Assembly (NCBI GenBank): GCA_964549075.1
Contig: CAZJUB010000028.1
Span: 1-31,075, forward strand
DNA: 31,075 nt
Reading direction: 5' to 3'
Origin: an uncultured archaeon
GTDB taxonomy: Archaea > Asgardarchaeota > Heimdallarchaeia > Heimdallarchaeales > Heimdallarchaeaceae
Shown here: piece after piece, positions 1-31,075 of the stretch
Layout of the letters: the number at the start of each line of letters is the position of its first letter
Numbering within the stretch: position 1 is the stretch's first letter
The notes under the pieces: model-generated
Databases searched by the model: none
Seen by the model: the letters and a program-made list of their open reading frames with translations, nothing else
Told to the model about the DNA's origin: nothing
Translations under genes and position numbers: made by a program

Positions 1-577
1 TATTTAAGTAAAAAGTAAAAGGAAAAGTGTCATTTATTTGGATTCCAAGATTTTTATACTGGTTAGAAGACAAAAGTATACCAAAATCACTAACATTATT
101 TTCTCCTGCTACAATATTGATTCTTTGAACAATGGTGTGATTTTCAAATTCTTTATCAACTATTATAGGTTGAAATACAGGTTGACCTAAATCCCACCCT
201 ATTTGAGTGGTGAAATTAAAATCTGGAGTTATATATGAATAATATATGTTTCCACGATTAGTTTTATCATAATGAGCATGATGTCCATAAAGAACAACAC
301 TATCTTGAAATTCAGGTTCTTGTATCATCAAATTTGCTAGTTGAGCTGGAGTATAAGCTGTATCTGGATCAACGGGTTGAAAAGTGACTTCTGCTTCAAC
401 ATTATTAATCATATCTTGAACTGTGATAGAATTAATAATTGAACCATAGAAAAATATGCTAGAAAATATTGCAGCACCAAGAATCATACCAGCTCCAATT
501 GAGATGCTTCTTCTTTTGTTAGAAATCATTGACTTAAAAGAAAAACCGATAAAAGAGAATATTTTAGGAGATTTCAT
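1..577 (-). CDS. ABC transporter permease, FtsX/MacB/LolC family (N-terminal part; runs off the window edge)
   Basis: Not in the ORF track; translated by hand. ATG at 577 overlaps the ATPase TGA (ATGA). Reads MKSPKIFSFIGFSFKSMISNKRRSISIGAGMILGAAIFSSIFFYGSIINSITVQDMINNVEAEV... and is open to position 1. The basic 'NKRRS' + TM1 + extracellular domain is the typical FtsX/MacB N-terminus. Confidence 0.85.
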   Translation of the reverse strand, partial: MKSPKIFSFIGFSFKSMISNKRRSISIGAGMILGAAIFSSIFFYGSIINSITVQDMINNVEAEVTFQPVDPDTAYTPAQLANLMIQEPEFQDSVVLYGHHAHYDKTNRGNIYYSYITPDFNFTTQIGWDLGQPVFQPIIVDKEFENHTIVQRINIVAGENNVSDFGILLSSNQYKNLGIQINDTFPFTFYLN

Positions 578-1320
578 TTTTGTGAGACCTCCTTTTGTTC
601 TTTTTTAGAATTTAACGCTTTGGTTTGTTCTTGCAAAACTTGACCTTTCTGCAAAATATATAATCTATCAGTTTCTCTTGCACTGAGTGTATCATGAGTT
701 ACCATAATTATAGTAATTTTCTTCTCTTTAGCTAATTTCTTAAAAAGAGATATAATGTCTTTACCAGTATAAGTGTCAAGATTCCCTGTTGGTTCATCAG
801 CATAGATTATATCAGGTTCATGAGCTAAAGCTCTAGCAATCGCAACTCTCTGTTGCTCTCCTCCACTTAACTCCTCAGGTAAATGATCAACACGAGCATA
901 AAGTCCCACTGTTTCTAAATATTCGATAGCTTTTGTCTCAGCTTCTTTTTCTGTCAAACCTCGTAGTTTCATTGGCAGTTTAACGTTCTCTTTAGCAGTT
1001 AAATACGGAATGAGAGCAAAATTTTGGAAAACTAAAGAGGATGTTGTTCTTCTGATTTGGAGTCTTTCTTTATAATTGGTTTCATTAAGATTGATACCAG
1101 CGACTTTTACTTCACCTTCAGTGATGCTTTCGAGTGTAGCTAAAATATTAAGTAATGTTGATTTACCACTACCTGAAGGACCCATAACAGCTATGAATTC
1201 ACCTTTTTTAATCTCCATTTCTACGCCAGTTAGTACATGAACAATTGCTCCTCCGGGTAACTGAAAGTCTTTAACAAGGTGTGTTGACTGTACAGATAAT
1301 TTGCTTGATTCTTTTACCAT
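574..1320 (-). CDS. ABC transporter ATP-binding protein (LolD/MacB/FtsE-like)
   Basis: Walker A GPSGSGKST, Q-loop VFQNFAL, signature LSGGEQQRVAIARAL, Walker B/D-loop YADEPTGNLD, H-loop VTHD. Confidence 0.97.
   Translation of the reverse strand: MVKESSKLSVQSTHLVKDFQLPGGAIVHVLTGVEMEIKKGEFIAVMGPSGSGKSTLLNILATLESITEGEVKVAGINLNETNYKERLQIRRTTSSLVFQNFALIPYLTAKENVKLPMKLRGLTEKEAETKAIEYLETVGLYARVDHLPEELSGGEQQRVAIARALAHEPDIIYADEPTGNLDTYTGKDIISLFKKLAKEKKITIIMVTHDTLSARETDRLYILQKGQVLQEQTKALNSKKEQKEVSQK
587..594 (-). promoter_or_regulatory. Shine-Dalgarno AAGGAGGT for the permease gene
   Basis: acctcctt on + reads AAGGAGGT on -, 9 nt upstream of the ATG at 577. Confidence 0.7.
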
Positions 1321-1387
1321 TTCGTTTTATATTTTCAAAGGGATAAATAAATCTAACTGAAAAAAAGAAAACAAGCTAGAAGAAAAA

Positions 1388-3136
1388 CTAGTTATCTAAT
1401 ACACCGCTTACTTTCATATTGTTCAAGATTTGCTCTATCATTCTTTGTTGATCAGTTTCTACTTCACTAGTCTCTATTTCAATATTCAAGAGTAAAGCAC
1501 TTGTTTCATTGTATGTTATGCTTACATGATCAACATCTAAATCTTTTAGATCAGGATCTTTGCCTATATCCCAAACATATGTAACTATAATATTGTCTCT
1601 ATCATATTCTACATTTTTTGTAAGAATCTCCTTCATAGCCATATAATCTGCAAGTTTTTCTATGTTGATTTTCTTATTCAGAGACATATTGATTGTGAAA
1701 TCTTTGAGTGCTTTTCTTTCCATACGAGTCTTACTCCATCGAAGATATGCTACTATTCCTATCCAACATGCAAGACTGATTATGAACAAAATGAGCGTTC
1801 CATATTTTGACATAAGTCCTCCAAAAACCGTATCAGAAGACGAATATTCTCCCACAGCGAAAGCGAATACTTCCAAGATTATACTTCCTGCTAAGATTAA
1901 CTCTATCATATCTATTGCTTCACCGGTTCTTGTATTTGCTTGTAAAACTTGATTCATACTCTTTGTATTTCTAGTCATTGCTTTATTCATTTTTCGCATT
2001 TGCATTTCAGATAAGGTAGATATATAATTCCGTGTCCCCTCGAGTTCTGTTAATAAACCGTTTATGATTTTATCAGCTTCTTTTACTCTTTCTCTTGAGA
2101 TATTTAGACCTTTTTCAACCTCATAAAAATCATTTAGATCCTTAATATTATTGTCTCCATAAATCTGTAACAACTCAAAAGTAGAATCTTTCAGAAATTC
2201 TTGTATTTGGCTAACTAAACTAATAGTACTTGTAAGTAAGGTTATCTCTTCCTGAACTCTATTTAGTGCTTCTGTGTTTCCTTTCACAGCTTCTTCAACT
2301 AAACTCTTGATTTGATTTGATTGATCATATAATTCCCAAATTCGAGACATAAAACAATCCACAAAAGTGCTTATAGCATGTTGAATCCCCCAAAATGTTA
2401 TCTGATATTCTTTCTCTTCTGTAAAGCTATCAAGAACCACTAAAGTACCTCTAGTACCTTTGAAGAAAAGATTATTTCCAAGTTGGTAATGTAAATGTCC
2501 TTCACCAATTATTTGGCTAATTTCAATTTCACAATCCTCACCATCACAATACTCATTTATATCTTCATATCTGATGTTTATGTCTTCACCAATATAACAG
2601 ATTGTTTTAGGTCGATGCATAGGATTTCCAAATATAATCTTGAGGAAATTTCTTTGAAATTCTGTGAGAAGACTGTCTATAACTACTGAGCTATCCTGTG
2701 ATAAATCTGCTACAACACGAGATAATTTATCTAGAGACATAAAACTATTATGTCCTTCCAATTCACGTAGATTCAAGGAGTAGACAACAAAACCTGATTT
2801 TGATATAAAAATAGCCATCTCTTCAATTTGCACAATTCCTTCTTCTTCAGGTAAATCAATGGTTGCTTCTAAATTTACAAAACTATCTAAAACATAATCA
2901 TTTACTAAAACTTTTGTGTGCTTTCCCTCAGAAGCAAAAATAGGCACATCTGGAGATTGATCAATCAATCCTGTGAGCAAAGTTTTATGCGCACCTTTCT
3001 CAATATCTAGTTTTTTATTTAGTTCTCTGAGTTGATTAGAATCAAAAGGTAACCATTCTATAACAAAAATTTTTGGATTTTTAATAAATAAAATCTCCGA
3101 AAGTTCGTCTTTAATATTGTTTGCAACTTGTGTCAT
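1388..3136 (-). CDS. Uncharacterised membrane protein: large soluble domain, long helical stalk, two TM helices, small C-terminal domain (CorA-like architecture)
   Basis: 582 aa ORF with an amphipathic helical run (about aa 260-405). Hydrophobic segments IELILAGSIILEVFAFAV and LILFIISLACWIGIVAYL. Start overlaps the upstream stop (TAATG at 3134-3138). Confidence 0.75.
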   Translation of the reverse strand: MTQVANNIKDELSEILFIKNPKIFVIEWLPFDSNQLRELNKKLDIEKGAHKTLLTGLIDQSPDVPIFASEGKHTKVLVNDYVLDSFVNLEATIDLPEEEGIVQIEEMAIFISKSGFVVYSLNLRELEGHNSFMSLDKLSRVVADLSQDSSVVIDSLLTEFQRNFLKIIFGNPMHRPKTICYIGEDINIRYEDINEYCDGEDCEIEISQIIGEGHLHYQLGNNLFFKGTRGTLVVLDSFTEEKEYQITFWGIQHAISTFVDCFMSRIWELYDQSNQIKSLVEEAVKGNTEALNRVQEEITLLTSTISLVSQIQEFLKDSTFELLQIYGDNNIKDLNDFYEVEKGLNISRERVKEADKIINGLLTELEGTRNYISTLSEMQMRKMNKAMTRNTKSMNQVLQANTRTGEAIDMIELILAGSIILEVFAFAVGEYSSSDTVFGGLMSKYGTLILFIISLACWIGIVAYLRWSKTRMERKALKDFTINMSLNKKINIEKLADYMAMKEILTKNVEYDRDNIIVTYVWDIGKDPDLKDLDVDHVSITYNETSALLLNIEIETSEVETDQQRMIEQILNNMKVSGVLDN

Positions 3137-3765
3137 TATTTCTTCACCAATTTATCTGCAATTCTGAGGAAATAAGGTTGAGAAACATAACTTACATCCT
3201 CGCTTTCTAAGAAATCTAGTTCAAAATCCGAGATATCGCATTTAGGACAATCAATTTTTATGTCTGGTTCACTTCCCATATTCATGTAAAAATCCAGATG
3301 CGTTTTGCAATGTTCGCAATAAAATAAATGATGTACTTCATCTTTAACATCTTGGGGAATAAGTTTGAGATATTTAAGACCATTTTCTGTGATTCTATAT
3401 GCAGTAACAAATCCATGTTGAGAAGTACTTAATCTTATCTTTTCTAGAATATCTAATTCTCTAAGATCTTCAATATCGTCTACTCCTTCATAAGAAATGT
3501 TTACAGTAAAACTACTTCTTCCAAAGAATTGTATGGATGTTGGAGCATAATCATAGGTTTCATATGTTCCTTTTACGATCTGATAATATATTACTGCCCA
3601 CAAAGGAAGTTCTTTTACCCAAATTTTTTCGTTATTTGTTTCCAAAAAATGATTCCCCCCTCTTACCCATTTAGTGAGATAATCCACAGTATATAACAAG
3701 ATTTGTTGGTCTCTTGTTAAACTTGATATATCTATATTATTCCCTGAAGATAGTTTGATTGACAT
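3136..3765 (-). CDS. Uncharacterised protein with winged-helix-like core and Zn-ribbon
   Basis: 209 aa. DIEDLRELDILEK...AYRITENGLKYL resembles a wHTH recognition helix and wing. CEHC and CPKC pairs. Ends EDVSYVSQPYF. Confidence 0.75.
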   Translation of the reverse strand: MSIKLSSGNNIDISSLTRDQQILLYTVDYLTKWVRGGNHFLETNNEKIWVKELPLWAVIYYQIVKGTYETYDYAPTSIQFFGRSSFTVNISYEGVDDIEDLRELDILEKIRLSTSQHGFVTAYRITENGLKYLKLIPQDVKDEVHHLFYCEHCKTHLDFYMNMGSEPDIKIDCPKCDISDFELDFLESEDVSYVSQPYFLRIADKLVKK

Positions 3766-3839
3766 AATTTAAAAAAACTATTTTAAGATATTTTAATCTT
3801 TCTGGATAGGAAAACGAAAAGGAAGAAACAAGTGAGAAG

Positions 3840-4466
3840 TTATCTCCGATTCTCTAATTCTTTGTCTTTTTTAGCTATTTTTTCAACTAGGTCTTTGAAA
3901 CCTTTTGGCTCTTGTTCTTCTTCAAAAGTGAATACAACAGGTCGTCTTTTTCTTTCAACATCTAAAGCTCTTGCAATTTTACCTGCTTCATATTTTTCCT
4001 TTACTTGAGATTTCTTCCCTATCCAAACATAAATTTCATCATATGCATCTAAAACAAAAGAATCATTAGATTTCAAATTTTTATATTTGATAGGTACTTC
4101 CTTTGTAGTAATTGTTCCATCATTCTGTTGAATTATCTGAAGAAGTTTATAATCAATATCTACTTTTAATTCAAAATGCTTCAAGAAACCAGGAGTATCT
4201 CCTTCAGCAACTGCAAAATCTAGAAGTTCTTTGAACTCGTCTGGTTCTTCTCCTTCCATCACAGTTTTAATAAGAAGATCTTTGTTTTCTTCTTCTACTA
4301 CTTTTGCAGTCCATGCACCTACAGCTTTATCATCACAATAGGATTTTGAACCTAACCAAATCCAAATGTGTGTTGGTGTTGTTATAAGGTATACGTCACC
4401 ATTAAGGAATTTGTACGGTTCTTCTATAGGTTTTAGTCTTTTTCTTATTACGTGATAGACATTCAT
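3840..4466 (-). CDS. Two-domain gelsolin/villin-family protein (Asgard 2DGel type)
   Basis: Two gelsolin repeats: GDVYLI...IWIWLGSKS...DDKAVG...EGEEPDEF and LKSNDSFVLD...IYVWIGKKSQVKEKYEA...EEEQEPKGF, joined by a DTPGFLKH linker. Confidence 0.92.
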   Translation of the reverse strand: MNVYHVIRKRLKPIEEPYKFLNGDVYLITTPTHIWIWLGSKSYCDDKAVGAWTAKVVEEENKDLLIKTVMEGEEPDEFKELLDFAVAEGDTPGFLKHFELKVDIDYKLLQIIQQNDGTITTKEVPIKYKNLKSNDSFVLDAYDEIYVWIGKKSQVKEKYEAGKIARALDVERKRRPVVFTFEEEQEPKGFKDLVEKIAKKDKELENRR

Positions 4467-4488
4467 GATATTACGTATAAAAATGATA

Positions 4489-4552
4489 ACATAAAAGATT
4501 TATGAAAAAAGCAATTGTTATTTTGTTTGCTCAACTCGATAAACTTTAATAT
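4489..4552. promoter_or_regulatory. Back-to-back archaeal BRE/TATA promoters (gelsolin and 4574 gene)
   Basis: Minus strand AAATCTTTTATGT ends about 22 nt before the ATG at 4466. Plus strand AAACTTTAATAT (4541-4552) lies 21 nt before the ATG at 4574. Confidence 0.5.
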
Positions 4553-4573
4553 TTCAATGATGATAAGCTCTAT

Positions 4574-5242
4574 ATGAGCAATTTAGAAGATGAAGAGTCT
4601 ATTTTTGATGATGAGGAAGAAGAACCTATCTGGAAACAAATAACTGAGAAGATTAAACCTTATCTTACAAAAGAAGATATCATCAATATGGATTTAGATA
4701 GTTTTTCTGCACTTGTCAAAAGATTATATGGTATTCAAGAACTTACAGAAAATGAGATGTCGTATGCTAAGAAAAACAGAGACCTAATTCTAATTCGTAT
4801 GGGACTTTTACACAATATACCAGATTTAACTGAAGAAGATTTAGAAATAGCTATGAAACAAATAGCTGTTAGATTAGCTACCTATTACTTTCAAAATAAC
4901 GTTTCAAATTCCTTAGACGAAGCTCAAAATCAAGTTCTTGAAGTTATGAAAAGTGGATTTTCCTCTGCAGTTACAGTTAGTCTGAATCCAGAGGAAGAAA
5001 TAGTCAATCTTAGAGAAAAACTTGCAATTATCTCAAAAGTTAACTTAGATAATGCTAAGGATATCGCAACATTGCTTTCGAAAACTAAAGATAATCTGAT
5101 GACTATAGGTATTTCAGGTTCGGTATTCTATGAAATTGATAAATTCTGTCAAATGCTTAAAAGGCAAAGAGAGGAAGACCTTCCTACAAAAAATGATATT
5201 ATTGAAGCTTCGTTCGAATGGCAAATGAAAATCCAGAAGTGA
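4574..5242 (+). CDS. Hypothetical all-helical protein with acidic N-terminus
   Basis: 222 aa ORF with host-like codon usage; starts MSNLEDEESIFDDEEEEP; no motif recognised. Confidence 0.75.
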   Translation: MSNLEDEESIFDDEEEEPIWKQITEKIKPYLTKEDIINMDLDSFSALVKRLYGIQELTENEMSYAKKNRDLILIRMGLLHNIPDLTEEDLEIAMKQIAVRLATYYFQNNVSNSLDEAQNQVLEVMKSGFSSAVTVSLNPEEEIVNLREKLAIISKVNLDNAKDIATLLSKTKDNLMTIGISGSVFYEIDKFCQMLKRQREEDLPTKNDIIEASFEWQMKIQK

Positions 5243-5247
5243 GTAGA

Positions 5248-5970
5248 ATGGAGGAAGAACTGCAAATTCCTAAAATTCCAACTCTTGAATCACAAGAAAA
5301 GGATTTTGAGGAACAACCTGAGGAAAAATCAGTAAAAGTTCTTCAAACAATTACAACCAAATTAAAAGAAACTGTTAAACTTGAGATGTTTCTACCACAA
5401 ATTTATCTCTGGATAGAAGATAGGCTAAAAATAGGACCAACACTAGTTATTGGGAATAATATAGGCGATTTTGCAATAAGTCTTTCAGCTAGAGTTCCAA
5501 GTGTAATTGCAAGAGAAAGCACTTCCACTTATGTATCTCCTATTGCAGAAGTCACTGATGCATCACATTTAGAAAAAATAGATTTCAAACCTTTTGATCT
5601 GGAAAAGATAGAATCTATGCAGAATGTGTTTCTAAATATTATAGTAATTTTTGCTTTAAGAAAATTAGAGAGAGAGAAACAGAAGCTACTTTTAAGAGAA
5701 TGTAAAAGAATGTTGTCTCGTGATGGGCAACTTATAGTTATCGATGAATTTTATCCAAAGTCAATCTTTTTGTTTCCAATCACACTTGCGAAAGAAGGAA
5801 TTAGATCGTTTAGAACTGTAATACTTAAGAAAAAAATCGATAAACCTATTAAGAAAATCGATAAATTAGCTGATGAATTAGAATTGAAGTTTTTCGATGT
5901 TAAGTATGATGCAGGTGGAAGAGTAAGAACATATGTTTTTACAAAACGTTGGGGAGCTTTAGTTAGTTGA
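5248..5970 (+). CDS. Class I SAM-methyltransferase-fold protein with degenerate motif I
   Basis: LVIGNNIGDF at the motif I position; IFALRKL...KLLLRECKRMLSRDGQLIVIDE matches post-II/III motifs. ATG 5248 preferred over 5218 because it avoids overlap with the upstream gene. Confidence 0.65.
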   Translation: MEEELQIPKIPTLESQEKDFEEQPEEKSVKVLQTITTKLKETVKLEMFLPQIYLWIEDRLKIGPTLVIGNNIGDFAISLSARVPSVIARESTSTYVSPIAEVTDASHLEKIDFKPFDLEKIESMQNVFLNIIVIFALRKLEREKQKLLLRECKRMLSRDGQLIVIDEFYPKSIFLFPITLAKEGIRSFRTVILKKKIDKPIKKIDKLADELELKFFDVKYDAGGRVRTYVFTKRWGALVS

Positions 5971-6321
5971 TTTTTGGCTTTTTCCCCATTTTATTTTATC
6001 ATCTGACATAGAACCAACAGGATACTTATTATTTGTTTTCTCAAGTTTCTTAGGTATTGCTTCTTCAAGATTTACTCCCAGTTCGTGAGCTAACAGAAAG
6101 AGATAAATCGCTACATCAGCAAGTTCATCTGTTATTTGTGTTTTAATCCTTGAAATTTCTTGAAGTATTTCATCATCTTTTTGCCATTGAATTAACTCAA
6201 AAAATTCTCCTAATTCGATGATTAATGATAAAGAGAGATTCTTAGGAGTATGATATTTTTTCCAATCTCTTGCATCTCTAAATTCTAAGATTTTCTGTGT
6301 TAAACTAGATATAGATGTCAC
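5959..6321 (-). CDS. MazG-like nucleotide pyrophosphohydrolase (dCTP pyrophosphatase 1 family)
   Basis: FRDARDWKKYHTPKNL...ELGEFFELIQW...DELADVAIY...KLEKTNNKYP; GTG start. Confidence 0.92.
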   Translation of the reverse strand: MTSISSLTQKILEFRDARDWKKYHTPKNLSLSLIIELGEFFELIQWQKDDEILQEISRIKTQITDELADVAIYLFLLAHELGVNLEEAIPKKLEKTNNKYPVGSMSDDKIKWGKSQKSTN

Positions 6322-6363
6322 GAAAAAGGAAAAGAAGCATGATAATTAACTCTTTCCTTTAAA

Positions 6364-7443
6364 TCACACAACTCTATAAGTCCAATTGTAGGAATCTTGT
6401 ACTTTTCCAGTTTGTATTCCTATCAGTTTGTCATATAATTTTCTTGTTATAGGTCCTACTTCGCCATTGTTAATAAGATATTCTTCATCCTTGTAGAATA
6501 TCTCACCTATTGGAGTAACAGAAGCAGCAGTCCCAACAAAAAACGCTTCAGAACAAGTACCATTCCTAATTTGCTTAGCAATCTCGTTTATATCTAAAAG
6601 TTCTTCATGAGTACTATAACCTAAATCTTCAGCTAGCTGTAAAATTGATTTTCTAGTGACACCGTCAAGGATAGTACCCCTTAAAGAAGGTGTGCAGACT
6701 TCATCATCTACAATAAACATAATATTCATCCCACTTCCTTCTTCAACATATCTACGTTCCCTAGAATCTAACCAAATAACCATTGGATATCCTAGTTCTT
6801 TTGCTTGTTGTGTTTCATAGAGAGTACCAGCGTAATTTCCGCCAGTCTTAGCTTCACCAGTACCACCAGGAGTAGCTCTTACATTTTGTCTAGCTACATA
6901 TGCTTTTGTAGGTTTGAAACCATCTTTGAAGAAAGGTCCAACAGGAGATAGTATTATATAGAAATAAAATTCGTTACTAGGTCTTAGACCTAAAAAGGTT
7001 TCAGAAGCTATCATTGTTGGTCTGATATATAATGAGGTTCCAGGAGATTTAGGAACCCATTCTTTATCTACCCGAACTAGTTCTGTAATTGCTTTGACAA
7101 ATAAATCTTTGTTTATTTTAGGCATACACATTCTTTCAGCAGATAAATTAAATCTCTCAGCATTTTCATAGGGTCTAAACAAATGAATAGACTCATCTGG
7201 ATGACGAAAAGCCTTCATTCCTTCAAAAATTTCTTGACTATAATGTAAAACAGCACATGCTGGATCCATCTCAAAAGATTGGTATGGAATTATTCTTGGA
7301 TTGTCCCATTTTGAATCTTTATAATATATGAAAAACATATGATTGGAGAAAGTTTTTCCAAATACAAGGTCAGAATCTGCGGGAATTGGTTTTTTTTGTT
7401 CTTCTTTGCAGAGAAGAATTGGTATATCCATAAATTCATTCAT
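6364..7443 (-). CDS. ilvE: Branched-chain amino acid aminotransferase (PLP fold type IV)
   Basis: LHYSQEIFEGMKA, LYIRP, KTGGNY (PLP Lys), EEGSGMN, ILDGVTR, GTAA. Confidence 0.96.
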   Translation of the reverse strand: MNEFMDIPILLCKEEQKKPIPADSDLVFGKTFSNHMFFIYYKDSKWDNPRIIPYQSFEMDPACAVLHYSQEIFEGMKAFRHPDESIHLFRPYENAERFNLSAERMCMPKINKDLFVKAITELVRVDKEWVPKSPGTSLYIRPTMIASETFLGLRPSNEFYFYIILSPVGPFFKDGFKPTKAYVARQNVRATPGGTGEAKTGGNYAGTLYETQQAKELGYPMVIWLDSRERRYVEEGSGMNIMFIVDDEVCTPSLRGTILDGVTRKSILQLAEDLGYSTHEELLDINEIAKQIRNGTCSEAFFVGTAASVTPIGEIFYKDEEYLINNGEVGPITRKLYDKLIGIQTGKVQDSYNWTYRVV

Positions 7444-7516
7444 TGGCGAATAAAAAGAGATATAGTTTAAAAAATTTTGGCTGTAAATTTAAACAAACGA
7501 AATATGTATTTAGATT

Positions 7517-8530
7517 TTATTTCATCTTTCTAATGTTTAGTAAATTTGTAAAATGTTGTCTTACTGCTTTTCTGGAAGGCCACAATCTTAATGAGCGGGA
7601 GATAAAATATCTTCCTCCTTTAAGATAAATCACATCAGGTTTGAGCATTGGACACCATAGATGTGCAATTTGCAGCGAAACAGACGCCTTTAATGATTTT
7701 TTAAATTCAGAAGGTTTTATGTTAACTTTATTCTTCTTTAATTCATCTAAATAGATTTTAAGTAATTCATTAAAAGATAATGGAATCTCATTCAATTGTA
7801 CTCTAAATCCTTCGACATGAAACGGTAATAAATCGTAGAAATGAATGAAATCCCAAGAAGGAGGAGCAATTATGCATTCTTGCCAATCTAATATGAAGAT
7901 TTCAGAATCTGTTTGTAAGAAGTTATAAGTCCAAGTTCCACCATGAATCAATGTTATTCCTGTTGAAAGGAGCTTTTCTAAATAGTCTTTAGATTTCAAA
8001 TCCTTCTTTACAATTTCTAAATCTGATTTTGTCAAAGGAGTTTTTCCTTTATAATTTTCAGCTATTTTCAAAGCTTTGGCAATATTATTCTGCAATTCCG
8101 AACTTATAGCTTTCCATTCACTCTGATCTATTTTTGGTAAATCACTGAATTCTGCACCTTCTACATTATTATAGAATTGAGAGTGTAGTTTTGCAATTTC
8201 CTTTAGTGCTCGGATAATATTTTCTTTATCCCAGTCTTTAGGATGAATGCTTTCAGGAATTTTTTCTAATAGTACCCAAGGAACTTCAGATGATTGTGAA
8301 ATAGCTAACACTTTCGGAGCGGGGATCTGGTGCTTTGGTGCAATTTTTGAATATACTAACCATTCTGTTTTTGTGGTATTCTGTTTTAAGATTCCCGATT
8401 TGTTTTTTCCCCATGATATTTCAGAAACTTTAGCATTAGAAGAGCCAGCTAAATCCTTCCTGAACTTAATTTCCTCAGCAGAAATCTTAAGTTTCTTTGC
8501 AACTTCTTCTAGAATAGGAAGACTATTCAA
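7517..8530 (-). CDS. APH/choline-kinase-family phosphotransferase-like protein
   Basis: GSSNAKV P-loop, ILKQ, EWLVY, PAPKVL, VLLEKI, TLIHGGTWTYNFL (Brenner motif with D->G), ILDWQ. TTG start with GGTGA site upstream. Confidence 0.8.
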   Translation of the reverse strand: MNSLPILEEVAKKLKISAEEIKFRKDLAGSSNAKVSEISWGKNKSGILKQNTTKTEWLVYSKIAPKHQIPAPKVLAISQSSEVPWVLLEKIPESIHPKDWDKENIIRALKEIAKLHSQFYNNVEGAEFSDLPKIDQSEWKAISSELQNNIAKALKIAENYKGKTPLTKSDLEIVKKDLKSKDYLEKLLSTGITLIHGGTWTYNFLQTDSEIFILDWQECIIAPPSWDFIHFYDLLPFHVEGFRVQLNEIPLSFNELLKIYLDELKKNKVNIKPSEFKKSLKASVSLQIAHLWCPMLKPDVIYLKGGRYFISRSLRLWPSRKAVRQHFTNLLNIRKMK

Positions 8531-8620
8531 TAAATCACCGATGTTTGATGAATTGCTTTATACTTTTTAACTATTTCTAAACAAAAACAAGTAGCTAAAT
8601 GAGCTTTCTTTATTATTTCA

Positions 8621-8636
8621 AAAAAGATTTTATAAA
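8621..8636 (+). promoter_or_regulatory. BRE/TATA promoter for the 8665 operon
   Basis: AAAAAGA-TTTTATAAA ends 28 nt upstream of the ATG at 8665; no SD sequence. Confidence 0.6.
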
Positions 8637-8664
8637 TAAGTAATTTTATCTTTATGCGATATTT

Positions 8665-9591
8665 ATGAGTAAACATGTTGTTTCTGTCTCTCTTGGTTCT
8701 TCAACAAGAGATTACAAACGTGAATACACTCTCGCTAATGAAACAATCCTTGTAGAAAGAATTGGTACAAATGGAGATATGAAGAAATATAAAGAGCTTA
8801 TTGAAAGTCTAGATGGAAAAGTTGATGCTTTTGGTATAGGTGGAACAGATTTATACCTAAGAAGGGAGGATGATTTATATAAAATCCGAGACATTTGGAA
8901 AAAATTGATTGTTAACGTCAAAGAAACGCCTATGGTTGACGGTGGAGGAATGAAGAAAACCTTAGAAGGGAATATAATGCAATATGTTGAAAAGAAACTT
9001 CCTGAAGAGGTTGAAGAAGATAGATCTTCATTAGCAATGTGTGCGGTTGACAGGTGGCATCAAGCAGAAAGCGTTTGGGAGTTTGTAGGAAGGAACAAGA
9101 AATTAATTACTTTTGGTGATCTCTTATGGGGATTCAAATTAGGGATCCCCTTACATACAATGCGAGGAGTTAGAATACTAGCAAAAATACTGCTTCCTTT
9201 AGTATGTAGATTACCATTTAGTATGCTTTATCCAACAGGAGAAAAACAAGAGGTAAATAAACCCTCTTTCACAAAATATTTCAGACGTGCAAAATGGATT
9301 GCAGGAGATTTCTTATTTATCAAACGTAACATGCCTTTAGATGGGATGAAAGGGAAAATACTAATAACAAATACTACAACTTCCGATGATTTACAGCAAT
9401 TAAAGGAAATAGGAGTAAAATACATTATAACTTCAACACCTAGAATAGAAGGAAGATCATTCGGAACTAACGCTCTTGAAGCTGCTATTGTTGCACTAAG
9501 TGGAGAGAATAGAGAACTTACAAGAACTGAATATGAAGAATTTCTTAAAAAACTCAAAATTGAACCAGTCATTGAGAAATTGCAGGCGTAA
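8665..9591 (+). CDS. Conserved protein of the family auto-annotated 'quinate 5-dehydrogenase' (true function unknown)
   Basis: HVVSVSLGSSTRD, ERIGTNGD, DGKVDAFGIGG, VDGGGMKKTLE, FGDL, LPFSMLYPTG, IAGDF, ITNTTT and GRSFGTN(ALEA) are the blocks I recognise from bacterial members of this family. Confidence 0.75.
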   Translation: MSKHVVSVSLGSSTRDYKREYTLANETILVERIGTNGDMKKYKELIESLDGKVDAFGIGGTDLYLRREDDLYKIRDIWKKLIVNVKETPMVDGGGMKKTLEGNIMQYVEKKLPEEVEEDRSSLAMCAVDRWHQAESVWEFVGRNKKLITFGDLLWGFKLGIPLHTMRGVRILAKILLPLVCRLPFSMLYPTGEKQEVNKPSFTKYFRRAKWIAGDFLFIKRNMPLDGMKGKILITNTTTSDDLQQLKEIGVKYIITSTPRIEGRSFGTNALEAAIVALSGENRELTRTEYEEFLKKLKIEPVIEKLQA

Positions 9592-9595
9592 ATGA

Positions 9596-10408
9596 ATGGA
9601 GAAATATAGTTCAATTATCTTTGCTGGACAAACTGAAAGAGATAAGATACTTTGTGAACAGGAAGGTGTCAAGAAAAAACCATTTTTGAGACTTGGCAAT
9701 AAAATCTTTATTGAGAGGATAGTTGAAGAGTTCTCAAAGTGTGAAGAGATAGGAGATATCTACGTTAGTGGAATGAACCAAAAGGAATGGAAAACAGATC
9801 TGCCTGTCAAATTAATTGATGACCAGAGTACTATTTTTCGAAAAGTTCTCAATATTTATGATAACTATATACAGAAAAAAAAGAACTATTCTGAGATAGT
9901 CGTATTATATTCTTGCGATGGTCCATTAATTAAAGCAGAGATGATATCTAGACATATACAAAGATGCAAAGATGTTTCAGATGGAGACTTGAGTGGAACA
10001 TTCTATTATGCTATTATAGAACGAGAGGTTATGGAAGATAAATTCCCCGATTCTAAAAGATCTTATGTTACTTTCAAAGAATTTGAAGTCTGTGGAGGAG
10101 ATTTAATCATCATAAATGTTGAAAAAATGCTAGTACATGAAAAATTAATTGATGATTTAGTAGAAAAAAGAAAAAATGTTTTAGCTCAGCTAATAGTACT
10201 TAATCCATTCCTCATCATACGTTTTCTATTGAAGAAATTATCAGTTTATAAGTTCATGAAATCTATCAATAGACGGGTATTCAAAATTGAAAAAGGAGTA
10301 TATGCTGTTCTTAGTGATGATCCCGAAGTAGCTATGGATGTTGATAAACCATTCCAACTTGAAGAAGTTAGAAGATATTATAACGAAAATAAAGAGTTGT
10401 ACGATTGA
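9596..10408 (+). CDS. MobA-like NTP-transferase (GT-A nucleotidyltransferase), paralogue 1
   Basis: IIFAG...KKPFLRLGNKIFIE, SCDGPLI, FPDSKRSY, CGGD, RKN, MDVDKP. Confidence 0.85.
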   Translation: MEKYSSIIFAGQTERDKILCEQEGVKKKPFLRLGNKIFIERIVEEFSKCEEIGDIYVSGMNQKEWKTDLPVKLIDDQSTIFRKVLNIYDNYIQKKKNYSEIVVLYSCDGPLIKAEMISRHIQRCKDVSDGDLSGTFYYAIIEREVMEDKFPDSKRSYVTFKEFEVCGGDLIIINVEKMLVHEKLIDDLVEKRKNVLAQLIVLNPFLIIRFLLKKLSVYKFMKSINRRVFKIEKGVYAVLSDDPEVAMDVDKPFQLEEVRRYYNENKELYD

Positions 10409-10436
10409 AGAATATTTATTAATATAATGGCAAGTT

Positions 10437-11015
10437 TTGTTTCTAATGATTGGATTCTTTCAAAAATTGGATAACTGGGATAAAAACTTTTCAAAACGAA
10501 TGGGAAGAACCTCTCCTAAAGTGAAAACTATAGCAAGCTTCTTAGCTTTATCTGGAAATGCACAACCATGGATATTTATCTCTGTTCTATTCTTAATTTT
10601 TGACATATTTTTCAAGAGCCAATCAGATAATTTAGCTCAGCTTTTAGTTATGGGAATAGGAGGTTTAACTGCTACTAGTGTTAAATACATAACTAAACGA
10701 AAGAGACCAGATGAAGAAGTAGCTTTAAAATATATCTCAACAGGAGATCAATACAGCTTCCCAAGCGGACACGCAACAAGGATGGGTATTTTAGCAATGT
10801 TCATGAGTTTATATTATCCAGCTTTTGGATGGATATTCATTTTGTGGGCAATAGGAGTTTGTTGGGCTCGTATATCTTTGCAAATTCATTATTTCCTTGA
10901 TATAACTGGTGGAGTATTAATTGGTTTAAGTTTTGGAGTAGTAACATATTTCTTGATGGATTATCTAGACGTAATACTTGATCCAGTAGCAAACTGGATA
11001 GCTTCATTGTTTTAA
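10437..11015 (+). CDS. PAP2-family membrane lipid phosphatase
   Basis: C1 KYITKRKRP, C2 SFPSGHA, C3 ARISLQIHYFLD; several TM helices. Start could be the ATG at 10446. Confidence 0.93.
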   Translation: MFLMIGFFQKLDNWDKNFSKRMGRTSPKVKTIASFLALSGNAQPWIFISVLFLIFDIFFKSQSDNLAQLLVMGIGGLTATSVKYITKRKRPDEEVALKYISTGDQYSFPSGHATRMGILAMFMSLYYPAFGWIFILWAIGVCWARISLQIHYFLDITGGVLIGLSFGVVTYFLMDYLDVILDPVANWIASLF

Positions 11016-11138
11016 ATTCTTTAATCTCATTATTGGGTCAACAAACACATATCTTATCTCAATTCTCCTGTCTAGTTTTATATATTTTACATCACTTATA
11101 ATTGAAAAGAGTTAAATTATAGTAATCTTCGTTTTCTT

Positions 11139-12416
11139 ATGACAGAACAAACTACTAATATTGATCCTTGGCAAATGGCCATTAAACAACTTGATAAAGT
11201 AGGAGAAATTCTAAAAATCGATGAGAATATTCTGAAATTACTAAAACATCCTATCAGAATTGTTGAATCCAATTTTCCTGTTGTTATGGATGATGGAAGA
11301 GTAGAGATTTTCACTGGATTTAGAGTACATCACACTGAAAATCTTCCTAATAAAGGAGGGATAAGATTTAGTCCAAATGTCACAAAAGAAGAAGTTATGG
11401 CTTTAGCTTTTTGGATGACTTTTAAATGTGCTGTGGTTGGTTTACCTTATTCTGGTGCTAAAGGTGGAGTGATTTGCAATCCTCGAGAAATGTCTCAAAA
11501 AGAAATAGAGAAAGTTACACGAAGATACACCTATCAAATGATTAATGTTTTCAATCCTAAAGGCGATATTCCTGCTCCAGACATAAATACTAATGCACAA
11601 ACCATGGCATGGATTTACGATAGTTATTCAATGTACAAAGGTCATTCAGAGTTAGGGGTTGTTACTGGTAAACCTGTTGAACTAGGCGGATCTCTTGGAA
11701 GAGCTTCTGCAACAGGAAGAGGAGTATTCTTTGTAACTCGTCAAGCTCTTCAAAAACTTGGACTTCCAGTAGAAGGTGCTACTGTAGCTATCCAAGGTTT
11801 TGGAAATGTTGGTTCTTGGTTTGCTCGAATCGTAGCTGAACACGGAGCTAAAGTTGTAGCTATTTCCGATTGGAAAGGTGGAATTTACAATGAAGCTGGT
11901 TTAGATGTAGAAGATCTTTACAAATATGTTTATGAAAATCCAGAAAATACCGATAAAACTGTTGTTGGTTATTCTAAAATCACTAAGAAAATCACTAACC
12001 AAGAATTGTTTGCTCTTGAAGTAGATGTTCTTGCACCTTGTGCAATTGAAGGTGTAATCACAAAAGATAATGCAGGCGATATAAAGGCAAAAATTCTAGT
12101 TGAAGGAGCAAATGGACCTACTACACCAGGAGCAGATGAGATTCTGCAGAAGAAAGAAATACTTGTTTTTCCAGATGTTTTAGCTAATGCAGGAGGAGTA
12201 ACAGTTAGTTACTTTGAATGGGTTCAAGGAAATGATGCGCTTTTCTGGAAAGAAGAAGAAGTAAATTCAAAGCTAGAAGAGATTATAGTAAGAGCTTTCG
12301 ACAGTGTTTATGATTATGCTGATAGTTGCTGTAACAAAGATTTTCGTACAGCTGCTTATGCAATAGCTCTTGAAAGAATAGTCAAACAATATGAACTGAG
12401 AGGAATTTACCCATAA
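11139..12416 (+). CDS. gdhA: Glutamate dehydrogenase (Glu/Leu/Phe/Val dehydrogenase family)
   Basis: KGGIRF, MTFKCA, GAKGGV, DIPAPD, VTGKP, ATGRG, IQGFGNVG, EGANGP, NAGGVTVSYFEW. Confidence 0.96.
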   Translation: MTEQTTNIDPWQMAIKQLDKVGEILKIDENILKLLKHPIRIVESNFPVVMDDGRVEIFTGFRVHHTENLPNKGGIRFSPNVTKEEVMALAFWMTFKCAVVGLPYSGAKGGVICNPREMSQKEIEKVTRRYTYQMINVFNPKGDIPAPDINTNAQTMAWIYDSYSMYKGHSELGVVTGKPVELGGSLGRASATGRGVFFVTRQALQKLGLPVEGATVAIQGFGNVGSWFARIVAEHGAKVVAISDWKGGIYNEAGLDVEDLYKYVYENPENTDKTVVGYSKITKKITNQELFALEVDVLAPCAIEGVITKDNAGDIKAKILVEGANGPTTPGADEILQKKEILVFPDVLANAGGVTVSYFEWVQGNDALFWKEEEVNSKLEEIIVRAFDSVYDYADSCCNKDFRTAAYAIALERIVKQYELRGIYP

Positions 12417-12436
12417 AATCAAGGTTAAATATCCTC

Positions 12437-12450
12437 TTTTTTTATTTTTT
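12437..12450 (+). terminator. Oligo-T archaeal terminator after gdhA
   Basis: TTTTTTTATTTTTT 20 nt after the stop, between convergent genes. Confidence 0.6.
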
Positions 12451-12463
12451 ATCTTGTTGTGGG

Positions 12464-13300
12464 CTACGTTAGTATTGCTGCTATCAAAGGTTCAATGAAA
12501 TTATCCAAGAACATCATAATTACAAAACCAATAATCACTCCGTAAGTAACTTGTCTTGCATGTTTTTTAGTGTGCGTCTCAGGAATAATCTCATCAACTA
12601 CTACAAAAATCATAGCACCTGCAGCGAAGGCCATACCAAATCCTAAAAAGAAATGTGCAACAGTAACAGCTGAAACTCCAATCACAGCCCCAAACGGCTC
12701 CACTAATCCTGTAAAAGCAGCAATCATAAAAGCTTTCTTCTTTGAATAACCTTCACGTAATAATGGCATAGCAACAGCTGTTCCTTCTGGGATATTCTGC
12801 AATCCTATTGCTATGGCAACTACTGAACCTCCTGATATATCTCCATTACCATAACTTACTCCTACTGCTAAACCTTCAGGAAAATTGTGTATTGTGATAG
12901 CGATAATAAACAACCAAGTTGCAGCTAATCGCTTACTAACAGTACCTTCAGGTCCAGTTATAAAATGTTTATGAGGTGCCCATTTATCTATAAGATCTAT
13001 AAATATCATTCCAATAATTACACCTAGTGAAACAATCCAAATATTATCTAAGATGAAGGATGAACCAATGGTAATTGGAGGAACAGTTTCAGGATCTAAA
13101 GCTGGTACTAATAAACTGAATGCAGAAGCAGCAAGCATTACTCCAGCAGCAAAACCTAGAAGTAAGTCTAAAGTCTTATCACTAATATCCTTTTTAAAAA
13201 AAACTGGTATTGCTCCAATAGCAGTTGCTAATCCTGCTGCCAAGGAACCACCAGTACCTATCAATATAATTTGCCAAGTAGCTAAAGCCATACTAACCAC
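12464..13300 (-). CDS. ZIP-family divalent metal transporter (GufA/ZupT-like)
   Basis: GFAAGVML, HNFPEGLAVG, QNIPEG, GLVEP, AAGAMIFVVVDEIIPE. Start may be the ATG at 13291. Confidence 0.95.
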   Translation of the reverse strand: MVSMALATWQIILIGTGGSLAAGLATAIGAIPVFFKKDISDKTLDLLLGFAAGVMLAASAFSLLVPALDPETVPPITIGSSFILDNIWIVSLGVIIGMIFIDLIDKWAPHKHFITGPEGTVSKRLAATWLFIIAITIHNFPEGLAVGVSYGNGDISGGSVVAIAIGLQNIPEGTAVAMPLLREGYSKKKAFMIAAFTGLVEPFGAVIGVSAVTVAHFFLGFGMAFAAGAMIFVVVDEIIPETHTKKHARQVTYGVIIGFVIMMFLDNFIEPLIAAILT

Positions 13301-13412
13301 TTTGTAATTTTACTACTATCTCTACTATAATAATAACCTTTTGTATAGCTAAAAATAGTTCTTTATTTGATTAATTATATAAAGGTTTTAGCGTATTTTT
13401 ATTTTGATATAA

Positions 13413-14333
13413 ATGTTGAACATAGAGGAAACCTCTTCAAAGCAAATGGAGGGTATGTTAGTTTATGATCCTTTTGCTGAAGTTCGTACTAAAGTACGCG
13501 TAAGGAGAGCTGGTTCTTGGTACAACATTAGCCTTATCGATATTAATACTAATCCCAGATATGATTACACTTTGATCTGTGTACATGGATGGGGATCTTC
13601 ATGTTTGAACTTCAGATTCCTAATGCGAGATCTTAGTCCTTATTTCAGAATTGTAGCATATGATTTGAAAGGACATGGAGAATCTGCAAAAGGAGAAGAT
13701 AGTTATGATCTAGGAATGTTTACAGAAGAACTAGCTCAGGTAATAGATTATATTCAACCTGAGAAACTGATTCTTGTAGGACATTCGATGGGAACAGCAA
13801 TTGTAATGAACTATTTATCTTTAAATCAGTCTAGAGTTGAAGCTGCGATTATACTTTCTGGAGCAGCTAATTTCCGAGAACCTTTTCCGAAAATCATACC
13901 TTGGTTAATTTTCAGAATGGATGAGAAAATTAAGAATTTCATAGTTTCACTAGCAATGTCTTTTACGAGTTCAAAAAGCGTTCCTGAAGAATTGAAAAAT
14001 GCAATCAAAGAACAATTTTCTAAAGTTCCTTATCATGTTATGAGGAAATCTTTATTGAATACTGTATTTGCTTGGAAAAAAGCGGAAAATCTGCGCAAAA
14101 TAAAAGATCCGATACTATTAATGATTGGTGATAAAGATCCATTAGTTAAGATAAGACATACTGTAGAACTAAGCGCTTTATTATCTAATTCACGATTAGT
14201 TATTTTACCTGATTCAAAGCATGATATTCTTCTTGATAAAGGTACAGAAATCTCAGATTTAGTTAAAGAATTCATAGAGTTCCAGATTGACTTAAAAAGT
14301 GTTGAGAATTTAAAATTTGAAAATAATCAATAA
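13413..14333 (+). CDS. Alpha/beta hydrolase
   Basis: HGWG, DLKGHGES, GHSMG nucleophile, GDKD acid, SKH histidine. Confidence 0.93.
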   Translation: MLNIEETSSKQMEGMLVYDPFAEVRTKVRVRRAGSWYNISLIDINTNPRYDYTLICVHGWGSSCLNFRFLMRDLSPYFRIVAYDLKGHGESAKGEDSYDLGMFTEELAQVIDYIQPEKLILVGHSMGTAIVMNYLSLNQSRVEAAIILSGAANFREPFPKIIPWLIFRMDEKIKNFIVSLAMSFTSSKSVPEELKNAIKEQFSKVPYHVMRKSLLNTVFAWKKAENLRKIKDPILLMIGDKDPLVKIRHTVELSALLSNSRLVILPDSKHDILLDKGTEISDLVKEFIEFQIDLKSVENLKFENNQ

Positions 14334-14360
14334 GATACAATTAACTTGACATTGGTTTTT

Positions 14361-15062
14361 TTATGAGATCCACCATGGCCCTTCATTAGAGATAAACAGT
14401 ACTGGTTGACCTGTTTCCAAACAAAGTATATATCTTTCAAATTCTGTTCCTGTACCTGCTAAAGGCGCATAGATATCAGAAATATTTACAAATTGAGTGA
14501 TTAATATGAAAGTAGAATTATTTTCATAAAGAAAATCTATAATATCAGGAATCATCCAATTTTGTGGATTATTATATAGTGGAATTGTTGAATTAGCTCT
14601 ATATTCTAAAGAAGTAAAATTGTAATAAAACATGAAAATTGGATAAAAACTACTAATATTATACATTAAAAGAAAAACACTTTTAGTTATTTCTGGATAA
14701 ACATCACCAATATATGTGAAATTATGATACCTAAAGGAATTCTCTTCATATTCAGAAGTATTTAACTCCTCTACATACTTTAATTCTTTTTCAGTATAAT
14801 AAGTCACGTTGAGTACCATATTTCTTGAATCATTTTCTAAATCATCAAAATATACAGCTTGTCCTGTAATGTTTTCAAAATAGTAAAGTAAAGCTAGATA
14901 ATTTTCATCAGGATAATTCCTTGTTATCAGACTTGTAAATTTATTTGGATCTAGTTCGTATTCAGTATTTTCGGGAGAAAAAGGATAATAAACTAAAACT
15001 AAGGTTAGAGTAATTGTTATTAAAACAAAAGATACACTACCTATTAGAATCTTTTTTTTCAT
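14361..15062 (-). CDS. Membrane-anchored or secreted hypothetical glycoprotein
   Basis: MKKKILIGSVSFVLITITLTLVLVYY signal anchor if started at ATG 15062 (the track extends to 15110); 11 N-x-S/T sequons counted. Confidence 0.7.
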   Translation of the reverse strand: MKKKILIGSVSFVLITITLTLVLVYYPFSPENTEYELDPNKFTSLITRNYPDENYLALLYYFENITGQAVYFDDLENDSRNMVLNVTYYTEKELKYVEELNTSEYEENSFRYHNFTYIGDVYPEITKSVFLLMYNISSFYPIFMFYYNFTSLEYRANSTIPLYNNPQNWMIPDIIDFLYENNSTFILITQFVNISDIYAPLAGTGTEFERYILCLETGQPVLFISNEGPWWIS

Positions 15063-15274
15063 CAAATAACCATAATAGAATATGATATTAAAGTTGATTG
15101 TGTTTTTCAAAACACAATCTTCTTCTTAATCCAGAACTAATAACTGTAAAAAATCAATGTCAATCCAACAAACGTTTCCTTTTTTTTCTACTCTTATAAT
15201 TACAAATTGTATCAATTAACAATTTTTTAGCTCCAATTAGCAAACTTCAAAAATACACTAATGTTCTTGAAATT

Positions 15275-17059
15275 ATGACTAAAAGTATTATTGCTTGGGA
15301 TTTGTCTGAGCTTTACAAAAGTATTGAAGATCCAAAGATTAAGGATGATATGAAAATAATCGAGCGCTTAGCTCAAGATTTTAGAAAAGAAGTAAAAGGT
15401 AACCTCTCATCTGAAAATCTTACAGCTTCTCAGTTAGCAAATTATTTTAAATTTTATGAGGAGATTGCTGAAGCAAATTTTTATCTTAGTTTGTTTTCAA
15501 GCTTAATTTATTCTACCACTTCTTTAGATGATGCTGTAAAAAACATTCATTCAATGATTCAAGAGTTTAGCTCTAATATTGAAGAACAGTTGATTTTCTT
15601 TGAATTAGAACTAAATGAAATTAGTGATAAGAGGTTTGACAAGTTATTAAATTCTAAAGAATTAGAAAACTATAAACATGAATTATTTTTTAATCGCAAG
15701 AAAAAACCACATCAGCTTTCGGAAAAAGAAGAACAGATAATTTTAATGAAAGACATCACAGGTCAAGAAGGTTTTATCAAACTTTATGGAGAACTTGAAA
15801 GTGGTTTTACTTACGAATTTGAGTATAAGGGAGAAACCAAAACTTATACTACTTCAGAGCTTTTTGCTTACATGTATAATCAAGATAAAAACGTTCGAAA
15901 ACGAGCTTTGAAAGCAATAGTCAATAAATATTTGGAGAACGAGTTAATTTTTGTTCATATATATAATAATGTTTTGAAGGATTGGCAACTAGAGAACAAA
16001 AGAAGAAATTATAGTGAACCAATCTCAAGAAGAAACTTAGCTAATGAAGTGAGTGATGAAGCTGTAAAAACACTAGGAGAAGTAACTTCTAGCAGTAATT
16101 TCGTTGTTGAAAGATATTACAATTTAAAAGAGAAAATGTTGAATTTAAAAGAATTAAGAATGTCAGATATTTATGCACCAGTTGGTGAGATTGAGAAAAA
16201 ATACACTTACGAAGAAGCAATTAAACTTGTCCACACAGCTGACGCTGAATTTGATTCTAGTTTTGCATCGATTGTTGATGAGATGTATAAGAGAAAACAC
16301 ATTGATGTTACACCCAGAAAAGGTAAACAAGGAGGAGCTTATTGTAGCTATGGAAAGCAAAAGAAATATCCTTATGTTTTTGTTAATTTTACTGGAGATA
16401 TAGATTCTGTTCTAACCTTAGCACATGAATTAGGTCATGCAATTCATCATTATCACATCCAACAAAAACAGACCATGATAAACATAGGATCTTCTTTACC
16501 CGTAGCTGAGATTGCATCAGTATTCAATGAGATGATCGCATTTGATTATTTAATCAAACAAGACCTCTCCAAAGAAGAAAAAATGATCTTACTAGCAAAT
16601 CATATAGAAAGTAATTTTGCTACATCCCACAGGCAGAATGCGTTCTATCATTTCGAAAAGAGATTGCATGAGTTGATGAAAACTAAACTTCCTACAGCAC
16701 AAGACTATAAGGATCTATATGTAGAAGAGATGGAAAAGATGTTCGGTAATTCTGTTTCTCATATCAAGGAAGATTATGCAAGTTATTGGAGTGTTGTAAG
16801 TCATTTTATTCATGTTCCTTTCTATGTTTACGCTTATAATATGTCTAATTTGTTAGTGATTGCCTTATATCAAACATATTTAGAACAAGGAAAGAAATTC
16901 GTTCCTAAATTTATCAACATGTTATCTGTAGGTACCTCCCTCACTCCTGCTGAAATGCTAGCAGAAATGGATATAGATTTAGATGAACCAACTTTCTGGA
17001 ATAAAGGGATTGACTATTTAAAAAATAAAATTGATGAACTTGAGGATTTACTCTCTTAA
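15275..17059 (+). CDS. pepF: M3 family oligoendopeptidase F
   Basis: WDLSELY N-terminus, KGKQGGAYC, TLAHELGHAIH, AEIASVFNE, HFIHVPFYVYAY. Confidence 0.93.
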   Translation: MTKSIIAWDLSELYKSIEDPKIKDDMKIIERLAQDFRKEVKGNLSSENLTASQLANYFKFYEEIAEANFYLSLFSSLIYSTTSLDDAVKNIHSMIQEFSSNIEEQLIFFELELNEISDKRFDKLLNSKELENYKHELFFNRKKKPHQLSEKEEQIILMKDITGQEGFIKLYGELESGFTYEFEYKGETKTYTTSELFAYMYNQDKNVRKRALKAIVNKYLENELIFVHIYNNVLKDWQLENKRRNYSEPISRRNLANEVSDEAVKTLGEVTSSSNFVVERYYNLKEKMLNLKELRMSDIYAPVGEIEKKYTYEEAIKLVHTADAEFDSSFASIVDEMYKRKHIDVTPRKGKQGGAYCSYGKQKKYPYVFVNFTGDIDSVLTLAHELGHAIHHYHIQQKQTMINIGSSLPVAEIASVFNEMIAFDYLIKQDLSKEEKMILLANHIESNFATSHRQNAFYHFEKRLHELMKTKLPTAQDYKDLYVEEMEKMFGNSVSHIKEDYASYWSVVSHFIHVPFYVYAYNMSNLLVIALYQTYLEQGKKFVPKFINMLSVGTSLTPAEMLAEMDIDLDEPTFWNKGIDYLKNKIDELEDLLS

Positions 17060-17165
17060 TCCCTTCATCATAAATTTTTAAAGGAAATAGACTATTCAAA
17101 TAGTAATTTGTGAATGATTTCTAGAATAAAGACAAATTTGAAATAGAACTGACAAATTTTTTCAT

Positions 17166-17819
17166 ATGAAGTTAACGGATTTTCATAGCCATACCTATTT
17201 ATCAGATGGAGTTTTAGGACCTGCTGAGCACATTAGGAGATTAATAGTACAAGGTTTAGATGCAATAGCTATAACTGATCATGTAGATTCTAGTACAATC
17301 GATTTTGTATTAGATTCATTAGATAAAATAAGATATGATTTCGAAGAGTATATCACTTTCTTACCTGGGGTGGAAATAACTCATGTTCTTCCTTCTCAGA
17401 TTCCTATTCTTGCTAGAGAAGCAAAACAAAGAAATTTTCTTGTTGTTGTTCATGGAGAAACTATAATGGAACCTGTTGTCTCAGGGACTAACGAAGCTGC
17501 TGTTAAATGCTCAGATGTCGATATTCTTGCACATCCTGGAATTTTATCTTTTAAAGAAGCAAAATGGGCAAAAGATAATGAAGTGTTTCTTGAAATTACT
17601 ACAAGAGGTACTCATGGGTTAACAAATGGTCTAGTTGCAGACTTGGCAATGAAAACAGGAGCTAAAATGGTTCTTAATACCGATTCTCATGCACCTAAAG
17701 ATTTTCTTACTCTTAAATTACAAGAAAATACCGCTCTTGGAGCTAATATTCCTCGAAATCTATTCGAAGAAATTTTTGCCAAGAATCCAGAAGAATTAAT
17801 AAAGAGAGTAATAAAGTAA
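17166..17819 (+). CDS. PHP-domain phosphoesterase (archaeal histidinol-phosphatase-like family)
   Basis: DFHSHT, SDG, AITDH, GVEITH, VHGET, ILAHPG, NTDSH. Confidence 0.92.
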   Translation: MKLTDFHSHTYLSDGVLGPAEHIRRLIVQGLDAIAITDHVDSSTIDFVLDSLDKIRYDFEEYITFLPGVEITHVLPSQIPILAREAKQRNFLVVVHGETIMEPVVSGTNEAAVKCSDVDILAHPGILSFKEAKWAKDNEVFLEITTRGTHGLTNGLVADLAMKTGAKMVLNTDSHAPKDFLTLKLQENTALGANIPRNLFEEIFAKNPEELIKRVIK

Positions 17820-17828
17820 GGCAGGAAA

Positions 17829-18362
17829 ATGTCAAAAGAATTTAAGTTAAGTGAGAGATCAATTGTAGCTAGACATAGGAAACGAACATTTTTTTTCAGA
17901 ATTTTTAACAAACTAGCAAATGGAATTTTTATATTTCTGTACGAAATATACTTGCTTCCAATTTTTGGTATTGGTAATAAAATGGTCTTAGTTCATACTA
18001 TAGGTCGAAAAACTGGAAAAAAACGAACGACGCCTACATTAATATTTACTTTCTATACAGGAAAATTCACACTGTATGTTGCTAGAGGAAAGAAATCCGA
18101 TTGGTTACAAAATATTTTAGCTACCGAAAATAAAATAATAGAAATTCAAAATGGTTTCAAGAAATGGAAAGTTAAAGCTACACTAATTGAAAATCCATCT
18201 GAGAAATCTAAACATTTAAGGCAGTATTTTGAAGAATTTCCTGAAGCAAAGACTATTTTCGGTTATGATAAGAAGAAACATGGAGATGTGTTTTATTCTG
18301 AAGAATACAAAAAAATTCTTGATATTGTTGAGTTTGTCCAACTTACTCCAGTAGTTGAGTAG
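17829..18362 (+). CDS. Deazaflavin (F420)-dependent nitroreductase (Ddn/FDOR-A) family protein
   Basis: LVHTIGRKTGKKRTTP, VARGKKSDWLQNI. Confidence 0.75.
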   Translation: MSKEFKLSERSIVARHRKRTFFFRIFNKLANGIFIFLYEIYLLPIFGIGNKMVLVHTIGRKTGKKRTTPTLIFTFYTGKFTLYVARGKKSDWLQNILATENKIIEIQNGFKKWKVKATLIENPSEKSKHLRQYFEEFPEAKTIFGYDKKKHGDVFYSEEYKKILDIVEFVQLTPVVE

Positions 18363-19188
18363 TCTCTGCTATCTTTTTCCCTTCTTCTAAGCATAATTTC
18401 AATACTTCAAATCCGTTAGAAATAAGTCTACGTAGAGATTGAAAATTGGTAAAATCTTCCATAAATGCTATCCACCCTTCATAATAGAAATCTTTGTAAC
18501 TTTCTGAAATTAAATGATAATCATGTTTTTCCAATTCTTCTGTGATTTTAGTTCTATTCAAGTCCCAAAATGCTAATGGATCATCTGATGATTGGGTTAA
18601 TAATCTTACAGGCGATGGAGATACTCTCCAGCTCATTCTTCTAGCTGATGACCATAAATCATATCCTGTTTTTTCAAACATATCCATAGGTAATGATTGT
18701 AGAAATTCTTCAAGTAATAAAAGATTCTTTAAATCAACTTGTTTAATGAAATCATTGGATTTGGTTTGATATTGAGGAATTTCAGGTTTACCATATATTA
18801 CCTTAATACTGGATTCACGAGGATGAATAAAGTCAACAATTTTCATAATATCGTCGAGTTTAAGAATTTGCATTCTAGGTAGATGAAAATAATTTGGATT
18901 AGTTTCTATGAATCGAGATTCATAGGTTTCTGATATGTTAACAGCTTCATGAAATGAAGTATCATCATTTAGAAACTGGGCATAATCAAACAATTTTATG
19001 TGGATATCCACATCACTTAGAACTGGCACATAATCGATATAACTATCCCAATCCTTGGTTGCAGAACCTTTTGCGTAAGCATACTTAATTGATTTTGAAT
19101 AATTTGTTTGGAATATATCCCTCCAAATCTCTAAACATGAGTCTACTTCTTTGCGAGCTTGTTTCATATACTCAGAATGCTGATTCAT
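18343..19188 (-). CDS. Pol-beta superfamily nucleotidyltransferase-like protein
   Basis: YAYAKGSATK...VLSDVDIHI (GS...DxD), followed by a helical C-terminal domain. Confidence 0.7.
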   Translation of the reverse strand: MNQHSEYMKQARKEVDSCLEIWRDIFQTNYSKSIKYAYAKGSATKDWDSYIDYVPVLSDVDIHIKLFDYAQFLNDDTSFHEAVNISETYESRFIETNPNYFHLPRMQILKLDDIMKIVDFIHPRESSIKVIYGKPEIPQYQTKSNDFIKQVDLKNLLLLEEFLQSLPMDMFEKTGYDLWSSARRMSWRVSPSPVRLLTQSSDDPLAFWDLNRTKITEELEKHDYHLISESYKDFYYEGWIAFMEDFTNFQSLRRLISNGFEVLKLCLEEGKKIAETTQLLE

Positions 19189-19283
19189 AGATTTAATAAT
19201 ACAGTAATTCTTTTTATTTTATTGGTTAAATGAGTATAAAAACAGCTTTTTAAATGTTTAAATACTAATCTCTTCAAATATAA

Positions 19284-20612
19284 ATGGAAGAGAATTTTAT
19301 GAGCTTTGAGAGAGATAAAGGAGATGAGTTATTTTCTCAATTCAATTTCCTAGAAGCATTTCGTTGGTATCTCAAAGCAAGAGAAATTTTCTATCTTAAA
19401 GGCAAAGAAGAAGATTTAAGAGATGTTGAAATAAAAATTGCTCGATGTTTTGCACTTTTAGGTCAAAGGCAAGAATCTATTGATATCCTTACTGAATTAG
19501 CTGAACAAACCAAAGAACGTCTTCTTATTGATAACTATTATTTGGTATTACTAGAACTCATAGCTACTCACTTTGCTTATGGTTATTATGAAAGAGGAAA
19601 AGTGCTTTTAGATCAACTCGAAGAAGGTCAAATAACAATTTCTAATCCTCAAATCTTTTTCAGATATTGGCAAATAAGAGCTCAACTCCTAATAGTTTAT
19701 CACAATTTATCAGATGCAAGAGAAATTGTACATTTTCTTATGGATAAAGCTAAAGAAATTGGGAATGAACCTTATTTTCATGAACTACAAGTTCTTGAAG
19801 CTCAAATTGATGCAGAAGAAGGCGATGTTTTAAAAGCATATTCAAGTATAGACGAAGCTTTCAAGTATTTTGAAAAAACACCTTTTGAAAGATCAGCTTT
19901 TGAAAAGAAAATTATTCTCTCACAATTTGTTGAAGAACCAGAAGAAACAATCAGATTAATAGATGAATATCTAGAAAGGTATCAACCAGATGATTTCCAT
20001 CCTCTTATGTTTAATGCTCAACGAATAGAACTCGAATTGAGATCTGAAAAGATATCTCCTGAGGAAGCTGTTGAAAAAGGAGAAAGATTGTTATTTTCAG
20101 CTGAAAGTATTGAACATATGGAATTATCCTCTAAAGTGAGAAGACTAATGGCTGGATTATATCAATCTATTGGCAATCCTAATGATTCATTTAAATCGTT
20201 TGAAAAAGCAAAAAACTATTTTGAGAAAGAAAAACTAGAATATGAAGAAGCGATTACGACTTTTATCTATTTACCTGCATTGTTACAATTTCATTCTGCT
20301 AAACTTCTTGGATTGACAGGCTATCTCGGTGGACCAAGAATCAGAAATACTGCATTAATAGATCAAATGGATTTAGCTTTAGAAATCGAAAGAATAGGGG
20401 AAATTTTCGAAAAATATAATGATCCTGTAAGAGCAAAAATGGCTAGATTCTTTTTATTGTCCTATAAAATCTCAATGATTGGGATGAATCAAGAATACAA
20501 GAAGTCTATTAATGAAATTAATGATATTTATCAGTGGATGTTAGATGAAGGTGAACTTCATTATTCAGAAATGATAGGGCAATTTTTAGAATTAGTGAAC
20601 CAGTTTAGGTAG
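19284..20612 (+). CDS. TPR-like alpha-solenoid protein
   Basis: Repeated helix pairs, e.g. GDELFSQFNFLEAFRWYLKAREIF, AGLYQSIGNPNDSFKSFEKAKNYF. Confidence 0.8.
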   Translation: MEENFMSFERDKGDELFSQFNFLEAFRWYLKAREIFYLKGKEEDLRDVEIKIARCFALLGQRQESIDILTELAEQTKERLLIDNYYLVLLELIATHFAYGYYERGKVLLDQLEEGQITISNPQIFFRYWQIRAQLLIVYHNLSDAREIVHFLMDKAKEIGNEPYFHELQVLEAQIDAEEGDVLKAYSSIDEAFKYFEKTPFERSAFEKKIILSQFVEEPEETIRLIDEYLERYQPDDFHPLMFNAQRIELELRSEKISPEEAVEKGERLLFSAESIEHMELSSKVRRLMAGLYQSIGNPNDSFKSFEKAKNYFEKEKLEYEEAITTFIYLPALLQFHSAKLLGLTGYLGGPRIRNTALIDQMDLALEIERIGEIFEKYNDPVRAKMARFFLLSYKISMIGMNQEYKKSINEINDIYQWMLDEGELHYSEMIGQFLELVNQFR

Positions 20613-20613
20613 A

Positions 20614-21429
20614 GTGCAGTTAATGAAAAGATACAATCCAAATGAAAGAGTTCAAGTTTATCGTCCTATCCATGAATTTCTTAATCTTTTAAGTAAGGAA
20701 ATTGAGAATGATATTGAACAAGGAAAATATGAGGATATATTGATAGAATCACCAACATCAAGAAATCAAAAATCAATCATAGGTAGACTTCCAGATCCTG
20801 CAGAAAGATTGTTGGTTTTGGCACTAACAGCTAAAGAGATGATTGACAAGAAGAAGACAGATGAAAGAAATGTTCTTTTTAGTTTATTTCGAATCCCACA
20901 ATTTATTTTTCCAAATTTTAATGAAGAAAACATCTCTCTCTACTCACAAGCAGAATTAAGTGAGGTTCTTAATTTTGTTAAAAAGTTTAATATGTATTTA
21001 CCTCAACATTCCCCTAGATTTGATTCGAAAACGACCTCTATTTTAAAAATAGAATTTTATATCAATGCATATTTATATCTTGCAAAATCAATGATTGAAA
21101 AACGTTTTCCCTTTGCTAATGATTATTACGATTTTATGATCTTTTTAATTAGTGAATTTTTTACCATATTGAAGCCACAAATAGATGAAAATGAAAGAGA
21201 AATTCAGAATATAGCAATTACTCTTAAGAATTTCTTAGATTATACAACTATAGTTTACCTTATCGAGAATTTTCCTGAACAAATCAGTAAAGTAGTTTTT
21301 ATTTTAAATACAATAAAAGATTTGAAATTCGATGATAACGAGAAAGAATTACTCACTGATATTTTGAAAGATTCAATACTTATAAATCGTAAAGATAGAG
21401 AACTATTTTTGGAAAAAATTAACTTCTAA
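20614..21429 (+). CDS. Hypothetical helical protein, co-transcribed with the TPR gene
   Basis: 271 aa ORF starting 1 nt after the TPR stop (GTG 20614, or ATG 20623); no motif recognised. Confidence 0.7.
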   Translation: MQLMKRYNPNERVQVYRPIHEFLNLLSKEIENDIEQGKYEDILIESPTSRNQKSIIGRLPDPAERLLVLALTAKEMIDKKKTDERNVLFSLFRIPQFIFPNFNEENISLYSQAELSEVLNFVKKFNMYLPQHSPRFDSKTTSILKIEFYINAYLYLAKSMIEKRFPFANDYYDFMIFLISEFFTILKPQIDENEREIQNIAITLKNFLDYTTIVYLIENFPEQISKVVFILNTIKDLKFDDNEKELLTDILKDSILINRKDRELFLEKINF

Positions 21430-21433
21430 TTCT

Positions 21434-22669
21434 TTAAAATAATAGAATAAACATCAGAACTAATATTGATGTTGTCACTAAATCAGCACTGGAACTTAAT
21501 AGTGGATTAACTAGATTATCTGGATCAAGACCAAATTTAAATGATAGAAATGCAGCAGATAGTGCTATAACACTTATTATCACAAACGAGAGAAAATTAG
21601 TTATAAGTAATAATCCTAAAATCCTTAAGTAAATTAAGAATGTAATTCCCTGAGGAAATAAAAGAACCCCAATTATACTCATTAAAGATACAATTAGTAT
21701 TGCCCCAGTAACTATTCCCAAATAAGTTATCAAGAAATCTTGTGTTTTAAGAGATTTAAGGGAAGGTTTTATACTCCCTAGATGTAGTTTTGTTGAAGTT
21801 GTATTAGCAAGGATAGAATTTTGACTTCCAACTGAACTAATAATAGCGGGATAAAAGACTATGATTATTGGAGAGAGGATTGATGAGAGAGAGGCTAAAA
21901 CTGAACCTGTTCCTGTTGCAATCAAATTTGTTATCGTTAGAACTGGTAGCGATTGTGATATGCCTTTCATGAAAAAATTACTTTGTCTGAGCTTAACGAT
22001 TGCAAAAATAATAAAAACGGTTGAAATCACTAGAAGCGGGATTCCTAAAAATAAATAGAGATGCACATTTTCTTCCCAAGGTCGATACACCCAACATATT
22101 AGAAAAAATACAATGGTTATAATTATATCATTTACAGATGATGTCACGGGATAAACATACAAATCTGGATCTTTCTTTTTCTTGTAGATAAAGAAAGCTA
22201 ATAGAAATGTGATTAACATAGAAACAGTTGCAGTTAATACAAATGTTGTAATGGTAATAGCAAAGATTTTAAGAATATATTTTAGTGGATTGAAGGGAAG
22301 CGTATAAAGTTTCATTAATATGCCGATGATAGATGTTACGGTTCCTATCAAAATTGCATCATAAATTGATAAAAAGAATATTAATACAATTAATTCAATA
22401 AAATTATCCGTGTTTTTTCTCCATGATGGTTTGATGGTCCCCAGATGTAAAGCTGTACCAAGCTTTCCAGTAAGAATACCATTTATATCACCTCGTACAG
22501 TAAGTAGAAGAGGATAAATCAGGAAAACCCATGGTAGTATCGGTTGTAAAGGTTTTAATAATGTAGCTGCACTCCCTGCAGCTAAACCTGTTACACCAAA
22601 AATCATTCCACCTAATACAGTTAGTGTAAATCCTGCATATAGAGAGAAGGTGGAACGATTCGTTTTCAT
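21434..22669 (-). CDS. MgtE/SLC41-type magnesium transporter with two tandem membrane domains
   Basis: RGDINGIL..KLGTALHLG...DPDLYVYPVTSSVND and GSQNSIL..STKLHLG...GLDPDNLVNPLLSSSAD; about 10 TM helices. Confidence 0.88.
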   Translation of the reverse strand: MKTNRSTFSLYAGFTLTVLGGMIFGVTGLAAGSAATLLKPLQPILPWVFLIYPLLLTVRGDINGILTGKLGTALHLGTIKPSWRKNTDNFIELIVLIFFLSIYDAILIGTVTSIIGILMKLYTLPFNPLKYILKIFAITITTFVLTATVSMLITFLLAFFIYKKKKDPDLYVYPVTSSVNDIIITIVFFLICWVYRPWEENVHLYLFLGIPLLVISTVFIIFAIVKLRQSNFFMKGISQSLPVLTITNLIATGTGSVLASLSSILSPIIIVFYPAIISSVGSQNSILANTTSTKLHLGSIKPSLKSLKTQDFLITYLGIVTGAILIVSLMSIIGVLLFPQGITFLIYLRILGLLLITNFLSFVIISVIALSAAFLSFKFGLDPDNLVNPLLSSSADLVTTSILVLMFILLF

Positions 22670-22737
22670 ACTTGTGTGAAAATCATAGAATCTTAATAAA
22701 GATAATTGTTATTAAGGAAAACGACTGAATAGAAATT

Positions 22738-23109
22738 TTAACCGTGATGAATTCCTAATTTTTCAATTATCTCTATTCTTCGTTTTACTAAGGCGAAGAA
22801 AGTTTCAGCAATTTCATTTGTTTTCTTAAGCTTTGGATCTTTTTCTAACAGTTCTATATAGCGTTTTGACAAGGGTGTACCAGCATTAGATACTTTTTTT
22901 GCTACTTCAAGTGCTTCAGCATATTTTTGTTGCATAAGCAAATGCGAAAATAGAAGGTTAGGATTTATTTTTACATCATCTGTAGGAATTAAGTCTAGAT
23001 TAAGAAGCAATATCCAAGAGAGTGTATCAAATAAATCTGGATCTACTTGATCACATATTTGCTTCAAATCAACATATTTCTCTTCTCCAACTGTACTCAT
23101 ATGTATCAC
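22738..23109 (-). CDS. Hypothetical protein
   Basis: 123 aa ORF (likely start ATG 23100), helical, no motif recognised. Confidence 0.65.
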   Translation of the reverse strand: MIHMSTVGEEKYVDLKQICDQVDPDLFDTLSWILLLNLDLIPTDDVKINPNLLFSHLLMQQKYAEALEVAKKVSNAGTPLSKRYIELLEKDPKLKKTNEIAETFFALVKRRIEIIEKLGIHHG

Positions 23110-23274
23110 GATATTATGTTTTTTCTTCCATAATCAATTATAAATTTTTTCTTGGAGATTAAATATGAACTCAACTTTCAGAACAAAATATAATAGAAAG
23201 GAATACAAAGACATACAATATTTTGAAAAACAAAGGAATAATTCTTTTACCACTAACTTTGATTTCCTTGTTTT

Positions 23275-24216
23275 CTATTTTATTGCAATTACTAAAACTA
23301 TCTCTCGTAGGTGAATAATTTCAACATTTTCACTTCCAAAAACCTTAGCTATAGTTTTTTGAAGATTTTCAGGATCAAATTGTCTTAATTCACCTGAAAC
23401 GTTTTTAGGAGTAAAAATCTGAAAACCATGAGTTAAGTATCGCAAAGCTTCAAATAAATAACTCTCGAAATTTAAAATTTCGTAAAAAGCTACTTTACCT
23501 CCAGGTTTAAGGATTCTATGCACTTCTTTTATTAATTCTTCAGAATCTTCTTCATTAAGAAAACCTAAAGTAAGAATAGAGTTAATTCTATCTAAGAAGT
23601 CCTTTTTGAGTGGAATGTTATCTGGACTAGCTCGAATATTTTGGTAAAATGGTACTTGAGTCTCTTTTGCATAAGGTAGAAGAATATTAAACCTATTAGG
23701 AGTATCATCTTCAGATGCTGAAACACACTCATTACACATCTCTGGTACAAGGAACTCTGGATTATTTGGACTTATAACACTATAGTTCATCTCTTTCAGA
23801 CAACCCATTGTTCTGACACACATATCATTTAATATTTCTATAAGTTGACTTAACATCATCTCAAATATCGAACTAATGCCCCAATAGACCGCTCGATTCA
23901 ATTCATTTCTTCCTGGTTCATTAAGCTCAAGAAATGTTTTGTAACCCTGTCCTGGAATTGATTTGGTAGTGATAAAATCAGATTTTTCAAGTTTATCAAA
24001 AATAGCATAAAATGAGCTTTCTGGTTTATTTGCTATACTTTCGTGTTTATTTCGTAGAACTGATATCAGTTCACCTTTATAGACTGGTTCAGATGATCTG
24101 TTTAAGATTTTTAGAATTTCTAACTCAATCCAATTTACTGAAAAAACTGTTAAAATTCGTTTATCATCTTTTGAAATGTCAATTAAAAGCGAGTTATCAT
24201 TTTCGAAACTATCCAT
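23275..24216 (-). CDS. Winged-helix (PadR/MarR-like) domain fused to a Cys-rich linker and methyltransferase-like C-terminal domain
   Basis: ILKIL...YKGELI...SSFYAIFDKLEKSDFI...LELNEPGRNEL (wHTH); NIPLKKDFLDRI...IKEVHRILKPGGKVAFYE (MTase motifs II/III). Confidence 0.72.
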   Translation of the reverse strand: MDSFENDNSLLIDISKDDKRILTVFSVNWIELEILKILNRSSEPVYKGELISVLRNKHESIANKPESSFYAIFDKLEKSDFITTKSIPGQGYKTFLELNEPGRNELNRAVYWGISSIFEMMLSQLIEILNDMCVRTMGCLKEMNYSVISPNNPEFLVPEMCNECVSASEDDTPNRFNILLPYAKETQVPFYQNIRASPDNIPLKKDFLDRINSILTLGFLNEEDSEELIKEVHRILKPGGKVAFYEILNFESYLFEALRYLTHGFQIFTPKNVSGELRQFDPENLQKTIAKVFGSENVEIIHLREIVLVIAIK

Positions 24217-24293
24217 GAAAGCACCATCTTAGAGATTTAAATGTATAATATAAGATTTATCAATCGACAGAAAAATAAAGAATGAAAGAAGAA

Positions 24294-24959
24294 TTACTTC
24301 TTTTGTTTTCTTTTACGGATTACTACAAGTGCACCAATTGTAAAAACACCAGTTACAGCCCACCATACTTGGAAAGGACTTTCAGTAGTGTAACCGAGAT
24401 AAGACAGTTCAATTGTACTGTTACTGTCGGTACCATTGTTATAGAAAAACTCATAGTATCTATCTGTCAAACCAGTTGTAGAATTAATATCCATATCTAC
24501 AAACAGCAAATTACCAGAATCTACTATTGTGAAGTTGACATTAAACTGAAATCCCACACCACTAGTAACGTTAAAGAGATCTGCTTCTGCTTCAAATTCT
24601 TGACGAATTGTTGTGTTAGTGGCTCCAGAATCTGATAATTTATATAGATGCCAGAATAGAGGAAATCCTTCACCTGTATATTTGTCTCCATCAACTTTTA
24701 CACTTGCATAAACCTTTTCCAAATCTGCTTCTTGAATAGGTCCTGGATACAAATCATCTTTCAATGTGACAGTAAAATTAACACCAACTGGGATATTCTC
24801 ATAGAAATCTATCGATTGAGTAACATTCCAAGTAAAGGTACCATCCTTTACCATTAAATCTGAATAGTAGAGTCCATCAACATTCTGTGCTGAAGCGAAA
24901 CGTGTCGCAAAAGCCAACATTAGTATTACAACTAAGCTTAGTTTTATAGCTTTCTTCAA
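24294..24959 (-). CDS. Cell-surface protein with signal peptide and C-terminal sorting-like tail
   Basis: MKKAIKLSLVVILMLAFATRFASA signal; 8 N-x-S/T sequons; ends TTESPFQVWWAVTGVFTIGALVVIRKRKQKK. TTG start with GGTGA site. Confidence 0.85.
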   Translation of the reverse strand: MKKAIKLSLVVILMLAFATRFASAQNVDGLYYSDLMVKDGTFTWNVTQSIDFYENIPVGVNFTVTLKDDLYPGPIQEADLEKVYASVKVDGDKYTGEGFPLFWHLYKLSDSGATNTTIRQEFEAEADLFNVTSGVGFQFNVNFTIVDSGNLLFVDMDINSTTGLTDRYYEFFYNNGTDSNSTIELSYLGYTTESPFQVWWAVTGVFTIGALVVIRKRKQKK

Positions 24960-25098
24960 ATTATATTCACCTAGTTTATTTTACAGCTATGTTAAGAACA
25001 ACATAGGTTTTTTTAAAGTTTACCTTTTACATATGTTTTTTAATACATTTTTAAAAGTTCCTCTAAAAACAAATAAATGGTATTGAAGTGAAAGAAGA

Positions 25099-26766
25099 CT
25101 AGAGTTTTCCTTCTAATCTCAGTATAGCTTCTTCATCTTCTAGTTCTTGCGCTATTTTGAGAGCATTGTTTAAGTATTCTTTTGCTTTTTCAGTTCGAGT
25201 AAAAAGGAATATATTACCCATTTTTTCATATATTCTCATTAAACAAACATAATTTTCTAATTCTTGGCATATCGTAATAACAGCTTGATATTCAACTTGA
25301 GCTTTATTTTCATTAGTTAAGCTTTTAACATCTGCAATTATCTCCTTGAATACTCCTTCATAGAGGGGATTATTCCTCTTTTTAGCTATCTCCAAACCTT
25401 TATCAGCATATGAATTAGATAACTTTTGATTTCTTTCTCTAATTCCCTGTGCTATCTGTCTATATTTGTACATCATCATGTCAAAGTATAGATTATCATC
25501 TTCTTCATTATCAATTATTGATTCTATTATCTTTTCTAACTTCTTCTCTAATTTATCAGCTCTTTTCATATTACTTGTTTGTAATGCTAGTAATTGAGAA
25601 CCTAAATGATTGTAAAAAGCACTAATACTTTTTCCTTCTTTTAGATATATATCACCTACTTCTTCATACAACTTTGAATATTCCAAAATGTCTGTATCAT
25701 TTAATCTTGTAATTTTATTCTCATCATAAATTGTTTCCATCTCATTTACTTCTCTCTTCTTAGATTCTATTAGTTTCAGCTGCTTTTTCTCAATCCGGTT
25801 AATTATGTCAACTATACCTGTGCTTGAATAAATCTCAAAAATTTTCTTTGTTCCAGGAGTTTCCTCAACTGGTTCTGGTTCAGGTAATTTGAGAGAGTGA
25901 AGAAGTGCTTTACCTTTTTTAAGCTGATTTTGGGAGAATTTGTAAGCTTCATCTATGTCGTTTGCTTCAGGCAAATTTGAAACATTTTGTGCAGAAGTCT
26001 TAGCTTTTTGAAGATTCATTACTGCTTTTTGGTAATCTTTCTTTACTAAATCTAAGAGTCCTAATCTATATCTAATACGACTAATAGCTCTATCATCAGA
26101 AAGATTTTCAAAAAAACTAACATTTTCTTGATATAATTTGTAGCTGTGGTCTCTATCAGAGTTAAATAAACAGTGAGCTAATTCAATAGAGTTTTCAGCA
26201 AAGTACTCGCTTTCATCTAATTCCTGTGCTAATTCCCTTGCTTGATTGAACACAACAGCAGCATCTTTTAGATCAAAATTCTTTAAATTTTTACCAAATG
26301 CTGAAAGACTAAGCAAATGTAGTTTCTTATCATCAGATTTTCTAGCTTCAGTAACTGCTTGAAGATAATACTCGGTTGCTTCAGTGTGTTTCTTCTCAGA
26401 TGTAAATAAAGTAGCTATTAATGTGGAAATTTTAGCGGTCAAATAATGCGCTTCAAGTCTTTTACCAACACTAAGTAACTCCAAAGCTCTTTCAATTGTA
26501 CTGATAATTTCCCCCTCTTTAACTTGTTCAATTAATTTGTTATAGTTCTTCTCCAGTTCTTCAGTTTCGTCAACAATTTTATCTTGATAAGTAATTATCA
26601 CATTAGATTCAGATATACCAACATTTTCTTCGTCAGGAATATCCTCTAATCCTACCATGTCGTTCATTTCTTGCATTTCCAACTGAAATTCTTCCATTTC
26701 ATCTAAATCTTCGTATTCTTCTTCCTCAAGATCTTGAATATCCTTTTCTTCATCCATTGTTGTCAC
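25099..26766 (-). CDS. TPR-like solenoid protein with highly acidic N-terminus
   Basis: First about 50 aa very rich in D/E; TPR-like units such as HTEATEYYLQAVTEA, RLGLLDLVKKDYQKAVMNLQKA, TEKAKEYLNNALKIAQEL. Confidence 0.8.
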   Translation of the reverse strand: MTTMDEEKDIQDLEEEEYEDLDEMEEFQLEMQEMNDMVGLEDIPDEENVGISESNVIITYQDKIVDETEELEKNYNKLIEQVKEGEIISTIERALELLSVGKRLEAHYLTAKISTLIATLFTSEKKHTEATEYYLQAVTEARKSDDKKLHLLSLSAFGKNLKNFDLKDAAVVFNQARELAQELDESEYFAENSIELAHCLFNSDRDHSYKLYQENVSFFENLSDDRAISRIRYRLGLLDLVKKDYQKAVMNLQKAKTSAQNVSNLPEANDIDEAYKFSQNQLKKGKALLHSLKLPEPEPVEETPGTKKIFEIYSSTGIVDIINRIEKKQLKLIESKKREVNEMETIYDENKITRLNDTDILEYSKLYEEVGDIYLKEGKSISAFYNHLGSQLLALQTSNMKRADKLEKKLEKIIESIIDNEEDDNLYFDMMMYKYRQIAQGIRERNQKLSNSYADKGLEIAKKRNNPLYEGVFKEIIADVKSLTNENKAQVEYQAVITICQELENYVCLMRIYEKMGNIFLFTRTEKAKEYLNNALKIAQELEDEEAILRLEGKL

Positions 26767-26831
26767 AAGAGTTTTGTTATAATAATAATTTTAGCATAAA
26801 CCATTCTTATACTTATCCCTTAGTTTTATAA

Positions 26832-27212
26832 TTAAGACAATTCTAGTTTATTTTTTAGGATTCTTACCCATGTTTCTAAATCATTTACTAACCAAGCAAT
26901 AGAATCTTGTTTTCCATTTTTGTTTATGAAAAATACTTTTAGTAATTTACGTCCTTTCGTTTTCCCTAGATGACTCTTTACTATATCGATTTTATTGATT
27001 AAATTAAGGGGAATTAGGAAATCTTTACGTGGTATAAGCATTCCAAAAAAAAGCTCTGTTTCAGAAAGAATAAGAATTCCATTACCTCTCACTTGTTTTA
27101 GACCTAAAGATTCTTGTCCAAATGAATTAGCGTTTGTTGGTCCAAGGATAATTGTTCTCTCATCAAATTTTGATAATATCTCAAGTTTTCTTTTCTTAAA
27201 CACCTTATACAC
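26832..27212 (-). CDS. Small PH-like (GRAM/bPH) fold protein
   Basis: ANSFGQES...QVRGNGILILSETELFF...IPLNLI...LLKVFF...SIAWLVNDLETWVRIL: beta strands followed by a terminal helix with Trp. Confidence 0.6.
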   Translation of the reverse strand: MYKVFKKRKLEILSKFDERTIILGPTNANSFGQESLGLKQVRGNGILILSETELFFGMLIPRKDFLIPLNLINKIDIVKSHLGKTKGRKLLKVFFINKNGKQDSIAWLVNDLETWVRILKNKLELS

Positions 27213-28071
27213 CTGAATTTTGCATGTATTTCAAAATAATATCAATTATAGGTTTGGAATGTGTGTTTTTATTTGTTTTCAGATCAAGGAAAATACTATT
27301 CTTTATAATTTCATTTATTTTCTGTGTCATTTCTGTATCATGCATTCTATCCACACTTTCATCTACAACTAAAACTTGATTGTCGAAACCTGCATAAGAA
27401 TCCCAGAATAACTTATTGAAGAAATGTTTTGAAGTCTTTTTCCACTTTAAGGGATCTCCTTCAATTATTGCACGGGCATATTTAGCTGCATGATATTCAT
27501 CTTCTGCTTTGAAGTGTTTAACCCAAAAAATTCCGATAGGTTTGACTATCGCATATAACCATATGGGGAAAATTGTTAAGAGAATTCTTATTGAACGAGG
27601 AAGAGGTATTCTTTCTATTGGTCCTATGAAAACGCTAAGAAAAGGTGATATCATCTTATGAGATAACATATATGCTACTAGCATTGAACTAAAAGATGAT
27701 GAAAGTACAACAACTCTATTTTGATCTAGGTGCAGGAATTCAAATATCTCCTTTATATCCAGAGTAAATCTTTGTGCATCAAATATAGAATCTTTTGTTA
27801 CTTTGCTTGTTCCTTTTTCTCGTGTCTCAATATAAACTACGTTAAAATGTTTCTTTGCTTCCATTAATACTTCATTCCATCCCATAATAATTGAAGCCCA
27901 ACCTGCAATTAGTACCAAAGTAAAAGGCTTAGTTTCTTTTGATTCAGTAGAGCTTCTAAGTATACGAAGCTCACAACCATCTGAAACTTTTACCCAAGAA
28001 ATTTCTGCTATTTTTTCGAATTCTGATAAAGCTAAAAGATCAAATTTAGTTGCATCCTTCTTCTTTTTCAT
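27205..28071 (-). CDS. Alpha/beta-hydrolase-fold protein with atypical nucleophile elbow
   Basis: LVLIAGW, VVYIETREKGTS, VVLSSSFSS (GxSxG position), DESVD, KNTH. Confidence 0.75.
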   Translation of the reverse strand: MKKKKDATKFDLLALSEFEKIAEISWVKVSDGCELRILRSSTESKETKPFTLVLIAGWASIIMGWNEVLMEAKKHFNVVYIETREKGTSKVTKDSIFDAQRFTLDIKEIFEFLHLDQNRVVVLSSSFSSMLVAYMLSHKMISPFLSVFIGPIERIPLPRSIRILLTIFPIWLYAIVKPIGIFWVKHFKAEDEYHAAKYARAIIEGDPLKWKKTSKHFFNKLFWDSYAGFDNQVLVVDESVDRMHDTEMTQKINEIIKNSIFLDLKTNKNTHSKPIIDIILKYMQNSGV

Positions 28072-28090
28072 GGGAATTTAATTTGCTAGT

Positions 28091-28130
28091 TGAATTTAAA
28101 TTTTACACATGAGAGCTAAAAATTTAAAAG
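28091..28130. promoter_or_regulatory. Back-to-back TATA boxes between the hydrolase and NTP-transferase genes
   Basis: TTTAAA at 28095-28100 is 23 nt from ATG 28071 (-). TTTAAAAG at 28123-28130 is 24 nt from ATG 28155 (+). Confidence 0.55.
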
Positions 28131-28154
28131 AAAGAGAGTAATTGTAGAAACATC

Positions 28155-28958
28155 ATGATTTTCGATGCAATAATTTTAGCTGGAAAGAGTGAAAAAGATG
28201 ATGCTCTTTTACAACTTGAAAAAGTTCCAGCAAAAGGTTTTCTTAAACTTGGTAAGAAAATGTTCTTAGAACATCAAGTTGGTGTTATTGGACAATTGAA
28301 AGATATAAGAAATATCTACATTAGTGGTATGGCTGAAAAAGATTGGAAGACAGAACTTCCATTCCCGGTGATTTTCGATGAAGTTCAAGCTGGAATAATA
28401 GAAAAACTAAGGCATTTCAGACATGATGTTTTTACCCCAGAAACAGAACCAGATTATGTAATAATTATATCTAGTGATACTCCGCTGATAACCAAAGAAG
28501 CTGTTGAGAGATTTATTGAGAAATGTAAAAAAGCTACAGATGGTGAATTGAAAGCACTGTATTATATGTCCTTAATAGATGAAAAAGTGATGACTGCAAA
28601 ATTCCCTGAATCTAATAGATCGTATCTGAAGTTAAAGGATGTAAAATGGTGTGCTGGTGATACTCTCCTTGCTAAACCATCAATTATTGACACTCATGGA
28701 GATGTTCTTGATCAACTTATAAATAGCAGAAAGTCTGTATTCAAATCTTTGTTTGTTTTAAGTCCTTGGACAGTTGTAAAAATTATGATCGGTCAATTAA
28801 CACTAGATGGATTCAACAATGCGATTAACAAATATCTCTTTAAACAACCAAATTCATGCTTAGGAATTCTTGCGGATGATCCAGAATTAGGAATGGATGT
28901 AGACAAACCATTTCAACTAGAAATTGTAAGAGAATACTATGCTAAAATGAAAAAATAA
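28155..28958 (+). CDS. MobA-like NTP-transferase, paralogue 2
   Basis: DAIILAG, KGFLKLGKKMFLE, SSDTPLI, FPESNRSY, CAGD, RKS, MDVDKPFQLE. Confidence 0.87.
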   Translation: MIFDAIILAGKSEKDDALLQLEKVPAKGFLKLGKKMFLEHQVGVIGQLKDIRNIYISGMAEKDWKTELPFPVIFDEVQAGIIEKLRHFRHDVFTPETEPDYVIIISSDTPLITKEAVERFIEKCKKATDGELKALYYMSLIDEKVMTAKFPESNRSYLKLKDVKWCAGDTLLAKPSIIDTHGDVLDQLINSRKSVFKSLFVLSPWTVVKIMIGQLTLDGFNNAINKYLFKQPNSCLGILADDPELGMDVDKPFQLEIVREYYAKMKK

Positions 28959-28975
28959 GAGGAAATATGTCGATT

Positions 28976-29845
28976 TTATAGGGAATCAAGTGTTGGATAA
29001 AGTGTGATCATAACAGTACCATATCCAAGACTATTTGCTACACAAGGACTTATTTCCCAGAATTTAGTATCTTTAATTTTTCTGATTTGTTTAATCTTGT
29101 TCTCTAGTTTCTTCCCTAATTTCTCATTTTGAACATGTGAAACAATCAGATTATATTCAATATTAGCATCAGTATCTTCTTCAGCTTTAGCAATAATCTT
29201 CTTTACTGCACTACCAAAACCGGTTCCAGCACCAGCTGAACCAAAGCCTTTATCAAGTGTAGATAGATAAAGAGGTTTTAGACGCATCAAAGTAGAAATA
29301 ATAGACATTTTGGTTGTTTTCTTAATTTTACCAGTTCTGAATAAAATATCAAAAGTTGTAGATACACCCATAGTAAAAATCTTTGTTTTTAATTTATCTA
29401 GGGTTTTTGTTATAGATGTAATAGATTCACCTTTTTCAAGTAATTCTTGAGCATAAAGAGTAAAAGGAGCTTGGCTTGTAGCAGCATGTCCTGTAGAATA
29501 AAATTGATCTTTTATTTTGTCTTTAACTTTTTTATATGCTAACTTGACAGGAGCAATTTGATTAGTGAGTTCAGGTGTCACGTATAAATATAAAATATCT
29601 GTATATCCCTCTTCGATGGCTTTATTGAATATATCCAGTATATCTTGAGGATTGGCAACAGAGGTTTTAGGTACAGGATTCATGTGTTTCATTTGTGATA
29701 CAAATTGCTTATAATCTACCTCAGAAAGTTCTTTCTTATAGTCTCCTTCAATATCAATTGTAGGTTCTATAAGAACAATATTTTTCTCTTCTGCATATTC
29801 TGCAGGTATTTGTGATGTAGAATCAGTCATTATTTTAATTTTCAT
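28976..29845 (-). CDS. DegV family (FakB-like fatty-acid-binding) protein
   Basis: KIKIMTDSTS, PKTS, LFRTGKI, LMRLKP, ISPCVANSLG. ATG 29845 preferred over TTG 29854. Confidence 0.9.
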   Translation of the reverse strand: MKIKIMTDSTSQIPAEYAEEKNIVLIEPTIDIEGDYKKELSEVDYKQFVSQMKHMNPVPKTSVANPQDILDIFNKAIEEGYTDILYLYVTPELTNQIAPVKLAYKKVKDKIKDQFYSTGHAATSQAPFTLYAQELLEKGESITSITKTLDKLKTKIFTMGVSTTFDILFRTGKIKKTTKMSIISTLMRLKPLYLSTLDKGFGSAGAGTGFGSAVKKIIAKAEEDTDANIEYNLIVSHVQNEKLGKKLENKIKQIRKIKDTKFWEISPCVANSLGYGTVMITLYPTLDSL

Positions 29846-30049
29846 AGAGACCAATTGCTATTTTTTCAATTATTATATAAAGTTTATCAGCTATTATAAT
29901 TAACAGTAAAAGTAATTACAAATCTATAGATTTACGTTTTTGGAATATGAAAACAATTCAGCATCTAAACTTCACAAATTTTATTAACCGACATAATGTT
30001 ATATTCAAAGGAAAACCAAACAAATTAACTATTAACAGGTGGAAAATAA

Positions 30050-30916
30050 ATGAAAATTAAAATTACAACTGATGTAACAACTTGTATCCCAAAAGATGTT
30101 GCAGATAAAAATGATATTGAGTTTATTGAGTTTTATTTGAATATAGATGGTAAGCCTACTAAAGAACTATCAGAAATTGATAGAGAGAAATTTATGAACG
30201 AATTACAAGATATGGATCCCTTTCCTACTTCTAATTTTCCCAGTCCTCAAGATTATCTTGAAGCTTTTCAGAAGATACTTGATGATGGGTATGATGAGAT
30301 ATTCCACATCGGACTTAGTCCTAACATTTCAGGAGCGTTAAACTCTGCTAAAGCTGCTGCCAAAAGGCTGAAAAATGCAAAAATTACTATCTATGATAGT
30401 GGTATAATGGCTCCAAGTCAAGGTGCAATGGTTCTTATGATTGTAAAGCTGCTGAAAAAAGGAAAAAAACCTGATGAAATTATAAAATACTTAGAATCCA
30501 TTAAACACAATATCTATGGAGCAGGCTTATCGGTGAATTTTGATATACTCTTTAAAACAGGTAGAGTGAAGAAAAGTGCTGGACTGACAGTTATTTCTTC
30601 CTTGATGAAACTTAAACCTTTGTTTGAATTAAATTTCGAAACGGGAGTAACTGGAATAGGCGGAGGAGCTGGCTTTAATGGAGCTATTAAGAAAATTGTA
30701 CAAAACATTGTTGAAAAAACTGATGAAACATTAACTTATGATCTTATAATGACAGATGCAGGTGACCCTGAACTACTGAAAAAACTAGAAGAAAAAGTTA
30801 AGAAAGTGAGAACAATTAAAAACGTTCTTCACTGGCCAATGGTTTCTATGATGATTCATACTTGCGGAAAAGGTTCAGTAATGGCAACCTTAGCTCCAAC
30901 AATTGATGAGGTTTAG
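30050..30916 (+). CDS. DegV family (FakB-like fatty-acid-binding) protein
   Basis: KIKITTD, PSPQDY, LSPNISGA, IYDSG, LFKTGRV, LMKLKP, IHTCG. AGGTGG site upstream. Confidence 0.92.
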   Translation: MKIKITTDVTTCIPKDVADKNDIEFIEFYLNIDGKPTKELSEIDREKFMNELQDMDPFPTSNFPSPQDYLEAFQKILDDGYDEIFHIGLSPNISGALNSAKAAAKRLKNAKITIYDSGIMAPSQGAMVLMIVKLLKKGKKPDEIIKYLESIKHNIYGAGLSVNFDILFKTGRVKKSAGLTVISSLMKLKPLFELNFETGVTGIGGGAGFNGAIKKIVQNIVEKTDETLTYDLIMTDAGDPELLKKLEEKVKKVRTIKNVLHWPMVSMMIHTCGKGSVMATLAPTIDEV

Positions 30917-30930
30917 ATTTTCATTGAAAC

Positions 30931-30947
30931 TTTTCTTTTATTTTTTT
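30931..30947 (+). terminator. Oligo-T terminator after DegV
   Basis: TTTTCTTTTATTTTTTT 14 nt after the TAG. Confidence 0.6.
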
Positions 30948-30949
30948 AT

Positions 30950-31075
30950 TACGGCCTGAACGATACCACGATAACATTGCACAGGTCGCAGAACGACGGC
31001 AGGGCGGGAAAGGTAAGAATAAGAATATGGAAATATTAAACGGGGTGCGTTGATATGCCGGAAGAAACACTTGAG
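30950..31075 (+). other. Compositionally foreign terminal segment: 3' end of a headless ORF plus start of the next gene
   Basis: 60 of 125 nt are G+C (48%) over 30951-31075. Frame YGLNDTTITLHRSQNDGRAGKVRIRIWKY* ends 31039, then GGGGTG and ATG at 31055 (MPEETLE...). Confidence 0.65.

Follow-up and report, generated by a model that had tools for sequence, protein, structure and literature searches.

The window, meaning the whole stretch of 31,075 nucleotides that was analysed, carries two adjoining genes on its reverse strand, one for a small and one for a large protein (Table 1). CATTA at their junction on the forward strand corresponds to TAATG on the coding strand, in which one base belongs both to the stop codon of the small gene and to the ATG of the large gene. 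This overlap confirms the translationally coupled arrangement that a first-pass annotation had proposed. The A/T-rich region upstream is, from its TATA-like runs, likely to be the promoter of the pair, and the oligo-T runs of the region downstream make it a possible archaeal terminator. A chance pair of reading frames is excluded, because both proteins have close and distant homologues and because their adjacency is kept across Asgard families.

Table 1. Features of the two-gene locus, with positions in the window and the basis of each assignment
Feature	Position	Strand	Basis
Small-subunit gene	3136..3765	-	ORF, 209 aa
Small-subunit winged-helix domain, residues ~16-147	3325..3720	-	AlphaFold2 and fold search
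CxxC...CxxC zinc-ribbon-like hairpins (C150, C153, C173, C176), residues ~148-188	3202..3324	-	Cysteines read directly
E-D-V-S-Y...Y motif at the small-subunit C-terminus, residues 189-198	3172..3201	-	Invariant E189, D190, Y193, Y198
TAATG stop/start overlap between the two genes	3134..3138	-	Sequence read
Large-subunit gene	1388..3136	-	ORF, 582 aa
Cytoplasmic N-terminal alpha/beta domain, residues 17-234, motif E-W-[LI]-P-F-[DG]-x-N-Q	2435..3088	-	AlphaFold2
Helical bundle and stalk helix, residues 240-405	1922..2419	-	AlphaFold2
First membrane helix, residues ~406-430, with E412, G417, E422 and the G429-E430 mouth motif	1847..1921	-	Alignments, hydropathy
Second membrane helix with the basic stretch that follows, residues 437-476	1709..1828	-	Hydropathy, AlphaFold2
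Extra C-terminal alpha/beta domain, residues 480-576	1409..1699	-	AlphaFold2 strand/helix order
Upstream intergenic region, candidate promoter of the pair	3766..3839	-	A/T-rich, TATA-like runs
Downstream intergenic region, candidate archaeal terminator	1321..1387	-	Oligo-T runs on the coding strand

Sequence and predicted structure of the two subunits

Both proteins belong to recent, uncharacterised Pfam families and are thus already catalogued, the small protein under PF27231 (MJ1567) and the large one under PF27230 (MJ1566_N). The families are named after proteins of Methanocaldococcus jannaschii (Pfam 38.1 names) without any functional term, and the window pair carries these domains. PF27231.1 appears in the precomputed annotation of all 31 relatives of the small protein, including one that is 96% identical over the full length; the assignment of the window's protein rests on these near-identical relatives, its exact sequence being absent from the listing. 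PF27230.1 is precomputed for a protein 100% identical to the large protein and for 26 of its 27 other matches. Local Pfam and NCBIfam searches gave no match above cut-off for either protein, and a PDB sequence search with both profiles gave nothing under E 0.0075. No mention of PF27230, PF27231, MJ1566 or MJ1567 was found in the literature searched; the text of PMC12962969 leaves CorA, Mrs2, magnesium, gene fusion, stramenopiles and oomycetes unmentioned, and its supplements could list the family.

The AlphaFold2 model of the small protein (pLDDT 75.6, pTM 0.72) is assigned by its structural matches to the winged-helix fold, the type in which a helix-turn-helix precedes a beta-hairpin wing. 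Winged-helix domains make up most of the top rows of a wide VIA-align search (Z 7.0-9.3), led by the ORC/Cdc6 winged-helix domain (Z 9.3) and MukF (Z 8.3), with MarR/PadR regulators at about 7.4, which bears out the wHTH-like core described earlier. These matches cover model residues 7-156, and DarTG, topoisomerases and other folds are interspersed among them. Foldseek returned nothing at E<=0.001, its best rows being PadR, RTP and ORC (probability 0.8-0.99, E at least 0.0075). The likeness to ORC/Cdc6, MukF and MarR/PadR is thus one of fold, over residues ~7-156; in contrast to them, the small subunit has no sequence family match, is acidic and would be membrane-associated through its partner.

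The calculated pI of the window's small protein is 4.96, and 18 of 20 family members fall between 4.4 and 5.3. In a 20-sequence alignment, W49, K51, E52, L53, Y71-D72-Y73, P75, N89, E93, D96, E99-D100-L101, C153, C173, C176, E189-D190, Y193 and Y198 are invariant, a set that is mostly acidic, with D/E/Y/N prevailing over basic residues. The zinc-ribbon-like region consists of C150-x2-C153 and C173-x2-C176 with predicted strands at 158-188; the four cysteines are kept in 15, 20, 20 and 20 of 20 Asgard split forms, respectively, and Pfam Zn_ribbon_8 matches with E 0.0078, under the family cut-off.

In the large protein, E27-W-L-P-F-D32, N34-Q35 and G429-E430 (of GEY) are invariant among 13 aligned sequences, and the motif blocks quoted earlier for both proteins are present and conserved in the 20- and 13-sequence alignments. 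E27 is kept in 91 of 93 family rows and P30 in all 93. The N-terminal domain is followed in the model by helices at 240-284, 288-329 and 340-430 (pLDDT mostly 82-94), the last a 90-residue helix that runs into the first membrane helix, and hydropathy marks hydrophobic helices at ~410-428 and 447-465, in agreement with the long helical stalk and two membrane helices first read from the sequence. The AlphaFold2 model as a whole was built on only 13 sequences and has a pLDDT of 74.8 and a pTM of 0.60, with low confidence in the membrane region (pLDDT 45-69 over residues ~390-480). Family-wide, the residue at 412 is E or Q, that at 422 is acidic (E or D), and in most long forms E or D comes directly after G429; E/Q412, G417, E/D422 and G429-[E/D] are conserved in Asgard, eukaryotic and short forms alike. 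The GEY codons, GGA GAA TAT on the coding strand, lie at 1844-1852, and the sequence directly after the second membrane helix reads ...YLRWSKTRMERK. The C-terminal domain, over which fold searches of the model gave no match, is common to Asgard and eukaryotic long forms and absent from the short forms of the PF27230 family (~480-510 aa), which stop after the two membrane helices.

Resemblance to CorA, Mrs2 and ZntB

CorA, Mrs2 and ZntB are the best structural matches of the large protein by two methods. Foldseek gave 29 matches at E<=0.001, and the best 24 of these 29 are all CorA, ZntB or Mrs2 structures, headed by 8tmc_C (2.8e-5, probability 1.0); the alignments have TM-scores of 0.12-0.37 and rmsd values of 13-22 A. 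VIA-align, which was run without Foldseek, ranked the cytosolic domain of E. coli CorA first (5n77_A, Z 11.9, rmsd 4.0, 146 residues over model span 24-385), a score tied with unrelated helical proteins at 11.7-10 and, by the program's own guidance, within the range (Z below ~13 for long helices) that may mean shared arrangement only; SPX domains reached Z 9.3-11. The plan of the predicted fold is that of CorA, with an N-terminal alpha/beta domain, a helical bundle, a stalk helix continuous with the first membrane helix, a short outer loop after a conserved glycine, a second membrane helix and basic residues after it. The membrane helices are C-terminal in the short forms; in the window protein a further domain comes after them.

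At sequence level the large protein has no detectable homology to these channels. A Pfam search at E<=1 gave no match, to CorA (PF01544) or any other family, and a PF01544 search of its own genome matched only another gene (G000:C22:24914-25774, E 1.2e-75), a true CorA with YGMNF, and not the large-subunit gene. Comparison by hhalign of the 13-sequence alignment with an 11-sequence Heimdall CorA alignment gave a probability of 2.3%. The GMN signature, for which GVN or GIN would also count, is missing, its place being taken by G429-E430-Y431 (G-E-[YI] in the family), as the first-pass annotation had noted; the CorA-like character that it proposed is borne out by the ranking of the fold searches. 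The large protein further differs from CorA, Mrs2 and ZntB in the conserved acidic residues inside its first membrane helix, in an extra C-terminal domain of ~100 aa and in having a dedicated partner, encoded upstream or fused. We know of no report of a different pore signature or of a second subunit in CorA, Mrs2 or ZntB. Besides its CorA, the genome encodes MgtE (window 21434-22669) and ZIP (12464-13300). A true CorA-type fold seems probable for the large protein.

The same comparison bears on an alternative reading, in which the large protein is a non-conducting membrane scaffold, tether or sensor whose coiled stalk and cytoplasmic domains would sense or recruit a target at the membrane, for example in membrane remodelling or stress signalling, and its likeness to CorA is a common helical arrangement. 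Helical proteins unrelated to CorA do score nearly as high (Z 10-11.7), the CorA sequence signal is absent and the additional C-terminal domain has no recognised fold; some eukaryotic versions also bear SprT-like protease or ubiquitin domains at their N-terminus, which suggests protein-level regulation over transport. Against it, the 24 leading Foldseek matches of the 29 are all CorA-superfamily channels, the modelled topology equals that of CorA element by element, and two acidic or polar residues in the first membrane helix together with the terminal G-[E/D] would be odd for a plain anchor. We consider the scaffold or sensor unlikely, yet the strongest of the alternatives.

Distribution in archaea and fusion in eukaryotes

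Among 400 Asgard genomes, the large gene is found in 51, the small gene in 52 and both in 48. In 46 of these 48 the two genes are immediate neighbours on one strand, small before large, the other two being contig-end matches, and a gene pair of the kind that the first-pass annotation expected in archaea is thereby established across Asgard archaea. All 20 Asgard loci compared (15 family codes) have the small gene before the large one, and, measured on the longest ORFs, the two overlap or are separated by no more than 24 nt. The contig scan for relatives covered 15 loci, Heimdall-type only; a record titled Bathyarchaeia proved to be G090, which belongs to the same class as the window. The range of both families in non-Asgard archaea is taken from Pfam family names and Atlas taxon summaries only.

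The distribution is patchy, with the pair in 51 of 400 Asgard genomes by the large gene and in 10 of 24 other congeners, and its function is therefore dispensable. In all nine same-genus genomes without the pair, a gelsolin gene directly adjoins the ABC ATPase gene (gaps 93-380 bp), and tblastn of these nine found no remnant of either gene; the clean empty sites show that the pair was gained or lost as a unit. Intergenic DNA of empty and filled sites gave weak colinear matches only and no clear target-site repeats. Gelsolin itself was rejected as a functional clue because it is absent from loci L017, L018, L022, L023 and L027, its position reflecting genus-level synteny only.

In eukaryotes the homologues of the pair form one polypeptide. 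All 172 proteins with both HMM matches, one 153-aa fragment included, have the small domain before the large one, with a median linker of 20 aa, as was expected for protists from the first reading. Named fused forms come from oomycetes, green algae, a cryptophyte and a diatom (Chlorophyta, Stramenopiles, Cryptophyceae), among them Aphanomyces invadans H310_13202, Lagenidium giganteum N0F65_004720 and a Pycnococcus provasolii protein labelled 'WD repeat-containing protein 35', a label that illustrates the mis-annotation also foreseen. Animals, fungi and land plants are absent among the named fused matches. In the Aphanomyces invadans protein, residues 49-188 align with the small protein and 252-815 with the large one, the alignment reaching residue 564 of the latter, into the C-terminal domain.

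Eukaryotic fused forms keep YDYxP, N89, E93, EDVSY, E27-W-x-P-F, the polar pair of the first membrane helix and the C-terminal domain. Within the EDVSY motif, which lies ~20 residues ahead of the large-subunit N-terminus in the fusions, E189 and Y193 are each found in 13 of 13 named eukaryotic and 124 of 125 other fused forms. At none of the zinc-ribbon positions does cysteine rank among the three most frequent residues in the same 13 named and 125 other forms. Position 412 is Q, not E, in all 14 named eukaryotic rows, and the N-terminal extensions of the eukaryotic fused forms are acidic.

The named eukaryotic large domains form one clade (12/12, support 100/100), as do the small domains (12/12, SH-aLRT 99), and this clade is weakly sister to the Asgard families f18, f19 and f21 (large domain 80/78, small domain 82). 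The backbone of the trees restricted to labelled sequences is unresolved or weak. An AU test on a 50-row tree rejected a single clade of the 23 long forms labelled Asgard (p 2e-74). This result was set aside because that grouping had been chosen with the tree in view and because the unnamed rows nested within it may be Asgard too. A C-terminal domain of the eukaryotic type occurs only in Asgard long forms, not in short forms. The operon-to-fusion history is clear, and it can be dated on trees. A tentative proposal, which we consider less likely than not, is that the eukaryotic gene goes back to one ancient event in which an Asgard operon of the MJ1567-MJ1566 type was fused, and that eukaryotes received it from their archaeal ancestor as a CorA-fold cation channel with a built-in winged-helix gate.

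CorA-family effectors exist in type III CRISPR systems, and by analogy the pair might be a membrane-damaging defence or abortive-infection module whose small subunit senses an invader and opens a CorA-like effector. The two-gene layout of sensor plus membrane protein would suit such a role, as would the patchy occurrence and the behaviour of the pair within one genus, where it is like a cassette either present or missing at one fixed locus, with nine of nine empty sites clean. A PADLOC search at E<=1, however, matched no family with either protein, housekeeping genes surround the pair and neither defence nor mobile-element genes were found in the window, sequences in the large-protein tree cluster by genome family, and all three eukaryotic groups named above have retained the gene in the form of one fused protein. 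A defence module is on this evidence quite improbable, more so than the scaffold or sensor.

Proposed function and significance

Linkage, coupling and fusion make it very probable that the two proteins form an obligate two-subunit complex common to archaea and eukaryotes. That they are two subunits of one MJ1567/MJ1566-family membrane complex, in which a cation channel of CorA fold is accompanied by a winged-helix accessory subunit, is the reading we prefer, at about an even chance; that the pair works as an ion channel or transporter at all we put at even or slightly below. Under the channel reading, the large subunit would form a homo-oligomer, a pentamer by analogy with CorA, with a pore lined by E/Q412, E/D422 and G-[E/D] that would conduct a cation. 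The small subunit would dock on the large subunit at its N-terminal cytoplasmic domain and serve as an obligate accessory or gating subunit and not as a DNA-binding regulator. The putative zinc ribbon of the small subunit would be a trait of archaea only, and the C-terminal domain of the large subunit would be an extra cytoplasmic addition to the CorA-like plan.

DNA binding by the small subunit is unlikely because of its acidic pI, its mostly acidic invariant residues and the tether to a membrane protein in all fusions. A membrane-sequestered transcription factor, held or released by the large protein in an anti-sigma-like manner, is for its part the least credible alternative and very improbable, since beside its winged-helix fold, the MarR/PadR-type regulators among its matches and its CxxC...CxxC ribbon stand an acidic pI in 18 of 20 members, invariant residues that are mostly D/E/Y/N and not basic, ribbon cysteines lost in all fused forms examined, highest fold scores for protein-binding winged helices (ORC/Cdc6, MukF), and a fusion that would tether it permanently to a membrane protein, in eukaryotes too, where the membrane does not lie beside DNA.

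If the channel interpretation is true, the pair would represent a distant, unstudied branch of CorA-fold channels with a different pore signature and the need for a second subunit. It would also be a membrane transport complex that connects eukaryotes with Asgard archaea, a role usually filled by cytoskeletal or trafficking proteins, and, if inherited from the archaeal ancestor, would count as a 'eukaryotic signature' membrane complex that has not been listed as such and is preserved in several supergroups of protists. Re-annotation would become possible for dozens of protist proteins that carry the label 'hypothetical' or, mistakenly, 'WDR35'. As a simple two-gene system, the pair is expressible and testable. 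Its clean presence or absence within one genus points to a niche-specific role, and comparative ecology could help find the substrate.

The gene pair and its conservation

In the window, the two genes lie among the features compiled in the table below. Positions 3134-3138 of the + strand read CATTA, that is TAATG on the coding strand, so the small-gene stop and the large-gene ATG have one base in common, and the TAATG junction described by the first-pass annotation was seen directly. Its quoted motif blocks were also found, coinciding with invariant columns of the homologue alignments (20 sequences for the small protein, 13 for the large), and the two membrane helices that it placed in the large protein appear as hydropathy peaks at about residues 410-428 and 447-465. 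The original observation is thus confirmed.

Features of the window (nucleotide positions) and of the large-protein model (residues)
Feature	Position	Strand	Basis or remark
Large-subunit ORF, 582 aa	1388..3136	-	ORF call
Small-subunit ORF, 209 aa	3136..3765	-	ORF call
Two-repeat gelsolin protein, 208 aa	3840..4466	-	PF00626, 1.8e-21; directly upstream of pair
222-aa protein	4574-5242	+	Without family match
250-aa protein	5218-5970	+	Weakly methyltransferase-like
ZIP gene	12464-13300	-	
MgtE gene	21434-22669	-	
Alpha/beta domain	residues 17-234		AlphaFold2 model
Helices	residues 240-284, 288-329, 340-430		AlphaFold2 model
Six-residue loop, then helix	residues 437-476		AlphaFold2 model
Beta-alpha-beta4-alpha domain	residues 480-576		AlphaFold2 model

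Neither protein matched anything above cut-off in local copies of Pfam, NCBIfam and PADLOC. Precomputed annotation of a large protein collection assigns the large protein to PF27230 and the small one to PF27231, named MJ1566_N and MJ1567 in the Atlas (Pfam 38.1). Both families are thus already catalogued and take their names from two M. jannaschii proteins, themselves uncharacterised, and the consecutive locus tags suggest that MJ1566 and MJ1567 may be neighbours there as well. A literature search found no mention of PF27230, PF27231, MJ1566 or MJ1567. The pair is a real module of two conserved, uncharacterised genes, which Pfam lists with no function.

Profile searches with both families across 400 Asgard genomes detected the large gene in 51 and the small gene in 52. 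Both occur in 48 genomes, counted across the two match tables, with the small gene directly upstream on the same strand in 46; matches in the remaining two (G280, G329) are at contig ends. All three large-only genomes carry partial matches, at a contig end in G110 and limited in G024 and G117 to the C-terminal part of the profile, starting less than 1 kb from the contig start, and the four small-only genomes (G138, G139, G298, G321) carry weak or truncated matches. The claimed co-occurrence was borne out: in all 20 fetched loci (15 family codes) the small gene precedes the large one, and longest-ORF coordinates put the two in overlap or no more than 24 nt apart. By record name, the nearest homologues are from Candidatus Heimdallarchaeaceae or Heimdallarchaeota, and those of the f31 family loci are labelled Thorarchaeota. 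One record (L027, G090:C26) is titled 'Candidatus Bathyarchaeia archaeon' with its genome listed in the class of the window's genome, probably a label mismatch. One locus (L047, G283:C74) carries two tandem small-subunit genes (75-656, 833-1444) before a single short-form large gene (1448-2935). In the complete genome of Ca. Heimdallarchaeum endolithica (L023; G016, CP084167.1), the large gene is broken by an in-frame TAG into ORFs 3992-4297 and 4307-5737, and its deposited protein (P0026) has only 476 aa.

The source genome (3.2 Mb, 89.7% complete; the window is its contig C28) has on contig C22 a canonical CorA that carries YGMNF (G000:C22:24914-25774). The remaining genes of the window are housekeeping, encoding an ABC transporter, MazG, class IV aminotransferase, glutamate dehydrogenase, ZIP, MgtE, M3 peptidase and DegV. 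The large gene is present in 10 of the 24 other genomes of the window's genus. In all nine pair-less congeners whose locus was fetched, gelsolin lies directly beside the ABC ATPase at gaps of 93-380 bp with other synteny intact, and tblastn found no trace of either gene in these nine loci. Such clean empty sites indicate a dispensable pair whose two genes came or went together at one fixed site. The gelsolin neighbour is a typical Asgard 'eukaryotic signature' protein, adjacent to the pair as synteny at genus level only. The 222-aa and 250-aa genes overlap by 25 nt and are syntenic in all nine congeners examined.

Predicted structures of the two subunits

The large-protein model, built from 13 sequences (mean pLDDT 74.8, pTM 0.60), is of high confidence in the helical bundle and low confidence around the membrane helices. 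A Foldseek search of the PDB returned 29 matches at E<=0.001, and the 24 listed are all CorA, ZntB or Mrs2 (best 2.8e-5), with low TM-scores and large rmsd, in line with the CorA-like fold proposed at first pass. A search independent of Foldseek placed the E. coli CorA cytosolic domain on top (Z 11.9, rmsd 4.0, 146 residues), followed by unrelated helical chains (Z 11.7-10), and a second structure comparison gave Z 8.8 for M. jannaschii CorA and ZntB soluble domains and 9.3-11 for SPX domains. At the sequence level, hhalign of the large family against an 11-sequence CorA alignment gave 2.3% probability and no link to CorA. The predicted fold is therefore called CorA-like with moderate confidence; two defining features of the CorA family, the sequence match and the GMN motif, were looked for in the large protein and not found, and it is not filed as a member.

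The small-protein model (pLDDT 75.6, pTM 0.72) comprises a winged helix followed by beta-hairpins. Foldseek found no match for it at E<=0.001, and the top VIA-align rows are mostly winged-helix domains (Z 7-9.3).

Fused forms in eukaryotes and their placement

The fusion in protists put forward at first pass was recovered: a single Aphanomyces invadans protein, H310_13202, covers both genes in N-to-C order, the small protein aligning to residues 49-188 (30% identity, E 1e-15) and the large one to 252-815 (24% identity, E 6e-44). Precomputed annotation lists 99 proteins with PF27231 then PF27230 (profile search for longer proteins), and both HMMs match 172 of 299 collected proteins (including P0048, a 153-aa fragment), always with the small domain first and a linker of median length 20 residues. 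The exhaustive profile search of the large family yielded 626 cluster representatives at E<=1e-3, 191 of them at E<=1e-30, many fused. Sources include the oomycetes Lagenidium giganteum and three Aphanomyces species (A. invadans checked as Oomycota, Stramenopiles), the green algae Pycnococcus provasolii (Chlorophyta) and a Tetraselmis entry, Guillardia theta (Cryptophyceae), and MMETSP/EukProt transcriptomes, including Corethron. Metagenome contigs carry relatives of the fused protein P0060; in some the gene is split into several ORFs, as introns would produce, and others, about 3 kb long, carry this gene alone. The mis-annotation mentioned at first pass also proved real, several entries being named 'WD repeat-containing protein 35'; the probable source is the true WDR35/IFT121 N-terminal half (PF23390, 1e-101) of the 1507-aa representative P0290, where MJ1567 and MJ1566 domains follow it at 832-1303 through either a genuine fusion or the merging of gene models. 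Among fused eukaryote-type forms, three clusters bear an N-terminal SprT-like metalloprotease domain and one a ubiquitin domain (P0123, P0129, P0135, P0126), and others bear the unnamed domain PF27687.

Archaeal and eukaryotic forms have in common W49, Y-D-Y-x-P, N89, E93, E-D-V-S-Y and Y198 in the small part, and E27-W-x-P-F, Q161, D271 and the TM1 pattern in the large part. At the four zinc-ribbon positions, cysteine is retained in 15, 20, 20 and 20 of 20 Asgard split (two-gene) forms; in the fused forms (13 named eukaryotic, 125 other) it does not rank among the commonest residues. The N-terminal extensions of the eukaryotic forms are acidic, which would make them unlike organelle presequences. 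The C-terminal alpha/beta domain is common to Asgard long and eukaryotic forms only; short forms (about 480-510 aa; Asgard families f8, f22 and f25) stop after the two membrane helices and also have the small gene upstream.

FastTree on 93 large-domain rows recovered a single clade (support 100) of all 14 named eukaryotic rows; unnamed forms, both fused and split, surround it, and Asgard f18/f19/f21 lie next to it (96). A quick IQ-TREE search on 50 rows (without the proteins P0132 and P0134 and the locus L045, and with 13 of 53 unnamed rows kept) agreed with this at lower backbone support (88). In a careful search on 38 labelled rows, P0132 and P0134 dropped, the 12 eukaryotes again formed one clade (100/100), eukaryotes and Asgard long forms separated from Asgard short forms (100/100), and eukaryotes grouped with f18/f19/f21 at 80/78; Asgard long forms were monophyletic in 10% of 200 bootstrap trees. 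A separate small-domain tree of 38 rows likewise placed all 12 eukaryotes in one clade (SH-aLRT 99) beside f18/f19/f21 (82). The same weak placement of both halves, read without a root, fits, though not decisively, a single fusion of an Asgard-type operon.

Possible role of the module

The most economical reading is that the pair would form a two-subunit CorA-fold channel; co-inheritance, fusion and predicted fold are the results here, from which we infer the rest of the mechanism. The first membrane helix carries a family-wide polar pair (E/Q412, E/D422), an invariant G417 and G429-[E/D] at its outer end, and in an oligomer these residues may line a cation path, with a basic stretch after TM2 fitting a cytoplasmic C-terminus. 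The small-subunit winged helix may act as a protein-binding module seated on the large-subunit N-terminal domain, from which it is about 20 residues away in fusions. It is read in this way because the small subunit is acidic, its conserved residues are mainly acidic or aromatic, and the fusions tether it permanently. Alternatively, the pair could serve as a scaffold or sensor that conducts no ions. A role as defence effector would suit the cassette-like presence/absence polymorphism, but the housekeeping context, the lack of a PADLOC match and conservation in eukaryotes argue against it. A membrane-held transcription factor is disfavoured by the acidic charge of the small subunit and its fusion to a membrane protein.

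Overall, the first-pass interpretation is supported in its conserved uncharacterised pair, protist fusion and CorA-like predicted fold, and subunit contact, an oligomeric state and transport are putative. The module has a CorA-like predicted fold, does not carry the CorA signature, and is fused in diverse protists.

Follow-up and report, generated by a model that had tools for sequence, protein, structure and literature searches.

What does the compact operon of an uncultured Heimdallarchaeal archaeon at positions 8665-11015 of a 31,075-nt stretch of DNA (contig CAZJUB010000028.1, henceforth the window) make, and do its genes form a functional unit? The earlier note had described a tight operon with a kinase-like gene head-to-head, and the four ORFs, the gaps of 4 and 28 nt, and the head-to-head arrangement were all confirmed by the ORF list and by direct reading. 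The first gene on the forward strand (8665..9591, 308 aa) belongs to the Q5DH family, a label used here for the family whose homologues NCBI names "quinate 5-dehydrogenase"; its TAA at 9589-9591 is followed after 4 nt by the ATG at 9596 of a TTHA0179-type nucleotidyltransferase (NTP transferase) gene (9596..10408, 270 aa). The TGA of the latter at 10406-10408 is separated by 28 nt from the TTG start at 10437 of a PAP2 phosphatase gene (10437..11015, 192 aa), for which an alternative in-frame ATG at 10446 would lie 37 nt after the NTP transferase stop. On the reverse strand, an APH/EcKL-like kinase-fold gene (7517..8530, 337 aa, TTG start) diverges from the operon across an AT-rich intergenic region of 134 nt (8531..8664). 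This spacer presumably holds both divergent promoters, and a TATA-like element (TTTATAAATA) was spotted, by eye alone, approximately 27-36 nt upstream of the ATG at 8665.

The operon is the Heimdallarchaeal version of a bacterial module that is widespread but uncharacterised and whose core is formed by the Q5DH-family enzyme and the TTHA0179-type nucleotidyltransferase, with PAP2 next in most lineages. Metagenome loci comprised the 80 most query-like of 551 relatives, and gene order was counted in the 47 loci for which 1600 nt or more of downstream sequence was available. The order Q5DH, NTP transferase, PAP2 was found in 41 of these 47 loci, with a 42nd locus (L035) recognised on inspection, and the bacterial contigs sharing it spanned GC contents of 0.40 to 0.68 and had unrelated flanks; the tight operon is of bacterial type, in agreement with the earlier note. 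In a survey of 201 Asgard genomes, both families were confined to the window's taxonomic order, and the NTP transferase gene lay directly downstream in 17 of the 21 Q5DH-bearing genomes. Taken together, the conserved order in the metagenome loci and the adjacency in Asgard genomes place the arrangement beyond chance. At bacterial loci, 18 of 30 called NTP transferase-PAP2 gene pairs showed a 4-nt overlap, and the two genes are apparently translationally coupled in most lineages. In the Bacillota-type phylum of genome G210 (301 genomes, not independent of each other within one phylum), 220 genomes carried both Q5DH and NTP transferase genes, 7 Q5DH alone, 4 NTP transferase alone, and 70 neither, i.e., the two were discordant in 11 genomes even though they are not adjacent there. 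PAP2 was matched weakly in 132 of these 301 genomes, some of them Q5DH-negative.

The Q5DH protein had zero matches in Pfam, NCBIfam, or PDB sequences, and relatives of known function were not found at the sequence level; among 8000 scored candidates, at least 7124 homologues had an E-value of 0.001 or below. According to NCBI names and Atlas taxa, the family spans Chloroflexota, Bacillota, and Deinococcota, in line with the earlier note. The alignment of 38 sequences contained 42 invariant columns, none of them Cys; glycine-rich loops and invariant Ser/Thr/Arg/Asp residues are present, and A-V-D-R-x-G (by eye) occupies the place where a glycine-rich NAD(P) loop would stand. The AF2 model (pLDDT 93.5) had a two-domain Rossmann-like fold nearest to acyl-ACP reductase (AAR; top match 6jzq_A, Z 14.1, rmsd 4.6, 252 aligned residues), with carmabin TAD (9e4s_A) at Z 12.3 and a background Z of approximately 9. 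Q5DH is regarded as an enzyme of an undescribed family and the most conserved member of the module.

For the NTP transferase, CTP_transf_3 was the best Pfam family (26.9 bits, cut-off 22.6), and NTP_transf_3 scored 26.6 bits, slightly below its cut-off of 27. The family profile matched TTHA0179 (PDB 2dpw) over its full length (E 3.8e-54) but CobY, MobA, and FbiD just at 1e-5 to 1e-6, and the next PDB matches (1e-9 to 1e-5) covered the N-terminal half only. With 24 bits against the MobA equivalog cut-off of 164, the protein does not belong to the true MobA/CobY/CofC enzymes. Foldseek searches with the AF2 model (pLDDT 95.8) retrieved 2dpw (TM 0.74/0.86, rmsd 3.0), followed by KdsB, GlmU, CMP-NeuAc synthetase, IspD, and TarI (TM 0.52-0.59); among characterised enzymes, the modelled structure is nearest to cytidylyltransferases. 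The family retains G11, K28, D108, P110, and D250. A paralogue in the window (28155..28958, forward strand; family HMM E 4.2e-75, phmmer 6.3e-61 to the operon copy) groups with the operon NTP transferase (SH-aLRT 100) and is adjoined by two genes of the fatty-acid-binding DegV family (PF02645; 28976-29854, reverse strand, and 30050-30916, forward strand).

The third protein matched PF01569 (E 1.5e-20), contains hydrophobic segments, and is predicted to be an integral-membrane PAP2 phosphatase with all catalytic motifs intact: K83-x6-R90-P91, P109-S-G-H112, and R145-x5-H151-x3-D155 were kept in at least 36 of 37 sequences, all motif residues being invariant in alignment A4 except the nearly invariant G111. 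Nearly all characterised PAP2 enzymes of comparable size and topology have lipid phosphates as substrates.

The probable role of the trio is to make or remodel the head group of a membrane lipid. With linkage, co-occurrence, folds, and motif integrity observed as described, we infer substrate, nucleotide, lipid acceptor, and product as follows: the Q5DH-family protein would make or modify a small anionic, probably phosphorylated precursor; the nucleotidyltransferase would join this precursor to an NMP, with CTP as the probable donor; the activated group would reach a membrane lipid; and PAP2 would either strip the remaining phosphate or supply or recycle the lipid acceptor. This explanation as a whole, i.e., a Heimdallarchaeal version of a bacterial module that brings an activated group to a membrane lipid, is held with moderate confidence. 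The PAP2 gene and the neighbours in other lineages suggest the lipid role: in G026, Q5DH and NTP transferase are separated by a CarS-like gene, at locus L032 a DAGK_cat/YegS_C kinase gene takes the same place, and in G015 a GGR-like flavoprotein gene is found directly upstream of the NTP transferase-PAP2 pair. The DegV genes beside the NTP transferase paralogue of the window and the acyl-thioester reductase gene after Q5DH in the Bacillota-type loci belong to this lipid context too, and the nearness of the NTP transferase model to cytidylyltransferases also favours the proposed route. The CarS-like gene scored 122 against the CarS equivalog cut-off of 148 and hence may be a paralogue whose lipid-phosphate function differs. 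Homologues of the module genes are linked to the membrane PAP2 gene and to the other lipid-type neighbours, each of the latter in one lineage. An alpha/beta-hydrolase gene of the window (13413..14333, forward strand; Abhydrolase_1, E 1.4e-30) is a possible accessory member; its orthologue in G003 (L114:11253-12263, E 1.2e-102) and an Abhydrolase_1 gene in G026 (L027:11277-12206) lie directly after PAP2. Several points count against this explanation: each lipid-type neighbour is confined to one lineage, other recurrent neighbours are non-lipid genes, the weak PAP2 matches in the Bacillota-type phylum do not reveal a specific PAP2 partner, and Q5DH has no sequence relative of known function. In solved PAP2 enzymes the active site faces outward, away from the cytoplasmic NDP donor, and by analogy the same would apply here. 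Additionally, a CDP-alcohol phosphotransferase or other head-group transferase was absent from the module, and the two CDP-alcohol phosphotransferases of genome G000 are both on other contigs.

The outward site would suit recycling in a carrier-lipid or surface-polymer route, in which the NTP transferase, like KdsB, NeuA, IspD, or TarI, would activate, as a CMP or CDP derivative, a sugar acid or polyol prepared by Q5DH. Transfer to a glycan or teichoic-like polymer would then release polyprenyl (undecaprenyl or dolichyl) diphosphate on the outside of the membrane, to be recycled by PAP2. KdsB, CMP-NeuAc synthetase, IspD, and TarI are the characterised enzymes structurally nearest to the NTP transferase model, CTP_transf_3 is its best Pfam family, and the score of the G026 CarS-like gene below its equivalog cut-off fits as well. 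The top NCBIfam matches of PAP2 were undecaprenyl-diphosphatases (SepP, 51 bits; PRK11837, 37 bits), but all fell far below their cut-offs. Moreover, glycosyltransferase, flippase, and polymerase genes were not recurrent beside the module in the 80 loci, and the joint presence of Q5DH and NTP transferase in 220 of 301 genomes suggests a core function instead of a variable surface polymer, so that we consider this route rather unlikely.

The model of the earlier note, in which the NTP transferase makes CDP-glycerate like CpgD, with the kinase providing the phospho-substrate, and the product is a polar lipid of the phosphoglycerate or N-glyceroyl-alkylamine type, akin to the phosphoglycolipids of Thermus, Deinococcus, and some Bacillota, fared less well and is judged improbable; its bacterial-type operon and family distribution stood, whereas the CpgD kinship, the kinase-first logic, and the glyceroyl-alkylamine idea did not. 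The kinase-like protein matched APH (PF01636, 29.9 bits, cut-off 23.2) and EcKL, and no PDB sequence at E ≤ 0.1. Its gene adjoins the module in two Heimdall genera only (L001, L005, L007, L008, and G003), is absent beside it in G026, G142, and the f2/f4 loci, and was matched in none of the 80 bacterial metagenome loci (best 80 of 551 relatives). The catalytic-loop motif, which we take from the APH signature and located by eye, reads HGG in all five sequences of the window's genus and HGD in the G003 homologue, Gly replacing the presumed catalytic Asp. The kinase-like gene is a lineage-specific accessory at most. In favour of a glyceroyl-alkylamine product, the Q5DH family is present in Deinococcota and Bacillota, and an AAR/PigE-type (PigE-N) acyl-thioester reductase gene directly after Q5DH in 12 of 12 Bacillota-type loci could give the fatty aldehyde for the alkylamine. 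An AAR-like gene was, however, absent from G000, from all 41 genomes of the window's order (one query), and from metagenome loci with the NTP transferase-PAP2 context, AAR matches occurring only in six AAR-context loci. In the accessible text of the sources, the enzymes that add the third chain and head group to the phosphoglycolipid of Thermus still counted as unidentified in 2022 (PMC9636437), N-glyceroyl alkylamine lipids were reported in Bacillota (PMC13274423), and CpgD shows that CTP:phosphoglycerate cytidylyltransferases exist (PMC12275187). Against this, the Q5DH family occurred in 227 of 301 Bacillota-type genomes, far above the "several" lipid-making taxa reported, FbiD, a user of 3-phosphoglycerate, matched at 9.3e-06, no better than other NTP transferases, and CpgD, described in that text as COG1213/IMPCT-like, was like IMPCT absent among the sequence and fold matches listed.

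Equally improbable is a soluble metabolite or cofactor route, in which Q5DH and the NTP transferase would make a non-lipid, nucleotide-linked small molecule and PAP2 would either dephosphorylate a soluble phospho-intermediate or be a mere passenger gene. The Bacillota-type phylum has Q5DH and NTP transferase without a demonstrable specific PAP2 partner, in the housekeeping settings coaX-dus-...-greA-lysS and ispE-GntR-NTP-purR-spoVG-glmU-prs (ispE, purR, and glmU near a module gene in G210). Recurrent non-lipid neighbours of the module were bact-PGI, TP_methylase, and class IV aminotransferase genes, the latter immediately upstream in 8 of the metagenome loci; at the Heimdall locus, the flanking genes are ilvE and gdh. 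The NTP transferase-PAP2 overlap and the 41 of 47 loci in order nevertheless speak against a passenger PAP2, as do the usual lipid-phosphate substrates of such enzymes and the lipid genes inserted within the module in two lineages against a soluble product. Chance adjacency or mere synteny is scarcely credible: the neighbourhood (MazG, IlvE, kinase, GDH, ZIP) is syntenic in the window's genus, so that conservation at genus level alone tells little, but the co-occurrence and the order shared by bacterial contigs of diverse GC and unrelated flanks contradict it.

Compared with known systems, the favoured lipid head-group module resembles the Kennedy and Lic routes (kinase, cytidylyltransferase, phosphotransferase) in the choline-kinase/APH-fold gene next door in the window's genus, and the PgsA/PgpB route (CDP-lipid, then PAP2 phosphatase) in combining nucleotidyltransferase and PAP2 in one operon; it differs from both in the lack of a CDP-alcohol phosphotransferase or LicD, the unconserved kinase without the HGD Asp, and the extra Q5DH enzyme. 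The TarI/TarJ and IspC/IspD pairs (reductase and cytidylyltransferase, CDP-polyol) resemble the module, in which an IspD/TarI-like cytidylyltransferase directly follows a two-domain enzyme of Rossmann type, but Q5DH lacks a recognisable NAD(P) motif and any sequence relation to TarJ/DXR, and the pairs have no counterpart of PAP2. A 2025 study by Bale reportedly, by its title, concerns N-glyceroyl alkylamine lipids in Bacillota. CpgD (CCNA_01210), the CTP:phosphoglycerate cytidylyltransferase of Caulobacter, shares the broad alpha/beta/alpha nucleotidyltransferase fold and, in the accessible text, provides an earlier example of lipid synthesis that uses an acidic head group activated with CDP (PMC12275187, PMC13228409); its authors group it with COG1213/IMPCT (4JD0) and LicC-like enzymes (PMC12275187), which, together with its absence among the matches listed, sets it apart from the window's family, and LicC (1jyk) covered just the first ~70 profile positions (1.6e-05). 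The AAR and PigE/carmabin thioester-reductase domains, the best fold matches of Q5DH over 252-259 residues, differ in having no sequence similarity to it (no NCBIfam match; hhalign probability 0.28 against the AAR-like neighbour) and by the lack of an invariant Cys in Q5DH, the true AAR/PigE-N homologue of Bacillota-type genomes being the gene next to Q5DH. TTHA0179 of Thermus thermophilus ("hypothetical transferase"), itself without known function and, with its four neighbouring locus tags, without mention in the literature search, is only ~21% identical to the operon's NTP transferase, yet the two share the full-length profile match, a helical extension at the C-terminus, and an acidic end with ...DVDKP....

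The three genes at the centre of the locus form an operon that is very probably a genuine conserved functional module of bacterial type. It comprises a gene of the family named 'quinate 5-dehydrogenase' by NCBI (hereafter Q5DH; 8665-9591, + strand, 308 aa, no Pfam match), an NTP transferase gene (9596-10408, + strand, 270 aa, weak Pfam matches to CTP_transf_3 and NTP_transf_3), and a PAP2 gene (10437-11015, + strand, 192 aa, PF01569 with 73.7 bits against a cut-off of 27.2, E 1.5e-20), with gaps of 4 nt and then 28 nt (37 nt if translation begins at an in-frame ATG at 10446). A divergent kinase-like gene (7517-8530, − strand, 337 aa) is separated from the operon by a 134-nt AT-rich spacer, and the flanks were assigned via Pfam to a branched-chain aminotransferase and a glutamate dehydrogenase. 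Searching the four open reading frames against NCBIfam returned nothing over any cut-off. The arrangement that the earlier note had described, i.e., four open reading frames with this spacing and a divergent kinase-like gene, proved to be real.

Within the window's genus, the entire neighbourhood is common to the loci, and the NTP transferase gene lies directly downstream of Q5DH in 17 of the 21 Asgard genomes bearing the latter. Metagenomes were scanned with the Q5DH alignment, whereby 551 relatives were confirmed and the 80 most query-like were kept. Among 47 metagenome loci with at least 1600 nt downstream, 41 carried Q5DH, NTP transferase, and PAP2 in this order on one strand, three had a gene resembling acyl-ACP reductase (AAR), one was scored as 'PAP2 only' (L035, where an NTP transferase gene is present too on inspection), and two had neither; at a minimum of 900 nt downstream (56 loci), the NTP transferase was found in 48, an AAR-like gene in five, and neither in three. 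The contigs range in GC content from 0.40 to 0.68 and have unrelated flanks. With a simple ORF caller, the NTP transferase and PAP2 genes overlapped by 4 nt in 18 of 30 called pairs, and the median gap between Q5DH and the NTP transferase was 53.5 nt (n = 38).

Several further neighbours were recorded. The Heimdallarchaeal locus lies between ilvE and gdh (6364-7443 and 11139-12416 in the window), a GDH-like gene follows the NTP transferase in L023, and a class IV aminotransferase gene is located immediately upstream of, and divergent from, Q5DH in eight metagenome loci (L042, L059, L084-L086, L090, L091, L093); the aminotransferase and gdh neighbours may reflect synteny within a lineage or point to a substrate that is an amino or keto acid. 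In some genomes of the window's genus, a 426-aa right-handed beta-helix/NosD-like protein is encoded between PAP2 and gdh (L001, 8436-9716), which is absent from the window. A gene for a Caroten_synth (PF04240) membrane protein occurs in eight metagenome loci and is directly upstream of Q5DH and divergent in L047, L073, L095, and L104.

In Thermovorax, Fervidicola, and a Tepidanaerobacteraceae MAG, the gene order is HTH regulator, Q5DH, and a 367-aa protein that matches the PigE N-terminal domain (NCBIfam, 231 bits; PDB 4ppm, 7e-34) as well as AAR (TIGR04058, 125 bits, below the cut-off; 6jzq, 1e-23). The best 12 loci of a Bacillota-type phylum (L132-L143) all have Q5DH followed by an AAR-like gene, with the HTH gene upstream in 11; the twelfth (L143) starts too near the contig end to show it. 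A family-less 321-aa protein often precedes this triad (L009, 4415-8022; L132-L143). Q5DH was present in 227 and the TTHA0179-type NTP transferase in 224 of the 301 genomes sampled from this phylum (both in 220, Q5DH alone in 7, NTP transferase alone in 4, neither in 70), counts that ignore relatedness, so that a Fisher p-value overstates the association. In one of these genomes (G210), the NTP transferase gene is located apart from Q5DH, between a GHMP kinase/GntR pair and purR-spoVG-glmU-prs. The link between Q5DH and the NTP transferase therefore holds even where the genes are apart, and PAP2 or the AAR-like gene are lineage-specific third partners. The PAP2 profile gave weak generic matches in 132 of the 301 genomes, some of them Q5DH-negative, so that a specific PAP2 partner could not be assigned in this phylum.

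The Q5DH family is very large and strongly conserved, with 7124 relatives at E ≤ 0.001 among 8000 candidates scored. Identity to the window's protein is 64-88% for Heimdallarchaeal relatives and 46-52% for bacterial ones (Anaerolineae, Chloroflexota, Calderihabitans), and the look-alikes in the ESM Atlas are bacterial clusters, most commonly of Deinococcota and Bacillota. No sequence relative was found in the PDB even at E 10. The AF2 model is confident (pLDDT 93.5, pTM 0.91) and gave weak Foldseek matches against the PDB (TM 0.30-0.45; AAR 0.45). An exhaustive fold search with VIA ranked cyanobacterial AAR (6jzq_A, Z 14.1, 252 residues aligned, rmsd 4.6) and the carmabin thioester-reductase didomain (9e4s_A, Z 12.3) well above the background, which consisted of LacI and periplasmic-binding-protein folds (Z about 9). 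At the sequence level, hhalign of the Q5DH profile against an AAR-like neighbour returned a probability of 0.28, and the NCBIfam search did not match Q5DH to the AAR family TIGR04058. When 38 members were aligned, 42 columns proved invariant, chiefly Gly, Ser, Thr, Arg, Asp, Asn, and Pro; Cys is absent from the invariant and the nearly invariant columns. So the family has the two-domain fold of AAR without its sequence, its Cys nucleophile or, as judged by eye, a glycine-rich NAD(P) loop. AAR activity was dropped as a candidate function because no Cys is invariant. A true quinate/shikimate dehydrogenase was likewise rejected (no Shikimate_DH/AroE match in Pfam or NCBIfam at E ≤ 0.01; 2hk9 at Z 8.0, within the background), and the NCBI name of the family is not supported.

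For the NTP transferase, an exhaustive representative search yielded 785 relatives at E ≤ 0.001, just three of them below 1e-30, and bacterial relatives are about 24-32% identical. A 51-sequence profile matched TTHA0179 (2dpw), a Thermus structural-genomics protein, over the full length (E 3.8e-54, positions 4-247 of 259), and the AF2 model (pLDDT 95.8) was placed onto the same structure by Foldseek (E 1.8e-16, TM 0.74/0.86), followed by KdsB, GlmU, CMP-NeuAc synthetase, IspD, and TarI at TM 0.52-0.59. GlmU, KdsB, CMP-NeuAc synthetase, CobY, IspD, FbiD, MobA, and LicC matched the N-terminal half of the profile only (1e-9 to 1e-5; CobY 3rsb 3e-06, MobA about 6e-05, FbiD 9.3e-06), the LicC match (1jyk, 1.6e-05) spanning profile positions 3-73 only. 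Based on this pattern, the protein belongs to a distinct TTHA0179-type subfamily within the MobA/KdsB-like GT-A fold, and most of its closest characterised neighbours are cytidylyltransferases. Identity as a true MobA, CobY, or CofC, which, together with the use of cofactor precursors, the earlier note regarded as fatal to a lipid role, was rejected: scores were below cut-off (MobA NF001457, 24.3 bits against 164), matches were confined to the N-terminal half, and the operon copy had no CofC match in Pfam. A literature search found nothing on TTHA0179 or on TTHA0177, 0178, 0180, and 0181.

The family had also been thought to include CpgD. According to one report, CpgD is assigned to COG1213, has IMPCT (4JD0) as its top structural match, and uses R16, K26, and D112 in its active site (PMC12275187); a structure preprint likens it to choline-phosphate cytidylyltransferase (PMC13228409). 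Neither CpgD nor IMPCT is among the matches listed here (60 of the 81 sequence matches; Foldseek ranks 1-50), and, given the COG1213/IMPCT placement, the proposed membership is not supported by them. In the NTP transferase family, K28 is nearly invariant, D108 is invariant, and no Arg of the N-terminal loop is invariant, with the equivalence to the CpgD residues drawn by eye.

The divergent kinase-like protein is over the cut-offs of two Pfam models, albeit weakly (APH PF01636, 29.9 bits against 23.2; EcKL, 23.9 against 22). H-x-D...N, with the Asp as the base, is taken here to be the APH catalytic-loop signature, and the motif was assigned by eye: the loop reads H196-G-G...N203 in the window and in four other sequences of its genus (5/5) and H-G-D in the homologue of another Heimdallarchaeal genome (G003), and a later D215-W-Q-E is kept. 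The gene and the module are neighbours in the window's genus and in G003. In the Heimdallarchaeal genomes G026 and G142 and in the loci of f2 and f4, two families of the window's order, the gene does not adjoin the module, and no match was found in the 80 most query-like bacterial metagenome loci. The protein may lack activity or have nothing to do with the module, and the kinase-first step is therefore the weakest part of the scheme put forward in the earlier note; the kinase as an obligatory first step was dropped on account of its absence from the bacterial loci (0/80) and the H-G-G loop.

Within Asgard archaea, Q5DH was detected in 21 of 201 genomes, all of the window's order (13/21 in family f1, 5/7 in f2, 2/2 in f4, plus the window's own genome, G000), and in none of 169 genomes of other Asgard families. 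The NTP transferase family (E ≤ 1e-25) was found in 28 of the 201 genomes, again in this order only; within the order, it is present in 36 of 41 genomes with up to six copies and in tandem arrays. Arrays of four paralogues (L113 6759-11045 on G130:C9; G045:C88; G115:C144; G068:C1) lie near LigB-like, nitroreductase, and family-less genes. In quick, unrooted trees (82 sequences for Q5DH), the operon-type Heimdallarchaeal Q5DH copies formed one clade (SH-aLRT 100) that is sister to a Bacillota clade with AAR context (98), and a second Heimdallarchaeal clade (93) was placed among bacterial sequences with NTP transferase context. The NTP transferase tree contained at least three deep Heimdallarchaeal clades; the two copies in the window group as sisters (100), and the operon copy of G026 falls in another clade that is also present in the operon of G003. 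The pattern fits a putative transfer of the genes from bacteria around the base of the order and their later duplication. The second-clade Q5DH paralogues (L024, L025 6960-7871, L026, L028) are about 41-47% identical and mostly without an adjacent NTP transferase; one tandem pair was observed (G166), an ACP_syn_III_C-type gene is found close to one paralogue, and an acyl-CoA dehydrogenase close to another. The second NTP transferase copy of the window (28155-28958, + strand) is located between DegV-family genes (28976-29854, − strand; 30050-30916, + strand). Divergent from it is a gene for a 288-aa protein (27205-28071, − strand) with weak similarity to the alpha/beta hydrolase of 13413-14333, for which seven further paralogues are present in G000.

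The best-supported role of the module is a nucleotide-activated step in membrane biochemistry, concerning a lipid head group or a carrier lipid. The PAP2 gene product is a predicted PAP2-superfamily phosphatase with intact motifs, i.e., K83-x6-R90-P91, P109-S110-G111-H112, and (A)R145-x5-H151-x3-D155, which correspond to the catalytic motifs KX6RP, PSGH, and SRX5HX3D. At least 36 of 37 homologues keep these residues, which, except for the nearly invariant G111, are invariant in the PAP2 alignment. Three 19-residue segments exceeded the hydropathy threshold, with the topology reasoned by eye. Lipid genes were found in or beside the module in separate lineages, which bears on the demand of the earlier note that homologues be linked to such genes: a CarS-like gene is located between Q5DH and the NTP transferase in G026 (PF01864, 4.4e-27; CarS equivalog, 122 bits against a cut-off of 148), a DAGK_cat/YegS_C lipid-kinase-type gene occupies the same position in metagenome locus L032, and a GGR-like flavoprotein gene lies directly upstream of NTP transferase and PAP2 in the Heimdallarchaeal genome G015. 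An alpha/beta hydrolase gene, with its orthologue at 13413-14333 in the window, directly follows PAP2 in G003 and G026. The two DegV genes on either side of the window's second NTP transferase copy count as a further clue of this kind. Each of the lipid neighbours is lineage-specific, the other recurrent neighbours are housekeeping genes, and none of the module's genes encodes a head-group transferase. The lipid head-group mechanism as formulated is accorded about an even chance.

A carrier-lipid or glycan role for the module is rather unlikely; the closest NCBIfam neighbours of the PAP2 protein are undecaprenyl-diphosphatases, far below their cut-offs. The specific lipid proposed in the earlier note, of the glyceroyl-alkylamine type, is improbable. 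It draws on the occurrence of the Q5DH family in Deinococcota and Bacillota, on the true AAR/PigE-type reductase adjoining Q5DH in Bacillota-type genomes, on the Thermus phosphoglycolipid enzymes, described as unidentified as of 2022 (PMC9636437), and on N-glyceroyl alkylamine lipids reported from Bacillota (a table of PMC13274423 and its reference 43); papers on the biosynthesis of these lipids were found, none naming pathway genes. Against it, an AAR-like gene was found neither in G000 nor in any of 41 genomes of the order (single-protein query), none lies in the bacterial loci of the NTP transferase-PAP2 type, and the gene pair occurs in about 73-75% of one phylum, far more widely than the reported lipid. 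This reading is unlikely for the Heimdallarchaeal locus, and for bacteria it is a lead that can be tested. A soluble metabolite as the product, in place of a membrane component, is similarly improbable. Of the earlier interpretation, the conserved bacterial-type unit and, as the best-supported role, the membrane link were retained; CpgD membership, the kinase-first order, and the alkylamine product were not.

A broader and decidedly speculative proposal is that Q5DH and the TTHA0179-type transferase might be the central enzymes of an envelope-lipid pathway yet to be discovered, present in most genomes of the Bacillota-type phylum, in Chloroflexota, and in Deinococcota, where the further partner, PAP2 or an AAR-type reductase, would vary with the lineage. 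In bacteria, this pathway may be the missing one by which phosphoglycolipids, of the N-glyceroyl-alkylamine or another type, are made. It would have been acquired once or twice by the ancestor of the Heimdallarchaeal order, and it would there put a bacterial-type head group on archaeal or mixed lipids. The two genes, one of them without a described domain, are among the more widespread uncharacterised gene pairs seen here (both in 220 of 301 genomes of one phylum), and since Thermus, Deinococcus, and clostridia are tractable carriers, the function of the module is directly testable.

Among known archaea, Heimdallarchaea rank with the closest relatives of eukaryotes, and the locus touches the open question of how bacterial-type membrane chemistry entered their lineage. 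Within the sample of 201 Asgard genomes, the module was detected in this one order only, and it adds a complete bacterial-type membrane-linked unit to the PlsY, DegV, and Dak2 genes of the genome. G000 (89.7% complete) carries two CarS-like genes and, on other contigs, two CDP-alcohol phosphotransferases, together with three matches to PlsY (PF02660) and two to Dak2 (PF02734) (contigs C173, C9, C79, C101, and C25) and none to PlsC (PF01553). The PlsY/Dak2 set is a predicted bacterial-type acyl-phosphate toolkit without the second acyltransferase, in agreement with published work that reports PlsY from Heimdallarchaeota and no PlsC from Heimdallarchaeum (PMC6431249, PMC8813620).
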